From contig NIVC01000957.1 of assembly GCA_002269645.1 (NCBI GenBank), forward strand, positions 186,001 through 250,000: a stretch of 64,000 bases of DNA. Direction: 5' to 3'. Made by a program: the position numbers and the translations under genes. This DNA is from Macrostomum lignano. Taxonomy: Eukaryota. Positions 1 through 64,000 of this stretch are shown here, one piece after another; position 1 is the stretch's first letter, and each line of letters opens with the position of its first letter. The notes under the pieces were generated by a model, which made no database searches, was not told the origin of the DNA, and was given only the letters and a program-made list of their open reading frames with translations.

Positions 1-96
1 ACCAGGGTGATTGACCACTGCAGTTCTCTGTGTAACATTTGTCCGTGTGCTGTGAGATGGCCAGCTGCTAACTGCGACCCCCACCCGATCTTGCAG

Positions 97-725
97 GTGT
101 TTGTGACGTCGCTCAGCGGCTGCCTCATCAGCGTTCAGCCCCGAGTCGACGACTCGACCAGCTTCAATCGCAGCTGGGCCGAATACTTTGGTCCGGGGCT
201 GCACAGCAACCAATGGATCGGTGAGGCAGCAGATTTTCGCATGCAGGCGACTCTGTCTGAACTGTAAGTGACAGAGTTGCGCTTGCTCAATTGAAAAATC
301 TGAGAAGCCTCAACTCCCTCACGTGGCCTTCTGGTCGGCAGCTGCGCATTCGGATGAGGCTGTGGAACGACATGGAGTACTGGGCGAACTACAGCTCCTT
401 CTCTGTGGACAGCGAGGACAACAAGTTTCAAGTCAGCATCAGCGGCTTCAGCGGCAGTTCAGGACTCGGAGACTGTATGGGGCACTGCAATGGCATGAAG
501 TTTAGCACCTTTGATTCGGACAACGACATTTCTTCAGAGAGCTGCAGTGCCAAGTACAAGGGAGGCTGGTGGTACGGTGCGTGCCACTGCACCAACCCGA
601 ACGGACTGTACTTTTATCCGCCCACTGCTCTCAATACGACTCCTGTCTATGCCCAGAGCATCTGCTGGAGAAATCCGTTTGGTTACTACTATTCGATGAA
701 TGAGTTCGAGATGCTGGTCCTTTGA
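97..725 (+). CDS. Fibrinogen C-terminal domain (FReD) protein, 3' exons; upstream exons lie outside or at the window edge
   Basis: After acceptor ttgcag|97: QPRVDDSTSFNRSWAEY..QWIG. The 291-725 ORF has LRIRM..YWANYSSFSV..GMKFSTFDSDND..CSAKYKGGWWYGACHCTNPNGLY, the canonical FReD motifs. The exact intron between ~220 and ~305 is unresolved. Confidence 0.85.
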
Positions 726-1383
726 GAACGGAAATTTTTTGAGCATAGACTAAAAACCAAACGGCCGAAGCCTGCCTTTCCTGACTTGCGTTTCAATAAG
801 CTACAGAAACGTCAAATGCAAACCCGAGTTCGAAGTGAACTATTAAATATACTCTAGTTTTGACGCGTAATTCGTGAAAAATTACTTATAAATTTTAAGT
901 GAGGATATTTGATTTGAAGCTATTTTACTTCTCTAATGGTGGAATCAGCATACTCTGAGTTGCATCTTAAACTTCAATAAGATTATATTACTTCCTCTTT
1001 TACTACGAGCTACCAAGACGTTTTCAACCATCTGAAATTCGCCGTGACAAAATGACAAGAAGGGTTCAGGGGTCATTCCTTCATTTAAAGTGACGGCTCA
1101 TGGAATCGAACCCATAGGCATCGAGCATGTACAGTGAATTTCGACTGCATCGGTTGCTGTGCTTGTTGTGCCTCATGACCACGGCATTTCCTAGCCTGTC
1201 ATTGCTAAGAAAAAATTGTTACAGAGTACTCGTAAACATAATCCATTAGGATAATTTGAAATGCTGAAACACGATAAGAATAATCGATTATAGATAATCG
1301 ATATAAGGGCAATCTGATTGGGTCTGCCAGTCGACATTAAAAATCGATATAAGTCAGCAGACTGCCGATAGCAACCGAGCCGG

Positions 1384-2635
1384 TCAGTCCACCCGGAGCA
1401 CCATCACCCCAGCTGACTGCGGCCGCATGACCCGGCGCCGTCGACCTTTGGTGTCAGCAGCCGCCGCGGAATCCTTTGACGCATCCGCCTCCGAGCCGTT
1501 CAGCGCTGCTGTTGCCCCCGTTGACGAAGAATTCGCTGCTGCTGCTGCCGCCGTCTGCGGCCGACGCTGGCGCAGCGGCACGGAGGTCAGGCCCAGCCAG
1601 TCGGACTTCTTTGCCTCCAGAATTCGCTGCCGCTCCGAGGCTGTCATCGGCGTCAAGCCCGACGTTCCGGCCGACGTGCTACCCGGTGGAAGCGCCTTCG
1701 CGGCTGGTGCCGTCTCGGTCACCGAGTTGTCGGGCTCGACATCCGAACCGGCGTCGCTGGGATCGGCGGCGGCGGCTGTTCGGCGAGCGGACTTCCGGTA
1801 GAGGCGCGGGTTCAGGTGGTCCGGGATCAGGCTGACCTGGGGGGGGGAGGCCGGATGGCGTATGGTTTTGGATCGCTTTCGCATATACAAAATTTTCCAT
1901 TTACCATGAAGCTTAAAACTTCATAAATTCGAGTTTGTGAAGTTTCTATCGAGTTTGAAAAGTTTCTATCGAGTTTGAAAAGTTTCTATCGAGTTTGAGA
2001 AGTTTCTATCGAGTTTGTGAAGTTTCTATCGAGTTTGTGAAGTTTCTATCGAGTTTGAGAAGTTTCTATCGAGTTTGAAAAGTTTCTATCGAGTTTGAGA
2101 AGTTTCTATCGAGCTTGTGAAGTTTCTATCGAGCTTGTGAAGTTTCCATTGAGCTTGTGAAGTTTCGAGCTAGTGCAGCACATACACCCAATTTTCATGG
2201 GTGTGTGAGTACCGGACACCCCAGCCCAACATAAGTTTTTTTTCCAATGTTTTCCCCAATAAGTTTCTTCCTGACTGGGTTCAATCCAAAAATGTAACAC
2301 GTCAAAACCATGATAAGTGCCTGGCAACACCTGCCTAGCATTACCTGAGTCACGTGACGCCTTCTAAACCAGTCGTCCAACTCCGGACTCAACGGCGAGT
2401 CCAAAATCCGCGCCAAGTCCACCAGCAGGTCGCGCTCGCGCCGTTCTGTCTCCCGGCGCCAGGTGGCGCGGTCCCGCTCGGCGCGGCCCTGCTGCCTGGA
2501 CAGCGCCAGCTGCAGCTTCAGGTTCTGGTCGCGGGCGCGGCCCTCAGCCGAGGAGGCGCCAGCGCCGGCGGTGCGCGGCCGGGCCACTTGGCGGCGTCGC
2601 TGCATGTCTTTTCGGACCGGAATTGTTGACCAAAT
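1384..2635 (-). CDS. Unknown coiled-coil/low-complexity protein, last two coding exons (2635-2345, 1836-1384); 5' exons unresolved
   Basis: Acceptor ttttctcag|ATT at 2635, donor CAG|gtaatg at 2345/2344 and acceptor cccag|GTC at 1836 are all phase 0 and join ..RRRHVTQ|VSLIPDHLNPRLY... GC-rich codon usage; RPQTA/RPQSA motifs. Confidence 0.7.
1931..2166. repeat. 20-bp minisatellite (AGTTTCTATCGAGTTTGAGA), ~11 copies, intronic
   Basis: Visible 20-nt periodicity inside intron 1837-2344. Confidence 0.95.
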
Positions 2636-3050
2636 CTGAGAAAATTGGCATCAAGCGCTATCTAAACCCCTTCCCCCGGTTTATTTATAGACAAACTCGC
2701 AGTCTGTTTATGAGCTCTGCAACGGCCAATAAAATCCGTGCAACCATGGGGTGGTGGTGGAATTGCGGTGGAACAGTTGCCGAGTGCGAGATCTGCAGTC
2801 CGAGTGAGAAAAGGTAGCGGCAGCCTTTTGAATGCAAAATGCCCCCTGGTACAGTTGCCTTGCAGCACAATGTGAGGTCAGGTAGCTTTGGCTTAGGTTT
2901 GGCTGGCTGTGGTTTACGATGGATAACCAGTGCAGCTCATGAGGGATCGCGGCCTGCACTTTATAAGAGTATTCGAGAATAGGATTTGAGATTTTGTTTT
3001 ATGACCTGCGCCATACAGCTGGGTGTTTAACGAATTTTGGGAACAGTCTG

Positions 3051-3385
3051 ATAGATCATGGGGTAGTTTATGATAGATCATGGGGTAGTTTATGATAGAT
3101 CATGGGGTAGTTTATGATAGATCATGGGGTAGTTTATGATAGATCATGGGGTAGTTTATGATAGATCATGGGGTAGTTTATGATAGATCATGGGGTAGTT
3201 TATGATAGATCACGGGGTAGTTTATGATAGATCACGGGGTAGTTTATGATAGATCATGGGGGTAATTTATGATAGATCATGGGGGTCGTTTATGATAGAT
3301 CACGGGGTAGTTTATGATAGATCACGGGGTAGTTTATGATAGATCATGGGGAAATTTAATAAAGATCATGGCGTAGTTTATGACA
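3051..3385. repeat. 22-bp minisatellite (GATAGATCATGGGGTAGTTTAT), ~14 copies
   Basis: Direct tandem periodicity. Confidence 0.95.
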
Positions 3386-4305
3386 TATCGTTCAGTTCAC
3401 ATCATAATCACATATAATTACTAATTTGAATAATAAGCATAGAAAAAACAAAAACTTCTGCATAACAATTTTAAGCCGAAATTCGACTGGCTCCCAAGCG
3501 GCAAAGCGGAGGTCAGAAACGGCGCTTTGAATACAATTGACGGCCACAAGGGGGTCAGGTAATTAGTCAGACAGCTCCAGTTAGCAGAGAAACGCACCTG
3601 CAGTGAGAAGGGGCCGCATTTTTCTTATTTCAAACTCCACCTATGGCGGCATCGGTTGCGCGCGGCGAAAGAGATGGAATTATTAACAATAATGACTACT
3701 CTCTACCTGGCGGTGAATGCGAAGCTGGGGCCATCTGCATTCAGTCAGGCACAGTTAAACAAAAACAACACGCAAGGGTTTAAGGAGGCCAAGCAACTCG
3801 ACTGTGTTTAGCCGCTGCTATAAACAAGAATTGAGAGAAATTCAACAAAAAATGCAGGTGCAAAGCGGGTTCCAAGCAGGTGCTTAGGGTCTACCGATAA
3901 TTATAATTTTGCTATTTAAATAAATATCAAAGCATTTTGTGGTAGCAATTTTTATTCGATTTCGTCATTCCACTTTGCGTATTTAAACAAAGCGTTTGAG
4001 GATCTTAACACGAGTAGCAATGTACTTTTAAAGACGTTTAAAAACGGCTCTGAAAGGTTTTTGACAGCCTGCGTGAAACGGGTGTGCAACCGAAGCAGAA
4101 TGACGCAAAATTCATTGGCGAGGTTAGAAGTGCCCGGTTATGTACGTTTATAAGAGGAATGGCTGGCGTTGTGTCCATTTATACATAGCAAAAACATATC
4201 CGTGAAATACAGAGGCGTCAGTCTGAAACCAAAGCAGTCAATGATTACGCTATACTAACTATTAGGTAATCCCACTGGGCAGCCTCAGGGGCTTCGGGCA
4301 TCCAG

Positions 4306-4995
4306 TTAAAGCGGGGAGGCGTCAACTCCGCTGACCTCTGGGACAGGCAGTGCCAGGGCAGTTCTGGCACGATGCACCCTGCCGATCAGCTGCTCCCTGA
4401 ACCTCAGCATGCCCGGGTCGCGCGCTGTCGCCTTCCTCTGCTCACCCCTGTCGGCCCAGCTGCGGTAGTGCTGCAAGCCAGCGCTGTTGTAGTCAATGTA
4501 GGCTGTGGCCCTGCCTTGAAAATAGCTCTGCACATTGTGCACGCTCATGATTCGAACGTATTGCGGCCTCACAATCAGTTTCGACTGCGAGCCCTGCGCG
4601 TAGATTTCGGCCTCGCGTTGCAACTTCAGCAGGAAGCTGAGCCTCAGGCCAGAAATGGTGACGTTGGCTGACGTGACGGGGTCGCTGGGCCACTCCAGCC
4701 AGAACACCGCGTGCTGAAATGACAGGCCAGCCGTTTTGTTGTCTGACATGAAAGCATTAGTGTGGCAGGAATTGAAATTCCTTTGCCAGGGTGCGGGAAG
4801 AGCGAATCCCATCCTCAGTGGATGTTTTGATTGTCTTTTAAATGCAAACATTGTGCATAAATTGGGCTTGTCCAAATTTCCTGGCCAATGCTGGGCGGAG
4901 ATGTCTGGGTCTGCTGGTTGCATCGGTAGGTGGTTGGTTGCTGCCGCCAAATATCCGGAATCCTGCGGACTTTCAGAGCTGGAAGTAAATGCCAA
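4306..4995 (-). CDS. Uncharacterised 229-aa ORF
   Basis: ATG-to-stop ORF outside repeats; the 3' two thirds has the same GC3-rich codon style as neighbouring genes; no family recognised. Confidence 0.55.
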   Translation of the reverse strand: MAFTSSSESPQDSGYLAAATNHLPMQPADPDISAQHWPGNLDKPNLCTMFAFKRQSKHPLRMGFALPAPWQRNFNSCHTNAFMSDNKTAGLSFQHAVFWLEWPSDPVTSANVTISGLRLSFLLKLQREAEIYAQGSQSKLIVRPQYVRIMSVHNVQSYFQGRATAYIDYNSAGLQHYRSWADRGEQRKATARDPGMLRFREQLIGRVHRARTALALPVPEVSGVDASPL

Positions 4996-5121
4996 AGACT
5001 AAAATCGCGGGCACACATTGACGATTCCGTGGGCCGTGCGGATTTGTTGAGATTTTGCCCCATAGACGTTTTGCCTCAGTGAATCTGGGAGAAAAGGGGC
5101 AGGGTAAAAATGGGGGTTCTA

Positions 5122-6109
5122 ACCATAGACAAATTGTCATTCAGTTTCACGTCAACCGAAGAAGCATCGAAGTTAGAATCCAGAGAACAGTTCCTAATTC
5201 TTAGGAGGGTGAGCGAAGAGGATCTCTGATTAGAAAAGCATTACTAAGAAGCCTTCTTTAGTTCAATAAAGTATAGTCTCCAAAAACCATGATTAACTAT
5301 AGTGGCATACTCGAAGAAGACATAGCTGGACTGTCAACCGAGGAGTTGCACTTTGTCACTCATCAATGGCCATATTAACATTGTACATTTTTTAAATATA
5401 GAGAAATGTTGATTTGATGCCGTTCACAAAAACGACTGTGTTGGGTATTTAAGAGCGAGTAGTTGTCTCTATCTCTACTAAACCTTTTCTGTGACATTTT
5501 CGAGTTATTTTCTTTGAATCACTTAGTCTTGCTGAAGTCGAAGCTGTCTTGAGTAAATTGCCATTGGCACCCGCAACCGACTATCCTAGTTTGAGCAAGC
5601 GCGATCTCAACTACGTTCTTAAGTGTTTTATCTTAGAGATCCGTGGTGATTGCTGGCGCTTCTACGTTGAAGGATTATTTTCAGCATGCTGCAATAATAC
5701 TTGTTCAACCAATGCGGAAAGCCACTGAGCCTCTGGAAGGACGGGGAATTCAACGAGATTCGACGTCCGAAGAGAAACTCAGGTCTGAAGGTGTGACTGG
5801 TAGTGATGTCCACGAAAACTGGTGAGTTCTGTGATTTGGGGGGGGGGTCAATGTGGAGTTGTGCGGAGTGATTGTCTATTTTGATTGAGTTGATTTGTTA
5901 CGACCCATTGACTCACTTTTAACTGTCAAGCCAAAAAACTGGTTAACAACTGCTCACTTTTCTTAATATTATCTGTTGCCCTCTACCCCCCCCCCTAAAA
6001 AATTTAATTTATTTTTTGACATTGACATATGGCCAAGCATTCTTAAATGGAATTTACTGCACGGCTTGGGATTTACTGCACAGTCGCGTTATCTATCTAT
6101 GTCTATGGT
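5122..6109. mobile_element. Putative non-autonomous DNA transposon bounded by inverted ACCATAGACA...TGTCTATGGT
   Basis: 10-bp inverted termini at 5122-5131 and 6100-6109. Flanks are compatible with a TA TSD or a decayed 8-bp TSD (GTTCTAAC/GTTAAAAC). No transposase. Confidence 0.4.
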
Positions 6110-6454
6110 TAAAACCAGAAGAATGCTTTGCCCATAAATCAATGAATCTATCACTAGGTTTCGAGTGCGTAAATAGTCTTGGCACGAGTGCGCGTTATAA
6201 ATCTACCATTGTTACTATGGTTTACCATACTAACAACGCTTCAGTCAAAGATTGATTGTTTAACGATGATTGAAAATTTTGCCATAGACAATCTATTTTA
6301 TATGTATTGTACTAAACGTTCAATGCATGAAAAACATTAGGAATAGAAAATCATAGGAAAGCTACGCATTTTAACACATGCGCTAACAAATACATGGATG
6401 AACAAAACAAAAAGCATAGATAAACTAAATACGCATTTTAACACAAACTGTGCG

Positions 6455-7010
6455 TTAAAAAATTGAGCATGGAAAAACGTAGAATACGCATTTTTACATA
6501 CATTTAAACAAATTGAGAGCATAGAAAAACGTAGAATACGCATTTTTACATACATTTAAACAAATTGAGAGCATAGAAAAACGTAGAATACGCATTTTTA
6601 CATACATTTAAACAAATTGAGAGCATAGAAAAACGTAGAGTACGCATTTTTACATACATTTAAACAAATTGAGAGCATAGAAAAACGTAGAATACGCATT
6701 TTTACATACATTTAAACAAATTGAGAGCATAGAAAAACGTAGAATACGCATTTTTACATACATTTAAACAAATTGAGAGCATAGAAAAACGTAGAATACG
6801 CATTTTTACATACATTTAAACAAATTGAGAGCATAGAAAAACGTAGAATACGCATTTTTACATACGTTTAAACAAATTGAGAGCATAGAAAAACGTATAA
6901 TACGCATTTTTACATACGTTTAAACAAATTGAGAGCATAGAAAAACGTAGAATACGCATTTTTACATACGTTTAAACAAATTGAGAGCATAGAAAAACGT
7001 AGAATATGCA
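6455..7010. repeat. 52-bp tandem repeat (CATAGAAAAACGTAGAATACGCATTTTTACATACATTTAAACAAATTGAGAG), ~11 copies
   Basis: Direct periodicity, very homogeneous. Confidence 0.95.
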
Positions 7011-7467
7011 CTTTACACACACATGTCACCAAATTGGGCACAGAGAAACAGAATACGCATTAACTTTCTTCAACGAGAAGTAATAGTAGCGCAGAAACTC
7101 GCTTAGCATAGCCTCGGACATTGCCACGGGAGACAGTTCCGTTTGTCTACTTAAAAAATCCACAAATGCTTTACCATGTTGGAACATCTGTTCTCGCGTA
7201 GTTTTAGGAAGCGAATCGATTTCAATGCGATCCAGGTCGCCAACCGTCAGAGGAGCGTCATCTGATATTTCCGGTAGGGGTAGGATCTTCTAAGAAACGG
7301 ATGAACTCCGCTAGGTCAGCGTCGCCAGCGTGGTCGGTTGCACTCAGCAGAGAAAGGAAATCCATTTCGCTTGAAGACACTCCGTTAAGAGAATCAGTAG
7401 GCAGATTTTTCCAATTTATTAGATGCGTTTTAGTGGTTGATGTTAAAGCAAGCAAGCTTATATCAAG

Positions 7468-7857
7468 CATGGATGAATGAATAGAATGGATTGCTATTCT
7501 GGCTCTGGCTATTTTCGTTTTTGACTCTTTTGCATCCGATTCACCCCCGTGCCTTTTCATTGGTTGATGATTGCCATAGACAATTTTCGGCCTTCGCCCC
7601 TTTCTTTCGATGCACAAGCGCAAAGAACTGATTTTATTGTAGACGAATCGACTCTCGAATCGTGCTTGTAGGTCTTCCCCCTTTATTTCAAAACACGAGC
7701 GAAAGCGCTTGTGCATCGAAAGAAAGGGGCGAAGGCCGAAAATTGTCTATGGCAATCATCAACCAATGAAAAGGCACGGGGGGAACCGGATGCAAAAGAG
7801 TCAAAAACGAAAATAGCCAGAGCCAGAATAGCAATCCATTCTATTCATTCATCCATG
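7468..7857. repeat. Long inverted repeat: arms 7468-7621 and 7705-7857, 83-bp spacer
   Basis: Arms are reverse complements except for one small mismatch/indel patch (gcatccgattcacccccg vs gcatccggttcccccg). Confidence 0.92.
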
Positions 7858-9227
7858 ATATCAAGCCACAGTCCCCTGCATTTCTCTACTCTATATTCAC
7901 TCGATAGTCTATGGTACAGTTGGAATCGCTCCATAGCGCTTCCTATGGCAGTGTCGATGTCGTTGTCGATGTCTATGGCCAAAACCTGCGCAGTCTAGGA
8001 CGTTTCTGATTCGCTGAGACATCGTTAAACAATCGGCGTTAAAAAACGCTTCAGCGTTAAACAATGCTTCTAGTCGAGTATGCTAAACGATAGTGACAAT
8101 AAGTCTATACATACGATACTATCGTTAAACAATAAGCAAAGATCATATTTGATCAAAGATCAAAGATCATACCTCTAGTACCGTATGTATAATCTCCCAT
8201 TGTGACTATATGGAAAAATAAAAAATTGAATGACGAATTAACGAGGCGATCCGGCGCGCTGGGTCCTGAAGCGCCCCCGGCAGACGATGAGCGAAGAGAC
8301 GATCCGGCAGGCGAGCCCTGAAGGATCGAGCCCCGGCCGAGAATTAGAACCGAGAGAGACCGGAACGCACTGGGCTTCAGGGTACTCAAACATGTATTTC
8401 TTTGAGTACTTTCTTGTGGCTCATTCGTTTGTCTTATTTATTTGGATCGTTTTTTTTGGCCGGGACAGATAAACGTCTTTTACATTGGACCATAGACTTA
8501 TTCTTATTCCAAAGGGGAGTATAAGTATAAGTTCTTTCCGCCAGAAGATAAGGCGCCTAAGGGGGACAATTTAAGGACAGCAGCAGAGCCAATCTCCATT
8601 CCAGAGACCAGGCAAGTCAATACGGCAAGGCACCCAGACTGGCGGGCGAGGCAGAGCAACGCTTGATAGACGAGGTCAGCACCGATGCACGTGAAAATCG
8701 GCCAGGGAGCAAAGTCGCGGCTCACCTGATACCCATAACTGAGAGATAAACTGGTGGCCTGACGTGCCAATCGATTGGAAGATGGGCTCTTGACTGACCT
8801 CCACTAACCGCCTGACTCATCCTTGCAAACTAAGTAATAGAAATAATCTATCACGCCCAGTAGCAACATGTTGATGTAGAATAACTTTAGAATATTGCTG
8901 CGTCTGTCTTGCTAGCTAAGAGGAAATCCACCGCCTCCAGCGGAAATGAGTGACGTGTCCTAACATCTATAAAATAGACACGATCTCGGCCCACGAGCGA
9001 GCACTCTCGCGACTCTAGCTTTATCTCTGGACTCCGTTTAGCAGTCCCACAAACATCTGAATTACTAATCGCTTGCGCTAAAGGCACGAAAAAGAATCCG
9101 GTGCGATCTCGATGGTGAGCCCTCTGAGGCTCGGTTATAAAACTAAGAACAGCAATCCGCCAGACAAACTAACTAACGATGCCGAAGGCCAAGGAGGGTC
9201 TTACGTGACCCAAGCCTGGAGATCTAA

Positions 9228-9640
9228 GCCAAAACTAGGGATCTGACCCAAACATGGGGATCTGACCCAAACATGGGGATCTCTGACCCAAACATGGGGA
9301 TCTGACCCAAACATGGGGATCTCTGACCCAAACATGGGGATCTGACCCAAACATGGGGATCTCTGACCCAAACATGGGGATCTGACCCAAACATGGGGAT
9401 CTGACCCAAAAATGGGGATCTCTGACCTAAACATGGGGATCGCTGACCCAAACATGGGGATCTCTGACCCAAACATGGGGATCTCTGACCCAAACATGGG
9501 GATCTCTGACCCAAACCTGGGGATCTCTGACCCAAACATGGGGATGGCTGACCCAAACATGGGGATCTCTGACCCCAACATGGGGATCTCTGACCCAAAC
9601 ATGGGGATCTGACCCAAAAATGGGAACTCTGACCTAAGCC
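9228..9640. repeat. 21/19-bp minisatellite (GGATCTCTGACCCAAACATGG)
   Basis: Direct periodicity; gives artefactual MGISDPN ORFs. Confidence 0.95.
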
Positions 9641-9941
9641 TGGGGATCCGAGACAAACATAGTGAATATAAGCCGCAAAACAAAAAGGCACCAGAACGCG
9701 TGATAACAGCAGATATCTTAGCTTGAACTCCAACAAATTTTCCAGGGGCAACTGTACTCGTATGTAAGCAATATGCCGCCAACTAGTCGAAGAGCTGCTA
9801 TATTTCTAAATTGCCAGATATGAGCACTGCTTTCAACTGAAAGATAAGCGTCAATGTTTCTGTGAAATTGTATACGAGTATATAAAATCAGGCAATTTTC
9901 TCAGTTGCCTACTACAAGTAGCACAGCGGTTCATTGACTGG

Positions 9942-12900
9942 TCAATCAGGCAGCTCCAGAGGCTGGTCATACGGCAGCAGGTCCGGGTGGTAGACGTCCT
10001 CCGGGTAGCCGCCCTCGGGCGCGTCCTCAGCGAAGTAGGTCGGCATCGGCGGCGGGTTGGCGTCCAGCGAGCGGCGAACGTCAAGCATCCAGGAGTCCAT
10101 GATCTGCCGACAGGGGTAAACAGAAAGAGTAACTATGCCTTTTGTTTCAATGTAAAATTCCTCGTCATCTGAGAACTGAAAAGCCGGATAAACGCAGGAG
10201 CCTGGGTGAACAGTGGCAGCAACTATCACTTGCACCAAGGGGTCGGCAAACTTTTTTACCTCTAGATAAAGAATCCAGCTCATGACTTGCGGGCTAGATG
10301 AGAGGGGAAAGGAGAGGGAATGCAAGATAAGAGATAAAAAGAGAGGGTAAAAGAGATGATAGTGAGAGAAAATATAGAAGATAAGAGGAGAGAAGAGGGC
10401 AGAGAGAGGAGAGGGGAGAGAGGGAGAGAGGAGAGGGGAGAGAGGGAGAGAGGAGAGGGAGAAAGGCGAGAGGAGAGGGAAGAGAGGAGAGGAGAGGGGA
10501 GAGAGGAGAGGAGAGAGAGGGAGAGAAGAGAGTGGAGAGAGGGAGAGAGGAGAGGGAGAAAGGCGAGAGGAGAGGGAAGAGAGGAGAGGAGAGAGGAGAG
10601 AGGAGAGAAGAGAGAGGAGAAAAGATAGGGAGATTAGAGAGAGGAGAGAGGAGAGAGGAGAGAAGAGAGAGGAAAAAAGAGAGGGAGAGAAGAGAGTGGA
10701 GAGAGGGAGAGAAGAGGGAGAAAGGCGAGGCGAGAGGGAAAAGAGAAGAGGGGAGGGGAGAGGAGAGGAGAGAAGAGAGAGAGAGAGAGGAGAGGGGAGG
10801 GGAGAGGAAGGAAATGTCTGGGTTAACAGCGGGAGCTTCCAGATTCGTTCGCCATCTAACCTGAGCAGCAGTTCTCACCTGACAATAGGAATGCGGCGGC
10901 CCGGGAGTGAAGCCTTTGATGAACAGCAGCCGGTGCTTGGTGTTGACCCGCAGCACCGGCAGGGAGCGGGCCGCCCGGAACCGGTTGCCCATGACGCCCG
11001 GCATTCGCTTGCCGCGGTAGATCGGCCCGCCGCCGCCGGCCGCGCTGCCCATCTTGCGGTGGAACTTCGTGCTGCCGTGTGCCGCAGGGCCGCCTTCCAT
11101 CAGGTGGCGCTCCATGACGCCCTAGGGGGTTCGAATAGTTCGATGCTCATGCTGACACCAGGGACTCGGAGGCTCGGGTTGATAGCATCACCTTCGATTC
11201 AGTCATACTGATCCCAGATTCAGTCATACTGATCCCAGATTCAGTCATACTGATCCCAGATTCAGTCATACTGATCCCAGATTCAGTCATAATGACTCTA
11301 GATTCAGTCAAAATGACCCTAGATTCAGTCATAATGACCCTAGATTCAGTCATAATGACTCTGGATTCAGTCATAATGACCCTAGATTCAGTCATAATGA
11401 CCCTAGATTCAGTCATAATGACTCTGGATTCAGTCAAGATGACCCTAGATTCAGTCATACTGACCCTAGATTCGGTCATAATGACCTTAGATTCGGTCAT
11501 AATGACCTTAGATTCAGTCATACTGATCCTAGATTCAGTCATACTGATCCTAGATTCAGTCATACTGACACTAGATTCGGTCAGAGCGAACAAACTTGAG
11601 CCAAGCGACTCACCTGGAAGCCGCGATTGACTGTCCGAGCGACCACATCAACGCAGTCGCCCACGCGGAAGTGGTGCAGCCCCAGACAGGCCCCCGGCTG
11701 CAGAGAGGCATCCGGGCTGACCAGAAACCGGGAGATCTTCCGCATCGGCGGCAGGCCGGCCGCCTTGAAGATGCCGCACCACTGGGCGGTGAAGTTGGCG
11801 GGGTCGGCTGGCACGGCGCCAACAAGCTGGAGGCCCCAGCGCTGCTGGGTGAGCCAGCGGGGCAGGAAGCTCTGGTTCAGGCGGTAGGGCCGCATCTCAC
11901 GCAGGGAGGCGTAGCTGCTCAGGGGCGGTGAGCAAAGCAGTGAGAGCATTGAGAACCTCGTGCTTCTGACTGACTATGGGATTGCCAACAATTATCTCTA
12001 AATCCATAAAAGAGAATCCCAGAAATCAATTACCTACAAGTGCAGACTGACAGCCTTAAACTCATCCATGTAATTCACAGAATCCTCAGATCGCAAACTT
12101 TGAGTATAATCCTCAAATCCCCAAAACTGGAATCCTTAAATCCCCAAAACTGGAATCCTCAAACCCCTAAAACTGTAATTCTCAAATCCCCAAAACTGGA
12201 ATCCTTAAATCCCTAAAACTGGGATCCTCAAATCCCTAAAACTGGAATCCTCAAATCCCCAAAACTGGAATCCTCAAATCCCTAAAACTGGGATCCTCAA
12301 ATCCCCAAAACTGGGATCCTCAAATCCCCAAAACTGGGATCCTCAAATCCCCAAAACTGGGATCCTCAAATCCCCAAAACTGGAATCCTCAAATCCCTAA
12401 AACTGGGATCCTCAAATCCCTAAAACTGGGATCCTCAAATCCCTAAAACTGGAATCCTCAAATCCCTAAAACTGGGATCCTAAAATCCCCAAAACTGGGA
12501 TCCTCAAATCCCTAAAACTGGGATCATCAAATCCCTAAAACTGGGATCCTCAAATCCCCAAAACTGGGATCCTCAAATCCCTAAAACTGGGATCCTCAAA
12601 TCCCCAAAACTGGGATCCTCAAATCCCTAAAACTGGGATCCTCAAACCCCCAAAACTGGGATCCTCAAATCCCTAAAACTGGGACCCTCAAATTCGCAAA
12701 ACTGGAATCCTCGATTCTTTAAAACTGGAATAATCAAATCCCCAAAACTGGAATCCTCAAATAACCAAAACTGGAATCTTCAAAATTCCTTAAAACTGGA
12801 ATCCTTAAATCCCAAAACTAGGATCTTCAAATCCCCAAAACTGGAATCCTCAAATCCCCAAACTGGGATTCTCAAATCCCCAAAATTGGGATCTTCAAAT

Positions 12901-13445
12901 CCCAGAGTCGAATCTCAGAAACCGCAAGCTCCAATCCCACAAGCCCAAAGCAGAAGGCCCAATTCAACAAGGGAACAGGCCCGGACAGCAGGCAGAAGTG
13001 CAACTCACTTTCCCAGATCCTCAGGCGGCACCCAGCGCAGCACCCGCTGGTCGGGAATCTGCACGACAGTCGTGTGCACCTTCTGGCCGTTGCGGTACCA
13101 CATGGGCAGGATGCCCAGCTTGATGCCGACCAGGCCGCAGCGCTGGCTCACCCGAGGAGTCCACAGCGGCCTCGCCGCAGGCGGCTCCTTCAACGGGCTG
13201 GCGGCGGCGGCCGCCTCGCTGCTACTCGCAACGGCGTCTCGCACCCGCTGCAGGCGCCACTGCCGCAGCCAGTCGCGATTCTCCGGCGTCAGGTCGGCGT
13301 CCACCCGGCGCGCCTCGAACTGGCGAACCCAGTGCGGCTTCGGCTCGTCCTTCCACGGGTAGTCGATTTTGTGCAGCCGGGTGGCCTTGCTGTATGACCG
13401 GCAGCTGGGGACCAGGCGAAGCCACGTATGGGGCGCCGTTGCCAT
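9942..13445 (-). CDS. MRPL3: Mitochondrial ribosomal protein uL3m, 4 exons: 13445-13009, 11914-11614, 11121-10879, 10103-9942 (380 aa)
   Basis: All junctions GT-AG and phase-compatible. Motifs RCGLVGIKLGILPMW, GDCVDVVARTVNRGFQGVMERH, HGSTKFHRKMGS, GKRMPGVMGN and C-terminal PPPMPTYF..PEDVY match MRPL3. Confidence 0.95.
10380..10812. repeat. Purine-rich (GA/GGA) low-complexity tract in MRPL3 intron 3
   Basis: GAGAG/GGAGA runs. Confidence 0.95.
11195..11580. repeat. 21-bp minisatellite (GATTCAGTCATAATGACCCTA) in MRPL3 intron 2
   Basis: Direct periodicity. Confidence 0.95.
12105..12900. repeat. 23-bp minisatellite (ATCCTCAAATCCCYAAAACTGGR) in MRPL3 intron 1
   Basis: Direct periodicity. Confidence 0.95.
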
Positions 13446-13624
13446 GGCGACAATCAGCTGGCTGCTCAAGGCTGGTGCGGAGGCCACTGAAAGCAGAGGA
13501 CAGCGCTTGAGAACTAAACATGGCAATCAGGAAATTGAATATTGTGATCGGGTAAGGGATTTTAGCGTTTCGGGTCTTTTGAGACTTTGGGACTTGTAGG
13601 ACTTTAGCAAGATTCAAGATAGAA

Positions 13625-14672
13625 TGATGAGATTCAGGATGGGGATCATGAGATTCAGGATGGGGATTCATGAGATGCAGGATGGGGATTCATGAGATGC
13701 AGGATGGGGATCATGAGATTCAGGATGGGGATCATGAGATTCAGGATGGGGATCATGAGATGCAGGATGGGGGTTCATGAGATGCAGGATGGGGATCATG
13801 AGATTCAGGATGGGGATCATGAGATGCAGGATGGGGGTTCATGAGATGCAGGATGGGGATCATGAGATTCAGGATGGGGATCATGAGATGCAGGATGGGG
13901 ATCATGAGATTCAGGATGGGGATCATAGGATTCAGGATGGGGATCATGAGATTCAGGATGGGGGTTCATGAGATGCAGGATGGGGATCATAAGATTCAGG
14001 ATGGGGATCATGAGAAGCAGGATGGGGATCATGAGATTCAGGATGGGGATCATAGGATTCAGGATGGGGATCATGAGATTCAGGATGGGGGTTCATGAGA
14101 TGCAGGATGGGGATCATGAGATTCAGGATGGGGATCATGAGATGCAGGATGGGGATCATGAGATTCAGGATGGGGATCATGAGATGCAGGATGGGGATCA
14201 TAAGATTCAGGATGGGGATCATAAGATTCAGGATGGGGATCATGAGATTCAGGATGTGGATCATAAGATTCAGGATGGGGATTATGAGATTCAGGATGGG
14301 GGTTCATGAGATTCAGGATGGGAATCATGAGATTCAGGATGGGGGTTCATGAGATGCAGGATGGGGATCATGAGATTCAGGATGGGGATCATGAGATGCA
14401 GGATGGGGATCATAAGATTCAGGATGGGGATCATGAGATGCAGGATGGGGATCATAAGATTCAGGATGAGGATCATAAGATTCAGGATGGGGATCATGAG
14501 ATTCAGGATGGGGATCATGAGATTCAGGATGGGGATCATAAGATTCAGGATGGGGATCATGAGATTCAGGATGGGGATCATGAGATTCAGGATGGGGATC
14601 ATAAGATTCAGGATGGGGATCATGAGATTCAGGATGTGGATCATAAGATTCAGGATGGGGATTATGAGATTC
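13625..14672. repeat. 21-bp minisatellite (GATGGGGATCATGAGATTCAG), ~48 copies, between MRPS6 and MRPL3
   Basis: Direct periodicity. Confidence 0.95.
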
Positions 14673-14840
14673 AGCTAGTAATTTATAATGTAGAAAGAAC
14701 TGTGGCTCAGACAAGAAAAAAACAAAAAAGCAGAACTGTACCAGAGAAAAATTAGATTGCAAAATTTCTCAAATATATAAACAGTATAATAAAAGCAAAA
14801 CTCAAGCTATCCTACTCAAAGTAAGCTAAACAGCGCCCAT

Positions 14841-15251
14841 TCAATAATGCCTATAGCCTCGCTTAACAGCATAGGCCTGTTCAAAGTTCGGCTTGTCCTT
14901 CTCGCCGAACTTGCACTGCTCGCCAGTTGAGCAGGGCCGCACCCAGTCGGCCTCGGTTTTGTCGCACACGTGGCCGCGAATCATGAAAGGGTCGAGGCGC
15001 TGCAGCGGCCGCAGGCGGTCCTTCACCCCCGGCGGCGACTCGAAGTGCACCAGGAAGTAGTGCCCGACCAGCGGCTTGTCGCCCACGGGAGCCCGCATGT
15101 TCAGCGGCAGCCGGCGCTCGCCCAAGTTGTCAACGGAGCGAATGACGGCGCCGCAGCGCAGCAGGTGGCCGAGGTTGCTGCGGAGGCCCGCCGCCACGTC
15201 TGCGCGACTGGCGCACTTCAGGATCAGCGTCTGCTCGAAACCCGGCAGCAA
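14841..15251 (-). CDS. MRPS6: Mitochondrial ribosomal protein bS6m, single coding exon; start codon anomalous
   Basis: PGFEQTLILK..GAVIRSVDNLGERRLP..GHYFLVHFESP..DPFMIRGHV parallels human MRPS6 (MPRYELALILK..GAIVRDLENLGERALP..GGYFLVDFYAP..DIDVIRGNI). No in-frame ATG at the expected start. Confidence 0.9.
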   Translation of the reverse strand: MLPGFEQTLILKCASRADVAAGLRSNLGHLLRCGAVIRSVDNLGERRLPLNMRAPVGDKPLVGHYFLVHFESPPGVKDRLRPLQRLDPFMIRGHVCDKTEADWVRPCSTGEQCKFGEKDKPNFEQAYAVKRGYRHY

Positions 15252-15259
15252 TGGCGCGG

Positions 15260-15958
15260 AGTGATTTCACTCTGATGTCTTGCAATTGGAGTGACTTCAC
15301 CCTGATGGCTTGCAACTGGAGTGAATTCACTCTGATGGCTTGCAATTGGAGTGACTTCACTCTGATGGCTGGTAATAGGAGTGACTTCACTCTGATGCCT
15401 TGCAATCGGAGTGAATTCACCCTGATGACTTGCAATTGTAGTGACTTCACTCTAATCGAGTAGCTTTGGAATAGGAGTGACTTCACTATAATCGAGTAGC
15501 TTTGGAATAGGAGTGACTTCACTCTGATGCCTTGCAATCGGAGTGACTTCACCCTGATGGCTTGCAACTGGAGTGAATTCACTCTGATGGCTTGCAATTG
15601 GAGTGACTTCACTCTGATGGCTGGTAATAGGAGTGACTTCACTCTGATGCCTTGCAATCGGAGTGAATTCACCCTGATGACTTGCAATTGTAGTGACTTC
15701 ACTCTAATCGAGTAGCTTTGGAATAGGAGTGACTTCACTATAATCGAGTAGCTTTGGAATAGGAGTGACTTCACTCTGATGCCTTGCAATCGGAGTGACT
15801 TCACCCTGATGGCTTGCAACTGGAGTGAATTCACTCTGATGGCTTGCAATTGGAGTGACTTCACTCTGATGGCTGGTAATAGGAGTGACTTCACTCTGAT
15901 GCCTTGCAATCGGAGTGAATTCACCCTGATGACTTGCAATTGGAGTGACTTCACTCTA
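15260..15958. repeat. 30/36-bp minisatellite (GGAGTGACTTCACTCT core) with a ~252-bp higher-order repeat; left half of the LINE-split array
   Basis: Six 30-mers plus two 36-mers recur ~2.8 times; palindromic core AGTGAATTCACT. Confidence 0.93.
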
Positions 15959-15960
15959 GC

Positions 15961-17083
15961 CGGTCTGATGCGTCAGGTGCCGCCGAAGCTCCTGGTGCGG
16001 CTGGCCCCTCCCGTGACCGGACCTCTGCCCGTGTGGAAGCTCCCACGGCCGTGGAGGGATCCAAAGCGGGGGGCGCTGGCCAAACCACAAAGCCGAAGCG
16101 AACCTACGCGGCTATGGCCAAAAGGCAGCCGGCCCTGGTTATCCAAGGCCAGGAGACGCCTCTTACGGCCGAACAGCTCGACCTTATCTGGCGCAGGTTG
16201 GACTCCCACCTGGTCAAGATGGCCTTGAGCGGCACTACCATTCGAGTCCAAAAGACGAAAGTCGAGGACCAAGCCCTCTATATCCAGCCCACCGACAGCC
16301 AGTCAGGACAGCAGCTCCTCGAGCTGCTGAAAACCTTCGACTGGGGTACGGAGCTGGAGAACCTGTTCATCTACAGGGAGGACGAGCGACCCCGGACACA
16401 CCGGCACCGTGCCTGGATTCCGGCTCGCAGCTGCATCACCAAGGCCGACGAGCTGCGTCACCTGCTAGTGGCTTCCAACCCGGAGCTACCGGCCAACGGT
16501 GTCGTAGTTCACGAGACCATCTCCAAGCCAGGCGGAGACGGTTTCACGGCTATTCTTGGACTGTCGGATAGCTGGATGCTCCGCTACCCGGACATGTCCA
16601 TCATCTCTGTCGGGCTGTTGCAGATTCAGCTCTTTAGCTTTGAGTCTGACGCCACCCGCCCACCGCCCCGGAGAAGCGTAAGCGGGCAGTCGGGGGCTCT
16701 GCCGGGCGGAAACGCCCAGGAAAAGAAGCTCCCGGTCGTCACGACCCCTCCGAGGACGTGGACCCTGTCAGAGGGAAAGCCGCGAAAGCTGCAGCAACAG
16801 GCGGACGTGGAAAGGGCCGGAAACCCGCCCGGAACACTATCCGCTCTGGTCTAACTCAGCGCGCGAAGCAGCTGCTGGACACCGCCAAGGCCCCCAACCG
16901 CAGCCACCCCCAGCCCAGTGTCACCACTGCGGCCCCCCGGAAAACCGGGCCGAGAGCGAGAATGCCGCCCAGGTAGCGACCTCGCCCTCGACCATGGAAT
17001 CCATCCGGGAGGAGCCCATGGAGCTGGAGCCTGGAGCTATCGGCGAGGCAGAAGAGGCAGCTCTCCTGCACAACTCGCCTTGA
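15961..17083 (+). CDS. LINE ORF1 (gag-like), truncated at the 5' end, two apparent -1 frameshifts (~16660, ~16935)
   Basis: The frame continues via basic APEKRKRAVGG.. and ends ..MESIREEPMELEPGAIGEAEEAALLHNSP*. The core LTAEQLDLIWRRL..QALYIQP resembles LOA-type ORF1 (DUF4780-like; recalled, not searched). Confidence 0.65.
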
Positions 17084-17130
17084 GCCGGCAGGAAGCTGCG
17101 CGGACCACTCGTGGAATTCCCGGAGTGGAC

Positions 17131-20826
<3,696 letters not shown>

Positions 20827-20929
20827 CTGCCCGTGGTCGCCAGGGGTTAGCGATATGGGCGGCAACGCCTCCTCGCTGTTTCCGGACGCACGGAGCCCCC
20901 TGCAGCTAAGTCTAAGTCAAGTAAGTCAA

Positions 20930-21195
20930 GACTTCACTCTAATCGAGTAGCTTTGGAATAGGAGTGACTTCACTCTAATCGAGTAGCTTTGGAATAGGAG
21001 TGACTTCACTCTAATCGAGTAGCTTTGGAATAGGAGTGACTTCACTCTAATCGAGTAGCTTTGGAATAGGAGTGACTTCACTCTAATCGAGTAGCTTTGG
21101 AATAGGAGTGACTTCACTCTAATCGAGTAGCTTTGGAATAGGAGTGACTTCACTCTGATCTAGTAGCTTTTGGATGGGAGTGATTTCACTCTGAT
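20930..21195. repeat. 36-bp minisatellite, right half of the LINE-split array
   Basis: Same ACTTCACTCTAATCGAGTAGCTTTGGAATAGGAGTG unit as in 15450-15770. Confidence 0.95.
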
Positions 21196-21834
21196 GTGAA
21201 GACTAACAGTAAAAAAGACAGTTAATAAATCACTCCAATAATAATTATTAACTAACGGGACTTACCCGTCAGCCACTTCCCTACTTGCATCAAGCTAAAA
21301 TAAATTAAAAATAAGAACCTGATTGTAATGTTGACGCGAATAGCCGGGGTTTATTGACAATATTTTCAGAGCCAATCGGGTAAAAGTTACTAACAAATTT
21401 ACAAAAAAATTATTGAACCAGCGCATAAAAAATAAAACAACATGCGCACTTTTCCAGCTAGCATTGAGACCAGATTATAGAGACACAAGAAAAGCAAAAA
21501 GTACTTTAGCCAAAGCGTGCAGGACAATAAAAATCAGCGGGCAGGAATAACAGTTATTAAAAACTTGCTTTGTAGAAATTTTGTGATAAAAATAGTTACA
21601 AAATACGCATGCAAAAACCGGACGCTGGCAGTAGTAAAATAAGTGCTGTGACAGACGCAATTTCAAATTTCAGAATTTGTGCAACAAGAGCGATAAAGAA
21701 ATGCAATTAAAATTGTACAAGTTTGACAAAGAGTTCGACAAACAACTTTGACTGAATAGTGAGTTGAGTACAGATCATTATTGTCAGCTTGATAGAAAAT
21801 AAACAGATTATGGTAAATACACTACATACTTTGG

Positions 21835-22893
21835 CCAATTGGGTCATTGCGTCACCTGATCATGCTATGTACTCTTGTGGATGATTGGGTCATTGAGTCA
21901 CCTGATCATGCTATGTACTCTTGTGGATGATTGGGTCATTGAGTCACCTGATCATGCTATGTACTCTTGTGGATGATTGGGCCATTGAATCACCTGATCA
22001 TGCTATGTACTCTTGTGGATGATTGGGTCATTGAGCCACCTGATCATGCTATGTACTCTTGTGGATGATTGGGTCATTGAGTCACCTGATCATGCTATGT
22101 ACTCTTGTGGATGATTGGGTCATTGAGTCACCTGATCATGCTATGTACTCTTGTGGATGATTGGGTCATTGAGTCACCTGATCATGCTATGTACTCTTGT
22201 GGATGATTGGGTCATTGAGTCACCTGATCATGCTATGTACTCTTGTGGATGATTGGGTCATTGAGTCACCTGATCATGCTATGTACTCTTGTGGATGATT
22301 GGGCCATTGAATCACCTGATCATGCTATGTACTCTTGTGGATGATTGGGTCATTGAGCCACCTGATCATGCTATGTACTCTTGTGGATGATTGGGTCATT
22401 GAGTCACCTGATCATGCTATGTACTCTTGTGGATGATTGGGTCATTGAGTCACCTGATCATGCTATGTACTCTTGTGGATGATTGGGTCATTGAGTCACC
22501 TGATCATGCTATGTACTCTTGTGGATGATTGGGTCATTGAGTCACCTGATCATGCTATGTACTCTTGTGGATGATTGGGTCATTGAGTCACCTGATCATG
22601 CTATGTACTCTTGTGGATGATTGGGTCATTGAGTCACCTGATCATGCTATGTACTCTTATGGATGATTGGGTCACTGAGTCACCTGATCATGCTATGTAC
22701 TCTTGTGGATGATTGGGCCATTGAGTCACCTGATCATGCTATGTACTCTTGTGGATGATTGGGTCACTGAGTCACCTGATCATGCTATGTACTCTTGTGG
22801 ATGATTGGGTCACTGAGTCACCTGATCATGCTATGTACTCTTGTGGATGATTGGGCCATTGAGTCACCTGATCACGCTATGTACTCTTGTGGA
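21835..22893. repeat. 46-bp tandem repeat, ~23 near-identical copies, just 3' of the NF-YC stop codon
   Basis: Unit CCTGATCATGCTATGTACTCTTGTGGATGATTGGGTCATTGAGTCA. Confidence 0.97.
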
Positions 22894-22926
22894 TAATCTC
22901 AACGACCTTAAATGACCCCGCTCAGC

Positions 22927-25018
22927 TCAAAGGCCGGCAAAGCTGATTGGCACGGGGCCAGACAGGCCCAGCTGGGCGATGTCCGGCTTTACATCCAGGG
23001 CCTCCTGCTGGACGTCGGAGGCGGCGGCCGCGGTGGCAAAGTGCAGCACAGGCTGCTGGTGCCCGCCGGCTGGATGGTCCTGGCTGGACACGAAGGCCAA
23101 CTGCATCGGCTGCTGCTGGCCGCCAGGGATTTGAATAACATACTGCACCTGCTGCTGCGGCTGATGCGACGAGGTGACAACGGTGACAGCAGCTGGCTGA
23201 GCCGGAGTCTGGTGCTCCATCAGCTCGGCAGTGAGCGAGGCGTGGCCAGTCGCAGCGGCGGCAGACGCAGCAGAGACAGGCGCAGGTGCAGCAGCGGAAG
23301 CTGCCGCAGGCGCAGAGGCGGATCGAGCCGGTGTGGCGGGCAGCTGCTGCGGTTCCTCGCGCGGCACAATGTCGATGAGAAAGTCGAACTGGTCGGTGTC
23401 CTGGTCGTAGACGCTGGCGGAGATGTCGATGCGTTGCAAAGTTCGCCGGCGCTGCCGCTCCGTGTGCGACCAGGCGCGAAGGGTCAGCTCCTGCGGGATG
23501 CGGGCGGGATGGCAGCGATGGGAGCCGGTGCCAGACTCAGGGAGAGACAGCCACTTGCCGAGAGGCTTGGGGACAGCGTCAGACCTATCATTGGCGCGTC
23601 AGCACTGCATGGCAGTTTCGCTATAAATTGCTCTGTAGATTTCATCATTAATTGCTCAGAGAATGTACTTTAATTCTCCGAGGGGAAAACAGGGTGGGCT
23701 TATCAACTTAGAAATTTCCTATTTAAGAGGAACTGATTAATCCCAATATCCCAGCTACCTGATTTATCCCAATATCCCAGTTGCCTGATTTATCAAATAT
23801 CCCAGCTGCCTGATTCATCCCAATATCCCCTGATTTATTCCAAAATCCCAGTTGCCTGATTCATCCCAATATCCCAGCTGCCTGATTCATCCCAATATCC
23901 CCTGATTTATCCCAATATCCCAGTTGCCTGATTTATCAAATATCCCAGCTGCCTGATTCATCCCAATATCCCCTGATTTATTCCAAAATCCCAGTTGCCT
24001 GATTCATCCCAATATCCCAGCTGCCTGATTCATCCCAATATCCCCTGATTCATCCCAATATCCCAGCTGCCTGATTCATCCCAATATCCCCTGATTTATC
24101 CCAATATCCCAGTTGCCTGATTCATCCCAATATCCCAGCTACCTGATTTATCCCAATATCCCAGTTGCCTGATTTATCAAATATCCCAGCTGCCTGATTC
24201 ATCCCAATATCCCCTGATTTATTCCAAAATCCCAGTTGCCTGATTCATCCCAATATCCCAGCTGCCTGATTCATCCCAATATCCCCTGATTTATCCCAAT
24301 ATCCCAGTTGCCTGATTCATCCCAATATCCCAGTTGCCTGATTCATTTCAATATCCCCTGATTTATCCCAACATCCCAGTTGCCTGATTCATCCCAATAT
24401 CCCAGTTGCCTGATTTATCCCAACATCCCAGTTGCCTGATTCATCCCAATATCCCAGCTGCCTGATTCATCCCAATATCCCCTGATTTATCCCAATATCC
24501 CAGTTGCCTGATTCATTTCAATATCCCCTGATTTATCCCAATATCCCAGTTGCCTGATTCATCCCAATATCCCAGCTGCCTGATTTATCCCAATATCCCA
24601 GCTGCCTGATTTATCCCAATATCCCAGCTGCCTGATTTATCCCAATATCCCAGCTGCCTGATTTATCCCAATATCCCAGCTGCCTGATTCATCCCAATAT
24701 CCCAGCTGCCAGATTCATCCTAATATTCGATGCTCAAGGCATCCAATTGATCCCCATTATCCCCAACTATAGCAGTGCTGCCCCAACCTTGATGAGCAGC
24801 TCGGCAGCTTTGGAGAACAGCAGAGGCGCCTCCGCGGCGATCATCATCCCGCGCACATCATCGTCCAGCTTCATGATCTTCTTGATTCGCGCCAGCGGCA
24901 GCTCAGAGTTCTTAAAGGCGGCCGTGTCGGCTGGCAGGGCGGCGATCTCCCTGGCCTCGTCCTGCATCAGCCTGGCGATGCGGGCGCCCAACAGCGAAAT
25001 GGAATTGACGTTGGCCAT
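22927..25018 (-). CDS. NFYC: Nuclear transcription factor Y subunit gamma; exons 25018-24788 and 23490-22927
   Basis: Histone fold [36 protein letters not shown]|[36 protein letters not shown], followed by a Q/A-rich tail; phase-0 GT-AG intron. Confidence 0.95.
23738..24722. repeat. 26/20-bp minisatellite (ATCCCAATATCCCAGTTGCCTGATTC) filling the NF-YC intron
   Basis: Direct periodicity. Confidence 0.95.
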
Positions 25019-25104
25019 GTGGCTCAAGCTGCTGGAACATGAATGTGGGCACCTAAATTGATAAAGCATCTCAGAATACCAACTCATTCTTAACTATTAC
25101 TCAC

Positions 25105-25967
25105 ATCCCTATCTCCCCTTTGAGTCCCTATCTCTCCTCAGAATCCCAATCTCCACTTAGAGTGCCTATCTCCCCTCAGAATCCCAATTTCCCCTTAGAG
25201 TCCCTATCTCCCCTTAGAGTGCCAATCTCACCCCAGAGTCCCAATTTCCCCTTAGAGTCCCTATCTCCCCTTAGAGTGCCAATCTCACCCCAGAGTCCCA
25301 ATTTCCCCTTAGAGTCCCTATCTCCCCTTAGAGTGCCAATCTCACCCCAGAGTCCCAATCTCTCCTCAGAGTCCTAATCTCCCTTCAGAGTCCCAATCTC
25401 ACCTAAGAATCCCGAACTCCTCTCAGAATCCCGATCTCACCTCAGAATTCCAATCTTCCCTTTGAGTCATAATCCCCCCTCAGAATCCCGATCTCCCCTT
25501 AGAGTCCCAATCTCACTCCAGAGTTCCAATCTCACCTCAGAATCCTAATCTCCCCTCAGAGTCCCAATCTCACCTCAGAATCCTAATCTCCCTTCAGAGT
25601 CCCAATCTCACCTAAGAATCCCGAACTCCTCTCAGAATCCCGATCTCACCTCAGAATTCCAATCTTCCCTTTGAGTCCCAATCCCCCCTCAGAATCCCGA
25701 TCTCCCCTTAGAGTCCCAATCTCACTCCAGAGTTCCAATCTCACCTCAGAATCCTAATCTTCCTTCTGAGTCCAAATCTCCCCTCAGAATCCCGATATCC
25801 TCTCAGAATCCCAATCTCATTTCAGAATCTCGATCCCCTCTCAGAATCCCAATCTCGTTTCAGAATCCCGATCTCCCCTTCAGAATCCCGATCTCCCCTC
25901 AGAATCCCAATCTCACCTCAGATCAGAATCCCAATCTCACCTCAGAGTTTTAATTTCCCCTCAGAGT
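25105..25967. repeat. ~19-bp degenerate minisatellite (CAGAGTCCCAATCTCACCT) between RPS12 and NF-YC
   Basis: Direct periodicity. Confidence 0.9.
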
Positions 25968-26561
25968 CCCAACTGGCGCTATTTACAATCCATGCCTTCT
26001 GGAGTCATATCGGGTGCATCAATAACTCTTTTGGTAAGACAGCCACAGCAACTACGTGAATCCCCTTAGCTAGCCTTAGCAACCACCTGTGAATTCTTAT
26101 AATAATCTCATGATTCATCTGAATCCTTGGTTAATCTAATAGTACTAATAATCTGGAGCTACCACCTGGATACTCGCATTTCATTAAGCCATAGCAACTA
26201 TTCCCAAAACAACAGAACACAAATAGTTTCCAAAAACGGCCATCTCGCAGGACAAGCTCGAACTGGCAGGCCAATGCGCCAGGGTTGCCACCGAATTTCA
26301 CTTTCCACATCTCTGCGCTCTGTCTGCAGCGGATCGGCACGCAAGTTAGTAAAGAGTCGCCTATCTGTTCTCATTTAACATGAGAACAAATATTACAAGC
26401 CATCGCCATGATAACGAAATCATTGATTAATAATTATTAATAGCACGCGCAATATCTGATAAATTTAACGATAACAAATCAATCCCGAATTCGGATATCA
26501 AATAAGCTGCGCTGATGTGCCTTCCAGTTTCGCCCATTGTCCAGCCTCCGTTCGCCTCAGA

Positions 26562-27749
26562 TTAATCTGTCATCTTCTGCAGGAACTCCATCGCCTGACT
26601 GGCATGGCTGGAGCCCAGGTCCTGTTAGAGACGGGTGGGTAATGTTATAATTAAATTGCATTTACAACGTCCCGTGAGCGCCTGATAAAGCATAAATACA
26701 GAGGGATTATAAGTCAGACCTATCATTCAAGCTTCACCGCTGGCGGAACTATGACCGGACAGCTTTGCTGAAAATTGCTCACAATTTATCATCACTTCGG
26801 AATAAAGATTTGAGACGACATGCGAGATCGGGAAGTCGAGACAAGGGATCGGGATTCATTCTTGATGGGGATCCTGAGGTGAGATGAGATTGGGACTCTG
26901 ATGTGAGAATGGGACTCTGAGGTGAGATTGGGACTCTGAGGTGAGATTGGGACTCTGATGTGAGAATAGGACTCTGATGTGAGAATGGGACTCTGAGGTG
27001 AGATTGGGACTCTGATGTGAGAATGGGACTCTGAGGTGAGATTGGGACTCTGAAGTGAGATTGGGACTCTGAGGTGAGATAGGGACTCTGAGGTGAGATT
27101 GAGATTCTGAGGTGAGATTTGGATTCTGAGGGGAGATTGGGATTTTGAGAGGAGATTGGGATTCTGGGGTGAGATTGGGTTTCTGGGGTGAGATTGGGGG
27201 TTCTGACATTCTTGATGGGGATTCTGAGGTGATATTGCAATTCTGGGGTGAGATTGGGTTTCTGATGTGAGATTGGGATTCTGGCATTCTTGATGGGGAT
27301 TGAAGTAAAGTGAGACTGGGATAGTTAGATAGAAATCTAAGAGATTCCGGCTTGGGAATCTAATAGCTGAGATGCAGAATCGCAGAGTTACATTCCAGCC
27401 TCACCTTGACAACCACGCAGGAGCACTTGACAACTTTGCGCGGCTTGCCCTCTTTGTCAATCTTGCACAGGCCGGCCCACTCGCCCAGCTGCTTGGCCTG
27501 GTCCACCCGCACCAGCCGGACGCCGTGCTCGGAGCAGAGCGCCTCCACCAGCTTGCTGTAAGCGGCCTCGTCGCAGTCGTTGGCCAGAATGCACAGCAGG
27601 GCGTTGCGCTTCTCCAACGCTTTGGTGGCCTCGTGGAGGCCGCGCGACAAACCGTCGTGCGCCATGGAAGTTTTGAGCACCTCCTGAACGGCTGTCTCCA
27701 AGGTGAGCTCGCCGCCAGCAGCGGCATCAACATCGCCAGCGTCGCTCAT
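26562..27749 (-). CDS. RPS12: 40S ribosomal protein eS12; exons 27749-27405 and 26621-26562 (134 aa)
   Basis: [63 protein letters not shown]|[19 protein letters not shown]; donor AAG|gtgagg, acceptor ctaacag|GAC. Confidence 0.96.
26880..27300. repeat. ~19-bp minisatellite (GAGATTGGGACTCTGAGGT) in the RPS12 intron; reverse complement of the 25105-25967 unit
   Basis: Unit comparison by eye. Confidence 0.9.
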
Positions 27750-28212
27750 TATTATTGGACTTTGAGTGGATTGATGAGCAGGCCTGCGCCTCCCGGCTGC
27801 AATTATGCGTTTATTAATCAATCTAGTGTAGGGGTAGGGGTGTCCGCGCAATTTTTATTTTCAATCTCCTCTTTTAATTTGTTAGCCAGGAGTTGTGTAC
27901 TGTCTCGGGAAACTTTTTACTCGTAATCGAATGGTGCAAGTTTCATAAAGATCGGTTGAGCAGTTTTTTTTCTAAAATAAATCACACAAATAGAAACAAA
28001 TAGTAAACAACTCATTTTTAGTATATAGGAAGGAAATAAAACTAGCAATCTGCACCCCCATTGTGGGGCAACAAAGAATAAAATATATATTTTTTAATAA
28101 ACTATTAATAGCTTTTAACCTTGTACAGTTAATACTGCTAGTTTCTTATGAAAACATGATGAAGCAAACAAGCATCAGCCCTGAAGACCAGCTATCTAGC
28201 CTAAGATATCAG

Positions 28213-29183
28213 CAGTGATGGGCACCACTAAATTTGTTGTTAGCGCCACTAATTAGCGCTGTTGCTAACTGGTAGAAGAAAAAAATTAGCGATTGCTAAT
28301 AGTGGGCGCTATTTCTACTTTGAATTTAGCGCAATCAGCGCCACTAATAGTGAAATGCGCTAATTAATAAATACATTTAATATAAACTGCTGTTTCACAC
28401 ATATTTATGCGTTTTTGCACATTTTTAACTCACATGTTTGAAATGAAAAAGCTAATAAAGCTATTGCTAATAATTTGTTTTTATTGTCAATCCTGATAAA
28501 AAATCCTCAAACCACTGAACTATCAGAGCAACAGTTGGTAGAAAGAGTTCCTGAATTACAATGCTGTTTGCCTTGAAAACATCAAGGGCCCATGCTACTG
28601 GAGCCATGACCTTATACTCTAAGAAGGAAAGCGAGATCATCAGCTTGTAACAGTGGTACAGGATTTATTAACCCTATCATCACCCTAATGATAAAGCCTG
28701 TCATTTTGCATCATTTCTTAGAATATCAAATGAGTTGAATGTTTAATTCTTTGATTAAATTATTAAATTAAATTAAATTAATCAACAACTTTTTGCTAAC
28801 AAATTAAAAGTAAGAAAACTTTTAAAACTAAATGACAAAAACAATATTGATTGTTGATAACAAAAGCAAAAAAAGAAATTCAAATTTTGTTTCACATTTC
28901 TAAGAAAATTAGAAACATTATAAGAGATTTAGTATAGGTTGATTATATAATCTCTAACTTATTACTCAAATAGGGTCTTATTTTAAGTATTAAACAGTCA
29001 TTACCTGTCTAGTTTTAGAGCAAAAAATGAATTTAGTGCAATTAGCAATTTTCAGAAAATATTAGCTGCACTTTGATAGCATGCGCTAATTGGAATTTCA
29101 GTTTAGTGAAATTAGTGGTGCTAACAAAACACTAGCAGTGCTTTAGCAGAATTCAAATTTAGTGGCACTAGTGCCCATCACTG
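28213..29183. mobile_element. Non-autonomous hAT-type DNA transposon (971 bp)
   Basis: Perfect 13-bp TIR CAGTGATGGGCAC...GTGCCCATCACTG; perfect 8-bp TSD GATATCAG (28205-28212, 29184-29191); subterminal AGCGC(C)ACTAAT motifs. Confidence 0.92.
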
Positions 29184-30671
29184 GATATCAGCATCTGATT
29201 TGAACCCTATGATGCTACAAAAACTTATTGCACATACATCTGCTAAATATAGAAATACAATTAAAACACTAAACTAATGAACTGGGAAACCGAAAAATAT
29301 AACATAAAACAATAAAAACCTGAATTTGTATAGCCATGATCTCCAATACGGGATCCTACACTAATCTGAGGCTATTTGGATTTTGGAGTTTTGGCAGGTT
29401 TAAATTTAATTTTTTTAAATCAACAAGAAGCACTTAAACAATTAGAGTTAAAGATTTTGTGAATGCTAGGATAGTGGACTCAGTATATTTGTTGTTAAAC
29501 ACACAGAGTTTTGATTTTTATATATGTAGAGATATAGTTTTGCTTTTATATTATCTTCTATGCAATATACTTATATCTAGACAACCTTTTGCGACATTTT
29601 TATTGCTTAGTTGATTAGTTTTGTAACAAATTCATTGGTATCCTATTATCAAGATTGACCAAGCTAGCCAAGTATTTTACATATATGCCTAGCCTTGCCA
29701 CCCAATTTTTATTAACTTCCTTAGTTGTTTTAGCCTAAATCTGCTTTATAAATTTTAGTGGCTAATGTACATTATGGCAAAACTAATAAGCAAGCTATTT
29801 ACAACTATAAGCTTGGCTTTTTGACTTATCAAAGTTCTCAGGTGCCTTTCTTCTTATAAAATAGCTTATATACTCTTCACAACTTATTGAACTAAAAATA
29901 GAAAGCTGTTTTGTTAAGTCTATGCCTATGTTACTACTGTGTGGCTCATTTAGTTATTTTAGCATCTGTGGGCCTAAGTAAAAAGTTGGCAATCTCTTAG
30001 TTTATTGTGTTAAATAAATTTTTAAGTTTTTTCTCAAATTGTTTAGCTAATTAGCCAACTCTGTAATGGTTAAAAGGCCTAGAGCACTAACTACCACAAT
30101 CTTTAAAGCTAACTGCCAAGCTTATCAATATCAATATCAACCTATAGGAGCCCACACTGTGATAGCCAACAATATGAGCTATTCACTAGTTGGCCATGTA
30201 TACTAATATGGCTATATAGGGATAGAATATGGCATGAACAAGGACATGATGGATGATGGTTCTTATCCTAAACTGCAATAAATAGATGTTGCTACCTATT
30301 ATCTAGCAGTATGTCTTTCAATGGCCTTGTTCTTCAATCAATGGCAGGTATAAAAAGGCCTACAATGGCCTACCAAATGGTATCTACATTTTTGGTACCC
30401 AATGTAAATGGTATCTACATTTTTGGTACCCAGTATTTTGGTGCCCTAGTTGGTGCTGTTGCATAAATTATAGGCCTAAATTAGAATTAGAAACAAAATA
30501 GAAATTTAGCCCTAAATTATTGCTTGATTGTTTGATAATTGCTTTGCAATCAAAAATCAAAATAATTGCTTCTCATTTTGTTAAGCTAATCTATTTTTTT
30601 ATTTTTTGAAAGTTTTTTTCATTTAAATTTTTGTCTCAATTTGTCAAAAAATCATAACATAATTCATACAT

Positions 30672-30827
30672 GCGCAACTTTGGGAATCACCCGGCCGTTT
30701 CTATTGGCAACACACACATGTAAGTCGCTATTGGCTGAGAGCAGTCACGTGACTACTATTCCGTCCAATAGCGACTTACATGTGTATGTTGCCAATAGAA
30801 ACGGCCGAGTGAATCCCAAGGTTGCGC
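30672..30827. repeat. Fold-back palindrome (63-bp arms, 30-bp loop), probable MITE
   Basis: Arms 30672-30734 and 30765-30827 with ~4 mismatches; the loop contains palindromic AGTCACGTGACT. Confidence 0.88.
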
Positions 30828-33179
30828 CCAAGCATGACATAATTACATGTTAGATGTTACTCAAGAAATCAAATCATTATTAAAAGAAATGTCACATTTC
30901 ATAATTTTGATCATAACTATATTTATAATACTATATATAATGTAGCATCATTGGTAGTTAGTTATATCTTGTTACCTAAATCTTCTTAGCATATATTTAA
31001 AGTGGCACCTTGTATGCATGGATATATAGCAAATGCAATTAAACTTCAATGGATATTTCAAAAAGCATGGAAACCTTCTAAATGCCCAAACCATACTATT
31101 ATGAACTAGAAACTACAGCCTATATTTTGTGGACCCAAATGACCTAACAATCCACACTAGGCCTAACACTTAGAGGTCTTAGGCCCACATCAAGGAAAAG
31201 TTTAGGGCCATGCATGGCACCTTGTATGTTCTCTTTGAGCGCCACCTTAACAAATATCTATGGCTCTGCCTGTTTTTAGAAGAGGTCTTCAAAAACTTCC
31301 TGTACTAGGTGGCTCACTATTTATATTATTAATTGATCTAACATTTACCTGACATGTTTATCTGACACACCTGACATTTTTGCTTGCTACTCATATTCCA
31401 CCTGGTATGACCATCTCTGTGTGAAAAAAACTGAAAAAATTAACACAGCAAACTAGGAGATAGACAAAAAGTTAGGCCTATGGCTATATCAAAATATTAT
31501 TATATTAGACCTAGCCTAGTAGGCCTAAACTTGGTTAAAGTAAAAACATTTTTTTGCAAAAATGATTACAGTGCCTAATAAGAAAAATGCAATAGAAAAA
31601 AAATTAAGATATAAAATTATTAATTGTTCCCTCCCTTTTTTAATTTTGTTGTTGTTTTTGTTGGTGGTAATTTTTGTGGCTATTCAACTTTTGCTCTTTG
31701 GCTTTGGCTCTTAGTCTTAATAACTGTCACTGACAACCACAGATTTAGTTAGGCCTAGTTGTAGGTTTATGATATGTTGTAGCATCTTATCAGTAATGTT
31801 GAAACTAACCACGCGCACGTCGACTGGTAATTATGTAAACGTAACTATTTAACCATGTAATCCTATATACTAAAAATCTATCCTAAAGATATAATTTTTG
31901 TACGTGCAACATGCGATCCAGAGTGACCATGCAGTCAGCATTTTGCCTTATTTAAAAAAATTAATCAATTTAACAAAATAAATGTTCGGCTCTCTTAATT
32001 TTCAAAAAAAGGTATTTAAGTAGATTTTTTAAAAAGATAATTTATTAAATTAATTTCTCATAGTTGTTTTTCTATTAACTAATTACCAATTAACGATTAC
32101 ATTCAATCATTTTTTAATTGAACCACCACAAATGCTTACCTAAAGCTTTGCTTTAAATGTCCTATTTCTGGTTACTTTTTTTAATATATTTTATTTTTAA
32201 ATGCCTAATATTGCCAGCAATCCTTATATACTGGTATATTTATTATTGATAGGTTAATATACTGAACTACCTATTTGAATCATGTTTTGAATGAATCGCT
32301 TTCTATCAAAACCTTTCATACCTGTCATACAGTATCCCTACTAAATACCTTGTCATTCGTTGTTAGTCGTTATTAGTCGTTAAAGCTCGATAATACCGTT
32401 AAGAAAATTTACAGACGCGTTTTCAATCATAAGTTTTTACGAATATCACCATTTAAAAGTACCCTACATTTTCTCGAACAATTATTACATTGAAATACAC
32501 TGCCTTATATTGGCCAAACAGGCTCCCAGCCTGAGCTAAACTTACCAACTTACTTACATGCGTTTCAGGTTTACTGATGTAAACTTTTAATACTTTTTCG
32601 CAATTCGAAAATCAGCGGTTCCACGCACGCGTGGCGGGTATTCTGATGTTACATGTATATCCAATAAAAAAGTGTGGTCCCTACATGTAAATATTTATGC
32701 GAATGATGCTAAAAAATATCCTAGCTAATTTTTTTACACTAATTCATGACGCACTACAGTTTCGTGAGGCAGATTTAGTCTTTGCACAGTCTACGGTGAC
32801 AATGTGCACCATTGCTTGTGCACCAGTCCATCTAAGAAATCATTATGTTAAGCATGCAAATTAAGAGCCAGACTGGCGCTTTGGCGCGGTCACAGGCAGT
32901 TAAGCGGCTAAAGTAAGCTAAATATTAGTCTAACGATCTCCGAAAGTGACAATGCATCTACATCATCGCTATCCGTCGACGCGTTAACACATTTAGTGCC
33001 AAAAGCGTGCAGTTATGTGTACTTTTACATGTACTTCTGGGAATTTGGTAATGAAATAGTACATTTAGTAGTGTATGAAGGCTCGCCAGCGCAAGAACCC
33101 CCTGCAAAAGTCCTCTCTGTCCCTGCATGGCGGTTGCGACCTTAGCCCCAGTCCCTAAAGCAAGTTGAAGCAAGTTGAA

Positions 33180-33369
33180 GCAACATGTTTTGTAAGTTAT
33201 ATCAAAATAAGAGCTTTGTATCTGCTTCCAATAAAAAGCTATCACACCATTTTAAAGTGAAAAAAGTTAAAAGTTCCTATCTCGCTAGTGCATTTTTCCG
33301 TGAAAATCAGCCTTTAATAAATTTTCCAAGAAACGAAGTGTCCCGTCCTTCTTCTTCTAGTGGTCCTTG
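33180..33369. mobile_element. Remnant right end of the CAAGG-terminated MITE family
   Basis: ..AAGAAACG..CCCGTCCTTCT..GTCCTTG parallels 34425-34463; no left end or TSD found. Confidence 0.55.
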
Positions 33370-34017
33370 ATTTCAAAGAGCAGGACGATTAGCAAAAGTT
33401 CAAATGCCATAGACAAATGTACAGCATTGAAAAATTACTTATGGCACACACAAGCGAAATAGCTGGAGCAGGCTTTAACCACTCTTCAAATCTTGTTATA
33501 CGTCGATCTTGACGAAATTGATTTGTCGTTCGACCAATTATTTATGGATATGGAGTCAGCTCATGCGACAAGAGTCAATAGCGATGACACACCCTGCGAG
33601 ACCGCTTGGTAATAAAACTGACGGCTGAAGATCTACAACGACGTCTGGACGACACCTGGAAGGCTTGACTAATGGCTGAGAATCCTCAGTGATGGCGCTG
33701 CCCCTAGAACTGATTCGTCTTGCTGTCTCCAGCTCTCAACAGATTGACGTTCGCGTTGAACCTCTTGGATCGACAGGTCAGGATACTGTACCACCTGCTG
33801 AAAAAAACAAAAGGTTCTATCGAGGTGGAGATTGCATGACGGTGAGAGGTTTGTAAGGTTTTTTAAGTGATTGTAGTAAAACATTCAATAAACTTTGTTT
33901 GAAGCTAATTGATCAAACTGTTATTTGCTGTATCTTGTTTATTTGCTATTTTGTACTATATGTTTGCCATCGTGAAGACACTTTTGTTTTACGTTTTTTA
34001 CGGCCCAGTGCATGTAT

Positions 34018-34463
34018 CAAGGTACCAATGTACCTAAAAATCACAAAAATGCATGACACAGCTCCAATATTGGTTTTATGAATCTATTTTATCATCTCTG
34101 TTACGAATATTTGCTACACAGTCCGTTAAGAATGAAAAAATAGACTCATAAAACCAAAGAGCCGAGCCGTGGCATTCTAATGTATTTCAAGCACAAGACA
34201 CGTGAAAATATACGTAGAATAAAAAATTAACATAGAATCCTAATTTTCTGAACGAAAAGCTTTATAAATATCGATAGAGCAATAAAAAAGGCACAACATA
34301 TCAAAAGATAAACACTGGATCTGCTTCCTATCAAAAGTAATGGCAATTTTTGTGCTGAAAAAATAAAAATTTCCCATCTCCGTAGTGTATTTTTCGGGAA
34401 AAAGTGCCTTCAAAAATTTTCTAAGAAACGAGGTTTCCCGTCCTTCTACTTAAGTCGTCCTTG
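34018..34463. mobile_element. 446-bp MITE, CAAGG...CCTTG termini, 8-bp TSD (P-superfamily-like)
   Basis: TSD GCATGTAT at 34010-34017 and 34464-34471; an inverted partial copy of the interior lies at ~45620-45760. Confidence 0.8.
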
Positions 34464-34514
34464 GCATGTATACCAACAAGCCCATTATCTATATAATGGT
34501 CCTGACAGCAAGCC

Positions 34515-34772
34515 CCTTTTCTAGTTAATGTTCCAGTGATGCTTGAGTGTGGCCATAGACAAGCCCATTTTCTAGTTATTGGTCCAGTGATACTTGAGTG
34601 TGGCCATAGACAAGCCCATTTTCTAGTTATTGGTCCAGTGATACTTGAGTGTGGCCATAGACAAGCCCATTTTCTAGTTATTGGTCCAGTGATACTTGAG
34701 TGTGGCCATAGACAAGCCCATTTTCTAGTTATTGGTCCAGTGATACTTGAGTGTGGCCATAGACAAGCCCAT
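34515..34772. repeat. 51-bp tandem repeat, ~5 copies
   Basis: Unit CCATTTTCTAGTTATTGGTCCAGTGATACTTGAGTGTGGCCATAGACAAGC. Confidence 0.93.
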
Positions 34773-35407
34773 TCCCGAAAAATAGGCGGACGTACCATAT
34801 TACAAGCTTTTGGCGTAAGTGGAGTTTACTTACGAAGAAACGTGCAATTTTGGTTTTGAAATAACTGTTGAAGGGCATTTTTAATGAGTAGTGTGCGATG
34901 CCCTTTTGAAATTTTGGTAACAATTTTTCCATGATAACTACGAGAGGGTACATGTACACACCAGCAAAATTTCTTGAGAATTCCGAAAAACACCCACGTA
35001 AAATGCCTCGAGATTACACTACTACATTTCAATACATTTTGAATTGTTCCAATCCTACGGCGCAAATGCAAATAATTCGTTTAAATAATTCCACACGAGT
35101 GCTAGGTAGTAGTTTCCCCAACACTTCGTCGTCGATCGTTGAAACTTTTCAGTGGAAGAGAATTGTTTGCATGGTTTTAATGGTTGCTGTCAAATACATG
35201 TTTGCATATCTAGCTGTAGAAAGATGGGAGCGGCAATGTATATATGGTAGAAGCGGATGATGCTGCAAAAAACGAAGTACAGTATACCACACGAATTCGG
35301 AATACTGCTAAAATATATACTGTCATACTGAGTGAGTACGCTCGTATACGGCGACTGTAGAATTCACCCTGCTAAAGTTAGACAGAAGCTATAATTATTG
35401 AGTCACG

Positions 35408-36151
35408 ATGTCCAAGAAGGCCTTCGCTGTGCTTTTTCTAATCCTACATGCATCAGCGAATTCCACTGCTAGGCTACAGCAGTATCAGGGTGTGCAGAAT
35501 GGCAGCCTCTGCATCAATGCCCGATTCGTCGAAGTTCATCCAGATGAAAGTGGCGAAATTGGCTGCGCTGCGATTTGCAGCTCCGTGCCCCGCTGTCAGG
35601 CCTTCACCACTGCCGACGGGCCGTGCCAGCTGTTCGTGTTCGACAAGTGCAGCAGGTCGGTGCGGGACTGCAGCTGCGTCAAGAGAGGCCGCCTGTTTGT
35701 GAAGCGGCAGCCGGGACTCTCGGCGGGCTCGCTGTGCCCCACCGGCTACGGTGACGAGCGGTGCGGAGTGAAGTACAAAATGCTGATGGGTTCCGGCGTG
35801 TGGACCGCGCAGAGACAGGTATGCGAGTTCGACGGTGAGCTGACCACGATGGCCGACGTGATCGACAGCGCGGAGATGAGCCACGTGAACTACCTATTCG
35901 CTAAGCACGGATCGAAGGGATTTTACCTTGGCGGCTGGCAGGTGCCAGGCAGCGACGAGCCGGCAGGCGGATGGGTCTGGGCCGGCTGCAACACCACCAT
36001 CGACGGCACTCTTTGGGTCCCCGGCGAGCCCAACAACGGAGTGGCTAACGAGAACGCCATCATGCGCGTTGTGCCTTACTCTAAGCTGGTCGACGTCACA
36101 GGTTTCCTCGTCAGGAGAGCTCTGTGCGAATGCGTGTCTCCATTCGATTGA
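35408..36151 (+). CDS. Secreted PAN/apple-like plus C-type lectin domain protein (247 aa, intronless)
   Basis: Signal peptide MSKKAFAVLFLILHASA; C-x3-C-x5-C-x-AF..C-x-L PAN-like pattern; CTLD W..A..C..L..FYLGG..WVW..W.PGEPNN..CE. Confidence 0.88.
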   Translation: MSKKAFAVLFLILHASANSTARLQQYQGVQNGSLCINARFVEVHPDESGEIGCAAICSSVPRCQAFTTADGPCQLFVFDKCSRSVRDCSCVKRGRLFVKRQPGLSAGSLCPTGYGDERCGVKYKMLMGSGVWTAQRQVCEFDGELTTMADVIDSAEMSHVNYLFAKHGSKGFYLGGWQVPGSDEPAGGWVWAGCNTTIDGTLWVPGEPNNGVANENAIMRVVPYSKLVDVTGFLVRRALCECVSPFD

Positions 36152-36542
36152 CTTGGAGCGGTCTCTGTGCTGGAAAAAAACAGAACTTTAAAACGCATAG
36201 TTTTTCAGATTGATTGATGCGACGTCTTGCTAAATGCTGCCGTATAAGCGGTCATATTTTACAGCAGCCTCTTAATTATTAAGCAAGAAAGACCAATACT
36301 GAAAATTAAAATGTGAAGGACACTACTTTAAGTACAATGGCATTCGACTCTAATGTTTTTAACGGATTTTTACACCAGTCACCGTTCCTGCAGTCTGTTC
36401 CCACACCAGAATTGGACCTGCAGTCGGCGACTCCAGCTGGCAGCCTTTCAGTTCATCCGTGCCAAGTCGTACTGCGCTTTCAGGCGGTTTCAAAAGGTGC
36501 CGCTGTGGCTGAAGCTAACGTTTCGTCGACTGCCCGCCCTCG

Positions 36543-37850
36543 ATTCTGTCACCCCAGAGTGCCCGCCCCTGAGTCTGTCGCCCCAGACTGGCCGCCCCTG
36601 AGTCTGTCACTCCAGACTGGCCGCCCCTGAGTCTGTCACCCCAAGACTGGCCGCCCCTGAGTCTGTCACTCCAGACTGCCCGCCCCTGAGTCTGTCGCCC
36701 CAGAGTGCCCGCCCCTGAGTCTGTCGCCCCAGAGTGCCCGCCCCTGAGTCTGTCGCCCCAGAGTGCCCGCCCCTGAGTCTGTCGCCCCAAGACTGGCCGC
36801 CCCTGAGTCTGTCACTCCAGACTGCCCGCCCCTGAGTCTGTCGCCCCAGAGTGCCCGCCCCTGAGTCTGTCGCCCCAGAGTGCCCGCCCCTGAGTCTGTC
36901 GCCCCAAGACTGGCGCCCCTGAGTCTGTCGCCCCAGAGTGCCCGCCCCTGAGTCTGTCGCCCCAGAGTGCCCGCCCCTGAGTCTGTCGCCCCAGAGTGCC
37001 CGTCCCTGAGTCTGTCGCCCCAGAGTGCCCGCCCCTGAGTCTGTCGCCCCAAGACTGGCCGCCCCTGAATCTGTCGCCCCAAGACTGGCCGCCCCTGAGT
37101 CTGTCACTCCAGACTGCCCGCCCCTGAGTCTGTCGCCCCAAGACTGGCGCCCCTGAGTCTGTCGCCCCAGAGTGCCCGCCCCTGAGTCTGTCGCCCCAGA
37201 GTGCCCGCCCCTGAGTCTGTCGCCCCAGAGTGCCCGCCCCTGAGTCTGTCGCCCCAGAGTGCCCGCCCCTGAGTCTGTCGCCCCAGAGTGCCCGCCCCTG
37301 AGTCTGTCGCCCCAAGACTGGCCGCCCCTGAATCTGTCGCCCCAAGACTGGCGCCCCTGAGTCTGTCGCCCCAAGACTGGCCGCCCCTGAGTCTGTCACT
37401 CCAGACTGCCCGCCCCTGAGTCTGTCACCCCAGAGTGCTCACCCCTGAGTCTGTCGCCCCAAGACTGGCCGCCCCTGAGTCTGTCACTCCAGACTGCCCG
37501 CCCCTGAGTCTGTCACCCCAGAGTGCCCGCCCCTGAGTCTGTCGCCCCAGAGTGCCCGCCACTGAGTCTGTCGCCCCAGACTGCCCGCCACTGAGTCTGT
37601 CGCCCTAGACTGCCCGCCCCTGAGTCTGTCGCCCCAGACTGCCCGCCACTGAGTCTGTCGCCCCAGACTGCCCGCCCCTGAGTCTGTCGCCCCAGAGTGC
37701 CCGCCCCTGAGTCTGTCACCCCAGACTGCCCGCCCTGAGTCTGTCACCCCAGACTTCCCGCCCATGAGTCTGTCATCCCAGACTTCCCGCCCATGAGTCT
37801 GTCACCCCAGACTGCCCGCCCCTGAGTCTGTCACCCCAGACTGCCTGCCC
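36543..37850. repeat. 29-bp GC-rich minisatellite (CCCCAGAGTGCCCGCCCCTGAGTCTGTCG), ~45 copies
   Basis: Direct periodicity. Confidence 0.96.
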
Positions 37851-38456
37851 CTATTCGTGCCCAGCTTATGGAGCCGCTAAGAGCAGCTGGAGCATCTTTA
37901 GTATACAATGCAACCCATATCCTATTGGTTGAATGTTTTTAACAAAAAAAAGCAATCTGAAGGATCACGGCCAAAAATTATCCATCCGATAACGATGCAA
38001 AATTTGTAGTTGCCATGCATTTAATATTACCCACTTAGCATTTGCGTAGCAGCGTCTTGAACCCAGCTCGCTAAGACTCTTCAACGTAAATTTTTTATTC
38101 ATTCTGACATTCGCGTGAGGACTATCTTTTAGCTTTGCGAATCTGATCATCAAAGTCCTTCATGCTTAATTTGCGTGAACATGATGAAGAGAATACTCGA
38201 TCCCGCGTTCCTACGCCCTAGCTATGTTCTTCTCAAGGTATTGACTCATTTCTGCTCAGCAACGGGTCAGAGTTGACCTCCGCTGACTCAAAACTGCCTG
38301 AAAAATGGGTCCAGAGATTCGGGAGTTTGGCTTTAATCTTAGTCTTTGACTTTAAAATTTAAATGTCAGCAATAAAAATTTGCTAGTTTAGGAAGGAGCA
38401 CAGAAAGCTTTATCAAAAGTTTAGACTAAATTTGTCTGTTTGAAATTCTTCCAGGT

Positions 38457-39985
38457 GCCAGGTGAGATACCTATGTCAAACATGTGAGATACCTATGTCA
38501 AACATGTGAGATACCTATGTCAAACAGGTGGCATACATGTGTCAAACACGGACTACTTAAGTAGAAGGACGCGACACGCGCGAAACGTGCAAATTTTATT
38601 GGAGGCTGAATGTTCAATTTTATGTAGCCCGACTCCAGAAACTCGCCGAAGTGTAGTTTTTTTTCACAGGATGCACATAACTTAGTCCTTGTTGGTGTGA
38701 GATACGAGCTATGTAATGTATGATTAAAACGATGTAGAAACCTTAAAATTAGTTTCAAGCGACGAGTACTTAGCTTTTGTCTGGTGAGTTTCGAAGTGCG
38801 ACACTATGGCATAAAATATGGCTCTTTACTTTGATATAGCACCTACTTCAAACGATGCTTCAGTATTACCCCGTTGATTGTCTCTGTGGAGCGAACCTTT
38901 AACCTGGGCATACGAAAAACCTATCGCAGACGTACAGGTATAGATGCCACTGGTTCTGTGCCCATCGCATCGGATAAAAAGAGTCAAAAGACGAAATAAG
39001 ACAAAGATTTTGAGAATAATAATTTTAAGTCTAAGTATTCAATTATGTTTTTTGACGTCATTTTAATATCATAGGCTTTTATCAAAATGTATGCAAAAGG
39101 TATAGACTAAATTGGTATAACAGGTTTCTTGTATAAAGCAAATGTGAAACACTTTCAAAAATATAAACAAAAACGTACAACGAAAAATTTACAACAAGCT
39201 GAACTACTGTATAAAGACAACTTGCTTATATTGCATAAAACAACAAATGCAAACAACAAAAAAACAAATAGCCTATAGACTTACTAACTAATGCCAATGG
39301 TAATGCTAAACTAAACAGTAGCTAGCTAGGGCCTATAACTAGACAATGTAGGTATATCAACATTAGTCCCCTAGCCTAGCCTAATAATTAAATACATGCT
39401 ATAAATTATAATAACAAATACACTATATTATATAATCGCCTGTGACAGTAAGGCCTGCCTGACTAAAAAATGTTGACAAAATTTTCAAAAAGAATACTTG
39501 CATAGTATAGCTATAGGTCTTCATACAAGGCCTAGCTATACATAATAATAGATATATAAACGAAGTCTCCAGACATTTTTAAACAATACTAAGCTAGGCC
39601 GACATTATATAGTGGTAAAAAATTGGAAAAAATACGAAAACACTCTGAAGAAATGATCTGCATTCAATGATAAGAATATTTCAATGTATGCTCCAGAATA
39701 GGCTACGCTAATGGGAAATTCAGCCTCCAAAAAAAATTACACGAATCGTGCGTGTCGCGTCCTATATAAACGACAATTAAGTAGTCTGTGGTGTCAAACA
39801 GGTGAGATACATGAGTCAAACAGGTGAGATACATGAGTCAAACAGGTGAGATACATGAGTCAAACAGGTGAGATACATGAGTCAAACAGGTGAGATACAT
39901 GAGTCAAACAGGTGAGATACATGAGTCAAACGGGTGGCATACATGAGTCAAACAGGTGGCATACATGAGTCAAACAAGTGACATA
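38457..39985. repeat. 22-bp minisatellite (GTCAAACAGGTGAGATACATGA) split into 38457-38546 and 39791-39985 by a MITE
   Basis: The same unit occurs on both sides of the insertion. Confidence 0.9.
38547..39790. mobile_element. 1244-bp non-autonomous DNA transposon, CAC(G/A)GACTACTTAA termini, 8-bp TSD (P- or hAT-like)
   Basis: TSD GTGTCAAA at 38539-38546 and 39791-39798; imperfect TIR extends through AGGACGCGACACGC..TTGGAGGCTGAAT; no ORF. Confidence 0.85.
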
Positions 39986-41043
39986 CATGTGCCAGAGTGT
40001 GTAACGAGTTTAAAACGATTCAAGCCAGTTTATCTCTCCCATGCGTGTAAGTTAGTCCAGGCTCGTACCGAAAGAGAACATTGATAGCAGTCCAAGTTTC
40101 TTAGTTCAGTTCTCATCTCAAGCCAGACAGACATCGACTAAGGGAGTTTTTTAGTTTTTGCTAAGCATTTATGGAGCCGAGCGCCCTGTCAGTCACGGCC
40201 GACATGATACAAGGGCCGCAGACTGACAGGAAGTCGGTCCCAAATTGAATCGAGTTTTGCCATTAGAGGCAGCCTGCCACATCCGGTGCCATCCATGCTG
40301 GTCATTGGCCAGTCTTAGGGAGCCGCCAAGTCTTCCCTTGTTTCCCAGATCTATTCATCTTTCTCCTCAGGTAAAACCGCGCGCAAGAAATGCGCTGATC
40401 TGTGAATTATTCGCGCATCTCTGCCGATGAGTGCCAGCCGGCCTGTTGATCTCACGTCGCATCTTGGAGACTCTCGCAGTGCACCTGCCAGCCATCAAAT
40501 TCTAATAAGGCATTCGAGGTACATTTAACTCGTAGTAACCATTTGCTGCAGTACGTCATTTGCTGTCGTTTTTAATCGGATCTCTCAAAAATGCAAGCAT
40601 TTTTTATCTTTCTTTGAATGCCCTATTGATGAAATTTTGTTAACTCTTGCTCGAAATGTCCGGAATCTGGAGTGCCCGTTGAGTGACTGGGTAGTTTGAA
40701 AAAATGCGCCCTCCAGCAAATCGACGCATTTGAGGCGAGAAAAAAAACAACCAAAGCCGCTCCATCGAAGACTTTCCTATTTTGACATGTCCGAAATTCG
40801 GGAGGGGAGGGCGGGTGCGCTGAGCTGCCTTTTGGCGGACCCGTCCTCCTCATGCAGTCTGGAGAAATATCCCAACACAGCGCGGTTCCCTCTGGCGGGC
40901 TTAGCAGTCACTCTGGGAGGGCGGGCTTGTAGCAATCCTGCCAGGGGCTTACACACCGCTCTCTGCCGCAGGAGCTCAAATCCGGACCAAATCTGGGTCG
41001 AGCAAACTTCCACCTGCATTGCAGACAAGTTGCCTAGCGTCTC

Positions 41044-41090
41044 TATATAAGAACTCAGCAGAGCGGCCCTCTCAGCCGCCTTTTTCAGTC
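41044..41090 (+). promoter_or_regulatory. Candidate TATA box and initiator of the prohormone gene
   Basis: TATATAA at 41044-41050; TCAGC/TCAGT ~30-40 nt downstream; donor CCAAG|gtaatt at 41179/41180 implies a non-coding first exon. Confidence 0.5.
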
Positions 41091-41303
41091 GAGAGAGAAA
41101 CAATTAGCGTAGTCGCTTGAAGGTCTCCGCCTGCCCGGGCTCCACAAACGCGCTGACACACTTAGAAGAGAACGCCAAGGTAATTAATAGCTTTCAAATC
41201 TTCTTTCCTTCTTTGCATGTTTCGAATTCAGTTCTCTACGTGTTGAATTATCCTGTACAGTACGAGCGTAACTGCTTCGTAACAACTTAGAGCCGGATCT
41301 GCC

Positions 41304-42039
41304 ATGGTGCATCCAACAAAAAGCCTGCTGATTGTCGCTGCCTGCCTAGCCGTCGCTTACGGATCCAAGGTGAGCAGGTTAACTAGCTCGTCAATGAGTT
41401 CACTGAGAAGAAAATTGTGCACGAAACTTCGTCTCAAACTTTCAGGCTGCCGGTGTTCACGACGTTGACAAGAAGAGCAAAGGCTTTGAAAAAAGGTCAA
41501 ATCCTCTCGTCGACTCCGGCCCGAACTATGAGTACGCCAGCCTTCAACATCCGTACGGCATGAAGCGATTCGACCCTCTGTCCGGCATGAAGCGCTTTGA
41601 CCCACTGTACGGCATGAAGCGATTCGACCCACTGTCCGGCATGAAACGCTTTGACCCACTGTACGGCATGAAGCGATTCGACCCACTGTCCAGCATGAAG
41701 CGCTTTGACCCACTGTCCGGCATGAAGCGCTTTGACCCACTGTACGGCATGAAGCGCTTCGACCCACTGTACGGCATGAAGCGCTTTGACCCACTGTCCG
41801 GCATGAAGCGCTTTGACCCACTGTACGGCATGAAGCGATTTGACCCACTGTCCGGCATGAAGCGCTTTGACCCACTGTCCGGTATGAAGCGATTCGACCC
41901 TCTGTCCGGTATGAAGCGATTCGACCCACTGTCCGGTATGAAGCGCTTCGACCCACTGTCCGGTATGAAGCGATTCGACCCACTGTCCGGAATGAAGCGA
42001 TTTGACCCTCTGGCCGGCATGAAGCGGTCAAAGAATTGA
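41304..42039 (+). CDS. Neuropeptide prohormone (pedal peptide/orcokinin-type), exons 41304-41369 and 41446-42039, 219 aa
   Basis: gccATG; signal peptide MVHPTKSLLIVAACLAVAYGS; phase-0 intron AAG|gtgagc..tttcag|GCT; 17 KR-flanked FDPL(S/Y/A)(G/S)M peptides; AATAAA at 42059-42064. Confidence 0.92.
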
Positions 42040-42261
42040 CGAAAAACAGTCAATAACCAATAAAAAACGAATACTTGACCAGCATATAGTGTTTCCGTGT
42101 GTCCTAGAAACTTTCTACTCAAATAGACACGAGGTTAGCATCGCTTCATTCATGATGAATGTCTCAGAAGACTGGAATGCTTGTTGCTAATAACACGGGG
42201 GTTTTTTCTGAGTTCTTTTGTCTCTACCAGCTGGAAGCAACATAGTTATGTTCTGTACTTT

Positions 42262-42633
42262 TGTGGTGCAAGGGCAACCCGCTCTTCGTCCCGCATGAGG
42301 AAGTGCACCCTCATTTATTTTTGTTTTCGGCCTAACCTTGGCGTGTAGGCTGTGGGGTGGGGGTCGTTCGGCTGGGGATTGATTGGCTGGGCTTTTCCTG
42401 CGGTGCGATTGGCTGACGTGGGGTTCGGCCGGTCGGGACAGACTGTGGGTGGGGTGGTGAGCTTAAGGGCTTGCAGCCTCCCCCCCCCCGACGCCTGCTA
42501 CGAGGCGAGGTAGTTGCGCTGCTATTTGCGCCGCCACTCGACGTAAGGACGGTCTCTTATTGCGAAGGCCCAATCCTTTGCGTGTCAGTTAAATACTTGT
42601 GTATTTAATAAACACAGCACAGTTACAGTTACA
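42262..42633 (+). mobile_element. Probable solo LTR
   Basis: TG..GTTACA ends, two ATTGG boxes and TGACGT, AATAAA near the 3' end; no TSD found. Confidence 0.4.
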
Positions 42634-43249
42634 TACCGGCCCACTCATGTCAGCTACTGCTGCCAGGAAAGTGAGTTCGTAGCTACTTTGTCTCCTTTCT
42701 TTTTTTCAGTTTGGTTGCCAATGGGACAGTTAAAGGTCCGTCCTGTCCCGACGCCAACTCAGTTTAGGCTACGTAAGCATACCACACATGTCTGATTTCA
42801 GCCCCGGCGTCCTCAGGCGGGCATCGACCACACGAGAGCATTCTGACGCCCCAGATTTCAGGAAGCCTCGAGCAGTCGCATCCTGACTTTAGCAATTTTT
42901 AGCATGTTCGTATAAAAGACATTTATTAAAACCAATAGCAGCTACAGACTACGCAGAGGGGAAACTTATTAAATAGACTGAAAAGGTAGACATATAGGTG
43001 TTTCCTACCATGCTATTGCAGAGCTTAGATTTCTAATTATTAATTAAAAACAACTTAAGTACAAGGGGACAACTATTGAGTCTATATCAGATACGAGCGT
43101 AGCACAGCGGGTGCGAAATCAAACGATTGATCTATGAACAGTCGTAAGCACTCTGAATATTTGGAATTAATCGAAAATCAATAATAGTGAAAAATTTTAA
43201 CAAAAGCTTCGAATCGTTTATGAAAAATTTATAAATAGAGTCTGCTGAT

Positions 43250-46200
43250 CTACAGACCAGAATCCTGAAGCTGGTATCTGAGTGAGTGCATTCGAAACAC
43301 GAGGGCAGAAACGTGCTGCGCTATCTGTTTCCATATCTCTGTCTCGTTAGACCGCTTCTTGGCCACCGCCAGGAGGTCCTGAAGGCCCGGGAACCCGGCC
43401 GAAATTTCCGTCTCCTCCGTCTGGGAGGAGAACACCAGATTTCGCAGCGTCTTGTCGCGCAGCAGAGCTCCAGGATCCGCTAGCGTCTGCATGACCCGCA
43501 TCCGACGATCGTTGAAGCCGCGCACCGACATCGGATCGATGTCCTCACTGCCCGCGTCGATGCGCTCCTGCAGCTGCTGCACTGCCGAGCCAAGCCGGGC
43601 GCTCTCAGCCTCCAGAGCTGTCAGCGCGCTATCGAACTCTTTCCAAGTGTCGTTCACGTACTTGTCGTACTTGGCCGCGCTCGCGGGCCAGCCCCACTGC
43701 GACGGTGGAGTGGCAGAGTTGAAGCGATTTCGAATGTTCGCAATCAAAGCGGCCTCGTCGTACGGGAGAAGCCAAGTTTCGGACAACAGTCGCAGCATCT
43801 CAACGCCCCAGATGGCCACCTCGCCGTGAGCTCGCAGGCCAGGATCGATAATACTCTCCATCACGGGCAGCGTTTCGTACATCGAATGATACAGCGGGTA
43901 GTACGAGCTGTACTTCGGATCGGCCACGTAGCTCGCATCGATAATCGGTACTGCAGCCGTCTGTATGAAGGCGGAGTAGTCGCTGGAGCCAATCGGAACG
44001 CTGAGCCTGTAGTCTTGGTCTAGCCAGCGTCTCTTAAACTCCTCGAACATGGTCCCGCCGTCCTGGGCCGGCAGGTTTTTCAACGCCTGCAGGGCCGCCT
44101 CCTGGAGCAGCGGGTCTGCATTCGTACGAATTGAGTAGTTTCCACGCACTGCGATGTCGATGTTGATGTAGGCTACCACTTTCTAGACAAGGAAGTAAAG
44201 AATGTGGGACAGCTTCCTGTTTGTGTACGCTATCATTAGCTCCTGTACTCTAAACAAATTCTTAAAAAGAAGTTTTCTCATACCTCCCTAATCTGCGGAA
44301 GGCGATCTTCCACCCATTCCCAGCTGCCGGTGATGCCCTGCTCCTCGACGTCCCAGCTACACAGAAGGATGCTGCGCCGCGGTCGCCAGCCGTCAGAGTA
44401 GAATTGGCCGAGCATTCTGGCAATTTCCAGCAGCACCGCGCTGCCACTGGTGGCATCGACCGCCCCGGCACCCCAAGCATCGCGGTGATTGCCAAGAAGG
44501 ACGTATCTGCAGACATTGCAAGTAAAAAACATCCCATTATGCCTGTAGGCTCTATTCAGGGGGAATTCACATTGTTAATTGAGCATTATACTACTACAAA
44601 CGCAGCCTTTTTAGACCTGTATCCGTTTTTTTGCTCATTAAGTCTAATACAGTAAGCTTCTCTGTGAATTGGTTCGAGAATATATCGCTGTGAACTGCGT
44701 CTGAAGTGTTGCCATGCGAGTCTACCTTTAGGCACAGTTAATTACGAGTGTAGTCTATCACTATACAGATATATCAGCTTTGATTAACTATTGCAAGCTT
44801 GTAAATACCAAGCATTACTCGCAGCGGCGAAGTGTGACGAAGAACTCAAATTATTATCAGACTCCCGAACCAAAAATGGTAAAAACCGCACATTTGGAAC
44901 CAATTAAAAGTCAAATCACCTGTCCGGTTCCAAGTCGCCTTTCATCTCCGCGAACACATTCACCGCGTTGACACCTTCCAAGATTCGATTATTGACAACT
45001 AGTCTGGCATGATCCACGCCAGGTGCAAAGCTGCCTCCAGCTCGATAGTCGATCGGCAGGCCGCCCTTTACGTACGAGCTGATGTTGGCGCCCTCGAGTA
45101 CGCCCAGCAGCTTCATGGCGTCTCCGTAGCCAACGGGATAGCCTGGAATCGGGGAGAAGACCGGCGGATCCGTTTGCTGTTTGATTTCGTCGAATTCGTC
45201 GCGATAGGCGAACGGCAGCGAGGGATAGGCGGGCGTCTGCGGGTCGGCCTGGCGCATTTTGGCGCTGCCGCGTTGAACGCCAGTGGGTGGCAGCCACCAG
45301 GAGTTCGGGTAAACGTCGTCAAGCCTGCCCGGCACCGCCCAGCCGTCGGCAGGGTCGGAGTAAACAATGCCACCAGTGCAGCCGTAGGCGGCCGCGTTGA
45401 CAAGTTTCTTGCCGCGACCGACGCCACCGTAGCGCATGAGGGCGATGGCGCCGCTCAGAGTGACGTTCAGCTGCTGCAGATACTCAAAGTCGCGCTCTCT
45501 GCCGTAGTTCGCGAATACGACTGGGCCAGAGACGTTTCCCGAGGGCGTGAAGGAGAGGATCGGTGGCACCTGTCAGATTTAGCGTGGGTGGCAGGAATGA
45601 ATATACCGGTAAATATACATGTATAGGAGGCAGATCCAGTGTTCATCTTTTGATATGTTGTGCCTTTCTTATTGCTCTATCGATATTCATAAAGCTTTTC
45701 GTTCAGAAATAGTTTTAAAGGCAGGTTTCACCGGAAAAATACACTACGGAGATAGGAAATTTCACGATTTTCAACACTAAAACAGTGATTGGGTCTCTTA
45801 ACAGTGTCAGAGAAAGTTCTAATCACACTGTTTTGTGCCTTACATTCTGCTCTAACTACACATTAATCGATTTTTCATGTTAAATTGGTCTTGTCATTTT
45901 TTAAACGTTTTTTAAGTGAAAAAAGTGCATCGCAATACGCTCACACAGGGTGTACAGCGGGCCTGACTTTCTAATCTGTAAAGTCTCTGTGCCTTCAGGA
46001 CTTTTTCCTCATCGGTGGGAGTCGCACAAAAACTTGTCGTCCCATTTTCGCGTACAAGCCCCAAACGAATGTGGCCGCGAATCAGGGGTCCGGGGGTCGT
46101 AGCAAAGGTTCAGGTGCGTTTACCACTAAGCTGCACTGTGACCCCTTCGAAGCGGAGGTCTGATCTCTGCACATTCACATACCTCAGTGATGAAAGAAAT

Positions 46201-46929
46201 CAGGACGATGGCCTACTCAGGTAGCAATATGATGTAGCGCTTCAAAAGTTACAAACCGACTTTATGTGGAAAGTGGAAGCTCACAAGATAATAAAATTCT
46301 CACATTTTTAATAACTGCCCCTGCCGCCCAGTCGGGATTTCCTGGTTTGGAACTTTTTATTCCTACGCTCGTAAAGCAAGGCGGAGGTGGGCAACAGATG
46401 TCACAAGAGGTGCTATGATCGAATTTTCATTTATCAAAACATCACCAAGGCCCACCTGGTCAGTAAGGTTGAGCTTCACCAGTTCCTTCTCCTGCCTCTG
46501 ACTCTCCACCACGGTTCCATTGGAATAGACAATGGTGAACAGGGACTCGCCCTGCCCCACCGTCATGCCCACCGGCACTGAGTAGTTCCGGGTGAACACC
46601 TCAAAGCCCGGCAGGCCGCTCAGCACGTCCCTGAAGTACTCGGCGGTGGCCCGGTGTCCCGGCGTGCCGGCAATGTGCGGTCGCGACGCCAGCGAGCTCA
46701 GGTGCCGTCCGATCTCGTCGCGCCGGACGGCAGCCCGCACCGACTGGCCGGTGAAGCCGCGCTCGCGCCGGCCGAGAGCTCGGTAGCGGTCGGCCAGAGC
46801 CTGCAGGCCGGACGTGTCCGGTGGTGGCCGAGCCGCATAGCCAATCCAGAAGAAGATCAGGGCGATGAGCAGTCCGCCTCCGATAGCGGCTCCGATCAAC
46901 AGGCGCCGGCTTTGACCGCTTTGACGCAT
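43250..46929 (-). CDS. Glutamate carboxypeptidase II / NAALADase-like M28B peptidase; exons 46929-46456, 45569-44920, 44506-44284, 44182-43250 (759 aa)
   Basis: Type II TM anchor; PA domain ([21 protein letters not shown]); all Zn/catalytic motifs present (GNHRDAW, DATSG, WDVEE, YINID, YPLYHS); phase-compatible GT-AG introns. Confidence 0.95.
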
Positions 46930-47906
46930 TTTTTCACCTGCCAATCTTGTCTGCTACTGGTAGGTATGAGTATGCAGCAACCTGCTGGCTGATCTAGAGC
47001 AAAAAACCAGCACAGAAGTGACTCCATTTTGTCATTCTGTTTATACTTAGGTTGCGCGGCTGCTGCAATCGAACTATATGGCGACTGATAAGCAAATGCA
47101 GAGCGCAATGGGCTCGAATTTCGTTTCAGAGGGTCTTATTTGAGATTCTTACCTCCATAGCCAACTCTTCGCCATAGCAATTCTCTCTTACAGTATGCCG
47201 GCTTGGTGGAAAATTCAGTATTGCATTTTAAGGTTCTGCTATCTCCTATCTTGAGCCAGGCTAAAGTGACACAGAAGCAGATTCCAATGTGAAACAGGCA
47301 TGCATATTAATATTTAATTTAGCTATCGACAGTTTTTTATAACATTTACAATCTAGAAATGTTTTTCCCATAGTTAATTCACTTCACAGAGAAGCGCGAG
47401 TTGCAATAGTCCGCAATAAAGTTTAGTGTAATTTTGGACGCGTGGTTGGTTCTCGTAGTTTTCTGTCACGTTCTCTTCACGAAGCAAATATAAGATGGAA
47501 TGGAATGACTTTACGGCACGGTCAGCTCCTGACTCTTCACCAAGTGTTGACCTCGTAAGAACTGGTGCTGTACCTATATAGAGCTATATTTACTGGCACA
47601 ACAGGTGCTGTACCTAAGACTGCGTTAGACAGTTTCCTTAACTGCACAAAACTTCTAAAACTAGCGGCAGACCTTTAAAATGAGACCGCCCAAGCTGAAG
47701 CAAAAAAACAATGGTAGGACGGTACCACAGCAAAGATGCTATTTTAAGAACTTATTGTTTCTGCCATAGACAGTAGTTTAGTTCTGCTTGTGCAACACAG
47801 GAAAACTCTCAAGAAGATACCAGTTCAAAAATATTGTAAATATTTTTATAACTTGTGCTTTCAAGAATTTCCGTATTTCAAGCAGCTTAGTTTCCTGACA
47901 TTAGCA

Positions 47907-50457
<2,551 letters not shown>

Positions 50458-51100
50458 TCCAGCGCCACCACTTTGTTATTTGTCATTACATAATCGTTGA
50501 ACTTTCGATTATTTGAAGAAATCCAAGATTAAATGCAATTTTAGGTAGGTTAATTCAAGATTCTCAACGTTAAGTTAACTTCTTTGAAGACCAATTGAAA
50601 TATGAATATTTTGACGTCACTTCAACGACCTGTTAGGGAACAAACATTGGAGCTTATATATTTATGCGAGCGCGTTGCTATCTGCTCGAAAAAAGAAATC
50701 ATTGATAGTTTTGAAAAATCACCAAAAATAGCCGAATTCTTCGATTTGGCCGTTTCCAAAAACAATAACACAACAAAAAACACAGCATTTTCTCAAAACA
50801 GCGTCACAAAATCTGGGGCGTCAGCCAGCAGGCTCTCTACTAATTCCGAGTGCGCGCCTGTCCTTGCCGGTAGTGCGCCGTCACCGTCAGCAGCACCTGC
50901 TCGGTCTGAGGGCTGTGCGACGGCGCGGATGATGCGGCCTGTCAGCTGGAGTGGCCGACGGCCCAACAGGTCGCTTGGACGCGACTGAATGAGGCGAGAG
51001 TTGACACTAAATCAAGTACAGATCGAAGCATAAGCCATCTGCAATTTAAGCCTTGTTCTGCTCTTACAGCACTCAGGACAGCACAATAAGTTTTGGGGGG

Positions 51101-51450
51101 GGGGCTGTGCTCTAATGGTTAGAGCGTCGGACTCACGACTTGAAGGTCGGGGGTTCGATTCTTGATCCCACAGGAACGCTTTCTGTCCTTGAGCAAGACA
51201 CTTACCAGGGTAACTCTGCATTGCCTTAGTTCACCCAGTTGTTAAATGGGTGCCAGCATTGGCTGGGGTAATTGAGGGTGTGTGTGGCGACCCCCCCCCT
51301 CCAGTCCTTGGACTGAACAGCCGTACGCAGCCTTTAGATGCGCCGCGCAATGGCTGCGGCTGAGCTGTCGGTTGCAAATCTGGCCTAATTGTGGCTTTTG
51401 TAATCAATTATTATTATTATTAATATTATTACTATTATTATCATTATTAC
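51101..51450 (+). mobile_element. tRNA-derived SINE with CORE-like central domain and (TTA)n tail
   Basis: A-box-like GTGCTCTAATGG; B box GGTTCGATTC (51152-51161); TGTCCTTGAGCAAGACACTT..TTAGTT..AAATGGG resembles the MIR/CORE domain; ATT tail ~51407-51450. Confidence 0.78.
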
Positions 51451-51949
51451 TGTCGCCTACACAAGTCAACAGTGTTGGAACTTATAAAGATTTTCGCGCA
51501 AAATCGAGAGATATTTACTTGAATTGATGGAGGCCTGAATAAATCTAACCACACTCATTTTTATTTATTACAATTGTACTCGAATCTGTGTGTACATCAG
51601 TAGAGTTGCATGGCAAAGACTAAGAGACCAAGCCACCCTCCTGGTCACGAGACCATTGTCACTGCGCTGTTTATCAGAACCTTTGTGCTCACTGGGGCCG
51701 CCGACTGCCTCATACACACGGGTTGCGTGTTTTATCGATAGATAGCTCCATGAAGCAGTGCGGTTACGTCACTGTGCAGACGGGCAATCTCGCCACGCTG
51801 TCTAATAGCATAGGGGCTTATCGTGTACGCGCTACACAGTTCCAAATGAGTATAAAGGCGCTGGACAGCTGACTTGCCGATTGGATCTAGCAAGTTGCAT
51901 ATTTGACTCGTCACTGTTTGCTGAGACAACGAGAATCTTTATATTTGGA

Positions 51950-54595
51950 ATGTTTCTGTTGGGCATTGGGCTGCTGTGCCTGACGCTTTCTGTGCCCAGG
52001 GCTGCACCAGCTCGACAGGAGTCCGAGGTGACTTCACCGGCCGCAACAACTGCACCTGCTGCTGCTTCGGGTTACAGCTCTATTCAGGTAGAATCAAGCA
52101 CAAATGCACCAGCTCCAAATGAGTCCAGGTTGACTGCACCGGCCGCAACAACTGCACCTGCTGCTGCTTCGGGTTACAGCTCTATTCAGGTAGAATCAAG
52201 CACAAATGCACCAGCTCCAAATGAGTCCAGGTTGACTGCATCGACCATACCTGCACCCGAAACTACTACATCATCTGACAACTCTGCTTGGAAAGAATCA
52301 ACCACAACTGCACCTGCTGCTGCATCAATTCAATTTGAGTCCATGTTGAATGACGCATCAACTACAACTGCACCAGCAACTCCACCAGCTCATAAGTCTA
52401 CTTTGAGAGACTCTACCAAAATTGTACCTGCCACTGCATCAACTCGAGTTCAGTCCAATTCGACTACTCCAACCAAATCTGCAACCGACAATACTGAATC
52501 AGCTGACGAGTCGTCGTGGACAAAATCAACTGCAGCTGCTCCTGATGCTGCATCGGCTCGGTTAGAGTCCGACTTCACTGCATCAGCCACAACTGCGCCT
52601 GTTGCTGAAAGTGCTCACGAGTCCACTTCAACAGCGGCACCTGTTTCGTCGTCTTTTACCATAGCGAAGCCCCATCGGGGTGAAAGTCTATCGAGTCCAA
52701 CAGCGGAGGCCACGGGTCGCTGCGGCCTGCTAATTCGCAGCAACCTGTACCGGTGCAGCGACCGGCCCAACTGGTGGCTGTCAAAAGCCGACCTAAACGA
52801 GTTGAAACTTCGGCTGCTTGCGGGCCAATCGGAGTCCATCTGCTGCCGGGACTGGCGGAATCAGGCCATCTATTCGAACCTGAACCAGCACCGGGACAGC
52901 GCGGCTGGCTCCCGGATGCGAATCAACTGCCCCCTGGCACTGGCCACCAGTCAATCTTCCCTTGACAACGCCTTGACAACAGTTGTGACTGGCTCGGAGC
53001 TGCACTGCTACAATCTGTGCAACACAACCCTAGCCCTGGGCGATGGCGGCCGCACGCACTATAACTTGTTCCTGCCGATCCAATATGCGCCCGTCAAATG
53101 TCAATGGCGACTCAAAGGCGTGAGTAAAGTCGTCATCAGGTGAGCAGTCTCATTCTTTTTAGATGCTGTATGAGCTTGCAAACAATACCGGTGTTACCGA
53201 GTGACAATATGACCGAGTAACAATATGACCGAGTGACAATATGACCGAGTGACAATATGACCGAGTAACAATATGACCGAGTGACAATATGATCGAGTGA
53301 CAATATGACCGAGTGACAATATGACCGAGTGACAATATGAACGAGTGACAATATGACCAAGTGACAATATGACCGAGTGACAATATGACCAAGTGACAAT
53401 ATGACCGAGTGACAATGTGACGCAATACAAAGCATTAACCGTCAATAAACATAATTTTCAGCAAGAGCCAGATGCAGGCCTGGGATCAGCTTCGCCCGTT
53501 CCTGTGCCTGTCGGACGGGACTCGCCTCGGGGCTTGCGGTTCGGAGCGCGCATCTGGTCAGGTATATCCGCTGACCAGCTCGGCAACTGAAGTTCTGCAG
53601 TGCCGCAGTGGCGACTGCCTTCTATGGTACGATTGGAGATCAGCGATCGCGTCTCAGCGCCGGTTTGACTTTCGCAGCTTAAAAGTGGAGCTTTTTGGCT
53701 GGGCTGCAGTGAGTTTTTGAGTTTTTCTATTCAAGTTTCCGCTAACTGCCTGCATTGTCTACGGGTCTTCTGGTGCGCCCTCTATGGCACCTCTGTACGA
53801 GCGTAAATCTGCACCTGTCTGTTCCCTATTCGGACATCTCTTAGCATTGATGCCAGTCTGTTTTCATGCCCTCAAAAAGTACACCAAATACCCGACAATT
53901 AAAATTGCTCCTTCCTTGCTAGCTAGTGTTAGTAATAGCCACTGCACTTACATTTGGGGAACCTCAGCGACTTTCGAATAAAAGTACACAAGGTTCGATT
54001 CCGTGAGCGGCCACATTTTGATCAGCCCCAGGCCTCCTGAAAACTGACCCAATAGCTGCTAAACTCGCCTCCCACCCAGCCCACTTCCGGACCAGAGGCG
54101 CCCGCTTTGCCGCAGCAGCGAAGACCCCGGCCAGCCTCTCTGACGACTGCCGCAACACCGACAGCAGCCGGAAGCCGCCCAGCCGGCCCGCCCTCACAGC
54201 CGCCGCTGCCGAGGTCCTCGGAGAAATTCCCACTGGAGTTCCGCGTCACCCGCGGCGTGATGGCCGGCGTCACGGCTGCCGCGGTGGCGCTGATCTGCGC
54301 TGCCGCCTGCATCTGGGGCTGCCGCAGCTGGCACTACCGCATGTACAGCTCGCCACTGCGTCGCCTCCTGGGCCGGACGCCGCTGCACCGCCTGCCGACC
54401 TACTCCAGCCGGCTGTTCGACCTCGAGCAGCTGCGACTCGACCAACCGTGCAGCGCAAAGGAGGCGCCCGACGCTTCCGAAGCCACGCCTTCGTCGTCGG
54501 ATGAGGAGGACGTCGACGAAGAGGAAGACGACGGGGTGGAGGAGATCGACATGATGATGGAGCTGGTCGCGGGTGAGGTTCCGCGTCGGGCTTAA
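51950..54595 (+). CDS. Type I membrane protein with mucin-like S/T stalk and Cys-rich/CUB-like ectodomain; exons 51950-53139, 53462-53708, 54080-54595 (650 aa)
   Basis: Signal MFLLGIGLLCLTLSVPRA; S/T/A-rich stalk with a 102-bp duplication; KCQWRLKG..LCLSDG..GACG; TM GVMAGVTAAAVALICAAACIWGC; acidic tail; phases 2 and 0 are compatible. Confidence 0.78.
53195..53420. repeat. 16-bp minisatellite (GAGTGACAATATGACC), intronic
   Basis: Direct periodicity. Confidence 0.95.
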
Positions 54596-55617
54596 GTCTC
54601 GTCTCGTGGCCTTTGTGGCAGTGTGCGGTTCAAGATTATTTTGCTGATCTTCGTTTTGAAAAAATATTGCGTCCCATTGACTCACTTAATCCCGTTTAAT
54701 CCCCAAGTTTAATCCTAAGGCCCGATTATCCATTTCTTGATTCTTCTGGGTTGTTTATTTACTGTACAAAGCATTTGAGGTTGATCTATTGCAATAAGAT
54801 GATAAGCCAATTGATGTACTTTATTGCATTGTTTAACACTTAATCTTGAGTACCACTGTTAATTTTCAATCTAATTTAATTTTTGTTTGATTTCTCACTT
54901 TTTGAAAGTATACACTAAACTAAAATTCTTAAACTATTTTCAAGATCTCTTGTTTCTTCACTTCTGGAAAAGAAAATGTTCAAACTGGCAAAATTGGTTG
55001 TTATAATGCACAGAAACTGGCGAAAATTGAAATGAAAGAAGATAAAAAATTCATGCATTCAGTTCTATTTATTAAACTGAAGACCACCAATAAAGATGTA
55101 AAAAACTAGTTGCTTATCTAACTTTTAGGGAGATTCTGACAAGCAGAAGAAAATAAAATAATGAGCTTAAGCTAAATAGACAGTAGCTAAAATTCATTCT
55201 TGGATCGTATCTAATTTGCAAGATTAGTGGGATGAAGATTTCAAAAAATAATTAATCAAGAAATTCTTTGTAATAAAACAGACAGGCAAACCGGCAGCCT
55301 GCAATTTTCATAATTTTGTGCAGATGCAGCTCGCAGAGAGAATAAAATAAAAGCATTAACAAAAAATTTCAAAATCTTTTGTTTTTTGTCACTTAATTTT
55401 CACGCAAACGTTTTTAAGCAGAATTTTTTGTTAATCTGAAGAAATTTTCACTTTTCAAATCGCCCTGCGACTCTAAGCCAGGGGTCGGCAAGCTCTGGCC
55501 GGCGGGCCACATGCTGACCGCGAAGCCTCTGTCCGGCCCTCGGGTCCTTTGAAACTTCACGATAGCAATCCGGCCCGCTCAAGGTTTGTCTCTTCTCAGG
55601 TGTCTTCTCTCCAATCT

Positions 55618-55800
55618 CCTCTCCCGCCTTTCTCCTTTCTCCCCTCCTCTCGCCCCTCTCTCCCCTCCTCTCGCCCCTCTCTCCCCTCCTCTCGCCCCTC
55701 TCTCCCCTCCTCTCGCCCCTCTCTCCCCTCCTCTCGCCCCTCTCTCCCCTCCTCTCGCCCCTCTCTCTCCTCCTCTCGCCCCTCTCTCCCCTCACCCCTC
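55618..55800. repeat. CT-rich ~21-bp repeat
   Basis: CCTCTCTCCCCTCCTCTCGCC units. Confidence 0.92.
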
Positions 55801-55998
55801 GTATCTACTTCTCTCTGGCCCAGTCTTGCGCTAGAACTGGCCCTTAGGTTAAAATATTTAGCCAACCGCTGCTCCAAGCAACCACTAAAGCAAACAAGAG
55901 ATGTATATACTCGTATTTTAACAAAAATGTCGTTTTTAATTTGCTAACTTACGAGCTATAAAGAAACAGAATTTGTAGAAAAAAGTTCAGACGGTACT

Positions 55999-58900
55999 TC
56001 AGCAGACATTCGGACAGGCGAACTGCTGCACAAAAGCGTACGCCAGAAACAGCAGGTAGAGCAGCAGCAGAACTGCCGCCACCGCCTTGCCGATTTTCAT
56101 TCGAGCAGCGCAGATGATGCTCAGAGTGATGGCCAGGACTATGATCAGAATAATGCCGAATTTCACGTGCACCATCATCCGCATTTTTCCCTCGCAATAG
56201 TTGCGCTGCAATCAAAATCGTAATACGAGTATGTACTAAGAGCATGGCATAAAATAAATGCAAATAGCAAATTTTTCAGGAGGGTCGCGGACATCCTGAC
56301 GCAACGCCTAATCACCAGCGTTCTCAGACACAGGAATTAGGAGAACAGAGGGAGGGTGAAATGGAGAAACATCTGGGGGAAGAGCTGTGGGTATTGAATT
56401 ATTACGATAAGAAGAAGACGGTCTTAAGACAACAAGACGCAAGTAAGATAGATTGAAACTGCATGCATCCAAAATGCCTGCAATCAAAACTTGACCTACA
56501 GCAGTCAACAGAAAGATATCGAGAATCAAGCACCGACCAAGAAGGATTTCCTCGGTGTTTAAAAATCCCATTATTACGAGTAAATATGTACATCCGGGAT
56601 CTGCTTTAAGTACCGTTCATTTCATATACTCGTTTAGCTCCCACTCAGGGAAGGCTGTCAATCTGTCCTCGACCCTCACCCGCTCGTCCTCGCTGAACAC
56701 GTCAAGCGGTTCTGCTTTGTTGATGAGGAGCCGCACGAAGAAGGGCAGCCCGAGGCCCAGGTCGATGTCGAAAACATTGGAACCGATTGCGTTGGAGACC
56801 GCCATGTCGGCGAAGCCGTCCCTGGCCACTATGATGGAGCTCAGCAGGTCCTGGGCGGTGTGTCAAGGGACATTTATTCGGTAGATTTTCTTTTGTAAAA
56901 TAAATAGAGATTTTAAGAATGCACGTCCTGGATTTCCTTAGAGTGCATCCTACAAACCAGGGTAGATCAAGGCCGGAACAGCACAGCACACTACTCTCGC
57001 GCCATGTCCCTTCATTCATTTGTGGCATGTGCTCAAAATCGGTCAGGGGGTTGTCATGCGACTCAGCCATGAGGTGCCAACCCCTAGGCGCAGACTGTGT
57101 ACATGCCTGATGATTAGGAAGTCAGGGCTGCTATGTACACCCTGTGTGAGCGTGCGTGCCTGCGTACAGTATTGGCGGGCTGGTGTGTGCTCAGTAGTCA
57201 GTGGGACGATGTCGCCGAAGGCCTTGCGCCAGGGCACCCACTGCACTCCTGCAGTTATAATATATCATCCGGTAGGCTAAAGTACGCCTCGCACTTAAAT
57301 ATGAGGACATTTTGTTACTTTCCCCACATCCAGGATCGTCTTCAAAAAGCATAAACATAAACAAAATCAATGCAAAGGTGGAACCGGAACTCACCGGAAT
57401 GCTGGTGCCAGCGGCTAGAACGGTGATGGCCATCACGAAGGTGTCAACGCCAAGCAAGCAGCCGAGTCTCGCAACGACTGTCACCATGCCGAAGGAGACG
57501 CCGGCGATCCACAGCACCGAGACGAAGAAGCTCACAAGGAAGTACTTTCTGGAGTGTCGGGAGTCGGTTCTATGCAGAGTAAATTTGCAACTAAGGGCAT
57601 CCTAGCAACCAGAGTACCAAAAAACCAGAGTATCATAGCAACCAGAGTACCATAAAAACCAGAGTATCATAGCAACCAGATTGTCATAGCAACCAGAGTA
57701 CCGTAGCAACCAGAGTATCATAGCAACCAGAGTATCATAGGAACCAGATTGCCATGGAAACCAGAGCTTCAAGTCTCACTTGAGATGCGGCCTCGAGCAG
57801 TCGGGAATGGTCAAGCTGTACGCAACAATGAACGGAAAAGCCAGAACAAAGACCATCCACTTGAGCACGTAGATCAGCCAGTCTCCGCAGCTCATGCTAT
57901 CGCTTCGCTGAGGCGGCGAGCATCGGATGTCCGGGCAGCAGAAGCAGCAGCAGCTCATCCGGGCCACCTCGTCGTCGTCCTGAACCTCTTGAGCCCTGTC
58001 CACCTCCGCCAACGCCAGGCCCGCGATTGAGTCCGCCGTGACCGACAGCGCCTCCGAGCCGTCGCGATTCGTCGCCTCCTGCAGTTTTTGTTCAGAGGTG
58101 CGCTTTTGCTACTTACAGTAGAATAGGTGGGACGCAGCGCTGTCTCAGTATGTATCGGTGCCTGTCTTGATGTGTGTCGGTGTCTGTCTTGGTGTGTGTC
58201 GGTGTCTGTCTTGATGTGTATTGGTGTCTGTCTTGATGTGTATTGGTGTCTGTCTGTCTTGACGTGTATCGGTGTCTGTCTTGATGTGTATTGGTGTCTG
58301 TCTGTCTTGATGTGTATTGGTGTCTGTCTGTCTTGACGTGTATCGGTCTGTATTCATGTGTATCGGTGTCTGTCTTGATGTGTATCGGTTTCGGCGGCGA
58401 CATCTGTTAGTGTCGCTTTCATAAGACCGAGATTTCACAATTTCGAAAGACACTTGCCTTCACAAGACCGAAACTTCATAAAACCGAAATTTAAAATTGT
58501 TGAAAACCTTATATATCAAAGATCATGCAGTAGTTTTTTGATGTGAAAATTCCTGTCTTTTGAAGCACTCAGCTGTGTGGCCGTGAAATGTACGAGCTCG
58601 TAACGCCTATTTGCGTTGCGTCACTGTTGCTGACTTGAGAGACTTCAAGGGGGTCGGTTGAGATGCTCAGTTTTCGTGGGAAAGACTGAGAGTTCAAGGC
58701 TCATGCAGGATGTATTACACTGATATGCAAGGTCTTAGGATAGGTAAGAAAAAATAGTGTTTACTTTAGTGCGTTTACTCAGCACGATCTAACTGACGCA
58801 CTTATTCCCTAATCCAAAGACACCAGGTTGAGCAGTTAAAAATGTCAAAATTTCGTGCAATACCAACGAAAATATGTAGATACAGTAGGGATGTCTTTTC

Positions 58901-61900
58901 CATCGTAGCAGCCACTACTCCATCAGATAATTCGCTTTTTAGAACTCCAAGTAGGAGGCATGCTCATACCTCCTGGATGGTGTTGATGCCGTTCAACTGA
59001 CCAGGCGGACTCGCCAGCAGGCTGATGGCCGTGGTCGGCGAATCAGTTGAGCCCGTCGTGTCGGTCGAGAGTCGTTCGTGTTGCCTCCTGGCTCGAGGAG
59101 ATTTCAGGAATTTGAGCTCGCAGTCGATTGTCTTCCTCTAATTTGTCTAGTGTAAGGTGCTAGGTCTTCTCTGTGCTCACCTGTTCCCTCCCCTGTGATA
59201 CTCACCTGTTCCCTCCCCTGTGATACTCACGCTGTTCCCTCCCCTGTGATACTCACCTGTTCCCTCCCCTGTGATACTCACGCTGTTCCCTCCCCTGTGA
59301 TACTCACCTGTTCCCTCCCCTGTGATACTCACCTGTTCCCTCCCCTGTGAAACTCACCTGTTCCTTCCCCTGTAATACTCACCTGTTTCCTCCCCTGTGA
59401 AACTCACCTGTTCCTTCCCCTGTAATACTCACCTGTTTCCTCCCCTGTGAAACTCACATGTTCCCTCCCCTGTGAAACTCACCCTGTTCCCTCCCCTGTG
59501 ATACTCACCTGTTCCCTCCCCTGTGATACTCAACTGTTCAATCCCCTGTGAAACTCACCTGTTCCCTCCCCTGTGAAACTCACCCTGTTCCCTCCCCTGT
59601 GATACTCACCTGTTCCCTCCCCTGTGATACTCAACTGTTCAATCCCCTATGTGATGCTCACCTGTTCCTCCCCAGTGCCTCACCTGTTGTCCCCGACTGA
59701 CGCACTACCGTGCAGATTCTGCAGTTCCGTCTCGCTCAGCTTGGCAGCGCTGTTGTGGCAGGTGCTGCGCACCCCGCTGTCCGGCTGCCGCTCAGCCTTG
59801 TCGGTCTGGACGGCGTTTGAGCAATTTGGCGTCGGCGGTGGCAAAGGCTGCTGGACAGAGGAGTCCACCTTAGTTTCGACGGGTTGAAAAAAACACCGAG
59901 TGTCACTGTCACCGAGAGTCACTGTCACCGAGTGTCACTGTCACCGAGAGTCACTGTCACCGAGTGTCACTGTCACCGAGTGTCACTGTCACCGAGTGTC
60001 ACTGTCACCGAGTGTCACTGTCACCGAGTGTCACTGTCACCGAGAGTCACTGTCACCGAGTGTCACTGTCACCGAGAGTCACTGTCACCGAGTGTCACTG
60101 TCACTAAGTGTCACTGTCACCGAGTGTCACTGTCACCGAGAGTCACTGTCACCGAGTGTCACTGTCACCGAGAGTCACTGTCACCGAGTGTCACTGTCAC
60201 CGAGAGTCACTGTCACCGAGTGTCACTGTCACCGAGAGTCACTGTCACCGAGTGTCACTGTCACCGAGAGTCACTGTCACCGAGAGTCACTGTCACCGAG
60301 AGTCACTGTCACCGAGAGTCACTGTCACCGAGAGTCACTGTCACCGAGTGTCACTGTCACCGAGAGTCACTGTCACCGAGAGTCACTGTCACCGAATGTC
60401 ACTTGAACTAAATCTCTATTAACTTAAATTGCCTCGAACTCCAATGGACTCCTCGATACTACTGACTAAATAGCTGTACAGGGACACGAAGCCAAAGTTG
60501 AGTCCACCCGCCCACAGTCTCACCGTGAGGCTCTTGCGCCTCCAACTCGACTCGCCGTGCAGACTCTGGCGGGAGCCGCTGAGCAGCAGGGAGTTCCGCC
60601 TGTCGTGCCTGAAGACCCGCTGGCTGCTGCGAATGCTGGAGCTCGACTCCGAGGCCAGCTGCGGGAGAGTTCCGGCACTTGAGTCCGGCTTGCGGAGCTT
60701 GAAGACTGGAGGGGATGGGTGGGTGGAGTCCCAGGTGTCCTGGGGGGATGGGTGGAGTCCCAGGTGTGTTGTGGGGGTTGGGTGGAGTCCCAGGTGTGCT
60801 GTGGGGTGATGGGTGGAGTCCCAGTTGTGCTGTGGGGGGATGGGTGGAGTCCCAGGTGTGCTGTGGGGGGATGGGTGGAGTCCCAGGTGTGCTGTGGGGG
60901 GATGGGTGGGTGGAGTCCCAGGTGTGCTGTGGGGGGATGGGTGGAGTCCCAGGTGTGCTGTGGGGTGATGGGTGGAGTCCCAGTTGTGCTGTGGGGGGAT
61001 GGGTGGAGTCCCAGGTGTGCTGTGGGGGGATGGGTGGGTGGAGTCCCAGGTGTGCTGTGGGGGGATGGGTGGAGTCCCAGGTGTGCTGTGGGGTGATGGG
61101 TGGAGTCCCAGTTGTGCTGTGGGGGGATGGGTGGAGTCCCAGGTGTGCTGTGGGGGGATGGGTGGGTGGAGTCGCAGGTGTGCTGTGGGGGGATAGGTGG
61201 GTGGAGTCCCAGGTGTGCTGTGGGGGGATGGGTGGGTGGAGTCCCAGGTGTGCTGTGGGGGATGTGTGGAGTCCCAGATGTGCTGTGGGGGATGGGTGGA
61301 GTCCCAGGTGTGCTGTGGGGGGATAGGTGGGTGGAGTCCCAGGTGTGCTGTGGGGGGGATGGGTGGGTGGAGGTTGGTGGAGTCCCAGGAAAGAATAATT
61401 GAAAGTCCGTGATATTTGGAAACCGAATAAAAGCAAGGAAAAGTGAGGTTTCGCGATGAATTTACATGCTAATAACTTATAAGTTTACCATTTTATGAAC
61501 TGTAAACATGAACAGGTGTAAAATAAAATAATTGTGATTTCACCCTCTTTAAGTCCCTGACGGCTCACCGTTTGATATCGGCTTGGAGTCTGGGTGCATG
61601 AAATAAAATACATGTGGTCCAAGTGCTGTTCCTGTTGTTCCTGACCTTGGAGCTTTTTATAATAGTTTGTATTTAACTATAGCTTCAATGTTCCGGTATC
61701 CTAAAAAAGCACTGGCTCACCTCTCTAGGTCTCCCTGGCTGGGAGGCTGCGGAGCCGTCTACTGGCTGCATCTGCGCCTCCATGTCTGTCGGCTTGACCT
61801 TTGTTCTGAAAGAAATTTTTGTGACAGAATTTTTCCAGAGTGCTGTGGGTATTGTTGAACTGTCACTCTCTCAGTGCCGGGTATGTCACTCTCTCAGTGC

Positions 61901-64000
61901 CGGGTATGTCACTCTCTCAGTGCCGGGTATGTCACTCTCTCAGTGCCGGAACTGTCACTCTCTCATTGCCAGAACTGTCACTCTCTCAGTGCCGGAACTG
62001 TCACTCTCTCATTGCCAGAACTGTCACTCTTTCAGTGCCGGAACTGTCACTCTCTCAGTGCCGGAACTGTCACTCTCTCATTGCCAGAACTGTCACTCTC
62101 TCAGTGCCGGAACTGTCACTCTCTCAGTGCCCGAACTGTCACTCTCAGTGCCCGAACTGTCACTCTCTCAGTGCCCGAACTGTCACTCTCTCAGTGCCAT
62201 AACTGTCACACTCAGTGTCATAATTGTCAGTGCCAGTCAGAGCCCAGCACAAGGCTTCAATCCTCACCCCCTGCCGCACACGAACTGCTCAAGGTCGGCG
62301 AGCTTCTCCATGAGTCGCTGGTTGAACACCATGATAACAATGTACAGAGCGTACAGACTCAGCAGGATCGCAGCCTCCCAGATCTGCGTCAGGCTGTCCA
62401 TCACCATGATGATGAAATATATCACAGATACCAAGTACCAAACTGAGTCTCTGAACAGAGGCCGCCAGTCCAGCTTCAGCACCTGAGTTGAAATGTTTGC
62501 TACTATGGCTTAGTATTATGAATTTCTTTAAGCACATTAACAATGAACCGCAGGATTCACCTTTCCAGCGAATGTGGCACTGAAGGACACGATGATCAGC
62601 AGGTTGAAAACTGCAGAGCTGCAATTCGTGTTTGGATTGGGTTGTGCTGGATTGGAGAGTGACTCTCAATGGATTGGAGAGTGACTCTCAATGGATTGGA
62701 GAGTGATTATCAATGGATTGGAGAGTGACTCTCAATGGATTGGAGAGTGATTCTCAATGGATTTGAGAGTGATTCTCAATGGATTGGAGAGTGACTCTCA
62801 ATGGATTGGAGAGTGATTCTCAATGGATTTGAGAGTGATTCTCAATGGATTGGAGAGTGACTCTCAATGGATTAGAGAGAGAGATTCTCAATGGATTGGA
62901 GAGTGATTCTCAATGGATTAGAGAGTGATTCTCAATGGATTGGAGAGTGACTCTCAATGGATTAGAGAGTGATTCTCAATGGATTGGAGAGTGATTCTCA
63001 ATGGATTACAGAGTAATTCCCGCGGGTTTTCCAGCCCCCAAAACCTCACCCGGCAATGGTGCCCACGCCTGCGTCAGAGTCCATGGCAACCGCCGACATG
63101 GAGCTGAACAGCTCGGGAGCCGAGGACCCGGCCGCCATGAAAGTTGCCCCGGCCACGTCCTCGGACAGCTTGAGCTTCTCGGAGATCGCCTCCAGCGACG
63201 GCACAAAGAAGTCGTCACAGACGATGGCTACCGCTGGAGTTTGAGAGTCACAAGGGCGCCAAATTGAGTGTCACAAAGGCGCCAAAAATTGAGTGTCACA
63301 GATCCTGACCCCCGGTGCAGGCAGTGCTAAAAGTGCTCCGTTAGTCTGCTCAGTTTGAAGAAGTGAAGCGTGAGGATGCGGCTTTATTGCTATGTGCTGT
63401 CAGGATTGTAAAAGCCAAGGTTTCAAAGGCTTGCGTTATGGAGTCTTCCACAAAGGTTTGTGTAGTGCTAAGAAATTTCAAGTATGGCGCTCTGATGCAT
63501 CAGCGGTCCAGGATCGATTCCAAGTGCAGCCATATTAATTTGGAGCCAAATTGGAATCTCGGCTTGTCTCTGTTCGTGCAATCATCGCCCTGTACATGCC
63601 TAACGATAAATAAGTTGGAGTCGCTGTACACTCCTGTGTGAGTTTGTGCCTGTGCGTATGACTGCGTACGTATCCGCAGGGAAGTCGGCGGAATGGGAAG
63701 TAACGCCTCTCACCGGTTGCGACAATGTCGCTTAAAGTGCTTAAGCGCTAGAGTGCACACAGCCCCTGACTCTAACTAAAACAACATTGAGTGCCAGTTC
63801 GAAAAACTTTTAGCAACCCCTAGGACGCCATTTTAAACAAAAGCATTTTTTATGACAACAGATTTTAAGCACTAGTTTGAACTAACCAATAAAGGTGACA
63901 ACCGTCAGGAAGATGTACAGCGCAATGAAGGCACTGCCGAGGCCAGTAGCCTTCTCGGCGTCGCAGGACTCCAACGACACCGCCGGCTTTGGCGCGGGCT
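55999..64000 (-). CDS. K+-dependent Na+/Ca2+ exchanger (NCKX/SLC24 family), 5' end beyond the window. Exons: >64000-63887, 63233-63050, 62618-62561, 62482-62268, (61805-61721), (~61645-61569), 60705-60524, 59868-59684, 59087-58970, 58078-57780, 57548-57395, 56850-56680, 56205-55999
   Basis: Alpha-1 repeat [32 protein letters not shown]; alpha-2 repeat [26 protein letters not shown] with the K+-determining Asp; [10 protein letters not shown]; phases compatible except around 61569-61805. Confidence 0.93.
57603..57765. repeat. 17-bp minisatellite (AGCAACCAGAGTATCAT), NCKX intron
   Basis: Direct periodicity. Confidence 0.9.
58150..58388. repeat. 22/26-bp minisatellite (GTGTATCGGTGTCTGTCTTGAT), NCKX intron
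   Basis: Direct periodicity. Confidence 0.9.
59172..59690. repeat. 25-bp minisatellite (CTCACCTGTTCCCTCCCCTGTGATA), ~20 copies, NCKX intron
   Basis: Direct periodicity; the unit contains the reverse complement of CAG|GTGAGT. Confidence 0.95.
59897..60402. repeat. 16-bp minisatellite (GTCACTGTCACCGAGW), NCKX intron
   Basis: Direct periodicity. Confidence 0.95.
60715..61385. repeat. ~30-bp G-rich minisatellite (GGGTGGAGTCCCAGGTGTGCTGTGGGGGGAT), NCKX intron
   Basis: Direct periodicity. Confidence 0.95.
61858..62230. repeat. ~23-bp minisatellite (CTGTCACTCTCTCAGTGCCGGAA), NCKX intron
   Basis: Direct periodicity. Confidence 0.92.
62647..63008. repeat. 22-bp minisatellite (ATGGATTGGAGAGTGATTCTCA), NCKX intron
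   Basis: Direct periodicity. Confidence 0.95.

What the first reader, a model, noticed from the sequence alone, without database searches (positions are those of the whole stretch)
41304..42064. Neuropeptide prohormone hidden in what looks like a minisatellite: 17 FDPL(S/Y)GM peptides
Seen: a 66-nt signal-peptide exon splices in phase 0 to an exon encoding AAGVHDVD-KK-SKGFE-KR-SNPLVDSGPNYEYASLQHPYGM-KR, then 17 KR-delimited heptapeptides (10 FDPLSGM, 5 FDPLYGM, 1 FDPLSSM, 1 FDPLAGM). Unlike the neighbouring arrays, unit variation is mostly synonymous (CGA/CGC, TTC/TTT, AAG/AAA, CCT/CCA, GGC/GGT/GGA) and never changes length, which indicates protein-level constraint. TATA, Kozak and AATAAA signals are present. 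Known: KR is the prohormone convertase site; FD-initial non-amidated repeats typify pedal peptide/orcokinin precursors, and planarian pedal-peptide prohormones carry FDPI-type peptides. Inference: a new or lineage-specific family member. The peptides end in Met, so they are not amidated. Repeat masking and the ORF track both miss the signal peptide.
Basis: partly seen in the sequence, partly recalled or inferred. Interest (0 to 1): 0.8.

Follow-up and report, generated by a model that had tools for sequence, protein, structure and literature searches.

The report
Flatworm FDPL neuropeptide precursor gene
What looks like a 27-base minisatellite is a real two-exon gene of the flatworm Macrostomum lignano, encoding a secreted precursor with 17 copies of the small peptide FDPL(S/Y)GM; it is a new member of a neuropeptide family already known in planarians and schistosomes, not a new kind of gene.

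Summary
A 66-nt signal-peptide exon (41304-41369), a 76-nt GT..AG intron and a 594-nt exon (41446-42039) give a 219-aa product with 17 KR-flanked heptapeptides: 10 FDPLSGM, 5 FDPLYGM, 1 FDPLSSM, 1 FDPLAGM. Variation among units is frame-specific. In the coding frame, 14 distinct DNA units give 4 peptides, with 25 synonymous and 7 non-synonymous differences. The other five frames give 8-13 peptides. A column-permutation test gives P = 0.002.

A UniProt Macrostomum lignano gene model (A0A1I8FZM5, "Secreted protein", a fragment) is 62/63 identical in the non-repeat part and uses the same splice junction. A second M. lignano protein carries FDPLIM repeats.

The closest known relatives are not pedal peptide/orcokinin precursors. 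They are the flatworm FDP[I/L] family: Schmidtea spp-15 (8x FDPIQFG) and spp-16 (QFDPIMY), and Schistosoma npp-26 (NFDPILF and others). These are confirmed by mass spectrometry and expressed in neurons. One npp-26 peptide is a candidate ligand of SmGPCR9.

The window protein aligns with SPP-15 ungapped and in register, but needs about 34% gaps against planarian pedal-peptide-like PPP-1.

Verdict: a real prohormone gene and a new member of a known family. The pedal peptide/orcokinin link is a resemblance only. No transcript or peptide data could be reached.

The parts
41044..41050 (+). TATATAA, candidate TATA box about 255 nt upstream of the ATG
   Evidence: Pattern located. Its role is inferred only. 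A candidate non-coding first exon would end at 41179 (GCCAAG|GTAATT).
41180..41260 (+). Candidate 5'-UTR intron (GTAATT...GTACAG), or alternatively a trans-splice acceptor at 41260/41261
   Evidence: Read from the sequence. There is no transcript evidence. The 5' extension of P0001 does not match the window upstream of 41289, so this part is a weak inference.
41304..41369 (+). Coding exon 1, 66 nt: MVHPTKSLLIVAACLAVAYGSK. It holds the signal peptide, with predicted cleavage AYG|SK after codon 20 (41363).
   Evidence: Translation. The hydrophobic core is at aa 7-18 (Kyte-Doolittle 9-mer maximum 3.16), with Lys at position 6, Ala at -3 and Gly at -1. P0001 aa 48-74 matches this exon.
41370..41445 (+). 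Intron, 76 nt, GTGAGC...TTTCAG, phase 0
   Evidence: Read unspliced, the frame hits a stop after 54 codons. P0001 skips exactly this stretch.
41446..41562 (+). Start of exon 2: the non-repeat propeptide AAGVHDVD-KK-SKGFE-KR-SNPLVDSGPNYEYASLQHPYGM. The last spacer peptide ends in HPYGM, a degenerate copy of the repeat.
   Evidence: Over the 63 aa of signal peptide plus non-repeat propeptide (exon 1 and this stretch), 62 are identical to P0001; the single difference (V26 here, G in P0001) lies in this stretch.
41563..42021 (+). 17 tandem 27-nt units, each KR + heptapeptide: 10 FDPLSGM, 5 FDPLYGM, 1 FDPLSSM, 1 FDPLAGM
   Evidence: Frame-specific synonymous variation. In-register match to Smed-SPP-15.
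42022..42039 (+). C-terminal tail KR-SKN and TGA stop
42059..42064 (+). AATAAA polyadenylation signal, 20 nt after the stop codon
   Evidence: function inferred

Best explanation
The locus is a two-coding-exon gene of Macrostomum lignano, or a very close relative. It encodes a 219-aa prepropeptide of the flatworm FDP[I/L] neuropeptide family, whose known members are Schmidtea spp-15 and spp-16 and Schistosoma npp-26.

Proposed mechanism:
1. The N-terminal signal peptide, cleaved about AYG|SK, takes the precursor into the secretory pathway.
2. A prohormone convertase cuts after each KR, and after the one KK. M. lignano has a neuronal, essential PC2 homologue.
3. A carboxypeptidase removes the basic residues.
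4. Each precursor therefore yields 17 free-acid heptapeptides (10 FDPLSGM, 5 FDPLYGM, 1 FDPLSSM, 1 FDPLAGM) plus spacer peptides.
5. The peptides are not amidated, because no Gly precedes the KR.
6. The peptides are most likely released by neurons and act on a class-A GPCR, by analogy with NFDPILF of SmNPP26, a candidate ligand of SmGPCR9 acting through Gq.

Shown: the gene structure, the frame-specific constraint, a paralogous gene model with the same splice junction, and the sequence and architecture match to SPP-15, SPP-16 and NPP-26.

Inferred: expression, processing, neuronal location and receptor.
For: 1. Structure and counts.

2. Protein-level constraint confined to one frame. There are 25 synonymous and 7 non-synonymous differences. 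14 DNA unit variants give 4 peptides, against 8-13 peptides in the other five frames. The permutation test gives P = 0.002. There are no indels.

3. Independent gene model. P0001 (UniProt A0A1I8FZM5, M. lignano 'Secreted protein') scores E = 1.8e-75 and is 62/63 identical before the repeats. It matches as two blocks that correspond to exon 1 and exon 2. Its array has a different order of units but the same two main peptides.

4. A second M. lignano precursor, P0002 (A0A1I8HH48), carries RFDPLIM(R)K repeats.

5. Family match. BLASTP against Smed-SPP-15 is ungapped, in register and 58% identical over 78 aa, E = 4e-26. A profile of the window protein, P0002, SPP-15, SPP-16 and NPP-26 retrieves only schistosomatid (Schistosoma and Heterobilharzia) NPP-26 orthologues, Smed-SPP-16 and the two M. 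lignano proteins.

6. The family is genuine. FDPIQFamide/FDPIQFG, FDPIMFamide and QFDPIMY were found by mass spectrometry, and spp-15 and spp-16 are expressed in cephalic ganglia and nerve cords (PMC2953531). NPP-26 peptides were found by LC-MS/MS (PMC9495596). NPP-26 marks a neuron cluster in the miracidium (PMC11349301). NFDPILF gave a Gq BRET signal with SmGPCR9, and npp26 RNAi causes motility and gonad phenotypes (PMC13367911).

7. A PC2 homologue in M. lignano is nervous-system specific and essential (PMC4490696).

8. Signal-peptide features.
Against: - No transcript, peptide or expression data for this locus could be reached. The look-up of encoding contigs found nothing for P0001, P0002 or the window ORF.
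- P0001 is a different copy (allele, homeologue or paralogue), so this particular copy could be silent.
- The homology rests on a 4-residue core (FDP[I/L]) plus precursor architecture. The pairwise E-values are inflated by repetition.
- The peptide C-terminus (S/Y-G-M) differs from the x-[F/Y] ending of SPP-15, SPP-16 and NPP-26.
- No signal-peptide predictor was available, only heuristics.
- The SmGPCR9 response needed 1 uM peptide, and the authors treat the receptor as a candidate.
Confidence: 0.8

Rival explanations
1. It is a pedal peptide/orcokinin (PP/OK)-type precursor. On this reading FDPL(S/Y)GM is a shortened PP/OK peptide.
For: - The core [F/Y]-D-P-[I/L], followed by small residues and a hydrophobic, non-amidated end, recurs in PP/OK-type peptides.
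- Examples are starfish ArPPLN1b FGGKGAFDPLSAGFTD and planarian PPP-1 RSFYDPIGGGLL.
- FDPLSGM and FDPLSAGF share FDPLS, a Gly and a hydrophobic residue.
- Multi-copy, KR-flanked architecture.
Against: - The documented PP/OK-type peptides seen here are 11-18 residues. These are 7.
- Alignment to PPP-1 needs about 34% gaps and gives E = 1e-4, against an ungapped E = 4e-26 for SPP-15.
- Schmidtea keeps ppp-1/2 and spp-15/16 as separate genes, which the authors classed separately (file 5).
- No paper found links the two families.
- Seven residues cannot establish orthology.
Confidence: 0.12
2. It is a real secreted multi-copy peptide precursor, but made in non-neuronal cells such as gland, epidermal or reproductive-tract cells. 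The peptides would act as a pheromone, seminal or defence peptide rather than a neuropeptide.
For: - KR processing by furin-type or PC enzymes is not confined to neurons.
- spp-15 and spp-16 are also expressed in sub-epidermal cells and the pharynx.
- No expression data exist for this locus.
Against: The relatives are predominantly neuronal: cephalic ganglia and ventral nerve cords, neuron cluster markers, and a punctate in situ pattern.
Confidence: 0.06
3. It is a neutral minisatellite whose open frame and flanking signals are fortuitous, or a silent or decaying duplicate of the expressed gene.
For: - The window holds more than 25 minisatellites, several with open frames.
- All three minus-strand frames of this array are open too. 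One even reads KR/NR-delimited FMPDSGS.
- No transcript evidence exists for this copy.
Against: - Frame-specific synonymous variation, P = 0.002.
- An intact ATG, signal peptide, splice sites, stop codon and AATAAA.
- Near-identity to an annotated gene model across the non-repeat part.
- Membership of a family verified by mass spectrometry.
- The pure-chance version is effectively excluded. Only the 'silent copy' version remains.
Confidence: 0.02

Closest known systems
Smed-spp-15 (secreted peptide prohormone-15, GenBank BK007013), Schmidtea mediterranea; Collins et al. 2010, PMC2953531
   Same: - Signal peptide, then one spacer peptide ending in a degenerate copy of the repeat, then a tandem array of KR + 7-residue units beginning FDP[I/L].
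- The same 9-residue period.
- An ungapped, in-register alignment, 58% identical.
- Peptides confirmed by mass spectrometry, and expression in cephalic ganglia and ventral nerve cords.
   Different: - SPP-15 units end in Gly (FDPIQFG) and are amidated to FDPIQFamide. The window peptides end in Met and cannot be amidated.
- Ile in place of Leu at position 4.
- Q-F in place of S/Y-G at positions 5-6.
- 9 copies against 17.
Sma/Sja-npp-26 (Smp_071050) of Schistosoma, and Smed-spp-16 (BK007042)
   Same: - Short non-amidated peptides with an FDPI core flanked by KR: NFDPILF, SYFDPIIY, QFDPIMY.
- They are retrieved together with the M. lignano proteins by one profile.
- The second M. lignano precursor (FDPLIM, P0002) fits their FDP[I/L]-x-hydrophobic pattern closely.
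   Different: - NPP-26 and SPP-16 have fewer (4-6) and more heterogeneous copies, with N-terminal extensions (N, SY, EH, Q) and longer spacers.
- Their C-terminal residue is aromatic (F/Y), not Met.
- There is no Gly at position 6.
- Function is known only for the schistosome gene: a candidate ligand of SmGPCR9, a neuronal marker, and RNAi phenotypes.
Pedal peptide/orcokinin-type precursors (Smed-ppp-1/2; starfish ArPPLNP1/SMP; Aplysia pedal peptide and arthropod orcokinin from general knowledge)
   Same: - Multi-copy, dibasic-flanked, non-amidated peptides.
- An [F/Y]D-x-[I/L] motif followed by Gly/Ser and a hydrophobic end.
- FDPLS is shared literally with the starfish peptides.
   Different: - The peptides are 11-18 residues with the FD motif internal, and the period is 14 or more residues.
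- Alignment is only gapped and weak.
- Planarians keep these as genes distinct from the FDPI family.
UniProt A0A1I8FZM5 (P0001), Macrostomum lignano 'Secreted protein'
   Same: Same gene family, and probably the same gene in another copy or haplotype: 62/63 identical before the repeats, the same splice junction and the same two main peptides.
   Different: - It is a fragment: it runs off its end after about 7 repeats and is extended at the N-terminus by translated 5' UTR.
- Gly in place of Val at residue 26.
- Repeat order Y,Y,S,Y,Y,Y,Y against S,Y,S,Y,S,S,Y,Y...
- It is unnamed and uncharacterised.

Membership tests
Flatworm FDP[I/L] peptide precursors (spp-15 / spp-16 / npp-26) | N-terminal signal peptide on a short precursor (100-220 aa) | tested here: met
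   Hydrophobic core at aa 7-18, with an AYG|SK cleavage motif. This is a heuristic only, because no SignalP was available. The UniProt paralogue is named 'Secreted protein'.
Flatworm FDP[I/L] peptide precursors (spp-15 / spp-16 / npp-26) | Several copies of 6-8-residue peptides flanked by KR and starting with (x)F-D-P-[I/L] | tested here: met
   17 copies of KR-FDPLxxM. Reference peptides. All known members have Ile; here it is Leu.
Flatworm FDP[I/L] peptide precursors (spp-15 / spp-16 / npp-26) | Peptide ends x-[F/Y], with or without amidation, directly after the FDPI core | tested here: inconclusive
   The window peptides end [S/Y]-G-M, one residue longer and with Met as the hydrophobic end. 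The paralogue P0002 (FDPLIM) fits better.
Flatworm FDP[I/L] peptide precursors (spp-15 / spp-16 / npp-26) | Detectable sequence relationship of the whole precursor | tested here: met
   The alignment to SPP-15 is ungapped and in register, E = 4e-26, though inflated by repeats. Profile search A1 retrieves only family members. The non-repeat parts show no convincing similarity.
Flatworm FDP[I/L] peptide precursors (spp-15 / spp-16 / npp-26) | Neuronal expression and processed peptides detectable by mass spectrometry | not testable with these tools
   No M. lignano transcript or peptidome data were reachable.
Pedal peptide / orcokinin (PP/OK) type precursors | Multi-copy, dibasic-flanked, non-amidated peptides on a secreted precursor | tested here: met
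   This is a generic feature, shared with many neuropeptide families.
Pedal peptide / orcokinin (PP/OK) type precursors | Peptide length about 11-20 residues, with residues N-terminal to the acidic motif | tested here: not met
   The window peptides are 7 residues and start at F-D. PPP-1/2 peptides are 11-12-mers and ArPPLN1a-e are 13-18-mers.
Pedal peptide / orcokinin (PP/OK) type precursors | Motif [F/Y/L]-D-x-[I/L]...G/S-rich...hydrophobic C-terminal part | tested here: inconclusive
   FDPL-SG-M resembles FDPL-SAG-F(TD) and YDPI-GGG-LL. The match is too short for any statistic, and BLASTP to PPP-1 is gapped with E = 1e-4.
Pedal peptide / orcokinin (PP/OK) type precursors | Orthology shown by cluster analysis across phyla or by a shared receptor | not testable with these tools
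   PP/OK receptors were unknown as of PMC5656890. A search for separate PP-like precursors in M. lignano found none, but the database holds few flatworm proteins.

The most novel reading that the evidence does not exclude
The M. lignano FDPL(S/Y)GM peptides could be an intermediate form. They combine the FDP[I/L] core of the spp-15/npp-26 peptides with the Gly-containing, hydrophobic, non-amidated end of PP/OK peptides. That would show that the flatworm FDPI family is a shortened offshoot of the bilaterian pedal peptide/orcokinin family. In that case the candidate NPP-26 receptor (SmGPCR9-type class-A GPCR) would point to the still unidentified PP/OK receptor.
Probability: 0.12. Interest if true: 0.65.

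Novelty: new member of a known kind. Interest (0 to 1): 0.3.

Why it matters
- It adds a complete, correctly spliced precursor with 17 peptide copies to the flatworm FDP[I/L] neuropeptide family.
- It places that family in Macrostomorpha. By general knowledge of flatworm phylogeny, not tested here, this is an early-branching lineage of Rhabditophora, which would make the family older than the planarian-schistosome split.
- M. lignano is a transgenic, transparent model animal. The gene therefore offers an accessible way to study a peptide family that in schistosomes affects motility and gonads and is considered a drug-target lead.
- As a practical annotation point, coding peptide arrays can be lost to repeat masking in this minisatellite-rich genome. 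The existing UniProt model of the paralogue is truncated and unnamed.
- It is not a new kind of system.

Tried and rejected
- **Exhaustive HMMER search with the full protein.** Apart from P0001, the top 150 hits I sampled were long proteins with 9-residue periodic repeats, such as RTX-type GGxGxDxLx arrays and other low-complexity proteins. The search gave nothing on relatives.
- **The look-up of encoding contigs.** Nothing is on record for P0001, P0002 or the 159-aa window ORF. The spliced 219-aa product was not accepted. So there is no transcript contig and no DNA of paralogues.
- **Pfam scan of the precursor and P0002.** No family.
- **Rfam and tRNA scans of the window.** Nothing.
- **Profile of Smed-PPP-1/2, to look for separate pedal-peptide-like genes in M. 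lignano.** Two hits without a source name, none traceable to M. lignano. Inconclusive.
- **Literature.** No paper contains FDPLSGM, FDPLYGM, FDPLSSM, FDPLAGM or FDPLIM. McVeigh et al. 2009 and Koziol et al. 2016 are not held, so I cannot exclude that a supplementary table there lists an M. lignano npp-26-like gene.
- **Minus-strand reading (KR/NR-delimited FMPDSGS).** Rejected. It gives 8 distinct peptides, 8 synonymous against 21 non-synonymous differences, and no signal peptide.
- **'Open reading frame' as evidence.** Rejected as non-diagnostic, because many neighbouring arrays are open too.

Full report
**1. Observation**

The sequence is exactly as described.
- An ATG at 41304 (context CCATGG) opens a 66-nt exon encoding MVHPTKSLLIVAACLAVAYGSK.
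- A 76-nt intron follows (41370-41445, GTGAGC...TTTCAG, phase 0).
- The second exon (41446-42039) encodes AAGVHDVD-KK-SKGFE-KR-SNPLVDSGPNYEYASLQHPYGM.
- Then come 17 units of 27 nt (41563-42021), each KR plus a heptapeptide: 10 FDPLSGM, 5 FDPLYGM, 1 FDPLSSM and 1 FDPLAGM.
- The reading frame ends with KRSKN and TGA. The product is 219 aa.
- Read unspliced, the frame stops inside the intron.
- Tandem Repeats Finder sees the array as period 27, 17.4 copies, with no indels.
- TATATAA lies at 41044-41050 and AATAAA at 42059-42064.

**2. Is it more than chance?**

An open frame is not evidence here. The window holds more than 25 minisatellites and several are open in one or more frames. This array is also open in all three minus-strand frames. 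One minus frame even reads a KR/NR-delimited FMPDSGS.

What sets the + frame apart is the pattern of variation.
- Eight columns vary. Five are third codon positions and purely synonymous.
- Against the consensus there are 25 synonymous and 7 non-synonymous differences, although only 23% of possible single-base changes are synonymous.
- Fourteen distinct DNA units collapse to four peptides in this frame.
- The other five frames give 8-13 distinct peptides and at most 8 synonymous differences.
- I re-dealt the observed variant patterns to random columns, which keeps the genealogy of the units. This gives at most four peptides without a stop in 0.2% of 20,000 trials.

**3. Organism and independent gene model**

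A protein search found two relatives, both from the free-living flatworm Macrostomum lignano.

P0001 (UniProt A0A1I8FZM5, 'Secreted protein', 181 aa, a fragment):
- It is identical at 62 of 63 residues before the repeats.
- It matches the window as two blocks that coincide with exon 1 and exon 2, so the model uses the same YGSK|AAG junction.
- Its array has a different order of units (Y,Y,S,Y,Y,Y,Y), so it is another copy or haplotype. It still encodes the same two main peptides.

P0002 (A0A1I8HH48) carries a run of RFDPLIM(R)K units. M. lignano therefore has at least two kinds of FDPL precursor.

The window thus most likely comes from M. lignano or a very close relative.

**4. What family?**

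The primary source (Collins et al. 2010, PMC2953531) shows otherwise.

| Gene | Peptides | Notes |
|---|---|---|
| Smed-spp-15 | 8x FDPIQFG, processed to FDPIQFamide; FDPIMFamide | Source of FDPI peptides |
| Smed-spp-16 | QFDPIMY | Free acid |
| Sma/Sja-npp-26 | NFDPILF, SYFDPIIY, SYFDPILF, EHFDPIIY | Source of FDPI peptides |
| Smed-ppp-1 | RSFYDPIGGGLL | Pedal-peptide-like 12-mer |
| Smed-ppp-2 | SYFDKIGNDLL | Pedal-peptide-like 11-mer |

- The window protein aligns with SPP-15 without gaps and in register. Both have a 9-residue period (KR + 7). Identity is 58% over 78 residues, E = 4e-26.
- Against PPP-1 the alignment needs about 34% gaps and reaches only E = 1e-4.
- Both E-values are inflated by repetition. 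The contrast between them is what is informative.
- The architecture is also the same as SPP-15: a signal peptide, a spacer peptide ending in a degenerate copy of the unit (HPYGM here, YYPIILFD there), then the array.
- A profile built from the window protein, P0002, SPP-15, SPP-16 and NPP-26 retrieves only schistosomatid (Schistosoma and Heterobilharzia) NPP-26 orthologues, SPP-16 and the two M. lignano proteins.
- Pfam has no model for any of this.

One caveat: the SPP-15 and NPP-26 sequences I used were corrected from machine-read supplement text, using the peptide tables of the same paper and PMC9495596.

**5. What is known about that family**

- SPP-15 and SPP-16 peptides were sequenced by MS/MS. 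Both genes are expressed in the cephalic ganglia, the ventral nerve cords, the pharynx and sub-epidermal cells.
- All six NPP-26 peptides were found by LC-MS/MS in cercariae as free acids (PMC9495596).
- NPP-26 is the unique marker of one neuron cluster in the miracidium, with weak signal in the apical gland cell (PMC11349301).
- In 2026, NFDPILF was reported to bind the class-A receptor SmGPCR9 (Smp_244240) in a yeast two-hybrid system and to give a Gq BRET signal at 1 uM. Smnpp26 showed a punctate neuronal in situ pattern. Its RNAi caused curling, reduced motility and gonad defects (PMC13367911).

**6. Mechanism proposed**

Shown: gene structure, frame-specific constraint, a paralogous gene model and the family match.

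Inferred:
- signal-peptide cleavage near AYG|SK (hydrophobic core aa 7-18);
- convertase cleavage after KR and KK;
- carboxypeptidase trimming;
- release of 17 free-acid heptapeptides plus spacer peptides from neurons;
- action on a class-A GPCR related to SmGPCR9.

It is also a real difference from planarian SPP-15.

**7. PP/OK link**

It cannot be dismissed. FDPLSGM shares FDPLS, a Gly and a hydrophobic end with starfish FGGKGAFDPLSAGFTD, and it resembles YDPIGGGLL. But the peptides are half the usual length and the alignment is weak. Planarians keep the two families as separate genes. Seven residues cannot carry an orthology claim.

A search for separate PP-like precursors in M. lignano found none, but the database holds few flatworm proteins, so that test is inconclusive. 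I rate PP/OK membership at about 0.12. I record as the 'novel case' the idea that the FDPI family is a shortened PP/OK offshoot. That idea would make SmGPCR9-type receptors candidates for the PP/OK receptor, which was still unknown in 2017.

**8. Limits**

- No RNA-seq, transcript contig or peptidome of M. lignano was reachable.
- The exhaustive HMMER search was swamped by unrelated 9-residue repeats.
- Two key subscription papers (McVeigh 2009; Koziol 2016) are not held. A prior listing of M. lignano npp-26-like genes cannot be excluded.
- No held paper contains the peptide sequences.

**9. Verdict**

The gene is a new member of a known kind, the flatworm FDP[I/L] neuropeptide family. It is already represented in UniProt by an unnamed, truncated model of a near-identical copy. 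Interest is modest (0.3). It is useful for annotation and for comparative flatworm neurobiology, but not surprising to a specialist.

Noticed in passing
not in the window: protein P0002 (UniProt A0A1I8HH48, M. lignano): A second M. lignano precursor fragment carries about 8 RFDPLIM(R)K units. It is misnamed 'PSCyt2 domain-containing protein' in UniRef. Its hexapeptide FDPLIM fits the schistosome/planarian FDPI-x-hydrophobic pattern better than the window peptides do.
   Followed up: partly
window 41357-42122, minus strand: The array is open in all three minus-strand frames. One frame reads KR/NR-delimited FMPDSGS/FMPYSGS peptides. This is a mirror artefact of the unit, with no conservation (8 distinct peptides) and no signal peptide.
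   Followed up: yes
window 43250-45569, minus strand: Exons of a gene with a PA domain and a transferrin-receptor-like dimerisation domain (glutamate carboxypeptidase II / M28B-like). It is convergent with the prohormone gene, and its stop codon lies about 1.2 kb downstream of the AATAAA.
   Followed up: partly
window 16918-19527, plus strand: An 869-aa ORF with endonuclease/exonuclease/phosphatase and reverse transcriptase domains, that is a non-LTR (LINE-type) retrotransposon.
   Followed up: partly
window 51881-53143, plus strand (repeat at 52003-52318): A 420-aa ORF with a hydrophobic N-terminal segment and an Ala/Pro/Ser/Thr-rich region built from 102-nt repeats (mucin-like). No Pfam match.
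   Followed up: partly
window 4306-4995, minus strand: An ORF with a weak match to glycosyltransferase family 92 (E = 1.3e-5).
   Followed up: no
window 48331-49716: A 1.4-kb (GTCT)n microsatellite with 345 copies. It creates several spurious long ORFs on the plus strand.
   Followed up: no
window 28000-34000: An AT-rich block (GC 0.31-0.37, against about 0.50 elsewhere) with no ORF of 130 aa or more and no tandem arrays apart from a 26-bp two-and-a-half-copy repeat at 33158-33183. Nature unknown.
   Followed up: no
whole window: More than 25 minisatellite arrays with periods of 16-102 nt cover a large share of the 64 kb. No Rfam family and no tRNA gene was found.
   Followed up: partly
database result, not in the window: A perfectly periodic 9-residue peptide array draws thousands of significant phmmer hits to unrelated 9-residue repeat proteins, such as RTX-type GGxGxDxLx arrays. 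This is a trap for homology searches with multi-copy neuropeptide precursors.
   Followed up: yes
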